A DNA stretch of 64,000 bases, from contig OY969811.1 in the NCBI GenBank assembly GCA_963703315.1, forward strand, positions 3,584,001-3,648,000, read 5' to 3'. Positions 1-64,000 of this stretch are shown here, piece after piece. A model generated the notes under the pieces. The model saw only the letters and a program-made list of their open reading frames with translations. It was not told where the DNA came from and made no database searches. This stretch comes from an uncultured cyanobacterium. GTDB taxonomy: Bacteria; Cyanobacteriota; Cyanobacteriia; Pseudanabaenales; Pseudanabaenaceae. The position numbers and the translations under genes were made by a program. Numbering within the stretch: position 1 is the first letter of the stretch; the number at the start of each line of letters is the position of its first letter.

Positions 1-340
1 TTAGCTTAGTTAGCTAGTTTTTAGGGTGATTACATCCATGTCACTGACAGGATCATTTCCAGTCTAAATACAAGCGTCTGTTGATGTAACTAGCTTGATC
101 AAATTAGCAGTCTATATGAGCTTGTACTAACTAGAAGCTTAGCAAGTAAATATAAAGCTTACTAGTTTTTGTCAGATTTAGCTCTTAAAGACCGCAATAA
201 TTTAGCATACAGCTACGCCAAAATGGTTATCGCTATAATACTGATGCCGATCGCTTGACGAGGTCTGTATAATCTCATGTGAAAGATTGGACGTGCTGTA
301 TCTAATGTTCAACTTTTGAGGAATATCAAAGCGATCGCCC

Positions 341-1099
341 ATGCTAAAACTGCCAACTAAACCAAATCCCACCTCAATTAACTCAAGCACAACTATAAAT
401 TCTGATAAAGATCTTGATGAGAATGTTAGCAATAACAAGAAATCAGTGATTGTCAAGTTAGAAAATGTTCGCAAAACCTATGCAAATGGTGCTGTTGGTT
501 TGCGTGATGTGAACATTGAACTTTACAAGGGAGACTTTAAATTTATTACAGGTCATTCAGGATCGGGAAAATCTACCTTATTAAAGTTGCTCTATGGAGC
601 AGAGCAAGCCACCGATGGCGATGTAATTGTAAATGGGTTTAACCTAAATGGCTTAAAAGGCAATAACTTAGCAATGTTGCGCCGTAAGATTGGCATTGTC
701 TTTCAAGACTATAAGCTCGTACCACGCCGCACTGTTTCGGAAAATGTTGCCTTTGTGTTAATGGCACAGGGCTATACCTATAAGGAAATTCAGCGTCGTG
801 TGCAACCTGCCCTAAAGATGGTGGGCTTAGTGCATAAAGCGAATTGCTTTCCTGAAGAGCTTTCGGGCGGAGAGCAGCAAAGAACAAGTATTGCCAGAGC
901 GATCGTCAATACGCCGCCACTAGTGCTTGCCGATGAGCCAACGGGCAATCTTGATCCTGACAATGCATGGCAAGTAATTAAGATCTTAAAAAAATTAAAT
1001 TCTTTTGGGGTAACCGTACTTTTGACTACTCACGATGAGCAGCTAGTCAGAGCCGCTAATCATCCTGTGTTGCATTTGCAAAATGGTTATATTGTCTAG
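341..1099 (+). CDS. ftsE: Cell division ATP-binding protein FtsE
   Basis: Walker A GHSGSGKS, LSGGEQQR signature, LADEPTGNLD; directly upstream of an FtsX-like gene. Confidence 0.93.
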   Translation: MLKLPTKPNPTSINSSTTINSDKDLDENVSNNKKSVIVKLENVRKTYANGAVGLRDVNIELYKGDFKFITGHSGSGKSTLLKLLYGAEQATDGDVIVNGFNLNGLKGNNLAMLRRKIGIVFQDYKLVPRRTVSENVAFVLMAQGYTYKEIQRRVQPALKMVGLVHKANCFPEELSGGEQQRTSIARAIVNTPPLVLADEPTGNLDPDNAWQVIKILKKLNSFGVTVLLTTHDEQLVRAANHPVLHLQNGYIV

Positions 1100-1160
1100 A
1101 AAAATTGGCGGCACGGCAAAGTCGCACCGCCAATTTTCGTAATTATAGTTGGTATTGATT

Positions 1161-2078
1161 ATGGTGCAAGGATTTGTTCGCTTCTTTACGAAGATTGATT
1201 ATTTACTGCGTGAGACTTTTTTAGGATTGCGGCGTGGTGGTTGGATGAACTGGGCTGCCATTAGTACTGTGGCGGTGTTGTTGTTTCTATTTGGAGCAAG
1301 TTTACAAATTTCTTGGCAGTTGGAAAATGTGTTAGGTCAACTAGGCAGCCAGTTAGAAATATCAGTTTATCTTGACAAAAATACGGTAGGTGAGTCGATG
1401 CAGCCACGCTTACTCTTGATCGATGGAGTGGCTTCTGCACGACTCATTCCCAAAGAAGATGCATGGCAGAATTTGATGAAGGATCTCGGTAAAAATGATC
1501 TTAATCAGGCAACGCAGCAGATTGGGGGCAATCCTTTAGTTGATGAGTTTAAGGTAAGAGCAGTATCTAGCGATCGCGTGCCAGACATTGCGAAACGGAT
1601 TTCTGGTTTACAGGGCATTGATGAAGTGTGGTACACCAATGAAGTCGTGGAGCGTATTGGGCAGCTACGTCGAGCGTTGAGTAATAGCAGTGTGGCGATC
1701 GTGGCGATTTTTACAGTAATTGCGATCGCGGTCATTACCACCACGATCCGACTGATTGTGTTGGCACGAAGGCGCGAGATTGAGGTGATGCAACTAGTGG
1801 GAGCGACGGCTACATGGATTTATTTCCCATTTGTACTGCAAGGTATATTTTTCGGAATTACGGGTGCAGGGACTGCTTATCTAATGCTGATGCTTGGTTT
1901 AAATCTATTAGGTGATGCGATCGTTAATCAACCAGAACTGATCAAATCACTCACGTTAGGTTTAACTACAGATTTGCGATCGCAACTTATTTTACCTGCG
2001 ATATTAGTAAGCTTTGGTTCTGTAATTGGAGTATTAGGTAGTTTGCTTGCTGTGAGAAGATTTTCTTTTAACTCTTGA
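1161..2078 (+). CDS. ftsX: Cell division permease FtsX
   Basis: 4-TM ABC permease layout, ITTTIRLIVLARRREIEVMQLVGAT motif; ATG at 1161 preferred to the TTG at 1149. Confidence 0.9.
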   Translation: MVQGFVRFFTKIDYLLRETFLGLRRGGWMNWAAISTVAVLLFLFGASLQISWQLENVLGQLGSQLEISVYLDKNTVGESMQPRLLLIDGVASARLIPKEDAWQNLMKDLGKNDLNQATQQIGGNPLVDEFKVRAVSSDRVPDIAKRISGLQGIDEVWYTNEVVERIGQLRRALSNSSVAIVAIFTVIAIAVITTTIRLIVLARRREIEVMQLVGATATWIYFPFVLQGIFFGITGAGTAYLMLMLGLNLLGDAIVNQPELIKSLTLGLTTDLRSQLILPAILVSFGSVIGVLGSLLAVRRFSFNS

Positions 2079-2118
2079 TGTTCAATCGTTTATAAAAAGT
2101 TGTAGTGAACGTTTAAAG

Positions 2119-2190
2119 GCGATCGCCCCTTTATCTATCCATCACAAAGCGATCGCCTTCAACCAAATATCAACAAACTGCGATCGCCTA
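2119..2190. repeat. Tandem ~30-bp HIP1-cored repeat cluster 1 (3 units)
   Basis: GCGATCGC at 2119, 2149 and 2180 with related C/A-rich linkers (e.g. CTTCAACCAAATATCAACAAACT). Confidence 0.9.
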
Positions 2191-2205
2191 CTTCCTCTCA
2201 AAAAA

Positions 2206-2544
2206 TCATTCACCCAAGTTGACCAAAGATAATTTGACACAATTTCTAACGCCTTGACTATCTTGTTCCGATAACTTCCCAATGACAACCAAGTTAGCTG
2301 ATGGAGGCAATGTCACAATAAAGCTACGGAAAACAGATGGAACTCTCAGTCCTGATTTTTGCCAATCTTGAAGTACATAATCCGTCACACCTAAATTTTT
2401 GGTCTGTGAGGTTATAAGCCCGACAATTACATCAGGACGATTTGCATGATATATTTCCGAAGATAATACAACTGCTGGACGGCGTTTGATACCAGTAACA
2501 GCAGGAAAATCAACTGTTACTACATCACCAGATTTCACTTTCAC
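2206..2544 (-). CDS. PemK/MazF-family toxin (type II TA)
   Basis: GDVVTVDFP...KRRPAVVLS N-terminal motif, 112 aa, overlaps upstream small gene by 4 nt. Confidence 0.85.
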   Translation of the reverse strand: MKVKSGDVVTVDFPAVTGIKRRPAVVLSSEIYHANRPDVIVGLITSQTKNLGVTDYVLQDWQKSGLRVPSVFRSFIVTLPPSANLVVIGKLSEQDSQGVRNCVKLSLVNLGE

Positions 2545-2765
2545 TCAACTATCTCCTCATCGTCAAGAAAAGAAGTTACTGCATATTGGAGAGAAAAAGC
2601 AGCTAAATCTAATTGATCCTGCTCTGTCCAAGTGTCGCTATCATCAATAACAGCAACATCTTGTTTGATTAAGCCGTTAAGAATTAATGTCGCTAACTGT
2701 AGTCTCTCAGTTGGCGGAAGATTTGAAATAACTTGTCTATAGATTTCCTGAACAGCTTTTGGCAT
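2541..2765 (-). CDS. Putative antitoxin partner of the PemK/MazF toxin
   Basis: 74-aa acidic protein translationally coupled to the toxin (GTGA overlap). Confidence 0.7.
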   Translation of the reverse strand: MPKAVQEIYRQVISNLPPTERLQLATLILNGLIKQDVAVIDDSDTWTEQDQLDLAAFSLQYAVTSFLDDEEIVE

Positions 2766-2819
2766 AAAACATTTTCAATGACAGGATATTAAATTACAAG
2801 ACTACATACATTCTAATCT

Positions 2820-2890
2820 GCGATCGCCTTAAACATAATTTTTCAAAAGCGATCGCCTCAACCAAATATCAACAACCAGCGATCGCCTCT
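2820..2890. repeat. Tandem ~30-bp HIP1-cored repeat cluster 2 (3 units)
   Basis: GCGATCGC at 2820, 2849 and 2879; linker CTCAACCAAATATCAACAACCA nearly identical to cluster 1. Confidence 0.9.
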
Positions 2891-3122
2891 AATTGGAATG
2901 ACTAACTGCTAAATGTTCAGCAAGGGAGGTTTGAACAACTGTTTGGGGGGTTACTCCTAAACGTTTTGCTTCTTGATTAATTAGCTCAATCATCCAGACA
3001 GGTAAATCGATGCTAAGCCTTTTTTGAGTAGATAAGGGACGTTTAGCTTGAGATAAATCAAGCATCTCGATGATATCTTCTTCTCCATCGTCAAATTTTT
3101 GGTCAAATTCCTTGGAGTTCAT
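2889..3122 (-). CDS. BrnA/CopG-like antitoxin
   Basis: MNSKEFDQKFDDGEEDIIEMLDLSQAKRP...RLSIDLPVWMIELINQEAKRLGV ribbon-helix-helix pattern; likely true start is the ATG at 3122, not 3248. Confidence 0.8.
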   Translation of the reverse strand: MNSKEFDQKFDDGEEDIIEMLDLSQAKRPLSTQKRLSIDLPVWMIELINQEAKRLGVTPQTVVQTSLAEHLAVSHSN

Positions 3123-3210
3123 AAATGGAAACCTCTTGTGTGCGTGATCGGCGGACAGATATGCTCCGAATATTTTGATCTCGGTAGGTGATAACTCCAG
3201 ACCAATCGCG
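3103..3210 (-). pseudogene. 3' remnant of a BrnT-like toxin gene
   Basis: Alternative frame reads RDWSGVITYRDQNIRSISVRRSRTQEVSIYELQGI*, resembling BrnT C-termini; in-frame TAA just upstream and no start codon. Confidence 0.75.
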
Positions 3211-3234
3211 GACAGTAGGTTTTGAAACGTATTA

Positions 3235-3272
3235 CGAATCGCCCCCAATCAAAATCAACAAACTGCGATCGC
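3235..3272. repeat. HIP1-cored repeat cluster 3 (one intact and one degenerate unit)
   Basis: CGAATCGC at 3235 and GCGATCGC at 3265, 30 bp apart, linker CCCCAATCAAAATCAACAAACT. Confidence 0.8.
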
Positions 3273-3340
3273 TTCTTAGATTTCGCGTAAATGTTACACT
3301 TGGTAAGTTCATATTTATATTTTATCTAGACCAATGACCT

Positions 3341-3598
3341 ATGCCCGTTATTAGTCGGTTTTTGGGAATTGCGATCTATATGTATTGGAATGATCATTTA
3401 CCTCCTCACTATCATGCAAAATATGGTGAGTATGAAATTATTATTGAAATTGAGACTGGTGTGATAACTGGTTCATTTCCAAAACGTGCATTACGTCATG
3501 TTTTAGAATGGCATGATTTACATCAATCCGAGTTGATGGCTAATTGGGAACTTTGCCGTCAGCAAGAAGAACTAAAATCTATTTTTCCTCTGGAGTAA
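3341..3598 (+). CDS. DUF4160-family protein (putative TA toxin component)
   Basis: MPVISRFLGIAIYMYWNDHLPPHYHAKYG motif. Confidence 0.85.
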   Translation: MPVISRFLGIAIYMYWNDHLPPHYHAKYGEYEIIIEIETGVITGSFPKRALRHVLEWHDLHQSELMANWELCRQQEELKSIFPLE

Positions 3599-3602
3599 GG
3601 TT

Positions 3603-3911
3603 ATGTTTCTAAATATTATTTCTGCTCATTATATTGATCGCTACAGGATTGAAATTCAATTCAACGATAGTCGTATAGGAACTGTAGATTTATGCAATAG
3701 CTTAAAGGGTAAAGTTTTTCAACCTTTACAAGATTTATCATTGTTTCAACAGTTTGAGGTTGATGCTGAACTTGGGACAATCCATTGGTCAAATGGTGCG
3801 GACTTTGCTCCTGAATATCTATATTTTCTTGCATTCCGTGATTTACCTGAGTTACAAGAACAGTTTCAAAAATGGGGTTATTTACCCGCTAAAGTTGCGC
3901 TGAACGTGTAA
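3603..3911 (+). CDS. DUF2442-family protein (putative TA partner)
   Basis: YRIEIQFND...GKVFQPLQD...GTIHWSNGADFAPEYLY; usual partner of DUF4160. Confidence 0.85.
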   Translation: MFLNIISAHYIDRYRIEIQFNDSRIGTVDLCNSLKGKVFQPLQDLSLFQQFEVDAELGTIHWSNGADFAPEYLYFLAFRDLPELQEQFQKWGYLPAKVALNV

Positions 3912-3913
3912 AG

Positions 3914-4010
3914 GCGATCGCCTCTAATCAAATCAACAAATAGCGATCGCCCCTTCATCTCCCCACAACAAAGCGATCGCCCCTAATCAAATATCAATAG
4001 CAATGATCAC
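3914..4010. repeat. Tandem ~30-bp HIP1-cored repeat cluster 4 (3 intact and 1 degenerate unit)
   Basis: GCGATCGC at 3914, 3943 and 3973, ATGATCAC at 4003; linkers CYCTAATCAAAT(A)TCAA. Confidence 0.9.
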
Positions 4011-4053
4011 CTCTTTAGGATGAGACAAATACAGAAATTCACAAACAACACAT

Positions 4054-4923
4054 TTAGTTAATAATAATATTGTCGAATTTTATTTGACGTGTATAAGTTA
4101 CTACTATCAATGAATTTAGTTCAGTAACTGAACTAGGAACTGTAAAATTCATACTTACATCGTAGGTTGATCCTTTTTGCATCTCGCGCTCTAAAGTACT
4201 CCCTCTATATTCCTTAGAATTGACAAAAATCGCATAATTCACAAGATACTCACGACCTTGACGGTCTGTCATTTTATTACTGTCATATAGACGTAAACCA
4301 TAATCTTTACGTTCTTTAATTGTAGTAAGTACAAAAGAGCAATTAACATATGCCTGTTGTCTCGCACATTTTTTAAATTCCCACGTTACGTCATCATCTA
4401 CTTGAATAGGATTACTAACACGAGGATTGCTGCTAGGACTAGCAGTAATGATGGGACTTGGCGTACTACTGGGACTTGCTTTAGGAGTAGCTTCTACAAT
4501 GGTTGGAGCTGTTGGTTTAGGATTTATATAAGTCTCTACAGCTTCTTCTAAAACTTTAACTTTACTATCCTGTGTAACTGATACTCCTTTAGATTCAAGA
4601 TATTTATCTATGTTTTTAATTGTATTCGGTGAAAGGCTGACAAGAGAAGAATCCACTTTTGACGGATCTTTGGAAATGATCTCATTCACATTATCTCCCC
4701 CACTTTTAAAGCCCGTTAGAATTCCAGCCGCAAGTGCCGAAAATGTAAGTGCTAAAAAGAAAAGTATCATGTAGAGAAATATTCTTTCCTTTTGTTTTGG
4801 CTCGGCTTTTCCAAAGAGCAGGAAAACTATAAATGCAATTACAATAGCAACTAGAGCAAAAACTCCAAACAGGCTTCCAGAATTTGCGAGAATCTGAGGA
4901 AGATTGTTAATTAAATTTCCCAT
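4054..4923 (-). CDS. Hypothetical membrane-anchored protein (2 N-terminal TM helices, Pro/Ser/Thr linker, beta-rich C-terminal domain)
   Basis: 289-aa ORF, AT-rich, no HIP1 site seen inside. Confidence 0.7.
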   Translation of the reverse strand: MGNLINNLPQILANSGSLFGVFALVAIVIAFIVFLLFGKAEPKQKERIFLYMILFFLALTFSALAAGILTGFKSGGDNVNEIISKDPSKVDSSLVSLSPNTIKNIDKYLESKGVSVTQDSKVKVLEEAVETYINPKPTAPTIVEATPKASPSSTPSPIITASPSSNPRVSNPIQVDDDVTWEFKKCARQQAYVNCSFVLTTIKERKDYGLRLYDSNKMTDRQGREYLVNYAIFVNSKEYRGSTLEREMQKGSTYDVSMNFTVPSSVTELNSLIVVTYTRQIKFDNIIIN

Positions 4924-4953
4924 TTAGGTTACCTATAAATCTAACTTAGCAAT

Positions 4954-4991
4954 AAAAAAAGAGAGGATGCATCGGCAACCTCTCTTTTTTT
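4954..4991. terminator. Intrinsic terminator after rbcS
   Basis: AAAAAAAGAGAGG...CCTCTCTTTTTTT hairpin with A/T tails. Confidence 0.75.
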
Positions 4992-5000
4992 GTTTAAAGC

Positions 5001-5336
5001 TTAGTAACGAGCGCTGTTAGGCTTGTGTACGATGAAGCTTTGAACTTGGCACTGCTTGATGTTGTCGAAAGCAACAACACGGATAAAGCTACCAGGATAG
5101 CTAGAACGGCAAGCTTGAACTTCGCTCAAAACTTCTTGAGGAGTTCTGGCGTTGAACAAGGGCAACTTCCAAAGAGTCCAGTAGTGAACAGCAGGATCGG
5201 AATCTTCGTTAAATTCGATCGCAGGATAGAAACCTTGCTTCAAGGTGTACTCGATTTGACGAGTGATTTGAGCATCGCTCAAAGGGGGAAGATAAGAAAG
5301 AGTTTCGTAACGACGCTCTTTAGGTAAAGTTTGCAT
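5001..5336 (-). CDS. rbcS: RuBisCO small subunit
   Basis: [29 protein letters not shown]. Confidence 0.98.
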
Positions 5337-5363
5337 TATTTCCTCGCGATTGAAATTATATTG

Positions 5364-5843
5364 CTATTGATTTGGTTGGGTGGGAGCGCGATCGCCTTCA
5401 ACAACTGAATCTGGTTCTGAGTTAGCCACAACTTCTAGAGGAACTTCGAGATTATCTTCAGAACTAGGTTCTAGATTCTCGCATTCTGCATATCCTTCAG
5501 AAGCCTGCACACTCATGATCTTCTCAAAATGCTGACGACGAAGCTGCATATTTGATTGTTGGATTCCAGTACGAGTCATTTCTGGCAGAAATTCTAAAAT
5601 TTCGTTGGCAAGATGTTCCCGCACAGTCATCACTCGAAAAGCCATTTCTTGGTGAACCTCAAAGAGGTCTTTGATATAAAGTTCGCCATTTTGGAGTCTC
5701 TCGCGCGTTGAGAATTGATTAAACCAAAGAGCTTTCAACTTATCGGTTTCTTCCAATTGCTCAGCGATCGTCTTCACAGCCTCGAATGTCAAAAAATTGA
5801 TCAACATTTTGGCTGTGGACTTAGTACTGCGCTTGATATCCAT
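5364..5843 (-). CDS. rbcX: RuBisCO assembly chaperone RbcX
   Basis: MDIKRSTKSTAKMLINFLTFEAV...RVMTVREHLA, between rbcL and rbcS; start reassigned to the ATG at 5843. Confidence 0.93.
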   Translation of the reverse strand: MDIKRSTKSTAKMLINFLTFEAVKTIAEQLEETDKLKALWFNQFSTRERLQNGELYIKDLFEVHQEMAFRVMTVREHLANEILEFLPEMTRTGIQQSNMQLRRQHFEKIMSVQASEGYAECENLEPSSEDNLEVPLEVVANSEPDSVVEGDRAPTQPNQ

Positions 5844-5867
5844 AGGTTCACTTAACCAAGATTTTGT

Positions 5868-5898
5868 TTGTAAGAATGGGCGTAGCCCATTCTTACAA
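5868..5898. promoter_or_regulatory. rbcL-rbcX intercistronic hairpin (mRNA stability or partial terminator)
   Basis: 14-bp perfect stem TTGTAAGAATGGGC-GTA-GCCCATTCTTACAA. Confidence 0.6.
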
Positions 5899-5909
5899 CG
5901 GCAGATCAA

Positions 5910-7340
5910 TTAGACGGTATCCATTGCTTCAAATTCAAACTTGATTTCTTTCCAGAGTTCAAGAGCAGCATTCAACTCAGGAGACCAACGACCAGCTTCA
6001 CGAAGGATGTCGCCACCTTCACGCATCATGTCGCGACCTTCGTTACGAGCTTGTACGCAAGCTTCGAGAGCAACGCGGTTAGCGGTTGCACCAGGAGCAG
6101 CACCCCAAGGATGTCCCAAAGTACCACCACCGAACTGTAAGCAAGAGTCATCGCCGAAGATTTCCACGAGCGCAGGCATATGCCATACGTGGATACCACC
6201 CGAAGCAACGGGAAGTACACCAGGCATAGAAGCCCAATCTTGGGTGAAGTAGATACCGCGAGAGCGATCGAGTTCGATGTGGTCTTCACGCATTAGGTCA
6301 ACAAAGCCCATGGTGATGCCCTTTTCGCCTTCGAGCTTACCAACAACGGTTCCAGAGTGAAGGTGATCACCACCAGACATACGCAGACACTTAGCCAAAA
6401 CGCGGAAGTGAATCCCGTGAGTTTTTTGACGGTCAATAACTGCGTGCATAGCGCGGTGAATGTGCAATAGCAAGCCATTGTCACGGCAGTACTTAGCAAG
6501 AGTGGTGTTAGCTGTGAAACCACCAGTCAAGAAGTCATGCATGATGATCGGTGTGCCGATTTCTTTTGCGAAAGCTGCACGTTCCATCATTTGCTCACAG
6601 GTTGGAGCAGTAACGTTCAAGTAGTGACCCTTGATTTCGCCAGTTTCAGCTTGAGCTTTTTCGATTGCTTCTTGTACAAACAGGAAGCGATCGCGCCAGC
6701 GCATGAAAGGCTGAGAGTTGATGTTTTCGTCGTCTTTGGTGAAGTCCAAACCGCCGCGTAGACATTCGTATACTGCACGACCGTAGTTCTTCGCAGACAA
6801 GCCCAATTTAGGCTTGATGGTACAACCCAAGAGAGGACGACCGTACTTGTTCAACTTGTCGCGCTCAACTTGAATACCGTGAGGAGGTCCTTGGAAGGTC
6901 TTCAGGTATGCAATAGGCACACGGATGTCTTCGAGACGCAATGCACGAAGAGCTTTGAAACCAAATACGTTACCAACCAATGAGGTGAGCAAGTTGGTTA
7001 CAGAGCCTTCCTCGAACAAGTCCAGAGGATACGCGATGTATGCAATGTATTGATTGTCTTCGTTGGGTACTGGTTCGACATCATAGCAACGACCTTTGTA
7101 GCGATCGAGGTCGGTCAACAAGTCTGTCCATACAGTTGTCCATGTACCTGTAGAAGATTCAGCAGCTACCGCAGCAGCAGCTTCTTCTGGAGGTACGCCT
7201 GGTTGAGGCACGAAGCGGAAAGCGGCGAGAAGGTCAGTATCTCTAGGAGTGTAATCGGGAGTATAGTACTTTAGTTTGTAGTCCTGTACACCTGCGTCGT
7301 AGCCAGCCTTGGCTTTAGACTGTGTTTTCGAGTAAGACAT
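5910..7340 (-). CDS. rbcL: RuBisCO large subunit, form IB
   Basis: [10 protein letters not shown] catalytic motif, full 476 aa. Confidence 0.99.
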
Positions 7341-8046
7341 TAATATCTCCTTACTATAGTTAAATGAGAATCGTTTAAATTTCCACCATTCGTCCTAGGG
7401 CAGTTTGCTCCCGTGAGAGTGCGTCAGGCAAATCATGCCTCAAGACTCAAAACGATAATTGACAGTAATCAAGACTGAAAGGCAAGCTTTGGAACTGAAA
7501 AAATGCAAAAATTTTTGGTTCTATGCGTCACTGAGTCTTAAAACTGGGTTGCCCGCAAACTGCACGGGGCGCTGCAAAAAAACGAAGAGGCAGCATCAAA
7601 AATCAAATCAGAAACTATCTCTTTATTTGGTTTGTTGATATCTAGCTCTTTGGTGGAATATTTTTTGCTTTATATAAGTTAATCCTATCAGGAATTCTTC
7701 GTGTGAAGTCCTTGAGCGATGTCTCTAATTTAAACATAAAGTGCGTATCCACATTTACTTTTTTTGAAAAAAAATTTTTAAAACAGCTCGTATTTGGCTC
7801 TAAACTTATATAAAAAATCTATATCACCCTAATAAGGTAGATATATCCTCTATCAGATATTTACAAAAAATATTTCTGAGATCGATAGCCCAAAAGCCTT
7901 TATCTATAAAGACTTTTCAAAACAATTAACAATTAATTTCTATTAAGCAATTGCATTATGTATTAATCAACTTTAGCGATCGCCTACTTGATACTGATAT
8001 AAAAACTAATATGATTGGTTAGTAATTCTAATAAGATTAAATTAGT

Positions 8047-8061
8047 ATTAGAAATACTAAT
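8047..8061. promoter_or_regulatory. LysR-type (RbcR/PacR-like) binding box upstream of rbcL
   Basis: ATTAG-AAATA-CTAAT, fitting ATTA(G/A)-N5-(C/T)TAAT. Confidence 0.6.
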
Positions 8062-8236
8062 AACTCTTATATAAATAAGAAATGATTGAGTTTGATCGGT
8101 CTTTGTTGATCAATAACTGTTAATTTGATTAGAGTATTTATACTTATAGCAATCCATTGGCGATCGCAATTTATAGGGCTTTTCCAGCGATAAAATCTGT
8201 GGCATCGCCTTGGGCGATGCCACAGATTTTATATGG

Positions 8237-9010
8237 TCAGCTAGATTGTTTAGCTAGCCAGTGCAACAGGACTAGTTCTAGGCTCTGGTTATTTTTATGC
8301 ATTTCCTGCTTGACCCATTGGGCGATCGCATCAATTGGCGAAAAACTGGAACCAGCTTGCCACTTCATATCGACACCCATAGAAGTGAGGTGAGTACCTT
8401 CAAGGGTTTGCAAGTTAACGGTTTTCGGGAATTTTTGCTTAAGTAACTGGGCAAGGGTCGAAATTTCATCGATGCCATCATCCACAAACTTGACTAATAA
8501 ATTATTGGCGGTTTGGTAATTGGCAATGATTAGCTGCTCGGTTTCCTTGGGGTTAGGCGTAAATTCCATAGATGACATTTCGGGAATTGTGCCAGCGAGT
8601 TCTTTAAAAAAGGGAATTGAGCGATCGGCGCTGTAGTTGTTATAGGCAATGTAAATGTTGCCTGCACGAGCGGGTTTATAGAGGCTATTGATCAATAGAT
8701 GAATTTTGCAGCCCATGCTATGACCCATCCCAAATACAGGGAAATAATCGAGAAATAGTTTACTGCGGGCTTTGCGAAATGAGGTGTGGACTTCGCGGGC
8801 AATTTGGCGATGGTCAAAGGTGTTATTGAGAAATGGAGTAGCTACGATCGCGTAGTTATTTTTGGCAAGTTGCTCTAGCACACGACCATAGGTAACATGG
8901 GGCGCAGCCGCAAAAAATGCCCCACCGAGAAAGTGAATTACGCCTTTAGGTTTGGGTGGTGTCAACACCCAATTTTCTTCGATTTGCTTCCACTCCATCG
9001 TTTTTGCCAC
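8237..9010 (-). CDS. DUF1350-family alpha/beta-hydrolase-fold protein
   Basis: PKGVIHFLGGAF, GHSMGCK nucleophile elbow. Confidence 0.8.
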   Translation of the reverse strand: MAKTMEWKQIEENWVLTPPKPKGVIHFLGGAFFAAAPHVTYGRVLEQLAKNNYAIVATPFLNNTFDHRQIAREVHTSFRKARSKLFLDYFPVFGMGHSMGCKIHLLINSLYKPARAGNIYIAYNNYSADRSIPFFKELAGTIPEMSSMEFTPNPKETEQLIIANYQTANNLLVKFVDDGIDEISTLAQLLKQKFPKTVNLQTLEGTHLTSMGVDMKWQAGSSFSPIDAIAQWVKQEMHKNNQSLELVLLHWLAKQSS

Positions 9011-9042
9011 TATTTACATTTCTTTATATTCATTCTACTGCT

Positions 9043-9111
9043 TAAAAAGGAGAGGCGATGCAAAGCATCGCCTCTCCTTTTTAAGCAGGACAAGGGGCTT
9101 AAGCCCCTTGT
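9043..9111. repeat. Two adjacent palindromes (terminator-like and REP-like)
   Basis: AAAAAGGAGAGGCGATGC-AAA-GCATCGCCTCTCCTTTTT and GACAAGGGGCTTAAGCCCCTTGTC. Confidence 0.8.
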
Positions 9112-9729
9112 CTATTCGCGATTTGGTTTATCGGCGGCGCGGTTTAGTAGCACGAGTGAGGCGACTAAACCGACAAAGTGGGCAAAGATAATATTGAAAC
9201 TAGCTTGAATAATTTGAAAATCGAGGGGCTGAATTACAGAGTTAAAGCTACCTGCGCCAGGTAATATTGCTTGTCCTTGTCCTGCTCTTAGAGTTAAAGC
9301 ACCAATAATCGCAAAGGCTCCCAGTAAAGTGACAAACATCCCAATCAGATTAATAATCAATCCGATTTTGATTTGAAATATAGTTTGGCTTTTTGTTGGG
9401 CGATCGGGCGATCGCAGCTTTTTTGCCATTTGCGTATAACGATAATTCCAGAAAATACTTGCACCTAATACAGCCACACCCACCCACGCAAAGCTCAGTC
9501 CTGGTAGTGTCGCAGGACTAGTATCTAGTCCTGTGGGATTGACTACTTGACCAGCCCTAGGAAATAAGAAAAGTTGCAATAAGACAACGGATGAAACTAC
9601 GCCCAAAACAACTTGCGCCCAAAAAGCAGTCCAGCCCCAGCGCCGAAATGCTAAAACAACGCGCAACACATTGGGTGAGACATCGTTGTTATCGTCTTCA
9701 TTTTGAGCATTTTTTAGTTCTCTGGGCAT
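9112..9729 (-). CDS. DUF3611 / Tic21-like membrane protein
   Basis: RRWGWTAFWAQVVLGVVS and NIIFAHFVGLVASL motifs, multiple TM segments. Confidence 0.75.
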   Translation of the reverse strand: MPRELKNAQNEDDNNDVSPNVLRVVLAFRRWGWTAFWAQVVLGVVSSVVLLQLFLFPRAGQVVNPTGLDTSPATLPGLSFAWVGVAVLGASIFWNYRYTQMAKKLRSPDRPTKSQTIFQIKIGLIINLIGMFVTLLGAFAIIGALTLRAGQGQAILPGAGSFNSVIQPLDFQIIQASFNIIFAHFVGLVASLVLLNRAADKPNRE

Positions 9730-9822
9730 TTTTTTAGTGGGGCTGCTTATAAAACCAGTAAATACTATAGCGTTTTCCGCTTTCTTCCAAAAAAGTAATC
9801 AGGGTGCAAAGCCCCCTAACTA

Positions 9823-10470
9823 CTAACAATATTTTGAGACATCTTCGCCTTTGTCAGCGAGATAACTGAGCGATCGAAAACGTAATCCCACCAGTTGATC
9901 ATATAGCGGATTAATTTCACACATGGCGGGAATGTGCATGATTTTGCGCCCAAACAAGACGATATCGCGCTCAAACGGACATTGAGCGGGTACAACTTTA
10001 CAAATTAGGTTCGCCAGTCGGGAATCATGGATATCCATGTGATCGAGCCATTCCTTGACAGGCTCTAACAGGTCAGGATGATGCTCTTCATGGTGTGAGG
10101 CTGATTCTAGTTTGATCCGTAATTCATTGATTGGAGTTATTTCTTGATCAAGGGCTGTACAAAATTCTTGAATGATGTGATCTTCTGTGTCTGTATATTT
10201 GCCATCGGCAAGTGCCATCATCACTGCCATTCGCAAAAAGTTCTGCCCGACGGCGCGATCGCTACCTAATGCCTCAGCTAACTCTTGGGCGCTAATCGGT
10301 TCAAAGCTAGAAATTGTAACTTCTTCCCCCCAGTCATCGCTATGACTAATTTGATCGAAGAGGGTACGCTCTTGGTCACTGTAATCATTGTCGGCGAGGG
10401 CAACGCTCATAAGCCCCCGTAACCAAGCTGAAATCTGTGCTTGTGTATAGGTCGGATGATCTGTTTTCAT
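9823..10470 (-). CDS. TerB-like plus Mo-dependent nitrogenase C-terminal domain protein
   Basis: ICKVVPAQCPFERDI...IPAMCEINPLYDQLVGLRFRSLSYLAD. Confidence 0.8.
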   Translation of the reverse strand: MKTDHPTYTQAQISAWLRGLMSVALADNDYSDQERTLFDQISHSDDWGEEVTISSFEPISAQELAEALGSDRAVGQNFLRMAVMMALADGKYTDTEDHIIQEFCTALDQEITPINELRIKLESASHHEEHHPDLLEPVKEWLDHMDIHDSRLANLICKVVPAQCPFERDIVLFGRKIMHIPAMCEINPLYDQLVGLRFRSLSYLADKGEDVSKYC

Positions 10471-10701
10471 AACAAGTCAGTCTACAGGTTGACTAAATCA
10501 TAGATTGCTTTGTCTTGAATTAGTGCAGTGACACCCTTAAAGAATGTTTAACAATTGTTATATAGCAAAAACATAGCCAAAAGTTTGACGCACGCTGCGC
10601 GTGCGTCAAACTTTTGGGATTTTATATTTAATGCATTTCACAGTTTAGTGAAGTATGGGATTTTTTTCCCGCCGAAGGCGGGAAAAAAATCCCATAGCTA
10701 T

Positions 10702-11235
10702 TTACATATTGGGAGAATACTGATTAGTTTGCTTAAATTTGCGTCGAACATAACGCAAGAAAGTCAACCATTTTTGAGCAGGATAATCATAAAATGAGAA
10801 AATATCACCAAAGGCGGCAAAGGCATTTTGATGGTGTAGCCAATGTCTTTCGGGAGTAGTGATAAAGAAGAAATCACAAAGATATCTAATAGGTTCTGGG
10901 GTTTTCCATTCAAGGATCGAGACGTGTCGCCACACTACATGAAACTCACCAAATAAAAGACCAATAACCGTGCCTACAGGCGACAATTGCCATAGCCAAG
11001 GCGTGAATATGAAATAAGGAACTGCTCCTAAAATACCATCTAGCAAAACGAGAGGGTTTCTGGTAAGAACTGCATAGTGCAGAAAGCTACGATTTTTACC
11101 ATGATGCACAATCGTATGAAACTTACCAAATACGTGTTCAGGAACATGGTACAAAAATGTTGAAAAGAAGTCTCCGATCAGCAGCAATAGTGCTACTGCT
11201 GTAATTGCTTTGACTAATTCTAAAATAACTTCCAA
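10702..11235 (-). CDS. Fatty acid hydroxylase / sterol desaturase family protein
   Basis: His clusters YHVPEH, HTIVHH, HVVWRH, HWLHH. Confidence 0.75.
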   Translation of the reverse strand: MEVILELVKAITAVALLLLIGDFFSTFLYHVPEHVFGKFHTIVHHGKNRSFLHYAVLTRNPLVLLDGILGAVPYFIFTPWLWQLSPVGTVIGLLFGEFHVVWRHVSILEWKTPEPIRYLCDFFFITTPERHWLHHQNAFAAFGDIFSFYDYPAQKWLTFLRYVRRKFKQTNQYSPNM

Positions 11236-11379
11236 AGTACATCCTCACAACTTAACTTAAGATTAAGAGATGAAGTTAAAGCTAGGTTTATATTCAGGTT
11301 AAAAATAGAAGTAGTAATTTGAAATATGGCTTTTGCCATTTGATAAGTAGCTAGGCATAAGAAAACTCAAAATAGGAAG

Positions 11380-11480
11380 TAAGTAGCTGGGCATTAAAAC
11401 CCATAGCCAAAACCTGTGACGCACGCGCAGCGTGCGCCACAGGTTTTTGGGTTTTATATTTAATTGCGCCCACCTACTTA
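11380..11480. mobile_element. MITE-like element (TIR TAAGTAGSTGGGC) with internal GC-rich palindrome
   Basis: TAAGTAGCTGGGC...GCCCACCTACTTA termini; core CCTGTGACGCACGC-GCA-GCGTGCGCCACAGG; related copies at about 10560, 26620, 31315 and 63960. Confidence 0.65.
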
Positions 11481-11518
11481 TTAGGACACAAAACTGGAGA
11501 CAGCTATAAATCTAGTTT

Positions 11519-11950
11519 TTAATCTTGCGATGAAGTTTTCGCTAGGCGATCGCTTAAAAAGCGATACCAGTCTGAAGCGATACTGGTATCTGTAAATCGA
11601 ATACTAGGCATTTCACCAGTTTTTAGAACTAATTCCAATGAGATTTTTTTAGCATTTATCGGAAATTCAGCATCTTTTTCATCAAAAAACTTACTGTCAA
11701 TCCGAAATCTAATCCGAGAAATTTCTTGAAAAGTGACGGTCTGAAGATCTTGCGGAGCTTTGCGGGTTGGCTTTCCCCATGTGAGGCGATCGCCTTGTTG
11801 ACCTAATACAGCATAAATATCATATTTATGACGCTCAAATTGTGCCGCCCACTTTTTATAGGACTCAATTTTTTGGTATTCATTCCAACCAGACCATGCT
11901 AGCCAAAAGAAAACCACCAATAAAGGCAACCACAATAATCCACGTTCCAT
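11519..11950 (-). CDS. Conserved cyanobacterial hypothetical membrane-anchored protein
   Basis: MERGLLWLPLL...GWNEYQKIESY...KYDIYAVLG N-terminus typical of a cyanobacterial family. Confidence 0.7.
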   Translation of the reverse strand: MERGLLWLPLLVVFFWLAWSGWNEYQKIESYKKWAAQFERHKYDIYAVLGQQGDRLTWGKPTRKAPQDLQTVTFQEISRIRFRIDSKFFDEKDAEFPINAKKISLELVLKTGEMPSIRFTDTSIASDWYRFLSDRLAKTSSQD

Positions 11951-12019
11951 AGATTAAAAATTTAGTTTATGTATTAAAAAAGTCTACCCCGCAAAGCAGG
12001 GTAAACTTTTTGTTAATTA

Positions 12020-12093
12020 CGAGTATGGAGGGACTCGAACCCCCGACCCTCAGAACCGGAATCTGATGCTCTATCCAACTGAGCTACATACCC
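12020..12093 (-). tRNA. tRNA-Arg(CCG)
   Basis: Reverse complement GGGTATGTAGCTCAGTTGGATAGAGCATCAGATT-CCG-GTTCTGAGGGTCGGGGGTTCGAGTCCCTCCATACTCG folds as a cloverleaf. Confidence 0.95.
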
Positions 12094-12158
12094 ATACTCA
12101 AAGCAATCATACCATAGCAAAAGGTTAAGGGCTACTTATCAGCAAATAGCGATCGCCT

Positions 12159-12659
12159 TTACTGTAAATGTAATAGCGAAAGTTGATAGTAACTTTCGGC
12201 ATGGGCGATCGCCTGTTGTTGTTCTTCTTCTGAAAGCTCGCGCATCACTTTCGCAGGGACACCTGCCACCACCACACCAGCAGGTACATCTTTAGTCACC
12301 ACTGCCCCCGCACCAACAATACTCCCTGCGCCAATCTTTACCCCTTCTAATAGAATTGCTCCCATCCCAATTAGAGAGCCACGTCCAATTTCGGCACAGT
12401 GAATCACTGCTCGATGTCCAATTGTCACATATTCACCAATGGTTAAAGGCTGGTCTGGATCACCATGCAAGATTGCCCCATCCTGAATATTTGTGCAGTA
12501 ACCAATTTCCATGCGATTGACATCGGCTCTGATCACCACTTTGTACCAGATATTCACACGTTCAGCGAGATGCACATCGCCCATCACTACCGCATCCTTA
12601 GCGATAAATGCAGCACGAGAGAGATCAGGAGTAGGTAGTTGCGAGTAAGGGAGACGCAT
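12159..12659 (-). CDS. Gamma-carbonic anhydrase-like hexapeptide-repeat protein
   Basis: [23 protein letters not shown] metal-ligand motifs. Confidence 0.88.
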
Positions 12660-12732
12660 ATTGTAATCATTATTATAGAAGAGCGCTAAGCGCTCTTCTA
12701 TAATAATCAGTAATTCTGCCAGCTAATCACCT

Positions 12733-14535
12733 ATGTCCCAATCTCCTGCTTTAGCCCAAGCTCCAGTACAGACTGAAGATTTATTGCTTTCGGTGCATAA
12801 CTTACAGGTTAGTTTTCGTGGCGATGAAGGTATTGTCCATGCTGTTAAAAATATTTCTTTTGATTTGGCTCAAGGTCAGACTCTAGGCATTGTTGGTGAA
12901 TCTGGCTCTGGCAAGTCGGCAACGGCTTTAGCAATCATGGGTTTGTTGGGAGAATCTGGCAAAATTACGAATGGGGAAGTGATTTTTCGCCCCAGTGGCG
13001 AAGTACCGCTTGATCTGGTGCGCGTGTCACAACAGAAAATGCTGAAATATCGTGGCGATCGCATGGCAATGGTATTTCAGGAACCAATGACCTCACTCAA
13101 TCCCTTATTTACCTGTGGCTATCAGGTCATCGAAGCCATTCGCTTACATCAACAGGTTTCACCGCAGGAAGCGGAGACACGCACGATTCGGCTATTTGAG
13201 GAGGTGCAGTTACCTAATCCTGAGCAATTAATCGAACGCTATCCCCATGAGCTTTCGGGTGGACAATTGCAACGGGTGATGATTGCGATGGCGATTTCTT
13301 GCAATCCGCAGTTGATTATTGCCGATGAACCAACAACGGCGCTAGATGTGACTGTCCAAGCGACAATTTTGGAACTGCTCAAAGAAATTCAGCGATCGCG
13401 TCAGATGTCGATGATTTTTATTACGCATGACTTGGGGATTTTGGCAGCAATTGCGGATCAGGCGATCGTTATGAATCAAGGGGAAGTGGTGGAATCTGGC
13501 GCGACCAAGGATATCTTCCAAAATCCTCAACATCCTTATACTAAGGGTTTAATTGCTTGCCGTCCGCAACCCGATCGCCAATTGCGACTATTGCCAACGG
13601 TGAGCGACTTTATGGAAGTCCAAAATGGACAGATGGTGGAAAAGGAACCGAGTGATCCTCGTTATATGGAAGTTATCCCTCCTGAAGAAACGGCGGCACG
13701 TTTGGAGGAATTGCAAAAACAAGAGCCAATTCTTTCTGTTCAGAATCTGAGAATTGAGTTCCCTATTCGCAGCGTTTTAGGACTAAAAAAGCGCTATCTC
13801 GTGGCTGTCAATAACATTAGTTTTGATGTCTATCGCGGTGAAACTCTGGGACTGGTGGGCGAGTCTGGCTGTGGAAAAACCACTACGGGCAGAGCGATTT
13901 TGGGCTTAACTAAGGGTGTGATGGGTTCCGTTAAATTTGAAGGTCAACAAATCTCTAATCTCAAAGGAGAAGCCTTACAAAGGTTACGCTGCGATCTGCA
14001 AGTTGTCTTTCAAGATCCTTACGGCTCTCTCAATCCGCGTATGTCTGTGGGAGATGCGATCGCGGAACCATTAATCGTCCATAGTCATCAAGAACGTTTT
14101 GATCGTTATCATAAAGCTGACGCGAGAAGAGAGAGAGTTGCCTATTTACTGGAGCGTGTGGGTTTAACTAAGAGTGCGATGCGGCGCTATCCCCATGAGT
14201 TTTCGGGTGGTCAACGTCAGCGTATTTGTATCGCTAGAGCTTTAGCTCTCAATCCTAAGTTAATCATTGCTGATGAGCCTGTCTCTGCGCTGGATGTATC
14301 GGTACAGGCGCAAGTTCTCAATCTCTTAAAGGAACTTCAAGCGGAGTTTGGATTGACTTATATTTTCATTTCCCATGATCTTGGTGTGGTGAAGTTTATG
14401 AGCGATCGCATTATGGTGATGAACAAGGGCGAAATTGTGGAGCTAGACACTGCTGAGTCGATCTACACTAATCCTCAACAGCCTTATACGCAAAAGTTGA
14501 TTAGCGCTATTCCTAAAGCTTTAGTTTTTAATTAG
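12733..14535 (+). CDS. Peptide/nickel ABC transporter ATP-binding protein with duplicated ATPase domains
   Basis: Two GESGxGK Walker A motifs and two YPHExSGGQ signatures. Confidence 0.9.
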
Positions 14536-16393
14536 GGTTTTTCCACAACTTAGTCCAAAGGCGATAAAACCAATCAAAGATTTTCTGAAAGAGATTTTTA
14601 CGGCGGAGACGTTTGCGAGGTGTGGGTTTAGGATCTGGCATCGATTTCTTATACCAGTCTGGCAACTCTTCTGGTTCATCCTTAATTTGGAAACGCTTAG
14701 GTTCTTTGGCGACAGTTTCTAAAGGTGCAAAGGATTTACTTGAGTTCTTAATCTCATGATAAAGTCCCAATTCTTCATATATCTTTCTTGAAGCATTGAA
14801 AGCCTCTATGGACTCACCCCTACGACCTAATGCTTTGAGGGCAATTCCTAAGTTATAAATAGAGTCTGCTTCATGATTGCGATCACCGATTTCTCTTCTG
14901 ATTTCTAGAGACTGGCGATGAAACTGAATTGCTTGCTGGTATTGACCTAGTGAATAGTAAGCATTTCCTAAACCAGTAAGAGAAACTGCTTCACCATTAC
15001 GATCACCAATTTCTCTACAAATTGCCAGAGACTGCTGATAAAAATTAATCGCTTGCTGGTACTGTCCTAAATTTCGGTAAGCTTCACCTAGATTATTGAA
15101 AGAGCCTGCTTCAACACATAGATTGCCTATTTCTCTAGCAATTTCTAGAGACTGCTGATGGAACTGAATTGCTTGCTGGTACTGCTCTAGTGAATTGTAA
15201 GCAAGTCCTATATTACCAAGAGAATTTGCTTCACCGTCAAGATTTCCTATTTCTCTAACAATTTCTAGAGACTGCTGATGGAAATGAATTGCTTGCTGGT
15301 ACTGCCCTAATAATTTATAAGCAACGCCTAGATTGCCAAGAGAAGCTGCTTCACTATTGCGATCATCTATTTCTCTAAAAATTTTCAGAGCCTGCTCATA
15401 AAATTGAATAGCTTGCTGGTACTGACTTATTGAACAGTAGGCATTGCCTAGATTGCCAAGAGAAGCTGCTTCACCATTGCGATCATCTATTTCTCTTTTA
15501 ATCTCCAGAGATTGCTGATGAAACTGAATTGCTTGCTGGTACTGACTTATTGAATAGTAAGCATTGCCTAACCAATTGAGAGATATTGCTTCACCCTTAC
15601 GGTTCGACATTTTTCGGGATATTTCTAATGCTTGTTGAAAAAATTCAATAGCTTGATTAAACTCACTCAAACTATAGTAAGCAGTCCCTAATTCATTCAA
15701 AATATTAATCTGACTTGCAACATTGCGATTTGATTCTGGATCGGAACCAGATGGATTAACCTCCATTAATAACCGATGCAATAGATCAATGCGTTCTTGC
15801 TTTTCAGGTTTGATATAACTACCTTGAATACGACCATCAAATATTTTCGCTACAGCAAACTCCCTTGCTTCCTGCGTAGTCTGAAACTTAAATACCCCCG
15901 ATCGCCATGCCCAAAAATCCCCTGCAAACTGAGCGAACCGAGTAATCGCATAGTCAGGCAACACAAACAGCACAGGATACGGCACATTCTTGATATAGGC
16001 ATCCCGCACAAAATTGAGATCCACCAAAAACCTAGGATAGTCACCCACTACTGCGATCGCATTTTCCAAACCCCGCAACACCAAGATTAACTTCTTCCCT
16101 TCCTGTCGAGGCAACACCGCCAAGCGCGGCATCAACTCATCCAACAAATACCGCAACTCAGGATCATTAAACTCCCAATCCACAATCTGCAACTCTGCCC
16201 ACTCAGGATCAGCCGCAATCTCCTCATTCAGCGCCGCCACCAACGCCACCCCATCCTGCCAAAAATTACATTCTGCCAGCGCGATCGTAAACCCATCCGA
16301 CAAATCCAACAAAGACAACAATTCCTGAATCTCTTGACGATTCAGCACCGCAAAATCCGGCTTATTGTCATTCTCGTCATCAAAATCATTCAT
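14528..16393 (-). CDS. Tetratricopeptide-repeat protein with a degenerate NTPase-like N-terminal domain
   Basis: About 8 tandem 40-aa (120-bp) TPR units (EAxSLGNLGxAY...QYQQAIQFHQQSLEI); N-terminus ends in GDFWAWRSGVF. Confidence 0.85.
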   Translation of the reverse strand: MNDFDDENDNKPDFAVLNRQEIQELLSLLDLSDGFTIALAECNFWQDGVALVAALNEEIAADPEWAELQIVDWEFNDPELRYLLDELMPRLAVLPRQEGKKLILVLRGLENAIAVVGDYPRFLVDLNFVRDAYIKNVPYPVLFVLPDYAITRFAQFAGDFWAWRSGVFKFQTTQEAREFAVAKIFDGRIQGSYIKPEKQERIDLLHRLLMEVNPSGSDPESNRNVASQINILNELGTAYYSLSEFNQAIEFFQQALEISRKMSNRKGEAISLNWLGNAYYSISQYQQAIQFHQQSLEIKREIDDRNGEAASLGNLGNAYCSISQYQQAIQFYEQALKIFREIDDRNSEAASLGNLGVAYKLLGQYQQAIHFHQQSLEIVREIGNLDGEANSLGNIGLAYNSLEQYQQAIQFHQQSLEIAREIGNLCVEAGSFNNLGEAYRNLGQYQQAINFYQQSLAICREIGDRNGEAVSLTGLGNAYYSLGQYQQAIQFHRQSLEIRREIGDRNHEADSIYNLGIALKALGRRGESIEAFNASRKIYEELGLYHEIKNSSKSFAPLETVAKEPKRFQIKDEPEELPDWYKKSMPDPKPTPRKRLRRKNLFQKIFDWFYRLWTKLWKNPN

Positions 16394-16414
16394 AGTTTAA
16401 TCCTAACAATCTAC

Positions 16415-17806
16415 TTACTGCGGATTCTTAGATCGATAACTCTCTAATGCCCTCGAAAACAAACGGCTTCTAATAATCACTGGATTCAAATAATTCCAAC
16501 GATTCAGACCGTTATATTCTAATACTGAAATATTTGACAGCATCGCCTGTCCAATGTCATCCCTTGGAGCATTTTTACTTAAATAAACCTTTGCCAAAAC
16601 TGGATAATGCTCATCAGGAATCACCCGTTCAAAATTGAACTGCTCTTGATTAATCGCATAATTAATATGCTCATCATTCACCTTACTTGCCCGACTCGTC
16701 CTCGCATTTTGAATTGCCCCTCGCACCATTTGCATCATCTGCCGTACATGACCACCACTATATTTTGCTAGCTCAACTAGCCCCTGCCGCGACTCAAAAA
16801 TTGCATCAACATCAACCCGCTTTTCGATCAAACTCACCACCGCATTTAATCCCTTATTGCTATACGGCGGCTCTTGATCACTGGGAACTAGAGGATCATA
16901 GTCGTAAATATTAATCATCGGAATGATGTTGTACTTTGCAAACGCATTATTAATATTTTTGGAAGAATAAACTACAGAAATCGGTACAGTATAAACAATC
17001 GTGCAATGTAAATCCTTGAGTTGAGCAGCATAATCAAAAAACAAATGATTTGCCACATTCACAGGACAACGATCTAAATTATCAAAAATAATTAAAAATC
17101 CCTTGCATTTAGGGAATTTTCGTTGCCACTTTTTTAACCCATCATCTAACAACAAATTTATATCTGTTTTCAATCGCGAAACATCTTTAAGCAAAGTTTG
17201 GCGCACCGTCTTTTTGCCCTGATGAGAAGCTTTCACTTGTCCTAATAACTTCACTACTAGCTTTGCTAAAAATGGTGGCGCGATCGCAATAATTCCTTCC
17301 AATGGATTCTTGCTACTCAGAGTTACTTCCCCTTCAATTGCGATCGATTTATCAACCGATTCTACGGTTTCATTCGTAATCTCTTTAAACCATTGCTCAA
17401 AATTTGCCAGCAATCCAGCATCAAAACTCAACCCGTTACGCCGTAATTCAAATTCCACCCACTTGATTACGATTAAATAGATATCCGTATATTCGGCATC
17501 ATTAATGTCTGTCTCCAGCATCGCATCAACATAAATGACCTTATATTCGTCTCCCCATTGATTCTGAATTTGACGTAATTCCGTACTTTTGCCACAACCT
17601 TTATGACCAGTAAACAAAATCGTACTAAATTCCGATGCTTCCTGATCCTCTAAAACCAAGCTGATCTCACCGATCGCATTAGTCTTGCGTGTTTCTGACA
17701 GATCTACATAATAGCGCTCTAGCAATTCATCCTGAAGCGGAACCACATCACATACACGATAGGCATCCTTGAGATTGTCGGCTAGTGGGTAAGATGAAGT
17801 TGTCAT
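16415..17806 (-). CDS. P-loop ATPase (AAA+/STAND/KAP-like)
   Basis: Walker A FTGHKGCGKST, Walker B LIIFDNLDR, YSGGHVR motif; start likely the ATG at 17806. Confidence 0.85.
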   Translation of the reverse strand: MTTSSYPLADNLKDAYRVCDVVPLQDELLERYYVDLSETRKTNAIGEISLVLEDQEASEFSTILFTGHKGCGKSTELRQIQNQWGDEYKVIYVDAMLETDINDAEYTDIYLIVIKWVEFELRRNGLSFDAGLLANFEQWFKEITNETVESVDKSIAIEGEVTLSSKNPLEGIIAIAPPFLAKLVVKLLGQVKASHQGKKTVRQTLLKDVSRLKTDINLLLDDGLKKWQRKFPKCKGFLIIFDNLDRCPVNVANHLFFDYAAQLKDLHCTIVYTVPISVVYSSKNINNAFAKYNIIPMINIYDYDPLVPSDQEPPYSNKGLNAVVSLIEKRVDVDAIFESRQGLVELAKYSGGHVRQMMQMVRGAIQNARTSRASKVNDEHINYAINQEQFNFERVIPDEHYPVLAKVYLSKNAPRDDIGQAMLSNISVLEYNGLNRWNYLNPVIIRSRLFSRALESYRSKNPQ

Positions 17807-17873
17807 AGGTTTCTGAGATTTGTGACAAGGCGATCGCAACAGGTAGCCTTCAAATTATAAAGCTTACACAAAA

Positions 17874-17917
17874 AACAAAACGTAGGGACAATTTATGAAT
17901 TGCCCCTACGTTTTGTT
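17874..17917. repeat. GTAG-type REP palindrome
   Basis: AACAAAACGTAGGGACAATTTATGAATTGCCCCTACGTTTTGTT; relatives at 21435 and 43207. Confidence 0.8.
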
Positions 17918-17928
17918 CTATCAGGAAT

Positions 17929-20154
17929 CTAGCCAAGTAACTGCTTAGCGCGATCGCTAATTGCCTCAGCATTCATGCCATTAAACTCAAACAACTGACC
18001 CGCCGAAGCCGTAGTTTCGCCACGTTTCCACGAGAAGACATCACGCTTGCTGTTGCTACGGAGCATCACAGGCTCAAGCATTGCCGAAGCACCACCGACA
18101 ACACCGATCAAGGCATCACCACCAAACATTGCCTCAAAATCAGCATCACTGAGGAACTTGCCATCTGGCTCAGAGCAAGTTTCCCATGCCACATCAGTTG
18201 CCCGATAGAGACGGCGAGGGCTGACAATCGAGACAATCTTAGAACCGATGCCTTGGTCTGCAAGCTTTTGTGCTGCTTCATATACAGGTTGCAACATCAT
18301 GTCACCGATGACCGCGAAGACCACCTTCTTACTACCTGCGATTTCTTGCAAAGCGATCGCGCCTGTTTCCAGAGCTTGACGATTCTGCTCAAAAGTTGTG
18401 CGGATAGGCAGAGGTGATTTGCTGGCGGTAATGACCACACCCTTATTGACTGCCTTCAACGCCCAGTCATAACAAACTTGAATGCTATTGGCATCCAGAG
18501 GGAAGAGAGGGAAGATATTGCCGTTACGCATCATCGAGGCAAAGTAGCCTTCGATTTCAGGACGTTGGTGTGTCCAGCCGTTACGACCTTGCTCCAAAGC
18601 CCCTGCGGTGAATAAACACACAGTCGCAGGAGTAGGACGGCGCAACTCTGCCATTGCCTGAGTCACAGTCTGCCAAATGGGAAGTCCATTAATCGCGAAG
18701 GATTCATAGGAACACCAGAGCGTGCGACTACCAAACAGTGCCAAACCAACGGCTAAACCAGCGCAAGCATCTTCGCTAAGAGGTTCATAAACCTGTCCAC
18801 CGGGGGCTTGGTTATACAAATCATCGGTGGTGGGGTGATTGATTTTCAGAGCTTGGTTGATATTGGCAATCCCTGAAGCCTCGTTACCATCAGCATTGGT
18901 GACGATGAAGCGCTTATCGGTTTGTCCAACATAGCCAACTAAACGACCCATTGAGGTTGTCGCAACCTTTGCTTCGCCGCCAACGGCATATTCTTCTAAG
19001 GGCAAAGTTCCCAAATCAGTTAGAGGTAGTACGGATTCCGTAACCGCAGTTTTAGAAGAAGAACCACCACCAGCCCATTGCAAATTGGTGCTGACGGTTT
19101 GCCATGCTTCAGGATTGAGGGCGCGAGATTTTAAACCAGCGATAACATCGGCATTGTCGAGGGTATGGTGGGCATAGAGGTTATGGGATTTTGCACCACG
19201 AGCATGAACACCAGCACCCTTAAGTTGTTTGATGATAAATACGGTCAGCTTTCCACCAAAGGCAAGTTTCGCCGCTTGATCTGCACCGACGAGAACGGCT
19301 TCGGTAAAGGCAAGACGTTGTTTAAAAGAGAACGCGGTACTATCGACATAAGCACCTGTTTGATTTTGATCGTCAAAATCCTTGGCATCAACGAGGATGA
19401 CTTCATCAAAGCCATTGCCTTTCCAGAATGCCAGCATCTCGGCATTAGTTTTGGTGGAAACCATGCTGTGATGCTCTTGGCTGTAACCGTTCCATACCAA
19501 AATTGGTACAAAATTGGTAACTTCAGGATAGGCGGTATGGAAATGGGCGATCGAGCTAATGGGATAGGGTTCGCCTAAACCACCATCCCCGATTGTCACA
19601 GGGAATAATTTATCGCGGTGTAACAAAGCCCCTGCCATCGCAAAATGTTGTCCCTGTCCCAAAGGTCCCGCAGGAGCAAGAATTCCGGGGATATAGCCCG
19701 ACAAGTGACCGAGTAAGCCATGCTTTTCGCGGTAGCGATCGCGCATTTGCGTAACAGTATTAATTCCCATATCTTCGAGGGAGCGATCTAAAAACATCGC
19801 GCTGTAATAACCGGGAGCATGGTGTCCCACTTCCGTCGGCATATTCTTATGACCGAGCATATAGAATGCGGCTACGGCTTCAGCACTGCTGGCAAATCCT
19901 CCAGGGTGTCCTGATGCTTTGCTACCTGTAACTTGTAAGGTGAGATAGCGTAAAGCATCGGCAGCTAGTAACGTTTGGAATACGGCAGCGCGATCGCGAG
20001 GATCGGTAACACCAGATTTATCAGGACTGAGGACAGGAATCCGTCCGAGTTCGTCGAACCCCTCCAACGGTTCGCCAAAGTACTGAATGCCTTCGCGAAA
20101 GTCATCTTTGAAGGCGGGGGTGGCTGCGTTTGTGGTGTTAGGGGTTGCGACCAT
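17929..20154 (-). CDS. Phosphoketolase (TPP-dependent, Xfp-like)
   Basis: SGHPGG, GHHAPG, GPLGQG, TIGDGG...NG TPP-binding motif, EQGRNGWTHQRPE. Confidence 0.85.
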   Translation of the reverse strand: MVATPNTTNAATPAFKDDFREGIQYFGEPLEGFDELGRIPVLSPDKSGVTDPRDRAAVFQTLLAADALRYLTLQVTGSKASGHPGGFASSAEAVAAFYMLGHKNMPTEVGHHAPGYYSAMFLDRSLEDMGINTVTQMRDRYREKHGLLGHLSGYIPGILAPAGPLGQGQHFAMAGALLHRDKLFPVTIGDGGLGEPYPISSIAHFHTAYPEVTNFVPILVWNGYSQEHHSMVSTKTNAEMLAFWKGNGFDEVILVDAKDFDDQNQTGAYVDSTAFSFKQRLAFTEAVLVGADQAAKLAFGGKLTVFIIKQLKGAGVHARGAKSHNLYAHHTLDNADVIAGLKSRALNPEAWQTVSTNLQWAGGGSSSKTAVTESVLPLTDLGTLPLEEYAVGGEAKVATTSMGRLVGYVGQTDKRFIVTNADGNEASGIANINQALKINHPTTDDLYNQAPGGQVYEPLSEDACAGLAVGLALFGSRTLWCSYESFAINGLPIWQTVTQAMAELRRPTPATVCLFTAGALEQGRNGWTHQRPEIEGYFASMMRNGNIFPLFPLDANSIQVCYDWALKAVNKGVVITASKSPLPIRTTFEQNRQALETGAIALQEIAGSKKVVFAVIGDMMLQPVYEAAQKLADQGIGSKIVSIVSPRRLYRATDVAWETCSEPDGKFLSDADFEAMFGGDALIGVVGGASAMLEPVMLRSNSKRDVFSWKRGETTASAGQLFEFNGMNAEAISDRAKQLLG

Positions 20155-20443
20155 AGATTTTGTGACCTTTGATTTGTCCAGAATAGAGATTTGGTTATGC
20201 GATCAGTAGAGATTAAGAAATGTTGAAATTTCTTCTAAGGGTCATTTTAGTATGTACTGGTGACAGAGCATATAGTCGTAAATAATGGTTGATGGTTGGT
20301 GTGTGGAGTTTCATCACGAAGGGACTATGTGTTACGGCAAACCCTCCAAAAGATGAAATGCAGCGCGAAGCGCTGCATTTCATCTTTTGGGATTTTAATA
20401 TTGCAAAATATTTACATCAGTTATGTTATAGTAAGAAATGCAC

Positions 20444-20517
20444 GGCAGCTTGGCTCAGGTGGTTAGAGCGACGGTCTCATAATCCGTAGGTCCCGGGTTC
20501 AAGTCCCGGAGCTGCTA
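20444..20517 (+). tRNA. tRNA-Met(CAT), probably elongator
   Basis: GGCAGCTTGGCTCAGGTGGTTAGAGCGACGGTCT-CAT-AATCCGTAGGTCCCGGGTTCAAGTCCCGGAGCTGCTA; lacks initiator features; extended -10 TGTTATAGT upstream. Confidence 0.9.
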
Positions 20518-20654
20518 TAAAATGAAAAACAATGTCGAAAAACGGTGGTAATGCAAAGTGTTATCACCATTTTTTCTGTTTAACATAGGCGTATGACTGA
20601 AATTGTTCATGATAGTATGTAGACAATTTACCCCCTAAGGCAAAGGACAAGATT

Positions 20655-21422
20655 ATGGGATTACTCGATCGCATTGGTATGGTGGTCAAGTCCAATGTAA
20701 ATGCAATAGTTACGGCGGCTGAAGATCCAGAAAAAATTCTGGAGCAATCAATTATTGATATGCAGGAAGACTTGGTGCAATTGCGCCAAGCCGTTGCTCA
20801 GTCAATGGCTGCCCTCAAACGACAAGAGCAACAATATAATCAAAGTGCAACTCAAGCACAGGAATGGGAAAAACGCGCCTTGCTAGCTCTTCAGAAGGGA
20901 GATGAAAATCTAGCAAGAGAAGCTCTGAGCCGTAAGAAAACCCATGCTGATGCTTCTGCCACCTTGAAGGTTGGCTTAGATCAACAGTCTGGACAGGTAG
21001 AGCTGCTCAAGAAAAATTTAGTGGCGATCGAAGGGAAGATCTCTGAGGCAAAAACCAAGAAAGAGATGCTCAAGGCACGTTTGCAATCGGCAAAGGCTCA
21101 AGAGAATCTCAACAATATGTTGGGCAAGGTAAATACCAACTCCGCCGCCGCTACCTTTGAACGGATGGAAGAGCGTGTTCTCTTAGCAGAGGCAAAAGCT
21201 AGTGCTAGTGCCGAACTTGGTGCAGATAATCTAGAAGCGCAGTTTGCTCAACTAGAATCTGGTAGTGGCGTTGATGATGAACTCGCTGCTCTCAAAGCGA
21301 AGATGATTGCTGGTAGCCCTACTTCTCAAAGTGCTTTGCCTCCATCAGATGCATCGAGACCAAGTGTTGGCTCAGCGATCGATGCCGAACTAGAAGCCTT
21401 ACGTCGTCAAATTGGCAGTTAA
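20655..21422 (+). CDS. vipp1: PspA/IM30 family protein Vipp1
   Basis: MGLLDRI...AEDPEKILEQ, coiled coil, C-terminal extension IDAELEALRRQI typical of Vipp1. Confidence 0.88.
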   Translation: MGLLDRIGMVVKSNVNAIVTAAEDPEKILEQSIIDMQEDLVQLRQAVAQSMAALKRQEQQYNQSATQAQEWEKRALLALQKGDENLAREALSRKKTHADASATLKVGLDQQSGQVELLKKNLVAIEGKISEAKTKKEMLKARLQSAKAQENLNNMLGKVNTNSAAATFERMEERVLLAEAKASASAELGADNLEAQFAQLESGSGVDDELAALKAKMIAGSPTSQSALPPSDASRPSVGSAIDAELEALRRQIGS

Positions 21423-21434
21423 TTAGGACTGATG

Positions 21435-21490
21435 CAAAACAGAGAAACGCAGGAGTAATTCATGAATTACTCCTGCGTTTCTCTGTTTTG
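21435..21490. repeat. 56-bp perfect palindrome (REP-family variant) overlapping the GTPase stop codon
   Basis: CAAAACAGAGAAACGCAGGAGTAATTCA|TGAATTACTCCTGCGTTTCTCTGTTTTG. Confidence 0.9.
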
Positions 21491-22693
21491 AAATCGACGT
21501 AATATTGATTGTTCATGTACAGATGCAACAATTTCCTTAATCAGTGTTTTTGCGCCCAATTTGCCAGAGGCTCGACTATGCTCGATGTCAGTGACAATAC
21601 CATTAAATAGAAGTGATAAGCCTAGCCCAGTACATAGAATTTGCCCATAGCGAGTGATTTCATTATTGATTCCTAATCCTCCAATCAAACTGGCGATCGC
21701 TACAATTAAAATCAGCCATAAATACTTTTTTTGAACTGGATATTTACCAATTATCCAAATTACAAATAGACTGCTACAACTGAGGCTAATCAAGCTGTCA
21801 AGCCATCGTAAAGGAGATAGCAAAACTCCGATCGCCTCTGCCATAAATACTAAAGAAGCGATCGCGGTTGATGCTTGTAATTTTTGGATATACCTCTGGG
21901 TAACTGCATTTTGAATTTCTAAAAGCGCTCGCAACACATTCACCGCTAATAGTTCTTTGCCTTCAAAATTTAGCAAATCTAGGATTCTCTTTTTTAAAGC
22001 TTGAACATCAGGCTGCGGTTGCTCCCAAACTTCTTGGCTGTCGCGTCCATCACTATATTGAAGACGTACCTTCACAGGCTTAGGCTCTGCTGAGGTTAGC
22101 ACAATCTCCTGTGGTGAAATGAGTTGACGCAGTTCCTCATTCTGTAATGCCCCATGAATTGCGAAGCGATCGCCTTCAGAATAAAGATCAATTTTATTGA
22201 AAACTAATAAAATTGGTTTATAAAAAGTCTGTAATTGGGCGATCGCCTCCTGTTCTAGTCTTGTCATATCACCCGCAATCACAAACAAAATCAACTCCGC
22301 TTGCTTAGCAGCTTCTAGAGCCATTTGTCCTCTGACTTCACCACCAACTTCATCAATGCCCTGAGTATCAATCAATCGTAGTTGAATTTTCTGTTTCTCA
22401 TTACCTTGCGTTAGAGCAGTTGCAGTTGAGGAGTTTCTCCATTCATAGATCGCAACATCCCTTGTTATGCCGTGAATGGCTCCTGTTTCGCCCAGCTTTT
22501 GTCCTAGCAAAGCATTCAGTAATGATGTTTTTCCCTTTGATACCATTCCAAAGACCGCGATCGCGATCGCACCTTTATCTAATTTCTCTTCGAGTGCTAA
22601 TATGTTCGCCAGTTCAGATTCAGTTAATTCTTTTTGAAACAAATTGCGGTAACTAGTTAGGCGATCGCGTACCTGCTGAGGATAATCTTGCAT
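21467..22693 (-). CDS. Era/YfjP-like GTP-binding protein with C-terminal TM helices
   Basis: G1 GMVSKGKT, G3 DTQG, G4 NKID. Confidence 0.8.
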   Translation of the reverse strand: MQDYPQQVRDRLTSYRNLFQKELTESELANILALEEKLDKGAIAIAVFGMVSKGKTSLLNALLGQKLGETGAIHGITRDVAIYEWRNSSTATALTQGNEKQKIQLRLIDTQGIDEVGGEVRGQMALEAAKQAELILFVIAGDMTRLEQEAIAQLQTFYKPILLVFNKIDLYSEGDRFAIHGALQNEELRQLISPQEIVLTSAEPKPVKVRLQYSDGRDSQEVWEQPQPDVQALKKRILDLLNFEGKELLAVNVLRALLEIQNAVTQRYIQKLQASTAIASLVFMAEAIGVLLSPLRWLDSLISLSCSSLFVIWIIGKYPVQKKYLWLILIVAIASLIGGLGINNEITRYGQILCTGLGLSLLFNGIVTDIEHSRASGKLGAKTLIKEIVASVHEQSILRRFQNRETQE

Positions 22694-22967
22694 GAAAAAT
22701 CTAACCTAGAATATCATTCAAACAAATTTGAACTTCTAGAACTACATTACTTTTAATCACAGCAAAGTTTACAACCAAAGAAGCAATATTTTGTGGCGCG
22801 GCGTAGCCGTGCCACAAAATATTGCTTCTTTAAAGTATTTGTGGAATTAGATGCGATCGCGAGACAATTTCTATTAAGATCAAAATTCCATAGTATTTAC
22901 ACAAGAATCACATCCTGCGAGTGTAATTCTTGCCAACTTATCAACCTTATACGTTCTCACAACACAA

Positions 22968-24149
22968 ATGAAGACTTGGCTCAAACCTGCTCAGCGACTA
23001 GGAAAACTCCCTCCATACGTTTTTGCGCGTCTAGATGAGTTGAAGTTACGAGCCAAAGAGCAAGGTCTAGATTTGATCGATCTCGGTATGGGTAATCCTG
23101 ATGGTCCCACACCTGACCCTGTAGTCGAAGCGGCGATTACTGCCTTAAGAAACCCCAAAAATCATGGCTATCCCCCTTTTGAAGGCACTGCAAGTTTTCG
23201 GCGGGCGATTACTGACTGGTACAAGCGCCGTTACAATGTGCAACTCGATCCTGAAGGTGAAGCTTTACCTCTAATTGGCTCAAAGGAAGGCTTAGGACAT
23301 TTAGCGATCGCCTATATTGATCCAGGAGATCTGGTGCTTGTGCCGAGTCCCGCCTATCCTGCTCACTTTCGGGGACCCTTACTCGCTGGTGGTGAAATCT
23401 ATGAAATGATCCTTAGCCCAGAAAAGGACTGGTTGATCGACCTATCGGCAATTCCTGAAGAGGTCGCTCAAAGAGCTAAGGTGATGTATTTCAACTATCC
23501 TGCCAATCCCACAGGGGCGATCGCTCCCCGTGAATTTTTTGAAGAGGTGGTTGCCTTTGCTAAGAAATACGAGATCTTATTAGTGCATGATCTCTGCTAT
23601 GCCGAACTTGCCTTTGATGGCTATACCCCCACTAGTTTGCTAGAAATCGAAGGTGGCAAAGATGTGGGTGTAGAGTTTCATACTCTTTCTAAAACCTACA
23701 ATATGGCGGGCTGGCGCGTTGGCTTTGTGGTTGGCAATCGTCACGTAATTCAAGGTTTACGCACCCTCAAAACTAATCTTGATTATGGGATCTTCTCTGC
23801 GATTCAAGTGGCGGCAGAGACAGCTTTACAACTGCCTGACCAATACCTCGAAGCGGTATGCGATCGCTACAAAGAGCGCCGTGACTTCTTGATTGCTGGT
23901 CTGGGTGAGCTAGGTTGGGAGATTCCCAAAACCTATGCCACTATGTATCTCTGGATTCCTGTGCCTGCGGGGATGACCTCGGCAGATTTTGCCCTGAAGG
24001 TATTAGAAAGTACAGGCGTTGTATTTACCCCAGGTAGTGCTTTCGGTCAAGGTGGTGAAGGCTATGTCAGAATTAGTTTGATCGCTGATTGCGATCGCCT
24101 AGGTGAAGCATTGAATCGGTTGAAACAAGCTGGAATTAGGTACAAGTAA
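22968..24149 (+). CDS. Class I/II PLP-dependent aminotransferase (aspartate / LL-DAP aminotransferase-like)
   Basis: DLGMGNPD, NYPANPTG, HTLSKTYNMAGWRVG PLP-lysine motif. Confidence 0.88.
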   Translation: MKTWLKPAQRLGKLPPYVFARLDELKLRAKEQGLDLIDLGMGNPDGPTPDPVVEAAITALRNPKNHGYPPFEGTASFRRAITDWYKRRYNVQLDPEGEALPLIGSKEGLGHLAIAYIDPGDLVLVPSPAYPAHFRGPLLAGGEIYEMILSPEKDWLIDLSAIPEEVAQRAKVMYFNYPANPTGAIAPREFFEEVVAFAKKYEILLVHDLCYAELAFDGYTPTSLLEIEGGKDVGVEFHTLSKTYNMAGWRVGFVVGNRHVIQGLRTLKTNLDYGIFSAIQVAAETALQLPDQYLEAVCDRYKERRDFLIAGLGELGWEIPKTYATMYLWIPVPAGMTSADFALKVLESTGVVFTPGSAFGQGGEGYVRISLIADCDRLGEALNRLKQAGIRYK

Positions 24150-24277
24150 TCCTAAATTTGAAAATAGCGTTGCTATTTTCAAATTTAACAACCCATACTG
24201 GGTTTGGTGTTCCATTACCGAAAGTATCGTCCCACTTTTGGTAATGGGTATAAAAGGTCAACAGGAAAAAGGAAAAA

Positions 24278-25129
24278 GTGATTAATTTGTTGCCGCTAGC
24301 TTTTGAATTTACTTCGCCAGGTCCGATCGCCTTTGAACTAGGTCCTCTGTCGATCCGTTGGTATGGCTTGCTGATCGCTTCGGCAATTATCTTGGGGACA
24401 GTACTAGCCCAAACCCTTGCTAAAAGGCGGAATGTTGATCCTGAACTGGTGGGTGATCTTGCCATTTGGCTAGTGGTAGGGGCAATTCCCTGTGCGCGTT
24501 TGTACTATGTCCTCTTTGAATGGCAACGCTTTCAGACTCAGCCTTGGTACAAAGTATTTGCAATCTGGGAAGGCGGTATTGCTATTCATGGTGCAATTAT
24601 TGGTGGGGCGATCGCCGCAACTATATTTTGTAAACGCCAACAGATTTCCACATGGATGATGTCAGATATCATTATGCCTGCGGTGATCTTAGGACAGGCG
24701 ATCGGGCGTTGGGGTAATTTCTTTAATTCCGAAGCTTTTGGCGCACCCACTGATTTACCTTGGAAATTATTTATTCCCATCAATCGTCGTCCCCCCGAAT
24801 TTGTCAACGAACCTTACTTTCACCCCACATTTCTCTATGAATCGGTTTGGAATGTTGGTGTATTTGCCATCCTCATCTTTACATTTCTAAGATTTCCGAA
24901 GCTGAAAACTGGCACAATTACGATGATCTACGCGATCGCCTATAGCCTCGGTAGATTTTGGATTGAAGGATTACGCACCGATAGTTTAATGGTGAGTGGA
25001 CTTCGCACCGCCCAGATTATTAGCCTTAGTGCGATCGCGGCGGGTATTTTTGGATTAATTTGGCTCTATGGATTGCGCCGCCGTTTTCCTGACACCGCAC
25101 CCAGAGAATTACCTACTGAAAATTCCTAA
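24278..25129 (+). CDS. lgt: Prolipoprotein diacylglyceryl transferase
   Basis: [37 protein letters not shown]. Confidence 0.95.
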
Positions 25130-25200
25130 AGATAGGCGACGCTTTGCACCGCCTATCTAGATTGCTCCAAATAATTAGAATTGCCGACTCAAAAGATTAA

Positions 25201-25827
25201 ATGTCCAAATCGCCGCATACCCATCCGCGTGAAATGGTGGAAACCGCTTTCTTAGCAAGCACTACCGCCATGTTGTTTTTAATCAACTATTACTTTCCCC
25301 TTGGACCTTTATTGCGAATGTTGTTTCCTTTGCCGACGGCTCTAGCTTATTTGCGCTGGAATGGACGAGCGGCATGGATGGCAATGGTTGTCACGGCATT
25401 ATTGCTAGCGATTTTGATGGGACCGACTCGGAGCATTCAATATATTGTTCCGCATGGGGTCGTTGGTATCACGCTTGGTTATTTATGGAAGCGAGATTTT
25501 CCTTGGTCTGGCTCATTGAGTATTGCCACTATGATTGGTGCATTGGGGACAGCGTTCCAATTTGCCTTTCTATCAGTTTTGTTAGGTGAAAATGTCTGGA
25601 ATTATTCCATTATCCAGATTACAAGTTTACTCAATTGGCTATTACAACTGTTTGGTTCCTTAGAACAACCAGATTTTGCGGCAATCCAAACTTTTGCGAT
25701 CGCTGCCATTATCTTTAGTAACTTCGCCTATCAGTTACTTGTGCATCTGGTTGCTTGGATTGTGCTAGATCGGCTTGGAAATCCTATCCCTAACCCGCCT
25801 AAGTGGATAGAATCTTTACTAGCATAA
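25201..25827 (+). CDS. DUF2232-family membrane protein
   Basis: MVETAFLAS, LMGPTRS motifs; commonly adjacent to lgt in cyanobacteria. Confidence 0.75.
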   Translation: MSKSPHTHPREMVETAFLASTTAMLFLINYYFPLGPLLRMLFPLPTALAYLRWNGRAAWMAMVVTALLLAILMGPTRSIQYIVPHGVVGITLGYLWKRDFPWSGSLSIATMIGALGTAFQFAFLSVLLGENVWNYSIIQITSLLNWLLQLFGSLEQPDFAAIQTFAIAAIIFSNFAYQLLVHLVAWIVLDRLGNPIPNPPKWIESLLA

Positions 25828-26009
25828 AAAAATGAGTTGCGGCGCAAAGCGCCGCAACTCATTTTTTATAATCGCCTTAAATCTTGCTTCTAGCCCAATT
25901 TGAATCAACTTAATTAATTGACACAATCTCAACTAAGAAATTATACTCATTAGTTAACCGCCAGAATGAGTATAATTCTGAAATATTGGCGCAACTCACC
26001 TTCGTTACC

Positions 26010-26342
26010 ATGACCAACCCTGCTGAACTAAATCAACCTGCAATCACAAATTCATCAATTGCCCTGTCTGAGCGAGAGCTGCAAGTGATTGAACTAGTAG
26101 CTGCGGGTTTAACCAATCAAGATATCGCGCTTAAACTCGCGATTAGTAAGCGAACTGTCGATAACCACATCAGCAACATTTTAACCAAAACCAAGACTGA
26201 CAACCGCGTTTCGTTAGTGCGTTGGGCTTTGCAGTGGGGAAAAGTATGCATTGATGAGGTTAACTGTTGCATCATTGGGACTCAGCCAGTGACTAATGTT
26301 TTAGATGTCAAAGATTTAGGTCAGGAATTAGAAAGTGCCTAG
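26010..26342 (+). CDS. pedR: Small LuxR-type HTH regulator, PedR-like
   Basis: LSERELQVIELVAAGLTNQDIA HTH plus C-terminal WGKVCIDEVNCC Cys cluster. Confidence 0.75.
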   Translation: MTNPAELNQPAITNSSIALSERELQVIELVAAGLTNQDIALKLAISKRTVDNHISNILTKTKTDNRVSLVRWALQWGKVCIDEVNCCIIGTQPVTNVLDVKDLGQELESA

Positions 26343-26622
26343 CGGGGAATTAGCGATTAATCGCTACAAAATTGTTTATAAACCTGATATAGCTCTAGCC
26401 ATGTATCGGGAATTAGCTTCCCACATTGAACAAATAGAAGATGTGAATACGGAATTATTGTGGCAAGAAAGTACTGAATTTAGCTATTTGGGTAGTCAGA
26501 TCGGTGGTATGTGGTTAATCTATCCCCAAAGTATATCTAGCCAATCGCAAGCTTTAATCCAAAATATCTTAAATCACTACGGATCTTGGATTTCTGAACC
26601 TGATATCGTTGCTAGTTTATAG
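26335..26622 (+). CDS. Conserved hypothetical protein
   Basis: LAMYRELASHIEQI...FSYLGSQIGG; overlaps the pedR stop. Confidence 0.65.
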   Translation: MPSGELAINRYKIVYKPDIALAMYRELASHIEQIEDVNTELLWQESTEFSYLGSQIGGMWLIYPQSISSQSQALIQNILNHYGSWISEPDIVASL

Positions 26623-26723
26623 CCTAAAACCTGTAGCGCACGCTGAGCGTGCGCTACAGGTTTTAAATCTGGTTTTTAATTGTGCTGAAGTGATTAATAG
26701 TTTTTTAATTTGTCCTGCAACCG

Positions 26724-27410
26724 ATGAAAAAACGCATATTTACTGACTTTGATGGACCAATCATGGACGTATCAGAGCGATACTACCAAGTCTATTTATA
26801 TTGTCTAGAAAAAATCCGTCAGCCTAACCAAGAGGTAATTACCTTATCAAAATCTGAGTTTTGGGAATTAAAGCGATCGCAAGTATCCGAAAAAGAAATT
26901 GCCCATATTTCAGGCTTTACTGATGAAAAACAAGCCGTTGCCTTTGCTCACTTGCGCCGTGCCAATGTGCATACAGATCCATATTTTGAATACGATCGCC
27001 TGATTGAAAGTGCGATTCCTGCATTAGACAAAGCTCAGGAATCAGGGATCGATCTTGCCGTGATGACGATGCGCCGCCGCCGTGAATTGGAGCCTGTACT
27101 TGATAAATATAATTTGAGGCGTTTTTTTAAGAGCGATCGCATTTTTTGTCTGGATGATGATTATGTAAAGACTGTCGATACGCAAGATAAGCCTAAATTG
27201 ATGAAGCTTGCTCAAGCTAATTTACCAAGTGTCGATCAGCAATGGATGATTGGCGATACTGAAGCAGATATTTTTGCGGCTCAAAGTCATAATATTCCCG
27301 CGATCGCTGTACTTAGTGGTATCCGTAGCCAGACTCAACTCGAAAAATATCAGCCCAAACAAATTCTTCCAGATTTGATCACCTCAATAGCTACTATCTT
27401 AGAAAATTGA
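26724..27410 (+). CDS. HAD-superfamily hydrolase
   Basis: DFDGP motif I, MIGDTEAD motif IV. Confidence 0.88.
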   Translation: MKKRIFTDFDGPIMDVSERYYQVYLYCLEKIRQPNQEVITLSKSEFWELKRSQVSEKEIAHISGFTDEKQAVAFAHLRRANVHTDPYFEYDRLIESAIPALDKAQESGIDLAVMTMRRRRELEPVLDKYNLRRFFKSDRIFCLDDDYVKTVDTQDKPKLMKLAQANLPSVDQQWMIGDTEADIFAAQSHNIPAIAVLSGIRSQTQLEKYQPKQILPDLITSIATILEN

Positions 27411-27463
27411 TTTCAATAAAAAAGAGCGCTATGCGCCCTTTTTGTTTAGATATGGGTTTCAGA

Positions 27464-27637
27464 TTACATTCCCCCTAAAAATTCTTGTTTAGCAATTTTC
27501 ACCATCACAGCTTGCTGCCCTAAATAGAGCATATGTAACTCAGTGAGGAGTTGCTTAGCCGCATCTAGATCGATGTTTTGAATCTGTTGGCAAAACATCA
27601 TGTGGGTAAATTGCTTTTCAATAGGTAAGTCACTCAT
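27464..27637 (-). CDS. nblA: Phycobilisome degradation protein NblA (missed by the ORF track)
   Basis: 57 aa MSDLPIEKQFTHMMFCQQIQNIDLDAAKQLLTELHMLYLGQQAVMVKIAKQEFLGGM, L-x-x-E-x-Q-F pattern; GAGG RBS upstream. Confidence 0.8.
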   Translation of the reverse strand: MSDLPIEKQFTHMMFCQQIQNIDLDAAKQLLTELHMLYLGQQAVMVKIAKQEFLGGM

Positions 27638-27741
27638 AAGTACCTCTTTAACGGATCAAACAATTACAATAGACAATGACACCGATTGACGTATTGAAGT
27701 TTCCTGACAGTAGATATTAGTCACTGTGTCAACATAACGTA

Positions 27742-27784
27742 ACAATACTTTAAATATATCACAAAAACTGTATCACTACAAACA
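27742..27784 (-). promoter_or_regulatory. NtcA-activated class II promoter of nblA
   Basis: Minus strand GTT-N8-TAC (27783-27770), N22, then TATTGT (TAN3T, 27747-27742). Confidence 0.7.
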
Positions 27785-27986
27785 TTTTTGGCGAGATATA
27801 TCTAAAGAAATATCTTACCCAGAACTTATAAATATATTTCTTATGATTGCTATAAGTTTATCCATAGCGATCGCTTGTATTAAAACCTAGAAGACGAGTG
27901 GCGGTGCTTTGCACCACCACTCGTCTTCTAGGTTTTTAAAAAGATTATGTGAGCCTTACGCTGCAATCTTTTGAGACTTTATAAAA

Positions 27987-28080
27987 TATAGCAAAGCAAT
28001 AGTTGGTTAGTACAAACAAAAACCCAAGAAGAGAGTGGCGGCGCGGAGCGCCGCCACTCTCTTCTTGGGTTTTTGCTATA
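27987..28080. mobile_element. MITE-like element (TATAGC...GCTATA ends) with central palindrome
   Basis: Core AACCCAAGAAGAGAGTGGCGGCGC-GGA-GCGCCGCCACTCTCTTCTTGGGTT; same family at 32356, 43097 and 55281. Confidence 0.65.
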
Positions 28081-28176
28081 CAAAAAACAGGAAGAGTAAA
28101 AATAACTCTTCCTGTTTTTGCAAATTTTGCATAAAACTTTGCTAGACAAAGATTATGTGTATTGATCAGCAAAAAA

Positions 28177-28380
28177 TTAAAGCAAGCCAGTGTTTGTGTT
28201 TGGCTTACCTGTAGCTAATTCAACTTTAAGAATCTTGCCACCCATCTTCATAATGCGTTGCTGTTCAGCGAACCAGTTGTCATAGGACACTAGTTTCGTG
28301 AAATAAGTATTTTGCAACTCTCGTTGTGTACGTATGCGGGTTTGGCTAGGTACACAAGCAGTGATTTTAAAACTCCGCAT
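28177..28380 (-). CDS. apcC: Phycobilisome core linker LC7.8
   Basis: MRSFKITACVPSQTRIRTQRELQNTYFTKLV; start at the ATG at 28380. Confidence 0.96.
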   Translation of the reverse strand: MRSFKITACVPSQTRIRTQRELQNTYFTKLVSYDNWFAEQQRIMKMGGKILKVELATGKPNTNTGLL

Positions 28381-28590
28381 AGCGGCAATCTCCTTCAGAG
28401 CCAATGATATTAAAAATAGATTACAAAGAAAAATTCTAGCTTGACATGGAATTAACTTATTCAAGCTATGTAACATAAGCGTTGGCGGCAAGACAGGAAG
28501 CTCAAGCTACCTACCTCCGCCGCCTTGTAAGTATTAATTAAATTAACGAGAAATTAAATTAATAAATAGCAATTAACGCTATGTCAGCAA

Positions 28591-29079
28591 TTAGCTCAAG
28601 CCAGAGCTGATGTAGTCAAGGTAGATACCCAACTCTTTACCAGCGTCAGAGCCAACGATGCTAGCAGCAACTTCTTTGATTGCTTGAATTGCTTGAATTG
28701 TAGAAACTACAGGTACTCCAAGAGAGCTGTAGGTTTCTTTCAAGCCATTAAGTACACGCTCGTCAAGGATTGATGCGTCACCAGCTAGCATTGCGTAGGT
28801 TGCATAGCGTAGGTAGTAGTCGAGGTCGCGGATGCAAGCTGCATAACGACGGGTGGTGTACATATTGCCACCGGGACGGGTAACATCAGAGTACAACAAA
28901 GACTTAGCAACTGCTTCTTTAACAATGGTTGCAGAGTTAGCAGCGATCGCTTGAGAAGCACGAACGCGAAGTTCGCCAGTTGCGAAGTAGTTCTTTAGCT
29001 TTTCTAGAGAAGCTGCATCAAGGTACTTGCCTTGAACGTCGGCGGAGTTGATAACCGAGGTAATTGCGTCTTGTGCCAT
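28591..29079 (-). CDS. apcB: Allophycocyanin beta subunit
   Basis: [31 protein letters not shown]. Confidence 0.98.
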
Positions 29080-29201
29080 TTTTATATATTTTTTAGGTTT
29101 GCAATTAGTTTTTTGAATTTAGAAATTAAGAAATTTGAAATGCTCTAAAACAGTCTAGAAAACAATCTATAAGGCAAATTTTAAAACAAATCAAAACCGT
29201 C

Positions 29202-29687
29202 TTACTGTAGACCGCCAATAACGTAGTCGAAGTAGTAACCAGCTTCAGCTGCGTCTTCACCAGACAACAAAGCTGCTGCTGCACTCTTTAGACCACGAAC
29301 ACCTTCGGAAACAGCACCGATAGGAGTACCGAGTGAACCGTACATTTCTTTAACGCCAACTAGACCAATTTCTTCGATTGGGGTTACGTCTCCAGAAACA
29401 ACTCCGTAGGTTACTAGGCGTAGGTAGTAGTCAAGGTCACGCAAGCAAGTTGCGGTTAGCTGTTCACCGTATGCATTTCCACCAGGAGAAACGACATCAG
29501 GACGCTTTTGGAAAAGTTGATCACCAGCTTGCTTAACAATGCGCTCGCGGGATTCGGTCAAAGTTTGTGCAATGCGAAGACGACGCTCACCAGAGCTTAC
29601 AAAGCTCTTAATGCGATCTAATTCACCAGGGCTGAGGTAACGTGCTTCAGCATCTGCATTCACGATAGACTTCGTGACTACGCTCAT
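29202..29687 (-). CDS. apcA: Allophycocyanin alpha subunit
   Basis: [37 protein letters not shown]. Confidence 0.98.
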
Positions 29688-30184
29688 TTAATTTTTTCTC
29701 CAATCAAAAATGTGAATAAAAACGATTGATGTGATGCCGTACCATGCAGAGATCCTTTAGCTTGAGCAATGTCCCTAAGGAAATTAATCAAGGTTTAGAG
29801 GTGTTTCTGACATGGAGGGTTTCTTTGTCAAAGCAATGATTACCAGAACATTTTGAAGCATTGCGTTGTCTACAAGCTTTTCTTCATCACACTTCTTAAC
29901 ATTTGCTATGTTAGCACTAGAGTTGAAAAACATGATCAATTAAGCTAAAAGTATTGCTGTACAAAGGTTTACCATGTTTCCAGAGAGCCTTAAGCCTATA
30001 AATACAGATTGTTGGGTTTTGATTTAGATGTAAGGGACAACCGATCGCCAGCAGGTGGTGATCTTGATACCAGCAATTTTGCCCCACTCATCAAAAAACA
30101 AAAAGAGTTGCGGCGTGCCACAACTCTTTTTGTTTCCTAGACTTGGCGATCGCTAAGTCTAGTCGCTAAGTTTAATCGCTAAGT

Positions 30185-31138
30185 TTAGGAGTAGTTCATA
30201 AAAAATAGTTTGCTTACATTTGAGGCAATCCGATTGAGATAGGGGGCAGGATCTAGAGCTACCCAACCATCACCTGAAGGAGCCATAATTTCAAAGTGCA
30301 AGTGAGGCCCCGTTGAGCGTCCTGTGGAGCCAACAATGCCGATTTGTTGTCCTTGAGCTACCTGTTGTCCTTGGTAGACATAAATTGCTTCTAGGTGGGC
30401 ATAACGTGTACCTGTAGAGCCGTGATCGAGTTCGACTAGATTGCCATAGCCACCTCCCCATCCTGCAAACTCGACACGTCCTGACTTAGCGGCAAGTACA
30501 GGAGTCCCGAAGGATGCACCGAGGTCAATACCGCTATGAAATGACCAAATTGCGGTGACAGGATTCATCCTCCAGCCATAGTTGGACGTGACAGGGACAG
30601 AATAGGGCAAGGGATAGCCACCAGTTTGCATGATGACGCTAGGATCTCCAGATCTGGTAGCGATCGCTGGGTTAAAGGGAACAGGATCGGGTTTCCAGAT
30701 TGCGCCTGGGACAAAGACAACTTTGGGCTTACGTTGACAGCCATTGCGCTCGAAGAGGACATCGGCACGAATATTGTATTTTTTGGCAACAGTGGTGTAA
30801 TTTTCGTCATTCTTAAAGCGGTAGGTCAAACCATCGAGGGGAGGGATTGATAGGGTTTGCCCCGCTTTAACTTGACCATTGCGAACTTCTGGATTTAAAC
30901 CCATCAAAGTCGCAGTTTTGAGTTCATATTTCTTGGCGATCGCCTCAAGAGTTTCACCCTGCTTAACTTTATGTTGAGTTAAATCATCAAGGGTCGGTTT
31001 ACCACAGAGTTCTTCCGCGTCCTTAGATGCAGACTGATCAACGGGTTTAGTCAGGTCTGACGAGGTTGCCAGTGCAGGTAAAGGGCATAAACTAGCGATC
31101 GCAACTATAAGAAGGGAAATTTTCCAAGACGGCTTCAT
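30185..31138 (-). CDS. LysM-domain M23 family metallopeptidase
   Basis: Signal peptide, LysM (HKVKQGETLEAIA), HSGID and STGPHLHFE motifs. Confidence 0.9.
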   Translation of the reverse strand: MKPSWKISLLIVAIASLCPLPALATSSDLTKPVDQSASKDAEELCGKPTLDDLTQHKVKQGETLEAIAKKYELKTATLMGLNPEVRNGQVKAGQTLSIPPLDGLTYRFKNDENYTTVAKKYNIRADVLFERNGCQRKPKVVFVPGAIWKPDPVPFNPAIATRSGDPSVIMQTGGYPLPYSVPVTSNYGWRMNPVTAIWSFHSGIDLGASFGTPVLAAKSGRVEFAGWGGGYGNLVELDHGSTGTRYAHLEAIYVYQGQQVAQGQQIGIVGSTGRSTGPHLHFEIMAPSGDGWVALDPAPYLNRIASNVSKLFFMNYS

Positions 31139-31446
31139 GGATTGTTATTTAGGCAGTTGTGTGAGGAAAAATATGTGAATGTAATGGGGTAGGTTTGGGG
31201 ATTTAGCAACAAAAGTAACAAAACATGAAGATCTACTATAAGAATCTTCATAAAATTAATGCCAATACATTCTTGCAGCGATCGCGTCATTATGAACACC
31301 ACCAATCTGGTGATATAAAAACCTAAAGTCTGTAGCGCACGCATAGCGTGCGCTACAGACTTTAGGTTTTTATATTATGGCGAGGTGCTTATTAAACTTT
31401 AAAATCAGTTTGATAATGGAAATTGTCAAACCTAATTTCTAAAATC

Positions 31447-32298
31447 ATGACAAATTCGCTAGCTTCCGTTAGTAAAGAGCAACTCCAAACCTTCTTAGAT
31501 ATTGCTACTGAGGCAGCTTGCGCGGGTGGTGCAGTATTGCAATCTTATTTAGGAAATCTCCAAGAAAAGGAAGTTGAAGAAAAGCGTCCTGGGGATTTGG
31601 TGACGATCGCTGATAAAGAATCTGAAGCAACAGTTCTCTCAATTTTGCAGCGCCACTTTCCTGATCATGGCATTTTGGCAGAAGAATCAGGTGTTTTGGG
31701 AAATAGTGATAGTCGATGTCTATGGGCGATCGATCCGCTTGATGGGACAACAAATTTTGCTCATCAGTATCCATTTTCCTCAGTATCGATCGCTCTATTA
31801 ATTGATGGAGTCCCAACCGTTGGTGCGGTTTATGATCCCTTTCGTGATGAAATATTTCGAGCCGCGACAGGCTTAGGCGCAACTCGTAACCGTATGCCAA
31901 TTCATGTTTCCAAAACTACGGAACTTAGCCGCAGTTTACTTGTAACGGGCTTTGCCTACGATCGCACTCTCGTTGAGGACAATAACTATGCGGAGTTCTG
32001 CCATTTCACGCACATCACTCAAGGCGTACGTCGTGGCGGCTCGGCGGCGATGGACTTAGCCTATGTCGCCTGTGGTCGCTTAGATGGCTATTGGGAGCGT
32101 GGTTTGTCCTTGTGGGACTTAGCGGCGGGTGTGGTTATTGTCCGTGAGGCTGGCGGGATTGTCACTGCCTATGATGGCAGTGACCATATTCCCAAATCGG
32201 GAAGATTGCTCGCGACTAATGGTCATTTGCATGAGCAAATGATTGCGGAGTTAGCACTGATTAAACCTTTACCGTTTAAATTTCCCTTTGGTCGCTAG
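31447..32298 (+). CDS. suhB: Inositol monophosphatase family protein (SuhB-like)
   Basis: WAIDPLDGTTNFAH, WDLAAG; start uncertain (31423 or 31447). Confidence 0.88.
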   Translation: MTNSLASVSKEQLQTFLDIATEAACAGGAVLQSYLGNLQEKEVEEKRPGDLVTIADKESEATVLSILQRHFPDHGILAEESGVLGNSDSRCLWAIDPLDGTTNFAHQYPFSSVSIALLIDGVPTVGAVYDPFRDEIFRAATGLGATRNRMPIHVSKTTELSRSLLVTGFAYDRTLVEDNNYAEFCHFTHITQGVRRGGSAAMDLAYVACGRLDGYWERGLSLWDLAAGVVIVREAGGIVTAYDGSDHIPKSGRLLATNGHLHEQMIAELALIKPLPFKFPFGR

Positions 32299-32355
32299 TT
32301 ACAGTCCCCCTAGAAAGATTTTTAAAAGTCTTCCTTCATAATCCTTTCTAGATTT

Positions 32356-32470
32356 TATAGCCAGAGCCAAGCAAGTTAAGACATAAAAACCAAAAGAGAG
32401 TTGCGGCGCGATGCGCCGCAACTCTCTTTTGGTTTTTGGTTTTGTCCTAACATAACTGACTACAGCTATA
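32356..32470. mobile_element. MITE-like element, TATAGC family
   Basis: TATAGC...GCTATA ends; right arm is nearly the reverse complement of 43097-43126; central hairpin. Confidence 0.7.
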
Positions 32471-32589
32471 AGTAAGCGCAAAGCGCTGTATCTTTACAAT
32501 CTGTGATTACGTCTAAAGCGAAGATAGTAGTAAAAAAACAATAAAAATTTGTGATATTCTTGAATTTATTCGTTGTTAAAAAGTAAATA

Positions 32590-33080
32590 ATGATTCGCTT
32601 AATTGGCTTGGGGTTATTCTTTTTTGGCTTTTGGTTTATTGGACAAAATATTATTTTTACCTCGCAAATATCATTCTTTACCTTTCGAGGCATAGCCGCA
32701 GGGGGAAGTATTATTTTGTTGATTGGGGGGATTTCGACATATTTATTTGGTAGCGGCAGTAGCCGTAACGCAGGGCTAGTAATGCTTTTCTTGTCGGCTG
32801 TCCTGATATTTATGAGCGGTGTGATTATCATTAACCCAACGTCACTAGCTGAAATATTTGGGGAAGTATTATTTTGTTGATTGGGGGGATTTCGACATAT
32901 TTATTTGGTAGCGGCAGTAGCCGTAACGCAGGGCTAGTAATGCTTTTCTTGTCGGCTGTCCTGATATTTATGAGCGGTGTGATTATCATTAACCCAACGT
33001 CACTAGCTGAAATATTTATTGGCATTGCTGCCATGATTTTTGGGGGTAGGATGATTACAAGCGGTCGCTATGATATTTAG
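32590..33080 (+). pseudogene. Small 4-TM membrane protein gene frameshifted by an internal 158-bp tandem duplication
   Basis: 32702-32859 is repeated exactly at 32860-33017; removing one copy gives a continuous 110-aa ORF. Confidence 0.8.
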
Positions 33081-33104
33081 ATGTGATATTTGAGAGTCGA
33101 AGCT

Positions 33105-33209
33105 ATGACTTTTGAAGAGATGCAATCGGTAATAGCAGGAATGTTGGAAGTTCAGCGTAACCTGCAAGAAAGTCAGCTAAGAGACCGTCAAGATATTTTG
33201 CTTTTCTAG
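33105..33209 (+). other. Short ORF (34 aa), possibly a truncated coiled-coil protein gene
   Basis: MTFEEMQSVIAGMLEVQRNLQESQLRDRQDILLF*, with GAGAG upstream. Confidence 0.4.
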
Positions 33210-33234
33210 AACGCAAAAGGGCTGAGAGGGATAG

Positions 33235-33543
33235 ATGAGTAAGTCCAATCGATTCTTGTTATTGGTAATATTGGGTCTTGCGATCGCGGTGATTGGTAGT
33301 CACTTTTTGACTATAGTTTTGGCGATTTCCTTGATGTTACTTACCTACGCGATGCCTCTGTTGATTGTCTTGGCACTGCTAGTACTTGGGTGGAAATTAG
33401 TACTAAGTGAGGGTAAACAAGAAGAGCGATCGCAAATAGAAGCAATTAAGAGCGCCAAGCCTGAGAGTCACTTAGATATTGAACGTGAGATAAATCGACT
33501 CAAACATCAGATAGGACAGATGCATAAAAAAGATAAGCCATAA
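33235..33543 (+). CDS. Hypothetical membrane protein
   Basis: Two TM helices plus a charged C-terminus (DIEREINRLKHQIG); GAGG RBS. Confidence 0.65.
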   Translation: MSKSNRFLLLVILGLAIAVIGSHFLTIVLAISLMLLTYAMPLLIVLALLVLGWKLVLSEGKQEERSQIEAIKSAKPESHLDIEREINRLKHQIGQMHKKDKP

Positions 33544-33556
33544 ACTTAGTTACAAG

Positions 33557-34549
33557 TCACAATCTTTGCATGAGATAGCAGAGGCAGTCTTGGCGCACAA
33601 TGTCGGTATTGAGGGTGAGCATTGACGGCATTACAGGAACTTTTAAAATAATTTCACCATTTTCAATTTGAAAAAAGCGATCGCTTTTTTCTTCCCCATC
33701 TTCACTCACGGCTAATAAATAGGCTTTATCAGTTTTGGCTTTACCAAATTTTGCCCCAACTGGTAATTCGCAAAAATTTAAGCAATCCATGCCGTCAGGG
33801 AAAGTAATGTCATCATCAGGCTCACTCGTAAAGCTGAAATTAATCTCTTTAGAGACTTTGACGATCGCCACTGTGTGAAACAAATCAATATCGGCGATCG
33901 CGGAATCAGGCAAGTTATCGAAACTATCAAGATTGAGACAAGTTTCTACATATTCCAAAGCATGAGATGTGCCATCAGCAACATCGGGCTGTCCGCACTC
34001 TACAACGATCGCAGGACAAAACTCACCAAAGGCGTAAGACTGGACGGTTTTAGGACTAGTGTAATGCACCACGATTTTGCTAAATAATCGTGCAAGGTGA
34101 CGAGAATGCGTATCTAAGCGTGTAATGCATCCATAATGAGGATTTCTCCCCGTATTGTTGTGAATATCAATACTGGCAAATACGCCTCGTGATTGCATTT
34201 CTGCAATTACCTGTCTCGCCATTAGTTGCTCTGGTGATTCTCCCCCTTGCCAAATGCGATTATAGTCAGGCTGATGCGGTAAATGTCTTTGGCGATATCT
34301 CGCAGCTTCGATATTACCGATAAAGACCGAAAGCGATCGCGGTAATTTGCGGTTTTGATACTTACGCAGTAATTCCCGCATCGCTAGCCAACTAGTTGTT
34401 TCATTACCATGTAACAAAATCGAAACAAACAATGGTGGTTGGCGATCGCCTTCTAGGTGGATCAGTGTCGGCTGTTTGAGTAACTGCCAAAGTTGAGTAG
34501 ATTCAAGGTCTAATAATCCGTCGGGTATGCGATCGATGACATCAAGCAT
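33557..34549 (-). CDS. M14 metallopeptidase / succinylglutamate desuccinylase-aspartoacylase family
   Basis: LHGNE, DYNR, IDIHN, VECG motifs. Confidence 0.85.
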   Translation of the reverse strand: MLDVIDRIPDGLLDLESTQLWQLLKQPTLIHLEGDRQPPLFVSILLHGNETTSWLAMRELLRKYQNRKLPRSLSVFIGNIEAARYRQRHLPHQPDYNRIWQGGESPEQLMARQVIAEMQSRGVFASIDIHNNTGRNPHYGCITRLDTHSRHLARLFSKIVVHYTSPKTVQSYAFGEFCPAIVVECGQPDVADGTSHALEYVETCLNLDSFDNLPDSAIADIDLFHTVAIVKVSKEINFSFTSEPDDDITFPDGMDCLNFCELPVGAKFGKAKTDKAYLLAVSEDGEEKSDRFFQIENGEIILKVPVMPSMLTLNTDIVRQDCLCYLMQRL

Positions 34550-34795
34550 AAAAAATTTATCTATAAAGAAGCAACGCTAAGCGCTGTCTCTAATTAAAAC
34601 AAAAGGCACGCATAGCGTGCCTTTTGTTGTTTGTAAAAGCTAATTTAGGCGTGTCAATTGACACGCCTAAATCTAAATGCAGGATAAAGAATAATTGCAC
34701 TTAAAGAAAAATAAACAAGAATCTAGCTTAATTAAAAATTAGAAATCAAGAATTAAAAATCTACAATTCGTAATTCGTAATTAAATAATTTGTAA

Positions 34796-35074
<279 letters not shown>

Positions 35075-35334
35075 TTAGGCACGGGATGTTTAAAACCAAG
35101 TTTATCGTAGTGGTTTACATTCGATGATCAGATTGTGAGATAACTTAAAACAAATTAATATTTGAGTCTGTAATCAAGTTTTTGCCCCAATTTCATATAA
35201 CTTGAACCAATATTCAAAAAGGTGGGGCGGTGCAATGTGCCGTCCCACCTTTTTATATTTTGAGGCGATCGCTCAAACAAACTATGCAAGACTTTAATAA
35301 TTAAATAAATTGAAACGTTAATAAAAATCTTCCT

Positions 35335-36498
35335 ATGAAACGCATTACCCTGCTTGGCTCCACTGGCTCGATTGGTACACAAACACTAGACATTGTTGCC
35401 GAGTATCCTGAAAAATTTCAGGTGGTGGGAATGACGGCAGGAGGAAATATCGAACTGCTTGCGAAACAAATTCGCCAGTTTCAACCCGAAATTGTGGCGA
35501 TCGCTAGTGAAAAAAAGCTTTCTGAACTGAAAGAGGCGATCGCCGATCTAGCAGTAAAGCCCATCATGCTAGCAGGAGCCGAAGGAGTAGAGACTGTGGC
35601 TGCTTATGGGGATTCGGAAGCCGTAGTTACAGGAATTGTCGGCTGTGCAGGGCTATTACCAACGATCGCTGCTATTAAAGCAGGTAAAAATATTGCCCTA
35701 GCCAATAAAGAGACATTAATCGCAGGTGGTGAAGTAGTTGTGCCACTGGTGAAAAAACATGGCGTGAAGCTTTTACCTGCGGATTCTGAACATTCGGCAA
35801 TTTTTCAATGTTTACAAGGAGTTCCTGAAGGCGGACTGCGACGAATTATTCTCACAGCTTCAGGTGGTGCATTTCGCGATCGCCCCACCGAAGAACTCGC
35901 ATCTGTCACTGTAGCTGATGCTCTCAAGCATCCCAACTGGGCAATGGGCAAAAAAATTACGATTGATTCCGCAACCTTAATGAATAAAGGTTTGGAAGTC
36001 ATCGAAGCGCATTATCTCTTTGGTGTTGATTACGACAAAATCGAAATTGTAATTCATCCCCAAAGTATTATCCATTCTCTAATTGAATTGGAAGATACTT
36101 CTGTATTAGCACAACTAGGCATTCCTGATATGCGGTTGCCATTGCTTTATTCCCTGTCCTATCCCGATCGCATTCCGACGCAATGGGAACGCCTCGATCT
36201 TGTCAAATGCGGTACACTTACTTTCCGCGCCCCCGATCATCAGAAATACCCCTGTATGGATCTCGCCTACGCCGCAGGTCGCGCAGGGGGAACCATGCCT
36301 GCGGTGTTGAATGCTGCCAATGAGCAAGTGGTGGAATTATTCCTACAAGAGCGAATTCGCTATGTCCAGATTGCCGACTTGATTAAATATGTATGCGATC
36401 GGCATAATTGTGTTTCTAAGCCAGAGCTTGAAGATATTCTCGAAGCCGATAGATGGGCGAGAAATGTAGTAGTTGAGCAAGTATTGTCTAAAGTGTAG
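35335..36498 (+). CDS. dxr: 1-deoxy-D-xylulose-5-phosphate reductoisomerase
   Basis: [40 protein letters not shown]. Confidence 0.97.
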
Positions 36499-36527
36499 CT
36501 ATTCATAACTTGCTCAGCTCAGCTTTT

Positions 36528-36575
36528 CGCAGTCGTAAAGCAAATAAAGCCTATTCAGGAGATAGTCATGATTAA
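36528..36575 (+). pseudogene. Possible 3' stub of a BrnT-like toxin gene
   Basis: Reads RSRKANKAYSGDSHD* and overlaps the antitoxin ATG. Confidence 0.45.
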
Positions 36576-36825
36576 CAATTTAACTGCTGAAGAAGAAGAT
36601 ATTCTGGCTAGTTATGAGCGTGGTGAGTGGCAATCAGTTAAAAATCTTCAGGAAGAAATGGACTCTTATCGTCAATCTGCTACTGCTTGGATGCAGAAAA
36701 ATCACACAATTAGTCTCACCTTACCAGAACAAGAGTTTGAGCAATTTCAGCAGAAAGTACTCAGTACAGGTGAATCTTCACAAACTGTCTTGATAAATCT
36801 AATTCGACAATTTATTGCTTCCTAA
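36568..36825 (+). CDS. CopG/BrnA-like antitoxin (orphan)
   Basis: LTAEEEDILASYERGEWQSV N-terminus plus RHH-like C-terminus. Confidence 0.7.
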   Translation: MINNLTAEEEDILASYERGEWQSVKNLQEEMDSYRQSATAWMQKNHTISLTLPEQEFEQFQQKVLSTGESSQTVLINLIRQFIAS

Positions 36826-36861
36826 AAACAAAAAAGAGACTCGCCAAGCGAGTCTCTTTTT

Positions 36862-37722
36862 CTATTTGGCGATCGCTGGTGGCATGATCACTTTAGTGGC
36901 TAAACCTAAAACTCTGAGTACTTGAATTGCCCACCAAGTAACATCAATCTCCCACCAACGCCAACCAGCCTTCGCCACATGGGGATAGGCATGATGATTA
37001 TTGTGCCAACCTTCGCCGTAGGTGACGATCGCTGCCCACCAGAGATTTCGGGAATTATCCTTAGTCTCGAAGGTGCGATAGCCCCACATATGCGTAACAG
37101 AATTAATAAACCAAGTGCTATGCCATAGCAAGACCGATCGCACACACATTCCCCAAATCACAAAAGACCAACCACCGAGAGCATATAACAAAACTCCCAA
37201 AGGGATTTGCAATAGTAGGTAATAACGATCTAGCCATAGATAGAAAGGATCTCGCGCCATTTCAGGGGCATATTTACGATATTTGGTCGGATCAAAAAAT
37301 TCTTCTTTGGGATAGAACAGCCACAATACATGACTCCACCAAAATCCTTTACGCGCCGAGTAAGGATCTTTTTCCACATCTTCTGTATGGGCATGGTGTA
37401 AGCGATGTCCTGCTACCCAAAAAATTGGTCCTCCCTGTACGGCGGCGGCTCCGACTAAGGCGATCGCATATTCTAGCCATTTCGGAACTTGAAAACTACG
37501 ATGACTCAGCAGACGGTGATATCCCAAACAAATTCCAATACTTCCTAAAAACCAATGTAATATTAGCGTCACTCCTAAAGCTGACCATGAGAAGAACCAA
37601 GGAGCTATTAGAGCTAAAGCATGAAAGATTGCAAAAAAGACAATTGGTGTCCAACTTAATTTTAGTGGTTCAGGCTTATTGTCACTAGATGGATAGATAA
37701 TGTCTGAAAATAGTCTGGTCAT
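36862..37722 (-). CDS. desC: Delta-9 acyl-lipid desaturase
   Basis: His boxes HRLLSH, HRLHH, EGWHNNHH. Confidence 0.9.
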   Translation of the reverse strand: MTRLFSDIIYPSSDNKPEPLKLSWTPIVFFAIFHALALIAPWFFSWSALGVTLILHWFLGSIGICLGYHRLLSHRSFQVPKWLEYAIALVGAAAVQGGPIFWVAGHRLHHAHTEDVEKDPYSARKGFWWSHVLWLFYPKEEFFDPTKYRKYAPEMARDPFYLWLDRYYLLLQIPLGVLLYALGGWSFVIWGMCVRSVLLWHSTWFINSVTHMWGYRTFETKDNSRNLWWAAIVTYGEGWHNNHHAYPHVAKAGWRWWEIDVTWWAIQVLRVLGLATKVIMPPAIAK

Positions 37723-37869
37723 AGTTTATAGCTAATATTTTGAATACAGAAATCTTGACTTTGCTATCTGCAAAATCAAACCTAAGAATGGTTGTGTTGG
37801 GACGATTGGTTTTAAGTAAGGCTACAAATCATCCCTTTTAGGACTAATGAAAATCTTTATATTGAGTGT

Positions 37870-38352
37870 TTAGTGAGCTTCAACAAAAGCCAATTCATTA
37901 CGTCCCTGCCAATTGCTACAAGCTTTTTGGAAACCATGTCGCGGGTCGTCTGGGTCAGCACAAGATTCATGAGAATTTGGACAATCTTTGCATTCAAGAT
38001 GTTGACTACAGTGATCAATCAATGGCAAGAGTTCGTCACGTAGTATTTGCAGTTGTTGGATTGTCTCTTCAATCATTCGGGCTTTTTTGAGGAGGGAGTC
38101 ATGTACAGCCTGACAAGCGGGGAACTTTCCGTCTCTAGCTGCCAATATTTCCCTAATATCATCTAAACTCAGCCCCATTGCCTTTGTCTGGCTGATAAAA
38201 GCTAAGCGATCTACATCCTCCTGACTAAACAAGCGATATCCTGCTTCAGTTCGATGAGGAGAAGGGATTAACCCAATCCGTTCATAGAAATAAAGTGTCT
38301 GAGGATTTAGACCCAATTTGCGAGAGACTTCACCAACTTGCAGCATTGCCAT
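37870..38352 (-). CDS. MerR-family heavy-metal-responsive transcriptional regulator
   Basis: LQVGEVSRKLGLNPQTLYFYERIGL HTH, GYRLF, Cys/His-rich C-terminus; start 38352 or 38346. Confidence 0.88.
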   Translation of the reverse strand: MAMLQVGEVSRKLGLNPQTLYFYERIGLIPSPHRTEAGYRLFSQEDVDRLAFISQTKAMGLSLDDIREILAARDGKFPACQAVHDSLLKKARMIEETIQQLQILRDELLPLIDHCSQHLECKDCPNSHESCADPDDPRHGFQKACSNWQGRNELAFVEAH

Positions 38353-38380
38353 CTTTGCTTTTTCACATCCAACAGTTACA

Positions 38381-38412
38381 AGTCTAAACCTTATACTATG
38401 GTATAAGGTCAA
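38381..38412 (-). promoter_or_regulatory. MerR-type promoter/operator
   Basis: Minus strand TTGACC-N20-TAGACT with dyad ACCTTATAC-N4-GTATAAGGT (38388-38409). Confidence 0.85.
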
Positions 38413-38538
38413 GTGTTTTAGGTAAATTTCTTTATTGTAATGATGTTTTTGCGTAAGTCCTTGTAGCGATCGCTACTCCGAATTTCAGTTGTTGGTATCC
38501 TATGTTGGTATCCTAGAAGAAGAAATTGAGAGGACGTT

Positions 38539-39120
38539 ATGGTTGTAACAACGAAACTTGTCGCAATGCCTACGCCAGTTAAGTACCGCCTCAACGTCGA
38601 GCAGTACTACAAAATGGCGGAAGTTGGCATTTTAGGAATAGAGCAACGTACCGAATTAATTGAAGGAGAAATCATTGAAATGTCTGCAATTGGAACAAAA
38701 CACGCGATTTGTGTTTCCAATCTCTCAGAGTTATTAACTTTACGCACTATTCAAATAGCTCATGTACGTCAGCAAAATCCTGTGCATTTAAGCGATCGCT
38801 CTGAACCACAGCCTGATATTGCGCTAGTAAAACGCCCCAGTAGCTTATATGCAGATTGTCATCCTACACCTGATGATATTTTCCTGTTAATCGAAGTTTC
38901 TGATTCTACTTTGAAGTACGATCGCGAAGTTAAGATTCCACTCTATGCTAAAGCTGGTATTTCTGAAGTATGGATTGCCAATATCGAAGAACAAATATTT
39001 GAAGTTTATAAATCGCCAAATCAGGATCGTTATGAGCAGGTGCAGAATTACGGAAAGGGTGAAATGATTTCAATGAGTATGTTTACGGATATTGCGATCG
39101 CCGTTGATGAAGTTTTTTAA
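38539..39120 (+). CDS. Uma2-family (DUF820) putative endonuclease
   Basis: ELIEGEII, SEPQPDIAL, LLIEVSDST, KIPLYAKAGISEVW. Confidence 0.88.
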   Translation: MVVTTKLVAMPTPVKYRLNVEQYYKMAEVGILGIEQRTELIEGEIIEMSAIGTKHAICVSNLSELLTLRTIQIAHVRQQNPVHLSDRSEPQPDIALVKRPSSLYADCHPTPDDIFLLIEVSDSTLKYDREVKIPLYAKAGISEVWIANIEEQIFEVYKSPNQDRYEQVQNYGKGEMISMSMFTDIAIAVDEVF

Positions 39121-39177
39121 TTAATGTCGGTCGTGATCATTCTGTATAGCCAAGTAAAATGCGATCTTAAGCTGCGA

Positions 39178-39774
39178 CTAAAAGCCATAGGCAATTTTTT
39201 TCGCTTGATCGAAATAAATCTTTTTACTGTCAAGAAGGTTCTGATAAACTTCATTTATTACAGGAGTTAATTCTTTTAAACCTAACTGTGCTTTGATATA
39301 GTTTTTTAATGTAGATTCAGATTTAGGTCTACATTTTTTATCAATTAATGTGAGTTTTTGAATTATTATTTGGCATATTTCTTCTAAGGACATCTTATTA
39401 TTCCATAATAAATTGGTAATTAAAGAAATGTCTTCTTTTCGACTGCAAAATACTTTTTGATTTTTTAAATAAATAATTAATGGGTCAAATCCCGTATCCT
39501 TAGAAATGATGTGAAAGAATCCTTCTGGTTCTTTTTGAACTAATTTACCTAAAACAAAGGTAATGTGAAAGTCAAGAGCATTTTTCCCACTTCCGTTAAT
39601 TTGAATCCATTCAACTTGATTACCTAGTTCTTGTGATTTTAAAACTAAATCAATAGGAACTTTTGTTTGATTCGTACCAATAAATATTTTGATAAAGAAA
39701 GTTTTCTCTTTAAGACAAGTTAGATCTATGTTTTGGACATTTTCATAGTCTACTAAGATGTAATTGTTTTTCAT
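39178..39774 (-). CDS. PIN/NYN-like domain protein
   Basis: ILVDYENVQ, GKNALDFHI, IISKDTGFDPL; AT-rich. Confidence 0.8.
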   Translation of the reverse strand: MKNNYILVDYENVQNIDLTCLKEKTFFIKIFIGTNQTKVPIDLVLKSQELGNQVEWIQINGSGKNALDFHITFVLGKLVQKEPEGFFHIISKDTGFDPLIIYLKNQKVFCSRKEDISLITNLLWNNKMSLEEICQIIIQKLTLIDKKCRPKSESTLKNYIKAQLGLKELTPVINEVYQNLLDSKKIYFDQAKKIAYGF

Positions 39775-40029
39775 TGAAAATTAGATATAGGATTGATTGT
39801 GATTTTAAAACGAATATTTAGCTTAACAGATAAATGATCGCTATTGTGATGAATAAATAGCTCAAAGTGCTGTTTTTTTATCATGAATCGTAAATTAAGT
39901 TGAATTATCGGTATATTTGGTGATCGCAAGGCTTAAGATCTTATACATATAAACATTGATATAGCAAGTTTGAGCTTACCTATCGCAAGTTCAAATTTGA
40001 TGTAGCTTTTCAGGAATGGAGAAAAGATC

Positions 40030-41394
40030 ATGGCGATCGCATCAATAAATCCTGTAACGGGCGAAGTGTTAAAGACTTTCGAGCCTTTGACGGATCAGGA
40101 ACTTGAACAAAAGCTGGCACTTGCCGATCGCACTTTTGCGACTTATAAACATACTAGTTTTAGCGATCGCACTCAGTGGCTCAACCAAACTGCCCAAATC
40201 CTTGAGGCAAGAAAAACGGAATTGGGGATCATCATGACCCTCGAAATGGGGAAGACCCTAAAAAGCGCGATCGCCGAAGTGGAGAAATGTGCTAATCTCT
40301 GTCGTTTTTATGCAGAACAAGCCCCCAAGTTTTTAGCTGATACTCCCGCCCAAACTGATGCTAGTCGGACAATCATTCGCTATCAACCGTTAGGAATTAT
40401 TCTGGCAGTGATGCCTTGGAACTTTCCCTTTTGGCAAGTATTCCGTTTTGCCGTGCCTGCGCTGATGGCGGGGAATGTGGGACTACTCAAACACGCCTCG
40501 AATGTGCCGCAATGTGCCTTAGCGATCGCGGAAATCTTTCATGCAGCAGGTGTGCCTGAAGGAGCTTTTCAAACTTTGCTGATTGGGGCGGATCGCGTGG
40601 CAAATTTGGTTGCTGATAGTCGGATTAAAGCCGCTACTTTAACAGGCAGTGAACCTGCTGGGCAGAGTCTGGCAGCGATCGCAGGGCATCATCTCAAAAA
40701 AGTGGTGCTAGAACTAGGGGGCAGCGATCCGTTTATTGTTCTTAAAAGTGCAGATTTAGAATTAGCTGTCAGCACAGCCGTTACGGCGCGAGTAATGAAC
40801 AATGGACAGACCTGCATTGCGGCGAAACGTTTCATTCTTGAAGAGGCGATCGCCGATCAATTCATTGCCAAATTTGTAGAGAAGTTTAAAGCTCTAAAAG
40901 TTGGTGATCCGATGCAGCCTGAAACCGATGTCGGACCTCTTGCTACACCACAGATTTTAAATGAATTGGAGTTGCAAGTAAAAACTACGGTGGACTTAGG
41001 CGCAAAAGTACTAGTTGGTGGTTATCGCCTCAAGGACAAGGGTAATTTCTATGCGCCGACAATCTTGGCAGAAATTCCCTTTGGTGCGCCCCCCTACCAT
41101 GAGGAATTTTTTGGTCCTGTTGCGTCCATATTTCGAGTGAAGAATTTGCACGAGGCGATCGCCCTTGCTAATAGTACTAGTTTTGGCTTGGGTGCTAGCT
41201 TTTGGAGTAATGACCACCAAGAAATAGAAGAGGCGATCGAACAAATCGAAGCGGGGGCAGTCTTTGTGAATGGTATGGTCAAATCCGATCCCCGTGTTCC
41301 TTTTGGGGGCATCAAGCGATCGGGCTTTGGGCGGGAGCTAGGCATCGAAGGTATTCGCGAATTTGTGAATATCAAAACTATTTGGATCAAGTAA
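40030..41394 (+). CDS. gabD: NAD(P)-dependent succinate-semialdehyde dehydrogenase
   Basis: [30 protein letters not shown]. Confidence 0.88.
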
Positions 41395-41452
41395 AACCTA
41401 TTCAGATTCCCACTCTTTGTGTGCGAGTCTAAACTTAATTTTTGAGGAACCT

Positions 41453-43093
41453 ATGAATACCGCAGAACTATTGGTTAAGTGTTTAGAAAATGAAGGGGTG
41501 GAATATATCTTCGGACTTCCGGGGGAAGAGAATATGGCAGTTCTCAATGCCCTTGAGAACTCATCGATTAAATTTATTACCACTCGTCATGAACAGGGTG
41601 CTGCATTTATGGCAGATGTTTATGGGCGACTGACTGGTAAACCGGGGGTATGTCTCTCGACTTTAGGACCTGGAGCCACTAATTTAATGACGGGAGTTGC
41701 TGATGCCAATCTGGACTGTGCGCCACTGATCGCGATCACAGGACAGGTGGGAACGGATCGAATGCACATTAACTCCCATCAATATCTCGATCTGGTGGCA
41801 ATGTTTGAGCCAGTAACCAAATGGAATGCCCAGATTGTGCGCCCTAGCATCACTCCTGAAATTGTCCGTAAAGCCTTTAAACTCGCGAAATCGGAGAAAC
41901 CGGGAGCAGTCCATATTGACTTGCCTGAAAATATTGCTGATATGGAAGTTACGGAGCAACCCCTTGTGATTAAAGGCGATCGCCATCCCATGTTTGCTTC
42001 CTATCGCAGTCTCTCAGAAGCTGCACTTCTGCTGGCTCAAGCAAAAAATCCTCTAGTGTTAGTCGGTAATGGCGCAATTCGTTCCAATGCTAGTCAAGCT
42101 TTGACGGACTTTGCGACCCGTTTAAATATTCCTGTGGCGAATACCTTTATGGGCAAAGGTGTCATTCCCTATCGTCATCCTCTAGCGCTGTGGTCATTGG
42201 GACTGCAACAAAGAGATGTGATTAATTGCGCCTTTGATGAAACGGATTTGGTGATTGCGGTTGGTTATGACCTGATTGAATATTCACCCAAGAAATGGAA
42301 TCCTACTGGCTCGATTCCGATTATTCACATTGGTGAGTTGTCGGCGGAAGTAAACAGCAGCTATATGCCACAAGTGGAAATACTCGGTGATATTTCTGAC
42401 TCACTGATTGAACTCATGCATCGTTGCGATCGCTCAGGTATTCCTGAACCTCACGCCATCAGCTTACGTCCGCAAATTCTGGCTACCTATGAGCAGTATG
42501 CCCATGATCAAGGCTTTCCCATTAAGCCTCAAAAGATTGTGTATGATCTGCGTCAAGTCATGGGAGCCGAAGATATTGTCATCTCAGATGTGGGCGCACA
42601 TAAAATGTGGATGGCGCGGCATTATCATTGCGATCGCCCCAATACTTGCATTATTTCCAATGGTTTTGCGGCAATGGGGATCGCTATTCCGGGGGCGATC
42701 GCAGCAAAACTAGTTAATCCTGAACGCAGGATTGTTGCCGTTACTGGTGATGGCGGATTCATGATGAATATGCAGGAACTAGAAACAGCTACTCGCATTG
42801 GTACAAATTTTGTAACGCTGATCTTCAATGATGGCGGTTATGGACTAATTGAATGGAAGCAGCAAATCCATTACGGTAAATCTGCATTTATTAAATTCGG
42901 GAACCCCAACTTTGTGAAACTTGCTGAAAGTATGGGACTTAAGGGATATCGAGTGACTTCCGCAAGTGATTTAATTCCCACGCTCAAAGAAGCTTTCGAG
43001 CAGAATGTGCCGACAGTCATCGATTGTCCCGTTGATTATCGAGAGAATATGCTCTTCTCTCGTAAGGTTGGCGAACTATCTTGTCCTCTTTAA
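41453..43093 (+). CDS. 2-oxoglutarate decarboxylase (acetolactate synthase-like TPP enzyme)
   Basis: FGLPGEEN, TRHEQGAAFMA, GDGGFMMN; directly downstream of SSADH as in the cyanobacterial TCA shunt operon. Confidence 0.8.
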   Translation: MNTAELLVKCLENEGVEYIFGLPGEENMAVLNALENSSIKFITTRHEQGAAFMADVYGRLTGKPGVCLSTLGPGATNLMTGVADANLDCAPLIAITGQVGTDRMHINSHQYLDLVAMFEPVTKWNAQIVRPSITPEIVRKAFKLAKSEKPGAVHIDLPENIADMEVTEQPLVIKGDRHPMFASYRSLSEAALLLAQAKNPLVLVGNGAIRSNASQALTDFATRLNIPVANTFMGKGVIPYRHPLALWSLGLQQRDVINCAFDETDLVIAVGYDLIEYSPKKWNPTGSIPIIHIGELSAEVNSSYMPQVEILGDISDSLIELMHRCDRSGIPEPHAISLRPQILATYEQYAHDQGFPIKPQKIVYDLRQVMGAEDIVISDVGAHKMWMARHYHCDRPNTCIISNGFAAMGIAIPGAIAAKLVNPERRIVAVTGDGGFMMNMQELETATRIGTNFVTLIFNDGGYGLIEWKQQIHYGKSAFIKFGNPNFVKLAESMGLKGYRVTSASDLIPTLKEAFEQNVPTVIDCPVDYRENMLFSRKVGELSCPL

Positions 43094-43096
43094 TAC

Positions 43097-43252
43097 TATA
43101 GCTGTAGTCAGCTATGTTAGTACAAAACCAAAACCCAAAAGAGAGGTGCGGCGCGAAGCGCCGCACCTCTCTTTTGGGTTTTACGTCAGTTAGGACTTAC
43201 GCAAAAGAACAAAATGTAGGGACAATTCATGAATTGCCCCTACATTTTGTTC
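43097..43252. mobile_element. Composite of a TATAGC-family MITE and a TAGGACTTACGCA/GTAG-REP element
   Basis: Hairpin AAACCCAAAAGAGAGGTGCGGCGC-GAA-GCGCCGCACCTCTCTTTTGGGTTT, then TAGGACTTACGCA and the REP at 43207-43252. Confidence 0.7.
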
Positions 43253-43313
43253 CCTAAAATCGTGCCTACGGTAGAATAAGAGAATTAATAGTGAGGCTAG
43301 TAGTAACACATTT

Positions 43314-45038
43314 ATGGAAGCGATCGCTATTTTAGATAAGGTTTCTTATATCTATCCCAACTCTAAGGAAACAGTACTAAAAGATATCTCTCTAACAATT
43401 AACAAAGGAGAATTTTTAGGTGTAATTGGTGCAACAGGGGCAGGAAAAACTACGCTATGCTTGGCGCTTACAGGAATTGTTCCGCAGTTTTATGGAGGAC
43501 GCTTTTTTGGCAAAATTGCGATCGCAGGATTAGATAGTCTGGAGCATCCTGTAAGCGAACTAGCGCGTTATGTAGGTATCGTCTTTGAAGATCCTGAAGT
43601 CCAGATTACCGCTACATCCGTCGAAAATGAGATCGCCTTTGCCCTCGAAAATCTTTGTGTACCGCGTGAAGAAATCTTGCGCCGCATTCCCATTGTTTTA
43701 AAATCAGTAAGACTAGAGGGATTTGAGAAGAAAAATCCTCAAGAACTTTCGGGTGGTCAAAAACAACGCTTAGCGATCGCCGCCGCATTAGCACTACAAC
43801 CCGATTTACTAATTCTCGATGAACCGACTTCGCAACTTGATCCCATTGGTTCCCAAGAAGTCTTTGCTACAGTCAGAGAGTTAAAAGAAGAACTTGGGGT
43901 CGCAATTGTGATGATTTCCCATGCGGCAGAAGAGATGGCAGAATTTTGCGATCGCATTGCTCTGCTATCAGAAGGAAAATTAGTTGCTATTGGGACACCT
44001 GCGGAAATCTATGCACAGGTAGATTTGCTGCAACAAAACAAACTACGTCCTCCTGAAGTTGCCCAAGCTTTCCATCAAATCCAGCAAAAGGGAATTAATC
44101 TTCAGCAGATTCCTGTTACTTTAAACTCTGGAATTGAAGCTGTAGAAATACTGCGATCGCAAAGTCAACTCCTTGCTCCACCAATCTTTCCATTATCTAA
44201 TGTAAACTCTCATCAGCCTGTCGTTCTCTCTGTTAAAAATCTCAAACATACCTATGATGATGGTACGGAAGCACTAAAAAATATATCTCTAGATATCCAT
44301 GAAGGTGAATATGTGCTAATCGTTGGACAGAATGGTGCAGGTAAAAGTACGCTAGTTAAGCATTTTCTGAATTTATTGAAACCAACAGAGGGCAAAGTAT
44401 TAGTACGCGATCGCGATACTCGTCAACTATCTGTCAGTGAACTTGCTCAATCTATCGGTTATCTTGCTCAAAATCCTGACAACCAGATTTTTAATACTTC
44501 TGTGGAAAAGGAAGTCGCATTTGCGTTACCTTTCCTTGGCTATCCTCCTAATCAGGTGAAACAAGAAACAGAGCGTAGTCTTAAAGCTATGAATTTATGG
44601 GAACTGCGTCAATCCCATCCGTTATCTTTACCAAAAGGAGAACGAGGACGGATTGTGATTGCAGCGCTATTAGCAATGAATCCTGATATCATCATTTTCG
44701 ATGAACCGACTACAGGACAAGACTATCAAGGTGCTAATTCCATTTTAGAAATGAGTCGGCAATTGCATCAAATGGGTAAAACGGTGATTGTGATTACCCA
44801 CCATTTATATCTAATGCCCGACTATGCCGATCGCGCGATCGTGATGGGAAAAGGAACAATTTTATTAGACACATCGTTGCGCCAAGCCTATCATCAAACT
44901 GATTTACTAGAATCCTCTTATCTCACTCCACCACAATCAGTAATCCTATCGCAACAGCTTAGTAAAATAGGCGATCGCAACTATCCTCTAATTACCCCCA
45001 CAGAATTTGCTAATTGTTTTATTCCATCAGAAACCTAA
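43314..45038 (+). CDS. ECF transporter ATPase (fused A-A')
   Basis: Two Walker A motifs (GATGAGKT, GQNGAGKS), LSGGQKQR, DEPTTGQD. Confidence 0.88.
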   Translation: MEAIAILDKVSYIYPNSKETVLKDISLTINKGEFLGVIGATGAGKTTLCLALTGIVPQFYGGRFFGKIAIAGLDSLEHPVSELARYVGIVFEDPEVQITATSVENEIAFALENLCVPREEILRRIPIVLKSVRLEGFEKKNPQELSGGQKQRLAIAAALALQPDLLILDEPTSQLDPIGSQEVFATVRELKEELGVAIVMISHAAEEMAEFCDRIALLSEGKLVAIGTPAEIYAQVDLLQQNKLRPPEVAQAFHQIQQKGINLQQIPVTLNSGIEAVEILRSQSQLLAPPIFPLSNVNSHQPVVLSVKNLKHTYDDGTEALKNISLDIHEGEYVLIVGQNGAGKSTLVKHFLNLLKPTEGKVLVRDRDTRQLSVSELAQSIGYLAQNPDNQIFNTSVEKEVAFALPFLGYPPNQVKQETERSLKAMNLWELRQSHPLSLPKGERGRIVIAALLAMNPDIIIFDEPTTGQDYQGANSILEMSRQLHQMGKTVIVITHHLYLMPDYADRAIVMGKGTILLDTSLRQAYHQTDLLESSYLTPPQSVILSQQLSKIGDRNYPLITPTEFANCFIPSET

Positions 45039-45090
45039 ATAAAAAGGATGGATAAACTCTCCCTTCCCAAAACCTTATGATATCGGCAAT

Positions 45091-45939
45091 ATGAAATTAC
45101 AAACGGTTAAGTATGATTCTTTATTCACGCGCTTAGATTTTCGCTCTAAGTTGGTGGTGATGATCTCGGTGACAATTTTAGCTTTTCTATGGGAAAGCCC
45201 GATCGCGGGTGGGCTTTTGATGCTGAGCGTGATTTTTGCCTGTGTAATCGCTGGAGTCAGGCTTAACTATTTAGGAACAATTTTAAAGGTGATGATTCCT
45301 TTTTATATCTTTCTGATTTTGAGTATGGGATTCTTTAATGTGGAACAGGTTAAGTTACTGACACATAAATTAGAGCTAACTCCTCTTTTAAGCTTGCCGC
45401 AGACATGGTGGTTAATTGGTGGCGCGAAGATGAGTTGGGAAGGAACTCTTTATGGTTTGAATATTGTCTTTAAGACGTTGACGATGATTTTAGTTATTCC
45501 CTTAGCGATTTTTACAACTGATGTTAATCAGATGACAGTGGGAATGGTACGTGCCAAAATTCCTTATAAAATTGTGTTTATCTTTTCCTCAACTTTGCGA
45601 TTTGTCCCATTGCTATTAGAAGAAGTGCAATCAATTATTGAGTCACAGAGTTTGCGGGGTCTAAATTTTGAAAAGATGGGATGGCTCAACAAGGCAAAAG
45701 TTTACGCTAAGGTTGCCGTACCTTTAATTCTAAATTCGCTCTCAAAATCTCAGAAGTTAGAGATTGTTTTGCAATCCAAGGCATTTTCAGGAAGTTCTCA
45801 GCGTACATATCTGCATGAGTCGGCATTAACTCCGCCTGATTATATTTTGATGATTGGCTCTGCTTTGCTGTTGTTGATGGCGATCGCCTTATATTTTGGT
45901 CTTGGAATTGGAAAATTTGCGTGGTTACTTTTCTCATAG
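45091..45939 (+). CDS. ECF transporter transmembrane T component
   Basis: LDFRSKL N-terminus, LRFVPLL...QSLRG coupling motif. Confidence 0.85.
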   Translation: MKLQTVKYDSLFTRLDFRSKLVVMISVTILAFLWESPIAGGLLMLSVIFACVIAGVRLNYLGTILKVMIPFYIFLILSMGFFNVEQVKLLTHKLELTPLLSLPQTWWLIGGAKMSWEGTLYGLNIVFKTLTMILVIPLAIFTTDVNQMTVGMVRAKIPYKIVFIFSSTLRFVPLLLEEVQSIIESQSLRGLNFEKMGWLNKAKVYAKVAVPLILNSLSKSQKLEIVLQSKAFSGSSQRTYLHESALTPPDYILMIGSALLLLMAIALYFGLGIGKFAWLLFS

Positions 45940-46186
45940 CGTGAGAAACGATACGCACAGATAAATTTTGGAAAGCGTGGCAAAGCCGCGCTTTCCAAAA
46001 TTTCTTTGAGTTTCAAGTCAGTGCAAAGCACTGTATGCTGATATCCAAATCCAAATCTAGATTTATTTCGTACAATTAGTTAGGGCTTATAGGATCTAAT
46101 ACCTTGTAAAAAAGATGGATGACTTAAGCCTTGGTATAAGTAGGAAATTTTGTAGCTTCTAAATACGGATAAACAAGGAAGAAATA

Positions 46187-46828
46187 ATGATTGAGTTTGT
46201 AAGAAAATATCAAAAGCTGCTGTTTGGCGTAGTCCTCAGTATTGCTACCTGCTTGTTTGCTATTAGCACGGCTGCTCCCTCTCAATCGATGAATCCTATA
46301 GATTCGCAGTCCTTGTCAACTCAAATGAGTTTGATCAACTATCAACAGCAAGCCGAATCAGAGTTGATTTCTCAAAATGGCACTCTGATCAGCCAAGGTC
46401 TAGCCCCAAACCTGAAAAGATTTGCGGCTATTTTGTCAGGCGATAATATTTACCCTAAGCCTGTAGAAACAATGGCGTGGGGTGTAGTTGGTGCAGCTTT
46501 GAATGGCAATCGCTTGATCGTGCGCGGAGGTTTTCGTGGTTTGAGTACCACTCTGCGTGACTATGCTACTGATCCGCTGGTTCCACCAAATCCCAACATT
46601 ACCTCAGGAATTCATATCCATCGTGGTACAGCTAATCAGAATGGTCCTTTTCAGTATGCGTTGGAAGTGCTACCTAATACAGATGGTTTAAGTGGCAATG
46701 TTAGAGGTGAATATACCTTGACTGACGAGCAACTTCAGGCACTAAATACTGGTGGTCTTTATGTTGATCTGCATACCAAAGGTTTTCGTGCTGGTGAACT
46801 ACGTGGCATTTTAAAAGCTCAAGTTTAA
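46187..46828 (+). CDS. Secreted CHRD-domain protein
   Basis: Signal peptide; GIHIHRG...NGP, GLYVDLHT, GELRG motifs. Confidence 0.8.
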   Translation: MIEFVRKYQKLLFGVVLSIATCLFAISTAAPSQSMNPIDSQSLSTQMSLINYQQQAESELISQNGTLISQGLAPNLKRFAAILSGDNIYPKPVETMAWGVVGAALNGNRLIVRGGFRGLSTTLRDYATDPLVPPNPNITSGIHIHRGTANQNGPFQYALEVLPNTDGLSGNVRGEYTLTDEQLQALNTGGLYVDLHTKGFRAGELRGILKAQV

Positions 46829-46898
46829 AAGCTTAATGCGATCGCCCTATTAGATAAAAAAGAGACGATACTTAGTATCGTCTCTTTTTTATATCCTC

Positions 46899-47333
46899 TT
46901 AGTCATTTGAGTATTCGAGAGTCCAATCTTCGGTTGTCAAATTTGGTACTTTACCAAAATCTTTTTGATTACGAGTAACGACTATGCCATTTACAGATAA
47001 TGCGATCGCGGCTATTCGTAAATCTTGACTTCCAATTCTGATCTTTTGGCGTAACAAATTCATGTAACAAGAGTAGGCAGCTTGATCGAAATCAAGCAAA
47101 TTTAAGCTTTTATAATCTTCAATTGTTTCTCTTAAAGCATGATAAGCATTTACCAAAAACTCTTGAGATTTTGCTTGCTTAACTTGATTTAAACGTCCTC
47201 GCATCTGTTCTTCAAAAGTGATAATAGTTACGAATATCTCATTAGGATCTATTGATATTAATCTCTGTCTAACATTTGGATGGTTGCGTTGTAATAAAGA
47301 AATATGATCTGTATCAAGAATCCACAGACTCAT
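46899..47333 (-). CDS. VapC/PIN-domain toxin
   Basis: WILDTDHIS, ITFEE, QDLRIAAIAL, VTRNQKDF. Confidence 0.88.
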   Translation of the reverse strand: MSLWILDTDHISLLQRNHPNVRQRLISIDPNEIFVTIITFEEQMRGRLNQVKQAKSQEFLVNAYHALRETIEDYKSLNLLDFDQAAYSCYMNLLRQKIRIGSQDLRIAAIALSVNGIVVTRNQKDFGKVPNLTTEDWTLEYSND

Positions 47334-47764
47334 AAAGCTGCAACCTCAGCAACAATATTCTTGGAATCAACATTATTTTCAGCAATTTCCATCTGACGAT
47401 AGTATTCATCTAATTCAGCATCTTGTTCGCAGCGATACTCGGAGATATTTTCTAACATTTGATCAAAGTAAGGATCATTTTCATATTTACCAGCCATTTT
47501 TAGCCAAGGATTTTCTTGCTTAAGCTCAACCGAAGGTGACGAATGTAGGTCAATACTTTCTACTTCAGATGATTTTTTTGTACCATTTGTATTCAAGGCA
47601 CTAAAAAATTTGCTTAATCGAGCATCTACGACATTAGCAATCACTTCCACAAGTTCATCAACTGTCAAACTACTAACTAATTGCGGAGCATCACTAGTAG
47701 CTAAAGCTTCTGCCGCCGCATTCACATTCGCATTAACTAATTGGGTAGTCATTTTTGTCTCCAT
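47330..47764 (-). CDS. Putative antitoxin of the VapC toxin
   Basis: ATGA overlap with vapC; ENPWLKMAGKYENDPYFD motif typical of such partners. Confidence 0.7.
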   Translation of the reverse strand: METKMTTQLVNANVNAAAEALATSDAPQLVSSLTVDELVEVIANVVDARLSKFFSALNTNGTKKSSEVESIDLHSSPSVELKQENPWLKMAGKYENDPYFDQMLENISEYRCEQDAELDEYYRQMEIAENNVDSKNIVAEVAAL

Positions 47765-47809
47765 ATATAATGCAGATTTTATAGCTTCAATAAGCGTCGC
47801 GTATCTCCA

Positions 47810-47869
47810 TACTACAACCAGTCATCATCGTCATCGTACGAGACTCTGGTGTTGGGGCGGCGGCGATCG
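47810..47869. repeat. 60-bp direct-repeat copy of the dnaK 3' end (att-like)
   Basis: 59/60 identical to 52605-52664. Confidence 0.95.
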
Positions 47870-48176
47870 AAGTAAGAGGCATTTTCATGTTTCCTAGCCA
47901 TTTTTAGCCAAGGATTTTCTTTATTTATAACGAGAACCTACCATTTCAGACTTTAGTAAAAAGAAAATATTAGGAATTTTATTCGGTTGTTACATATTAA
48001 CACTGCAAAAACGACTATTTTAGCGTTTTATCCCTAAGTATAATTACTTATTGCAAAACTGAGGTATACCTCACTAACAATTATCCTAAAATTTTTTAAG
48101 GGATAATTGTTATGCAGGCGAAAATTACCTCTTGGTTTATTTTTAGAAATCTATCTAATTGGTTGCAATTTATTGT

Positions 48177-51100
48177 ATGAAAAATTCATCTCAAAGCAAT
48201 TATTGCGATCGCCAAAGTGATGATTCTGTTGGAGTCGCTCAAGCTCAAGCTGATTGGGGGCATTTGATCGCAACAATCTCTTTAAGAATTCGGCAATCTC
48301 TAGACTTGCCAACAATTTTACAAACAACTGCCGATGACGTGCATCAACTGTTGGGTAGCGATCGCGTGTTGCTTTACCAGTTTGAGCCAGATTGGAGTGG
48401 AAAGGTAGTAGTTGAGTCAGTATCTGAGCCTCGGTGGTCATTGTTAGATCGAGTGGTGCGTGATACTTGTTTTGAGGCTTGTTGGCTTGAACCTTATCAT
48501 GAGGGAAAATATGCAGCGATCGCCGATGTTGCGACTGCAAACTTAAGCTCTTGCTATGCAGATTTTCTAAATAACCTTGAGATCAAAGCTAATCTCGTTA
48601 TTCCCCTGTTGTGCGAATCTCAGCTTTGGGGCTTATTAATTGTCCATCATTGCACCGTACCCCGTCAGTGGCAATCAGCAGAAATTGAAGGATTGCAGCA
48701 AATAGCTGTCCATGTGGGTATTGCTGTCCACCAAGCATTGTTGCTAGAGCAATTGCAAGTAGCAAAGGCTAATCTAGAAACTCAAGTAGCAGAGCGTACA
48801 GTTGAGCTAGAGCAAGCCAATCAGCAACTTTTGGGAAGGTTGGATGAGTCCAACCTAAGAGTTAATGAACTAGATCAACATAAAAGACAACTAGCGCAAC
48901 TAGCCGTGATCGTTGAATCTTCTCAAGATGCGATCATGAGCAAAACTCTTGATGGAATTATTACCAGTTGGAATCAAGCCGCAGAAAGTTTATTTGGATA
49001 TAAGGCTGAAGAAATCATCGGCAAAAATGTTACAGAGTTAATCCCACAGGAACGGAAGTTTGAAGAAGATGTTATTTGTCAGAAAATCTACCAAGGTCAC
49101 AGGGTAGATACCTTTGAAACTCAGCGTAAGCACCAAGATGGGACGTTACTAGATGTCGCTTTGACAATTTCTCCAATTAAGGATGAAAATGGCACAGTGA
49201 TTGGAGCATCTAAAATTGCTAGAGATGTTAGTGATAGAAAAAGGCTTGAGTTTGAACGCACACAAGCGGAAAAAGAACTATGTCAAAGCAAAGAACAACT
49301 CGAAGATTTCTTTGAAAATGTTAGCGATCTGATTCAAAGCGTGTCTTTAAAAGACGGCAGATTTTTGTTTGTAAATCGCGCTTGGCGAGAAGTTCTCGGT
49401 TATAGCTCTGAGGAAATTGCCGACCTTAATGTGTTTGAGCTGCTTGCTCCAGAATGTATGCCAGCCTGTCAGGTTTTATTTCAACAATTGCGAGCGGGAG
49501 AAATGCTTAGTGTTGACCGAGCAGAATTCATCTTTCTTGCTAAAGATGGGAAAAAAGTATTTCTAGAAGGAAATATTAACGTTCGTCAGGAAAATGGAAT
49601 TTCTGTCGCTACCCGCACTATTTTACGCGATGTCACTGCGCTGCGCCAAACTGAATATACTCTCAATGAGCAAACAGCAACATTACAAAGTTTCTATGAT
49701 TCCGCTCCTCTGATGATGGGCGTTGTGGAGTTATCTGAAAATGACATTCTCCACATTTCCGATAATCGGGCAACCATAAAGTTTTTTAACTCAAGCCCCG
49801 ATGAAATTATTGGCAAATGGTCTAGCGAACTGGGGGTTCCTTCAGAACATATCGATTTTTGGTGCAATCACTACCGCATCAGCCAAGAGATACAGACACC
49901 CGTACAGTTTGAATACGAACATGTAACTGAAATGGCTACCTTTCACTTGCTAGTGACAGTTTCGTTTATTGATATTAGCGATAGTCAGCGACCAAGATTT
50001 TGCTATGTGGCTCAAGACATTAGCGATCGCAAACGTGCCGAATTAGAATTACAACAAAGCGAAGCCACTAACCGCGCATTAATTGGGGCAATTCCTGACT
50101 TTCTAGTGCGAATGAATCGTGATGGGTTATATGTGGCGGTCATTAACCAAGGATCTATTCATGCCATAAAATGTGACGGAGAGATCCAAGGACATTCGAT
50201 TACTGAGTTAATGCCAGATGCGATCGCGCAAGAACGGATGCGATTAGCGGAGATAGCTCTGCAAACTAGACAGGTTCAGAAGCAAGAGTATGAATTTGTC
50301 GATCAAGGACAAACCTATTTTGAGGAAGCACGGATTGCACCCCTATGGGACGATGAAGTATTGGTAGTTGTCCGTGATATTAGCGATCGCTTACGTGCAG
50401 AAGCAGAACTCAAGAGACTTTCAGAACGTTTAGCACTGTCTTTGAAGTCTGGGGCGATCGGTTCTTGGGAATGGGATATTAACCAAAACATTGTCCTTTG
50501 GGATGAGCGGATGTATGAGCTATATGGCGTTACCAAACAGTCTGATTCGGTGGTCTACGATATTTGGGTAAATGCGTTACATCCTGACGATCGTCCTTAT
50601 ACAGAAACATTACTTCAGCAAGTCTTTCTAGGACAAGCAGAATACGATACTGAATTTCGAGTCATTTATCCCGATCACAGTATCAAATTTATAAAAGCCT
50701 ATGGGGTGGTACTGCGTGATGTTCAGGGCAATCCTACTAGCATGATTGGCGTAAACTTTGATATTAGCGCACTTAAACAAGCAGAACTCGATATCAAATT
50801 CGCTAAAAATCAGCTAGAACTAGTGCTTCAAGCATCTTCCGAAGGATTTTGGGACTTAAATCTCGTCACTGGCGAAATCTATTTCTCACCGCAATGGAAA
50901 GCAATACTGGGCTATGAGGATCACGAGCTAGAGAACACCTTAGATATGTGGGTTTCTATGTTTTTGAAAGAAGATCAAGAGACCGCCCTGAAACTAGTCG
51001 AAGAATATAAAAGTGGTAATGTTGATCGATTTATCTCAACCCAGCGATGTCGCCATAAAAATGGCTCTACAGTTTATGTACTTTCCCGTGCTATTCACCT

Positions 51101-52595
51101 CAAAGACGAGCAAGGCGTTGTGACGCGGATGATTGGTAGTCATCTGGATATGACCCCACTAGTTGAGATTCAAAATGCACTCAAAATCTCAGAAATGCAA
51201 CTTAGTGGAATCTTGAGCAGCTCCTTAGATGGCATCATGGCATTTCAATCAGTGCGCGATGAGCAAGGTGTAATTATTGACTTTGAATGGTTATTAATTA
51301 ATCCAACTGCTGAAAGCATAGTAGGCAGACAAGATAAAGATTTAATTGGCAAGCGATTGCTAGAAGAGATACCAGGAAATCGAGAAAGTGGACTATTTGA
51401 TCTCTATGTAAAAGTAGTAGAAACAGGGGAATCAATGCAGCAACAGTTCTATTACAACCATGATGGCATTGATAGTTGGTTTGAAAATATTGCTGTGAAA
51501 CTAGGTGATGGCTTTACAGTTACTTTCCGTAATATTACCGCGATGAAACAGTCAGAGCTGGCAATTCAGCAAGCCAATCAGCAATTGGAAGAGCGTGTGA
51601 CCGATCTCAACCAACGCCATGCAGAAATGCTTGCCTTGAGTGAAATCAGCGACTTCCTTCAAGCTAGTCTCACCGTAGAAGAAGCTTGTATAACCCTCAG
51701 CCAACTTGTAGAAAAACTCTTCCCTAATTGTGCAGGCGGCATTTTTATTACTAGTAATTCTCGCAATCGGGTTGAATTAATTTCCTCTTGGGGCAAATCC
51801 CTCCAGTCTGAAGATGCATTTCTTCCTAAAGACTGTTGGGCGTTACGGCGTGGTCGAATCCATGTAGTTGAGACTGATCGAGTAGGGTTACGCTGCAACC
51901 ATATTCACTCACATGAATCGATCGCGGCAACTCTCTGCATTCCTATGATTGCTCAAGGGGAAACGTTAGGGATGTTCTATCTTGATACTAATAATCCCAA
52001 CGCTTTGCCAGAAGTGAAGCAACAACTTGCCCGCACCTTAGCCGAACAGGTAGCAATGGCGATCGCCAATCTTCGCTTACAAGAAACCCTGCAACAGCAA
52101 AGCATCCGCGATCCGCTCACAGGATTATTCAACCGCCGCTATCTCGAAGAGAACCTTAATCAAGAGATATCACGCGCCCAACGTCAACAGCACCAGATTG
52201 GCGTAATCATGATCGACATCGATCATTTCAAGCGCTTCAACGATACCTATGGGCATGATGCTGGTGACTATGTACTGCAAACCGTGGGAACCTTGCTCAA
52301 AAAATATGTGCGTGGCTCCGATGTTGCCTGTCGCTACGGTGGCGAAGAGATGATTCTCGTTTTGCCAGACTCAACGTTAGAAGCCGCAAGTATGCGAGCC
52401 GAAGAAATCCGTGAGGCGATCGCCCAGATCACTCTGTCCCATAATTCTCAACTTTTAGGAAAACTGACCGCATCCTTCGGTGTCGCTAGCTTTCCTCAAC
52501 ATGGAGCAACGGGTAGCGCCGTAATGCAAGCCGCCGATGCCGCTCTCTACCGCGCCAAAGCCGCAGGACGTAATCAAGTTTTGACCGCACCATAA
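48177..52595 (+). CDS. Cyanobacteriochrome GAF / multi-PAS / GAF / GGDEF diguanylate cyclase
   Basis: N-terminal GAF with DTCF and SCY; about 6-7 PAS/PAC units; RDPLTGLFNRR, RGSD I-site, RYGGEEM. Confidence 0.9.
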   Translation: MKNSSQSNYCDRQSDDSVGVAQAQADWGHLIATISLRIRQSLDLPTILQTTADDVHQLLGSDRVLLYQFEPDWSGKVVVESVSEPRWSLLDRVVRDTCFEACWLEPYHEGKYAAIADVATANLSSCYADFLNNLEIKANLVIPLLCESQLWGLLIVHHCTVPRQWQSAEIEGLQQIAVHVGIAVHQALLLEQLQVAKANLETQVAERTVELEQANQQLLGRLDESNLRVNELDQHKRQLAQLAVIVESSQDAIMSKTLDGIITSWNQAAESLFGYKAEEIIGKNVTELIPQERKFEEDVICQKIYQGHRVDTFETQRKHQDGTLLDVALTISPIKDENGTVIGASKIARDVSDRKRLEFERTQAEKELCQSKEQLEDFFENVSDLIQSVSLKDGRFLFVNRAWREVLGYSSEEIADLNVFELLAPECMPACQVLFQQLRAGEMLSVDRAEFIFLAKDGKKVFLEGNINVRQENGISVATRTILRDVTALRQTEYTLNEQTATLQSFYDSAPLMMGVVELSENDILHISDNRATIKFFNSSPDEIIGKWSSELGVPSEHIDFWCNHYRISQEIQTPVQFEYEHVTEMATFHLLVTVSFIDISDSQRPRFCYVAQDISDRKRAELELQQSEATNRALIGAIPDFLVRMNRDGLYVAVINQGSIHAIKCDGEIQGHSITELMPDAIAQERMRLAEIALQTRQVQKQEYEFVDQGQTYFEEARIAPLWDDEVLVVVRDISDRLRAEAELKRLSERLALSLKSGAIGSWEWDINQNIVLWDERMYELYGVTKQSDSVVYDIWVNALHPDDRPYTETLLQQVFLGQAEYDTEFRVIYPDHSIKFIKAYGVVLRDVQGNPTSMIGVNFDISALKQAELDIKFAKNQLELVLQASSEGFWDLNLVTGEIYFSPQWKAILGYEDHELENTLDMWVSMFLKEDQETALKLVEEYKSGNVDRFISTQRCRHKNGSTVYVLSRAIHLKDEQGVVTRMIGSHLDMTPLVEIQNALKISEMQLSGILSSSLDGIMAFQSVRDEQGVIIDFEWLLINPTAESIVGRQDKDLIGKRLLEEIPGNRESGLFDLYVKVVETGESMQQQFYYNHDGIDSWFENIAVKLGDGFTVTFRNITAMKQSELAIQQANQQLEERVTDLNQRHAEMLALSEISDFLQASLTVEEACITLSQLVEKLFPNCAGGIFITSNSRNRVELISSWGKSLQSEDAFLPKDCWALRRGRIHVVETDRVGLRCNHIHSHESIAATLCIPMIAQGETLGMFYLDTNNPNALPEVKQQLARTLAEQVAMAIANLRLQETLQQQSIRDPLTGLFNRRYLEENLNQEISRAQRQQHQIGVIMIDIDHFKRFNDTYGHDAGDYVLQTVGTLLKKYVRGSDVACRYGGEEMILVLPDSTLEAASMRAEEIREAIAQITLSHNSQLLGKLTASFGVASFPQHGATGSAVMQAADAALYRAKAAGRNQVLTAP

Positions 52596-52606
52596 ATTAA
52601 AATCTA

Positions 52607-54574
52607 CTACAACCAGTCATCATCGTCATCGTAGGAGACTCTGGTGTTGGGGCGGCGGCGATCGTCTTCGTCTTTACCACGTTTATTGCGACTGGCGAAA
52701 CTGCCAATACTTTCGAGGATGCCACCAAAGAGATCGTCATCATCATCTTCGTAATATTCATCTTCGGCATAGAGTTCACTCGACAGCGCATAGAGAGCTT
52801 CTTGCAACTCTGACTGAGCGCGATCGATTAGGGCATCATCTTCCTTGGAAATAGCATCTTTGAGTTTTTTAATTGATCCCTCAATTTGTTTGCGGCGTTC
52901 GTAGGTGAGTTTATAGCCATAGTTAAGGGCTAAATCTTTTAACTGACGCTCGGCTCCCACCGCCAGATTATCGGCACGGTTTAATTTTTCGATGCGATCG
53001 CGTTTTGCCCGATCGCGATCGGCATATTGCTCGGCTTCGGTGACCATGCGCTCGACTTCTTTTTCATCGAGGGTCGAAGCGCCCTTAATGGTGACCCGAC
53101 GCTCGACACCTGTGCGGCGATCGCTGGCTGTCACTGCCAAAATGCCATCAGTATTTAGGTCAAAGGTGACATCGACCTGAGCCATACCGCGAGGTTGGGG
53201 ATCAAGTCCGCTTAATTTAAAGCGTCCCAAGGATTTGTTATATTCCGCAAGATCGCGTTCACCTTGAATTATATGAATTTCTACTGAAGTTTGATTGTCC
53301 TCCGCAGTGGTGAATAATTCCATCTTGCGACAAGGAATTGTGGTGTTTCTAGGAATTAAGCGCTTAACCACTCCGCCTGATGTCTCTACACCCAGTGATA
53401 AGGGGGTGACATCTAGTAATAAAACATCTTTGATTTCGCCCGATAAAATTGCGGCTTGGATGACTGCGCCGATCGCTACGACTTCATCGGGATTGACACT
53501 TTGACTCGGTGGTTTACCGATCGCCCGTTCTACCATTTCCTGTACTGCGGGAATACGGGTGGAGCCGCCCACTAGAACTACTTCATCGATTTGGCGGGGA
53601 CTAATTTGGGCATCTCGTAATACGCGATCGAGGGGTACTTGCAAACGCTCTAATAAATCAGCACTGAGTCGCTCAAACTGCGATCGCTTTAAGTTGGTTT
53701 CTAAATGCAAAGGTCCTTCAGCCGTTGCGGTAATAAACGGTAAGTTAATCTCGGTCACGCCTACTGTCGAAAGCTCAATCTTGGCTTTTTCGGCGGCTTC
53801 GGTCAGGCGTTGCAATGCTTGACGCTCTTTTCGTAGATCCACGCCATCGGATTTGAGAAATTCTTCCGCGAGATAATTCACAATTTGGCGATCGAAATCA
53901 TCACCACCTAACTGCGTGTCGCCTGTAGTTGCCTTGACTTCAAATAAACCATCGCTCACCTCTAGTACTGACACATCAAACGTGCCACCACCGAGGTCAA
54001 ACACTAAAATTTTCTTATTAGATTTTTTATCCAGACCGTAGGCTAATGAAGCAGCCGTTGGTTCATTTAAAATTCGTTTAACTTCGATCCCTGCAATTCT
54101 GCCAGCATCCTTAGTGGCTTGCCGTTGGGAATCATTAAAATAAGCAGGAACTGTAATTACTGCTCCAGTTACGGGTTCGCCCAGATAACGACTCGCTTCA
54201 TCGACAAGTTTGCGAATCACCATTGCCGAAATCTCTTCTGGGGCAAAGTCCTTTTCGAGTCTAGAACTGCGTAATTTAATATTGCCTTGATCATCACGGC
54301 GCACGGTATAGGGGACGCGCTTAGTCTCAGCCGACAGTTCGCTATGCTTGCGTCCGATAAAACGTTTGACAGAATAAAAAGTATTGTCAGGATTCAGCAC
54401 CGCTTGACGACGTGCCATTTGTCCGACAAGTCTTTCGCCATCTTTAGTAAAGCTAACAACTGAGGGAGTGGTGCGGCTACCTTCTGAGTTGGCAATCACT
54501 ATGGGCTTTCCACCTTCCATAACGGCTACCACAGAGTTTGTCGTACCCAAGTCAATACCTACAATTTTTCCCAT
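52607..54574 (-). CDS. dnaK: Molecular chaperone DnaK (DnaK3-like, acidic C-terminus)
   Basis: [29 protein letters not shown]-terminal DDDDDWL; start at the ATG at 54574. Confidence 0.95.
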
Positions 54575-54722
54575 GCTTGACGTGTATTCCTCTTCACTTC
54601 CCAAAACTGTTTTAATGTACAGCTTACCAATTTTTGATTTTGCTTTACTTTACCAATATCCTATCTCTAAACATAGGTATATAGACGAAGGGCGATCGCC
54701 CTTCGTCTGCAATTAACAGGAT

Positions 54723-55208
54723 TTAGCCGAAAACTTTATTTTTCCAAGCTGTAATTCCGTCAATTAGCTCCTTACGAGTACTAGCCAGTAGTAAATAGCG
54801 ATAAACAAACCATATAGAATAGCCAAATCCCACTAATTCAAAGACGCTAGGCAATACAGGTAATTTATTTAAAATATCTAAAAGTGTAGAGGCGGCAATA
54901 TATGCAGGAATTGTGAGCAGGATGATAATGGCAAGTGTGACGTTAGACTGTTTACCTTCACCGAAATAATTATTCCAAGTCTCTTGGACTGTACCCAAAA
55001 TTTCACTAGTAACTTTAGTAACCTGCGCGATTTGTAAGGTGTCGGTTTCAGGAATAGGGTTGTCGGCTATGGATTTGGTTGGGGTAGTATCGGCGATCGC
55101 TGGAGTTACTATTTTGGGCGTTTCTACAGGTTCTATAGCTTCGACAGGCTCGATAGACTCGAAAATATTTTCCGCAGGTGCTTCAATAGTTGGTTCTTGA
55201 GGTTCCAT
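54723..55208 (-). CDS. CAAD/CURT1-domain thylakoid curvature protein
   Basis: LNKLPVLPSVFELVGFGYSIWFVYRYLL...RKEL. Confidence 0.85.
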   Translation of the reverse strand: MEPQEPTIEAPAENIFESIEPVEAIEPVETPKIVTPAIADTTPTKSIADNPIPETDTLQIAQVTKVTSEILGTVQETWNNYFGEGKQSNVTLAIIILLTIPAYIAASTLLDILNKLPVLPSVFELVGFGYSIWFVYRYLLLASTRKELIDGITAWKNKVFG

Positions 55209-55363
55209 GATTTATTTGATTTAATGACTAGTCAACATCATGATGAAATTTTAACAGCATTAAAGTAAAGATCGCCCTGTTATACCTGTAGCCATTTTTA
55301 AGACATAAACCCAAAAGAGAGGTGCAGCGCTGCACCTCTCTTTTGGGTTTATGTTAAGACGAA

Positions 55364-55705
55364 CTAAGCTTTTCTCAGGGAAAGCTCAAACTGACTGCGA
55401 TTTTCAAATACCTCAAATAGGCTCTTCATTGAACTTACTTCTAGCAAAAATTCAATATATTCACTAACTGAGCAAATAGCAAACTTACAGCCGATCGCCT
55501 TAGCACTTCTTAAGACAAAAACTAAAGCTCCTAATCCTGAGCTATCCATCTGTTTTAAGTGTTTCAGATCCACAAGTAGTACATCAGGTTTACGATCTAG
55601 GACATTACTAGCTTGCTGACGAAAATAGTTAGTACTAGTTGCATCAAGATGTCCTGTCGGTTGCATAATTTCTATACGCATTTCTTTTATCTCCTTTTCC
55701 CCCAC
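55364..55705 (-). CDS. STAS-domain anti-sigma factor antagonist
   Basis: PTGHLDA, LLVDLKHLKQMDSSGLGALV. Confidence 0.88.
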   Translation of the reverse strand: MGEKEIKEMRIEIMQPTGHLDATSTNYFRQQASNVLDRKPDVLLVDLKHLKQMDSSGLGALVFVLRSAKAIGCKFAICSVSEYIEFLLEVSSMKSLFEVFENRSQFELSLRKA

Positions 55706-56032
55706 TTTGAGGTACTACAAATGTTTAAATATGTTTAATAAAACTTTAATTAAAATGTCTCGATAACTGTCTGGATAAATACTTTGAGAAAAAATTAAGT
55801 TGCATGGCTATTCTTTTTTATTATTTAGAAAACTAATTTATCTAAATAAATTTTTAGGGCTACGCAACTCTGGTCTTTTGTTTCATTGACATATACTACT
55901 TCCTAATTTCGATATTTGTTTATGCAAAAGTTATGTAAAGGTTATTTGTAAGGTTATTCATATTTGAAAACCCCAAAAAGTGTGGCGCACGCTGCGCGTG
56001 CGCCACACTTTTTTATACTTACTTTTTTATAC

Positions 56033-56599
56033 TTACTTTCGAGATATGGAGGAGCGATCGCTTAGATACCAGCGCCAAGGAATATCTACACCCTGTGTAA
56101 TGCCGATCCTTGTAGTTTGATAAATTGACTCTGCAAAGTTGGGCGATCGCGCCTCTAGCCATAAATCAAAATCTGGATGCAAAGTAATGCCGTCTAATTG
56201 CCGATCAATTTTTAACAAGCGACAAAGTTTGCCAGGTCCTGATCCTGCGCGATGGGGTTTATCTTTGGGGTTATGCCAACTTGGTAGGAGATCGCATTCA
56301 ATTGCCCGAATTAAGACTGCACTACAAAAATCTGCGCGATCAGTGACGATATTAACGCAGTGATAAATCCCATAGATTAAATAGATATATGCAGTGCAAG
56401 GTTCGCCAAAAATTGCGGCATTGCGCTGAGTTTTGCGCCGATAACCATGACAAGCAGGATCAGTTGCATCATAGGCTTCCGTTTCGACAATCAAGCCTCG
56501 ATACTCAATACCATCGATTCTGCGTACCATTGTGCATCCCAATAGATCAGGGGCAACTTCATGGGCAGGACGTTCAAAAAATTTTTTTTCTAACAACAT
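56033..56599 (-). CDS. DNA-3-methyladenine glycosylase (MPG)
   Basis: IVETEAY, YIYLIYGIYHCVN, AVLIRA, GPGKLC, RIGIT. Confidence 0.92.
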   Translation of the reverse strand: MLLEKKFFERPAHEVAPDLLGCTMVRRIDGIEYRGLIVETEAYDATDPACHGYRRKTQRNAAIFGEPCTAYIYLIYGIYHCVNIVTDRADFCSAVLIRAIECDLLPSWHNPKDKPHRAGSGPGKLCRLLKIDRQLDGITLHPDFDLWLEARSPNFAESIYQTTRIGITQGVDIPWRWYLSDRSSISRK

Positions 56600-56638
56600 A
56601 AAAACTCTAATAGAAAAATCTCACTTTGTGAGATTTTT

Positions 56639-57064
56639 CTAGATGGGGCAATTCACCCAACTGCTGACTCCATCTAGCCAAAATTCTTTCTTCCAGATTG
56701 GGGCATCGACTTTTAAAGTGTCGATCGCATAGCGACAAGCTTCAAATGCTTCAGCGCGATGAGGTGAACCAACGGCAACTAAAACGCTGATTTCGCCAAT
56801 TTTGAGTTTGCCAAGGCGATGATGAATGACAACTTCGGTAATATCTGGGAATTTCTGATGGCAGCGATCGCTAATATCTTGAAATACGCGCAAAGCCATC
56901 GACTCATAAGCTTGATAGTCTAAATAATCAACTGCTCTTCCCCCAGTTTGATTGCGTACCATCCCACTCATTAGTACCACTGCGCCATTACGGGCATCAT
57001 CGGCGATCGCATAGACCGCCGCTACATCTAAAACATCATCAGTCAGCCGAAAATTATTAGTCAT
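56639..57064 (-). CDS. moaE: Molybdopterin synthase catalytic subunit
   Basis: GAVVLMSGMVRN, HRLGKLKIGE, SPHRAEAF, PIWKKE. Confidence 0.93.
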   Translation of the reverse strand: MTNNFRLTDDVLDVAAVYAIADDARNGAVVLMSGMVRNQTGGRAVDYLDYQAYESMALRVFQDISDRCHQKFPDITEVVIHHRLGKLKIGEISVLVAVGSPHRAEAFEACRYAIDTLKVDAPIWKKEFWLDGVSSWVNCPI

Positions 57065-57102
57065 GCCTTAAGCTAATTCGTGCAAAGCACGGCTTATTTC
57101 AA

Positions 57103-57234
57103 TTAATCTTCGTGTTCTTCAAACTGATCGACTAATTCCTTGTTTGGTGGTCCAAATGCCACATATATCGCATAAGCCGTTAAAACGATCACACATACAG
57201 CAATAGTCACCGCGATCGAAGTTGCGTTTTCCAT
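57103..57234 (-). CDS. psbN: Photosystem II assembly protein PsbN (missed by the ORF track)
   Basis: 43 aa MENATSIAVTIAVCVIVLTAYAIYVAFGPPNKELVDQFEEHED, divergent from psbH. Confidence 0.93.
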   Translation of the reverse strand: MENATSIAVTIAVCVIVLTAYAIYVAFGPPNKELVDQFEEHED

Positions 57235-57311
57235 GAATTGAACCAATGATTTGAGTTATTCTTAATTACAATTATACTATTTTGTAACAATCCTTTTAAG
57301 AAGACAAAGTT

Positions 57312-57506
57312 ATGTCACAACGTACCCGCCTTGGCGATATCCTCAGACCCCTAAATGCAGAATACGGTAAGGTTTCTCGCGGTTGGGGAACCACCCCCCT
57401 TATGGCTGTGTTCATGGGCTTGTTTCTTGTATTTCTGGTCATTATTCTCCAGTTGTACAACTCTTCCTTGATTCTTGATGGTGTCAACCTCAACTGGGGC
57501 GGCTAA
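57312..57506 (+). CDS. psbH: Photosystem II subunit H
   Basis: [28 protein letters not shown]. Confidence 0.97.
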
Positions 57507-57604
57507 TTTCTAGCTATCCTGCTCTCAACATTAAAGGCACGCTCTGCGTGCCTTTAATGTATTAATTACAAATATCTCAGTTATCTACAAAAAGGTCATT
57601 CTCC

Positions 57605-57910
57605 ATGAATATTTTTGGTATTGGGTTACCTGAAATGATTCTGATCATGCTTGTTGCCCTCCTGATCTTTGGTCCTAAAAAATTGCCAGAAATCGGACGA
57701 AGTGTTGGTAAAGCGATCAAAGGCTTTCAAGATGCTTCGCGTGAATTTGAGTCAGAGTTTAAGCGTGAAGCCGATCGCTTAGAACAACCCACCTCGGTCG
57801 CTACAACAACGACAACAAAGCCTGTTGAAGCTGAAGCAACTCCTGTGGCGGTTACGGTTGCGGCATCATCCGAAGAAATCAAGGAAGTGACGAACGCTAC
57901 GGATGCTTGA
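57605..57910 (+). CDS. tatA: Twin-arginine translocase TatA/E subunit
   Basis: MNIFGIGLPEM...FGPKKLPEIGR. Confidence 0.92.
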   Translation: MNIFGIGLPEMILIMLVALLIFGPKKLPEIGRSVGKAIKGFQDASREFESEFKREADRLEQPTSVATTTTTKPVEAEATPVAVTVAASSEEIKEVTNATDA

Positions 57911-58541
57911 GACTCAATCTATTTCTCTAATTGTGGGACTTGGTAATCCCGGTGCTGAATATGAGCGCACCCGTCACAATATTGGTTTCATGGCGATCGA
58001 TCGCTTAGCGACAGCTTGGAGTATTTCCATTGGCAAAGAAAAGCGATTTTATGGCATTTTTGGTGAAGGTCGATTATCGACCCGTTTAGCCAGTAGCGGT
58101 AAAATTCGTTTGCTCAAGCCCACTACTTATATGAATGTATCAGGGCAATCGGTACGCGCCTGTGCTGATTGGTTTAAAACTGATCCCAAACATATTTTAG
58201 TTATCTATGATGATATGGACTTACCCCTTGGTAAACTGCGATTGCGCCCCTCTGGTTCAGCAGGTGGCCATAATGGCATGAAATCAATCATTTCGCATCT
58301 CGGTACTCAAAATTTTCCCCGTCTTCGTCTTGGTATTGGGCGAGGTGGGCATACCGATGGGGCGATCGCCACTAAAGCTAATCAAAATGTCACCAATCAT
58401 GTTTTAGGTGGTTTTACTGCTACCGAGACGAAAATCTTACCTGAAATGCTAGGACTTGCCGAATCTACAGTGACCAGCATTCTCGCGGATGGATTAGAGA
58501 AAGCAATGAGTTTATATAACAGTCGTAGCATTGAATTTTAG
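57903..58541 (+). CDS. pth: Peptidyl-tRNA hydrolase
   Basis: LIVGLGNPG, TRHNIGF, KPTTYMN, SAGGHNG. Confidence 0.95.
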   Translation: MLETQSISLIVGLGNPGAEYERTRHNIGFMAIDRLATAWSISIGKEKRFYGIFGEGRLSTRLASSGKIRLLKPTTYMNVSGQSVRACADWFKTDPKHILVIYDDMDLPLGKLRLRPSGSAGGHNGMKSIISHLGTQNFPRLRLGIGRGGHTDGAIATKANQNVTNHVLGGFTATETKILPEMLGLAESTVTSILADGLEKAMSLYNSRSIEF

Positions 58542-58696
58542 GATTGAATTTTAAGGTCGCTGATTCTAACTGTTGTAAGACTGCTTACGCGGTATGATAA
58601 GACGGGCTTTTTAGGCATTTTGAGCGAATTTTAGTGAAAAATTTGCTGAGAATATGTTAGGTGACACTTAATCGTAGCGAGAGGAGAATGTAATTT

Positions 58697-59830
58697 ATGA
58701 AAGCCATGATTTTGGCTGCGGGTAAAGGTACTAGAATCCGCCCGATCACGAATATCATGCCTAAGCCCATGATCCCCATCATGCAAAAGCCCGTAATGGA
58801 GTTTTTAGTTGAGCTACTAAGACAACATGGCTTTGATCAGATCATGGTGAATGTGAGCCACTTGTCCGAAGAGATCGAAAACTATTTTCGTGATGGTCAA
58901 AAGTTTGGTGTACAAATGGCATATTCCTTTGAGGGAACCATTGTTGATGGCAAACTGCAAGGGAGTGCGCTTGGTTCGGCGGGCGGGCTGAAAAAAATTC
59001 AAGATTTTTCCCCATTTTTTGACGATACCTTTGTTGTGCTTTGCGGTGATGCGTTGATCGATCTCGATCTCACCTATGCTGTGAACTGGCATCGTCAGAA
59101 AAAGTCGATCGCTACGATTATTACGAAAACTGTTCCTAAAGATCAGGTGTCTAGCTATGGAGTAGTCGTTACTGACTCTGAAGGGAGAATCAAGCAGTTC
59201 CAAGAAAAGCCCAGTGTTGCCGAAGCCTTAAGTAATACGATTAATACAGGTATTTATATCTTCGAGCCAGAGATTTTTGATTATGTGCCGTCAGGCGTAG
59301 AGTTTGATCTTGGTAGTGATTTATTTCCTAAATTAGTTGCGGCGAATTTACCCTTCCATGCCATTTCGATGGACTTTCAATGGGTAGATATCGGGAAAGT
59401 CCCTGACTATTGGCAAGCAATTCAGGATGTACTAGTTGGCAAAGTTAAAAATGTGAATATTCCCGGTCATGAAGTTAAACCTGAAATTTATACAGGGCTA
59501 AATGTTTCTGTAAACTGGGATAAGGTGGATATTCGTGGACCTGTTTATATTGGTGGTATGACTCAAATTGAGGATGGCGCGACTATTATTGGTCCCACGA
59601 TGATTGGTCCCAATTGTCATGTTTGTAGTGGTGCTGTTGTTGAAAGGAGTGTGATTTTCGAGTATTCGCGTCTTTCGGATGTGCGTTTAGTCGATAAGTT
59701 GGTGTTTGGTCGTTATTGTGTTGATAAGACAGGAGCAACTATTGACTTGCAGGCAGCAGCACTAGATTGGTTAATCACCGATGCAAGACATCAGCAACAG
59801 TCACAATCTCCCCTAATTGCGTCAACATAA
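58697..59830 (+). CDS. NDP-sugar pyrophosphorylase (CugP-like UDP-glucose / mannose-1-P nucleotidyltransferase)
   Basis: MILAAGKGTRIRP...PKP, FQEKP, C-terminal hexapeptide repeats. Confidence 0.85.
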   Translation: MKAMILAAGKGTRIRPITNIMPKPMIPIMQKPVMEFLVELLRQHGFDQIMVNVSHLSEEIENYFRDGQKFGVQMAYSFEGTIVDGKLQGSALGSAGGLKKIQDFSPFFDDTFVVLCGDALIDLDLTYAVNWHRQKKSIATIITKTVPKDQVSSYGVVVTDSEGRIKQFQEKPSVAEALSNTINTGIYIFEPEIFDYVPSGVEFDLGSDLFPKLVAANLPFHAISMDFQWVDIGKVPDYWQAIQDVLVGKVKNVNIPGHEVKPEIYTGLNVSVNWDKVDIRGPVYIGGMTQIEDGATIIGPTMIGPNCHVCSGAVVERSVIFEYSRLSDVRLVDKLVFGRYCVDKTGATIDLQAAALDWLITDARHQQQSQSPLIAST

Positions 59831-59886
59831 CGCTTTGCGCTCAAACCTAAAACAAGAAAAGCAATGCTAAGCATTGCTTTTCTTGT

Positions 59887-61374
59887 TTATCTGCCCCGTA
59901 CTCGCATAAATTGATCGATGCCTCTAGCGATCGCCTCAGCCATTCGTTTCTGATAAGTGGGATTATTTAAATTTCGTGCCTCAGTAGGATTAGTGACAAA
60001 TCCAGTCTCCACTAACACTGCGGGCATCGAAGTTTTAGCAATCACATAAAAACCTGCGCCTCTAACGGAGCGATCAATTGCTCCTGTTCCCGATATGATC
60101 TGGGCATGAATGTAGCTCGCTAGTTCTCGACCTACTGTCGAGTTGCGGGAATGATAGGTTTCTACGCCACTAATGCCGCTATTTCCGGGGGCAAGAGCGT
60201 TAGCATGGATACTCACAAATACATCAGCATTGACTCTTTGGGCGGCTGCAACACGGGGTTCTAAATCAATTTCCACATCGTTGGTACGAGCGTAATAGAC
60301 GGTATAACCCATACTTTGTAGAGCTTGTCCTAAATTAAGACTGATTGGTAGAACTACATCTTTTTCGTATATTCCATTAGCTACAGCCCCTGGGTCACGT
60401 CCACCATGTCCTGCATCGACAAAGATCACTCCACGACGGCGATCGCCTGTATTCAGGGGAGGCTGTGTAACCGTATTGTTATTGGGTAAAGACGTTGGGT
60501 TGTTGGGCGAAGTACTATTTAAGGAAACCTGTAACTGAATTTGTTGATTATTAAAGCGTTGGGTTTCGCGGACTTGCCAACCTGCGATCGCCTTGATGTC
60601 AATTTCCACAGAAGTCCCCACTTGCGATAGCCGAATTCTTTCAATGGGGCTATTGGCAGCCAGACTAGGACGTTGCAAATTAGGTGAAATGATCGCATTC
60701 GCTACGGTTACTTTGTAGGTTCCAGAGGCAAAGTCAAAATTGGCTCGATAGTTGATGGGTTGATTAGCTTCGATAATCAGTTGTCCTGTATTACTAAAAC
60801 CTAGTCTCTGGATCGCCGTAGTTGTGGAAACCCCATTGCTGTTGACTGGTCTGGGAAGACTCAAGTTCGGATTGGGTGGATTAATTGGTATTGCTTGTGC
60901 AGTTTGAGATGCATTGGGGGTGAGTAATAGGGTTCTTGTGGCGGCAATATACTGACTTTGCCATGCAAATTTGCTATTCGGATCATTACTATCTAAATCA
61001 AAAACCAATCTAGCGGTCGCAGGATTAGTTTGAAATTGAGCAACCCTAACTTGTTTAATACCGAGTCGATTCATTGGCACGGTTGACTGGTGTAATGCTT
61101 GCGCCAAATTAGTATTTTGCAGATCGACAATCAAGCGATCAGGATTATCTTCCCGTTGAATCCGAATTACGGGATTAGCATTAACTGTCAACATCAAACC
61201 ATTTGTAGTAGGTCGGATACTGTTTAGCTGTACTGCACTGGATTGGCTAAAATTTGACTGTGCTGCCAACTGTTCAACTACGGGGCTGCCATAGCTAGTA
61301 GCCACAGTCATAATCATTCCAACTGCTAGTTGTCGATATCGCAAAGTAATTCTCCCGTGGGCATAAAGATCCAA
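59887..61374 (-). CDS. amiC: N-acetylmuramoyl-L-alanine amidase with AMIN domains (AmiC paralog)
   Basis: DAGHGG, SIHANA, LVETGF Amidase_3 motifs; start uncertain. Confidence 0.88.
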   Translation of the reverse strand: MDLYAHGRITLRYRQLAVGMIMTVATSYGSPVVEQLAAQSNFSQSSAVQLNSIRPTTNGLMLTVNANPVIRIQREDNPDRLIVDLQNTNLAQALHQSTVPMNRLGIKQVRVAQFQTNPATARLVFDLDSNDPNSKFAWQSQYIAATRTLLLTPNASQTAQAIPINPPNPNLSLPRPVNSNGVSTTTAIQRLGFSNTGQLIIEANQPINYRANFDFASGTYKVTVANAIISPNLQRPSLAANSPIERIRLSQVGTSVEIDIKAIAGWQVRETQRFNNQQIQLQVSLNSTSPNNPTSLPNNNTVTQPPLNTGDRRRGVIFVDAGHGGRDPGAVANGIYEKDVVLPISLNLGQALQSMGYTVYYARTNDVEIDLEPRVAAAQRVNADVFVSIHANALAPGNSGISGVETYHSRNSTVGRELASYIHAQIISGTGAIDRSVRGAGFYVIAKTSMPAVLVETGFVTNPTEARNLNNPTYQKRMAEAIARGIDQFMRVRGR

Positions 61375-61445
61375 AATATGAGCTATCGAACAGTTAGATT
61401 TCTAATGGATTGTTAATTTAGATCACTAGGACATATTTTAGATAT

Positions 61446-62945
61446 CTATCTTCGATAAGATTTTAAAAATTGATCTACCCCTCTGGCGATCGCTGCGGCC
61501 ATCTGCTCTTGATAAGCGCTATTGAGTAACTTGACAGCCTCCGATGGATTGGTAATAAACCCAGTCTCCACTAGAATTGCTGGCATCGAAGTATTAACAA
61601 TCACATGAAATCTAGCTGACCTCACACCACGATCAGTTGCACCTGTACTAGCAATAATTTGCTGATGTACTAATTCTGCAAGACTTTTACCCAAAGACGC
61701 ACTGGGCGCATAATAAGTTTCAACCCCACTCACCTGCGATGCATTGGCATCGAGGGAGTTAACATGAACACTGACGAAGGCACTAGCTCTGGCATTTTCC
61801 GCAATTTGCACTCTAGGCTCCAAATCAAGATCGATATCATCAGTGCGTGTATACACCACAGCATAACCCATTTGCTGTAATATCCTGCCTAGCTGCTTGC
61901 TCATCGCTAGTGTAATATTTTTTTCGTAGACTCCATTACGAGTTGCGCCTACATCTGGACCTCCATGCCCTGGGTCAATGACAACTATCTGACGACCTGT
62001 ACTATTGCTATAAATTTGTTGCGGTTGCGATCGCGGACTAGAGGGAAGATTCGCAACCTGACTCATACTATTTAACTGCAAGGCGATCGCCTGTGGATTG
62101 GTTCTAGCAGTTTCACTGATTTGCCAACCCCTAATCGTCTTAATACTAATCACAACCGCATCCCCTACTTGATTCAGGCGGATCTGCTCAATAGGACTAT
62201 TTGCCCCTAAGATCGGGCGGCGTAACTGGGATGCAATTCTGGTCGCAGGAATTGTGAAATTATAAGTATTATTGGCTAAATCAAGGCTACTACGATAATT
62301 GATTGCTCGACTTGCCTGAATCACGAGTTGACCATAGCCATTAAAGACTAAGCCATCAATTGTTGTCGGTAAATTATTTCCAGTATTTCCAGATACAGGT
62401 AACGAAGCTAAGGGCAAACTGGCAACTTGATTACTTCTGAGCGATGAATTAATTCCCGTCGGGCGTAGTAATAACAATCCACGAGTGGAATCAAAAGAAC
62501 TTTGCCAACTCTCAGTACCAGTATTATCCAGATCAAAAACCAATCGGGCGATCGCAGGCGACTTTTGAAATTGAGCTACTCTAATTTGTCTGACACCATA
62601 GCGATTTACAGGGACTACCGAGTTATGTAGCCATTGCGAAACTTCAGTTGCCTGTAAATCTAAAATAATGCGATCGGGATTAACGACCCTTGATGTACTG
62701 AATTGGGGATTACCATTGATCGTCAATACCAATCCATCAGGACTAACTTGGACATTCCGTAGTTGTAATACCTGTCCAGAAGATAATAGCTGGGCTTGTA
62801 GTCCCATATCATGTACTGGTGGATCAAGAGCGATTTTCGCCTTACTTTCCTGTACCAAAAAGGTGTTACCCAATAGGCATAGCAAAACACAGAGCGATCG
62901 CCTGTAATGTTGGTTGAGATGCTTCAAAACAAATACTCCCATCAA
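61446..62945 (-). CDS. amiC: N-acetylmuramoyl-L-alanine amidase with AMIN domains (AmiC paralog)
   Basis: DPGHGG, SVHVNS, LVETGF; same architecture as its neighbour. Confidence 0.88.
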   Translation of the reverse strand: MMGVFVLKHLNQHYRRSLCVLLCLLGNTFLVQESKAKIALDPPVHDMGLQAQLLSSGQVLQLRNVQVSPDGLVLTINGNPQFSTSRVVNPDRIILDLQATEVSQWLHNSVVPVNRYGVRQIRVAQFQKSPAIARLVFDLDNTGTESWQSSFDSTRGLLLLRPTGINSSLRSNQVASLPLASLPVSGNTGNNLPTTIDGLVFNGYGQLVIQASRAINYRSSLDLANNTYNFTIPATRIASQLRRPILGANSPIEQIRLNQVGDAVVISIKTIRGWQISETARTNPQAIALQLNSMSQVANLPSSPRSQPQQIYSNSTGRQIVVIDPGHGGPDVGATRNGVYEKNITLAMSKQLGRILQQMGYAVVYTRTDDIDLDLEPRVQIAENARASAFVSVHVNSLDANASQVSGVETYYAPSASLGKSLAELVHQQIIASTGATDRGVRSARFHVIVNTSMPAILVETGFITNPSEAVKLLNSAYQEQMAAAIARGVDQFLKSYRR

Positions 62946-62972
62946 CTTGACTAGAGCTTGCCAATCAAAACT

Positions 62973-63815
62973 TTAAGAAAGCGATTCTACAGGAGATAGG
63001 GAAACTTTTTCTACGAAAGGTAACTTTCCTAACCAACGCCTTGATACTTGAGCAAAGCGATCTGGATCGCCACTCACAAAAAATCTAGTCTCCGCACGAC
63101 CACAAAGGTTATCTGAACATCTTAAACCCATTAAATCTAACTCCTGACTCGCCGCCCTCACCACATAAGAAGCAGGATTTACCAAAGCCACATGGGAAGG
63201 CAAAATCTGCCGTAATACCCCAGATAAATGCGGATAATGCGTACAACCCAATACCAAAGTATCAATATTCGCCTCAATCAGGGGTTGTAAATATTGCTGT
63301 GCAACTTGCAATGTATAGGGGTCTTGAATGCGATCGGACTCAATCAAAGGTACAAACTCAGGGCAATCCACCTGAAAAACCTGTGCTTGCGGATCACTCT
63401 CACAAATTGCTCTTACATAAGCCTCACTTTTAACAGTCGCAGTCGTCGCAATTACCCCAATCCGTTTACCCTTGCCCACAGCCGCCCGCGCTCCTGGCAA
63501 AATCAAACCCAAAATCGGCAAATCAAAATCCTTTCGTACCACGTCCAAGGCTAAAGCCGAACTCGTATTACAAGCCATGATCGCCATCTTGACCTGTTCG
63601 GACTCCATCCAACGCAAAATCTCATAAACATACTCAATGATCTCGGCAGGCGATCGCTTGCCATAGGGTAAACGCGCTGTATCACCGAAATAAACCACCG
63701 ACTCATTAGGTAATTGGCGATGAACTTCTTGTAAAACCGTAAGTCCCCCAACCCCGCTATCAAAAACACCAATAGGGAACCGAGCTTCTTGCTGCAAAAC
63801 CATGCACATCCTCAC
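62973..63815 (-). CDS. murI: Glutamate racemase
   Basis: IGVFDSGVGGLTV, MACNTSS, LVLGCTHYP. Confidence 0.96.
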   Translation of the reverse strand: MRMCMVLQQEARFPIGVFDSGVGGLTVLQEVHRQLPNESVVYFGDTARLPYGKRSPAEIIEYVYEILRWMESEQVKMAIMACNTSSALALDVVRKDFDLPILGLILPGARAAVGKGKRIGVIATTATVKSEAYVRAICESDPQAQVFQVDCPEFVPLIESDRIQDPYTLQVAQQYLQPLIEANIDTLVLGCTHYPHLSGVLRQILPSHVALVNPASYVVRAASQELDLMGLRCSDNLCGRAETRFFVSGDPDRFAQVSRRWLGKLPFVEKVSLSPVESLS

Positions 63816-63959
63816 ACTTCACATGCATCACAGTAAAGCATATTTTTCTTAAAGTGAATATCAGCGTAACTAATTAACCTCAAACACAAGCACCCTAGAC
63901 ACTTATACTTTTTTATGAGGCAGCAATTCACCAAGCGATCGCTGTCTAAGTAAGTAGGG

Positions 63960-64000
63960 TAAGTAGGCACAATTAAATATAAAACCCTCAAATCTGCGGC
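63960..64000. mobile_element. Left end of a TAAGTAG-family MITE-like element, cut by the window edge
   Basis: TAAGTAGGCACAATTAAATATAAAACC resembles the reverse complement of 11450-11480. Confidence 0.55.

What the first reader, a model, noticed from the sequence alone, without database searches (positions are those of the whole stretch)
2096..4923. Integron-like cassette array: TA modules separated by ~30-bp-period HIP1 tandem repeats, with no integrase
Seen: between core genes ftsX and rbcS lie four accessory units, namely PemK/MazF plus antitoxin, BrnA plus a BrnT stub, DUF4160 plus DUF2442, and an AT-rich membrane protein. A same-orientation cluster of 2-4 tandem units precedes each of the four, of the form GCGATCGC + C(C/T)(C/T)-AA(C/T)CAAATATCAACAAA-like linker. 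HIP1 positions are 2119/2149/2180, 2820/2849/2879, (3235)/3265 and 3914/3943/3973/(4003). The period is 29-31 bp, about three helical turns. No HIP1 site was seen inside the cassette genes, although HIP1 is dense in the flanking core genes. Known: HIP1 is a cyanobacterial octamer of unresolved function with proposed roles in recombination, and integron arrays are rich in TA cassettes. Inference: the phased HIP1 arrays act as cassette boundary or recombination sites of a gene-capture system that shuffles small modules, working in trans or through host recombination. This is the best candidate here for an undescribed system.
Basis: partly seen in the sequence, partly recalled or inferred. Interest (0 to 1): 0.85.

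Follow-up and report, generated by a model that had tools for sequence, protein, structure and literature searches.

The report
HIP1-repeat-bounded shuffled gene cassette arrays
Behind the Rubisco genes of this cyanobacterium lies a row of small toxin-antitoxin gene cassettes separated by short repeats built on the long-unexplained HIP1 motif, and related species carry the same cassettes in different orders, so the repeats likely serve as swap points for the cell's own recombination machinery, with no integrase nearby.

Summary
Observation confirmed. Four same-strand tracts of HIP1 plus G-poor linkers separate three toxin-antitoxin (TA) cassettes and a large variable gene behind rbcS. The array is anchored on rbcS, not between ftsX and rbcS: 32 of 36 genus loci carry these tracts there. 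41 of 55 inter-tract segments fall into 11 cassette families shared between species, in permuted order. Linkage breaks across tracts (6 of 111 and 6 of 161 pairs keep their partner) but mostly holds inside cassettes (66 of 108). The genome has about 15 such loci with different linker 'dialects'; the design recurs in other cyanobacterial families, with three cassettes 89-92% identical across families. It is not an integron or CALIN: no attC here, no IntI in this genome, and relatives' integrons use ordinary attC. The 30-bp helical phasing is not general (24-37 bp). Best reading (0.55): host recombination, probably after natural transformation, crosses over in the tracts at or near HIP1. Against: neighbouring TA modules also shuffle without tracts. 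Ten literature searches found no description. The scan noted one related dialect before, elsewhere in this genome (e1-5267858).

The parts
1149..2078 (+). ftsX, distal neighbour; not part of the system and not conserved next to the array
   Evidence: Pfam FtsX; different genes follow ftsX in 20 relatives' loci
2096..2118 (+). 23-nt stub of the end of a DUF2442 cassette, likely left by loss of a second copy
   Evidence: 86% over 35 nt to 3891-3925; matches ends of five family-C cassettes
2119..2187 (+). tract 1: three HIP1, units B then A
2188..2819 (-). cassette A: MazF/PemK toxin (2206-2544) and likely antitoxin (2541-2765)
   Evidence: Pfam PF02452; shared end to end by 7 rbcS arrays
2820..2886 (+). 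tract 2: three HIP1; first unit is a variant seen beside cassette A in 4 of 7 genomes
2887..3233 (-). cassette I, damaged: intact BrnA (2889-3122), BrnT remnant (3118-3228) with internal deletions
   Evidence: full 563-565 bp cassette in G006 and G048
3234..3272 (+). tract 3: one A unit, first HIP1 degenerate
   Evidence: missed by the stricter detector and added by hand
3273..3913 (+). cassette C: DUF4160 (3341-3598) and DUF2442 (3603-3911)
   Evidence: Pfam; shared by 5 rbcS arrays
3914..4010 (+). tract 4: three exact HIP1 plus one degenerate, units A-B-A
4054..4923 (-). variable large-gene slot: 289-aa predicted membrane-anchored protein of no known family; relatives hold Mrr, a restriction-modification pair, caspase-FGE, ankyrin and others here
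4951..4994 (-). terminator-like hairpin after rbcS
   Evidence: inverted repeat I2
5001..5336 (-). rbcS, the conserved anchor of the array across the genus
   Evidence: Pfam; tracts follow rbcS in 32 of 36 loci

Best explanation
The region is a cassette array whose roughly 600-bp toxin-antitoxin modules are bounded by tandem HIP1-plus-linker repeats and are reordered between species at those repeats, likely by the cell's own recombination acting on DNA taken up from relatives rather than by an integrase. Shown: discrete cassettes, a shared pool at the rbcS locus, permuted order, linkage broken across tracts, unit number changing by whole units, locus-specific linker dialects, no attC and no IntI. 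Inferred: pairing is seeded by the similar tract units, a shared cassette or the conserved anchor gene; the exchange resolves at or beside the GC-rich HIP1, the only strong-pairing stretch in a G-poor linker. Because a tract has several units, both ends of an incoming cassette could pair with one resident tract (insertion), and exchange between two tracts would delete or duplicate cassettes. Addiction by the TA pairs would keep them. The TG-rich strand may favour RecA (lead only).
For: Pairs of tracts with the same flank type keep the same partner on the other side in 6 of 111 and 6 of 161 cases; across a whole cassette, about seven times longer, 66 of 108 do. 7 of 11 cassette pairs seen at least twice occur in both orders. 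A HicAB cassette occurs twice, 3.7 kb apart, in one G000 array (97.2%, ends at HIP1). Pools follow the dialect: 41 of 55 rbcS segments are shared within the locus; none matches an icd-array segment and one matches another G000 array, which favours homology-guided over 8-bp-only exchange. Metagenome contig L377, nearly identical to G045 from rbcS through three cassettes, has a new junction that places the crossover inside the last HIP1; L376 has 6 units where G045 has 2. Short mosaic patches in the same comparison show ordinary allele exchange is active here. recA, comEC and dprA are in G000, comEC in 5 of 5 distant tract-bearing genomes. No tract pattern in viral contigs and no tract-bearing plasmid match. 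Passages report HIP1-bounded deletion of smtB and HIP1-enhanced transformation.
Against: Between rbcS and the first tract, small TA modules are also shared and reordered with no tract at their joints. A 250-bp sub-module swaps partners without a tract; 39 of 154 alignment ends lie inside cassettes. Units average only 0.68-0.76 identity, low for RecA pairing (own knowledge), and three cassettes cross families despite different dialects. Within the genus, shared cassettes are barely more alike than icd (90.8 against 89.0%, higher in 19 of 29 pairs), so loss from long ancestral arrays explains part of the sharing. 4 of 36 rbcS loci have no tract and several distal cassettes have no detected far tract. 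The L377 junction is one short-read assembly. Genomes are kin, so counts are not independent. No recombination was observed directly.
Confidence: 0.55

Rival explanations
1. A dedicated or host site-specific activity cuts and joins at HIP1 in trans, excising cassettes as circles and inserting them at any tract; linkers only mark which HIP1 sites are used.
For: L377's junction equals the circle junction of a two-cassette block and falls inside one HIP1. Two of three cross-family cassettes end at HIP-like sites on both sides despite different dialects. Cassette ends keep their own first three HIP1 bases while the last five are conserved, the same register reported for SDR5 insertion. Site-specific recombination at HIP1 was reported in Synechococcus PCC 7002 (passage). 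Neighbour choice looks almost free.
Against: Pools are largely dialect-bound. The arms flanking HIP1 are not inverted repeats, and strands fold only into HIP1-HIP1 stems with about 21-nt loops. G000 has two tyrosine-recombinase genes: a core XerC-like gene (46 of 48 genomes) and a TetR fusion beside one array whose first catalytic Arg and His appear replaced (residues judged by eye). No HIP1-binding protein was found by gel shift (passage). The genome has 8231 HIP1 sites.
Confidence: 0.2
2. The tracts are passive: HIP1-seeded minisatellites or tiny mobile repeats that grew between TA genes at hot spots which shuffle anyway by general and illegitimate recombination.
For: Tract-free shuffling next to rbcS; unit counts of 0-21; distant MazF homologues lack tracts; G006 carries a second rbcS tail plus terminator, a scar of anchor-driven insertion.
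Against: Breakpoints concentrate in the short tracts; cassette ends are sharp and conserved; the same design with TA genes recurs in several families; 22 of 23 multi-unit intergenic tracts were listed with both neighbours and 31 of 45 neighbours are small genes against 28% background.
Confidence: 0.15
3. The tracts act on expression (insulators, RNA processing or methylation-dependent sites between TA operons), and shuffling at them is a side effect.
For: Strict single-strand orientation within each array and strong G-avoidance (356 of 7923 linker bases) suggest a strand-specific constraint.
Against: Genes face either way relative to the tract; unit number varies widely; folds are weak. Expression was not examined.
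Confidence: 0.07
4. The array is a CALIN: degenerate attC sites used by an integron integrase in trans.
For: IntI is over cut-off in 23 of 48 genus genomes; two real attC sites sit inside another HIP1 array of G000; L198 has a broken intI beside a tract.
Against: A model built from 10 attC sites of this genus finds none in the window, 3 elsewhere in G000 and 66 in G045. Only 2 of 57 intI loci show a single tract unit within 1.5 kb. No IntI in G000. No association of IntI with unit counts.
Confidence: 0.03

Closest known systems
Neisseria NIME (dRS3/RS) repeat arrays (PMC1797815, passages)
   Same: Short GC-rich repeat alternating with lower-GC spacers; arrays vary in unit number; proposed to promote exchange of flanked genes with incoming DNA, including insertion of array-flanked genes into arrays; naturally competent host.
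   Different: Other repeat and phylum; NIME arrays flank surface-antigen genes at syntenic sites and are linked to allele divergence, whereas these tracts delimit a pool of discrete TA cassettes in permuted order, with locus-specific dialects.
Integron cassette arrays and CALINs (PMC4889954, passages; PMC12614218, abstract)
   Same: Small TA-rich cassettes, same-orientation boundary sites, shuffling, link to natural transformation.
   Different: No attC, no IntI; boundaries are multi-unit tandem repeats; genes face both ways; real attC integrons co-exist in the genus and look different.
HIP1-linked events: smtB deletion, PCC 7002 plasmid recombination, SDR5 insertion (seen only as cited in PMC4390886, PMC5861425 and the preprint of PMC13756078)
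   Same: Junctions at HIP1; possible register after the third base.
   Different: Those are single events or a 21-nt element said to be confined to Nostocaceae; none of the passages describes cassette arrays. The SDR5 paper was not held, so its sequence was not compared.
Minimal mobile elements and homology-facilitated illegitimate recombination (passages)
   Same: Variable genes beside a conserved gene, exchanged by transformation; one homologous anchor plus a short joint.
   Different: Only one flank is conserved here, and the joints are a dedicated repeat family.
Acinetobacter pdif modules (recalled, no call)
   Same: Small modules, often TA, moved by a host factor in trans without their own integrase.
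   Different: pdif sites are paired XerC/XerD arms in alternating orientation on plasmids; tracts are direct tandem repeats on the chromosome without inverted arms.

Membership tests
Integron / CALIN | attC sites (RYYYAAC...GTTRRRY imperfect hairpin) between cassettes | tested here: not met
   Genus-trained model: 0 hits in the window, positive controls found; folds show only HIP1-HIP1 stems
Integron / CALIN | IntI integrase in the locus or genome | tested here: not met
   Best TIGR02249 score in G000 32 bits, cut-off 265
Integron / CALIN | Discrete cassettes shared and reordered between genomes | tested here: met
Neisseria NIME-type arrays | Short conserved GC-rich repeat alternating with variable lower-GC spacers; unit number dynamic | tested here: met
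   against passages
Neisseria NIME-type arrays | The 20-bp dRS3 repeat with 6-bp terminal inverted repeats | tested here: not met
   The conserved core is the 8-bp HIP1; dRS3 description
Neisseria NIME-type arrays | Raises recombination with incoming DNA | not testable with these tools
   Needs transformation assays; only comparative support
Minimal mobile element | Both flanking genes conserved across strains | tested here: not met
   Distal neighbour differs: ftsX, ftsH, rbcS distal flanks; tested between species, not strains
SDR5 | 21-nt structured element inserted within HIP1 | tested here: inconclusive
   Linkers are 16-29 nt and nearly unstructured, but the SDR5 sequence could not be read
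pdif modules | 28-bp XerC/XerD sites with inverted arms | tested here: not met
   No inverted arms in tracts; site definition recalled
CRISPR array | Constant repeat with unique spacers and cas genes | tested here: not met
   Spacers between HIP1 are recurring A/B units and genes lie between tracts; cas genes not searched

The most novel reading that the evidence does not exclude
An undescribed, integrase-free cassette system of cyanobacteria: HIP1 sites flagged by G-poor linkers are the actual cut-and-join points of a host activity that excises and inserts TA and defence cassettes, lets them cross family borders, and uses linker dialects as address labels. This would give HIP1 a defined molecular job and add a second cassette platform beside integrons.
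Probability: 0.25. Interest if true: 0.95.

Novelty: new variant of a known kind. Interest (0 to 1): 0.8.

Why it matters
HIP1's function has been open for three decades (passages). These arrays give a concrete natural substrate: a tract of about 90 bp whose HIP1 sites, linkers and methylation can be mutated one by one while cassette capture is measured. They also show how freshwater cyanobacteria, including bloom-forming genera, stock and trade TA and restriction genes without an integrase, and could offer landing pads for engineering.

Tried and rejected
ftsX-rbcS comparison across relatives: not syntenic; rbcS was used as anchor instead. ftsH as anchor of the 3670-kb array: rejected, 6 of 21 loci had any tract and only G000 an array. 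Helical phasing: rejected. IntI in trans: rejected. TetR-integrase beside the 4366-kb array: likely inactive by eye; its distribution was not searched. XerC-like gene: core, cannot track the repeat. Whether the unit next to a cassette travels with it, as attC does: weak signal only, 0.76 against 0.71-0.73. The first neighbour count (78 distinct of 82) overcounted and was redone by end type. Cassette-versus-core identity within the genus: weak. Reads: contigs only; joints in other runs come from other organisms' tracts and are no evidence of circles. Viral contigs and plasmids: nothing. Atlas search of the 289-aa protein: hypothetical clusters below 0.9. No structure or complex prediction was run. 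Literature searches; subscription papers and supplements were not seen, and the SDR paper was not held.
Full report
Observation. The window is G000:C1:3584001-3648000 of a 4.57-Mb single-contig genome with 8231 HIP1 sites, 1.8 per kb. Exact HIP1 triplets spaced 24-37 bp number 31 against 5.2 expected, 1 of 31 in a long ORF. HIP1 is absent from the four accessory units but also from ftsE and rbcS. A 23-nt stub of a DUF2442 cassette end sits at 2096-2118.

Genome-wide. The same layout occurs at about 15 loci of G000 (part's output was cut). 23 multi-unit tracts lie outside long ORFs; 31 of 45 neighbours are 160 aa or less against 28% background. Of 83 array ORFs that I picked from 116, 51 had a Pfam hit and 27 of those belong to named TA families (my count). 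Linkers come in dialects: A/B units of 29-31 bp here; 26-28 bp at 443, 2190 and 2252 kb; 27/35/35 at 1370 and 4366 kb; others. A fixed three-turn period is therefore not general.

The anchor is rbcS. rbcS did not follow ftsX in any of 20 fetched loci (of 21 genus matches; 4 cut short). I fetched the stretch after rbcS in 40 of 45 other matching genus genomes. Of 36 loci with at least 2.4 kb, own included, 32 have a tract and 25 have two or more, all on the same strand. The plan is constant: rbcS, a zone of small modules and one large variable gene (Mrr, a restriction-modification pair, caspase-FGE, ankyrin and others), then tract-cassette-tract, then a species-specific neighbour. A second array sits upstream of icd: 19 of 21 loci (20 of 36 matches fetched, plus own) have a tract by a general detector, one of them only a single opposite-strand unit, and 13 of 35 segments are shared. 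ftsH, like ftsX, is a distal end.

Cassettes. 41 of 55 inter-tract segments, mostly 560-670 bp, fall into 11 families shared end to end. Orders differ: G000 C-I'-A, G023 F-C-x-A-G, G061 E-G-C, G050 x-G-C-B-F, G045 E-A-B, G046 B-F. 7 of 11 pairs seen at least twice occur in both orders. By flank type, partners are kept across a tract in 6 of 111 and 6 of 161 pairs, across a cassette in 66 of 108; 115 of 154 alignment ends lie at a cassette edge. These genomes are kin, so no P value is given. A HicAB cassette is duplicated 3.7 kb apart in one G000 array with ends at HIP1. Pools follow dialects: no rbcS segment matches an icd segment, one rbcS and one icd cassette match other G000 arrays. Cassette A also sits at a second locus in G057, G058 and G051 with one detected tract, and some homologues have none.

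Near-identical strains. Contig L377 matches G045 almost base for base from rbcS through cassettes E, A, B, apart from two mosaic patches, one of 21 changes in 200 bp inside cassette A. Beyond B it carries a copy of G045's second tract and the last 9 nt of another A cassette, then sequence that in G045 begins a transposase gene (IS256-like by recall). The three bases before the last HIP1 come from the second tract and the bases after it from cassette B, which places the crossover inside HIP1; this is the junction that a circle or an unequal crossover of the B-A block would give. L376 has 6 units where G045 has 2. This is one short-read assembly and a hint only.

Range. A single-unit pattern is in 48 of 48 genus genomes, reversed control 0. 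A strict two-unit pattern is in 8 of 301 phylum genomes, 5 genera, control 0; about half of that sample lies outside the class. A scan of species representatives stopped at its limit with 142 stretches; the 79 loci listed all bear cyanobacterial titles, among them Dolichospermum, Cronbergia, Sphaerospermopsis, Calothrix, Microcystis, Crocosphaera, Snowella and Leptolyngbyaceae. Of 69 ORFs picked from 118 near tracts in 21 such loci, 44 had Pfam hits and 22 are TA families (my count); several single tracts had no TA neighbour. Three of 8 foreign loci hold cassettes 89-92% identical to Pseudanabaena ones over 499-702 bp, two ending at HIP-like sites on both sides and one on one side, while ftsX matches other families only in short pieces at 68-79%. 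MazF homologues at 82% or less lack tracts. No hit in viral contigs; two weak, tract-free plasmid hits.

Not an integron. G000 has no IntI. IntI is over cut-off in 23 of 48 genus and 132 of 401 class genomes, with canonical 84-88-nt attC sites; 2 of 57 intI loci show one tract unit within 1.5 kb. A model from 10 such attC finds none in the window or the rbcS and icd arrays given, 3 in G000 and 66 in G045. Unit counts do not differ with IntI. Tract strands fold only by HIP1-HIP1 pairing.

Mechanism. Shown: boundaries, pool, reordering, breakpoint concentration, dialects, absence of attC and IntI, presence of recA, comEC and dprA. Inferred: host recombination with incoming or sister-chromosome DNA, seeded by tract similarity, a shared cassette or the anchor gene and resolved at or near HIP1. 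Linkers hold 4.5% G on one strand, which leaves HIP1 as the only strong-pairing stretch and makes the other strand TG-rich; E. coli RecA prefers TG-rich DNA (PMC3763553, passages), a lead only. HIP1 raises transformation in PCC 7002 and bounded the smtB deletion (passages). Against: tract-free shuffling next to rbcS, a sub-module that swaps without a tract, low unit identity, weak excess of cassette over icd identity. I give 0.55 to host recombination at the tracts, 0.2 to a site-specific activity, 0.15 to passive repeats, 0.07 to a regulatory role, 0.03 to CALIN.

Comparison and novelty. The closest design is the Neisseria NIME array, for which insertion of array-flanked genes into chromosomal arrays was proposed (PMC1797815, passages); integrons match the cassette logic but fail membership. 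Papers seen: passages of PMC4390886, PMC13756078 and its preprint, PMC5861425, PMC4889954, PMC1797815, PMC6382021, PMC3763553; abstract and outline of PMC12614218; the rest as search listings; no supplements. Ten searches returned no description of HIP1-tract cassette arrays; subscription journals are not covered and the SDR paper was not held. The scan had noted the 976/2731-kb dialect as a cassette joint. Verdict: a real, apparently undescribed cassette platform, filed as a new variant of repeat-promoted gene exchange, interest 0.8.

Noticed in passing
G000:C1:4508700-4522400 (L105): icd with a GmrSD plus HEPN slot lies inside the array, joined to a tract by a HIP1 30 bp after its stop; in the 20 relatives examined tracts lie upstream of icd. 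Two different slot genes are present, as if two alleles were merged.
   Followed up: partly
G000:C1:2746935-2747909 (L098): A real integron cassette (LysE gene between two attC sites) is nested between HIP1 tracts in a genome without IntI.
   Followed up: partly
L198:1270-3683: Broken intI followed by a HIP1 tract, a YefM/ParE pair, another unit and an attC: integron parts embedded in a tract array.
   Followed up: partly
G045:C1:3489000-3534900: A large integron with dozens of attC sites, many only about 215 bp apart, suggesting many very short or gene-less cassettes; IntI is over cut-off in 132 of 401 class genomes.
   Followed up: no
L316-L325, upstream of intI: Several Pseudanabaena intI genes have two to four tandem copies of a roughly 40-bp repeat before the first cassette, likely the attI region.
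   Followed up: no
G000:C1:4367585-4368832: TetR fused to a tyrosine-recombinase domain that seems to lack catalytic residues, directly beside a tract array.
   Followed up: partly
G000:C1:1754114-1755637: Core XerC-like gene with an extra N-terminal partial recombinase domain, about 510 aa across the genus, next to a MazEF-like pair.
   Followed up: partly
L037 (G006:C1:1340831-1340930): Second copy of the rbcS 3' end and terminator about 400 bp downstream of rbcS, a likely insertion scar.
   Followed up: partly
window 4951-4994: The hairpin after rbcS differs from the one shared by the 11 relatives printed.
   Followed up: no
G000:C1:1371740-1372234: A 15-unit tract of three alternating unit types with no gene inside, the longest in this genome.
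   Followed up: no
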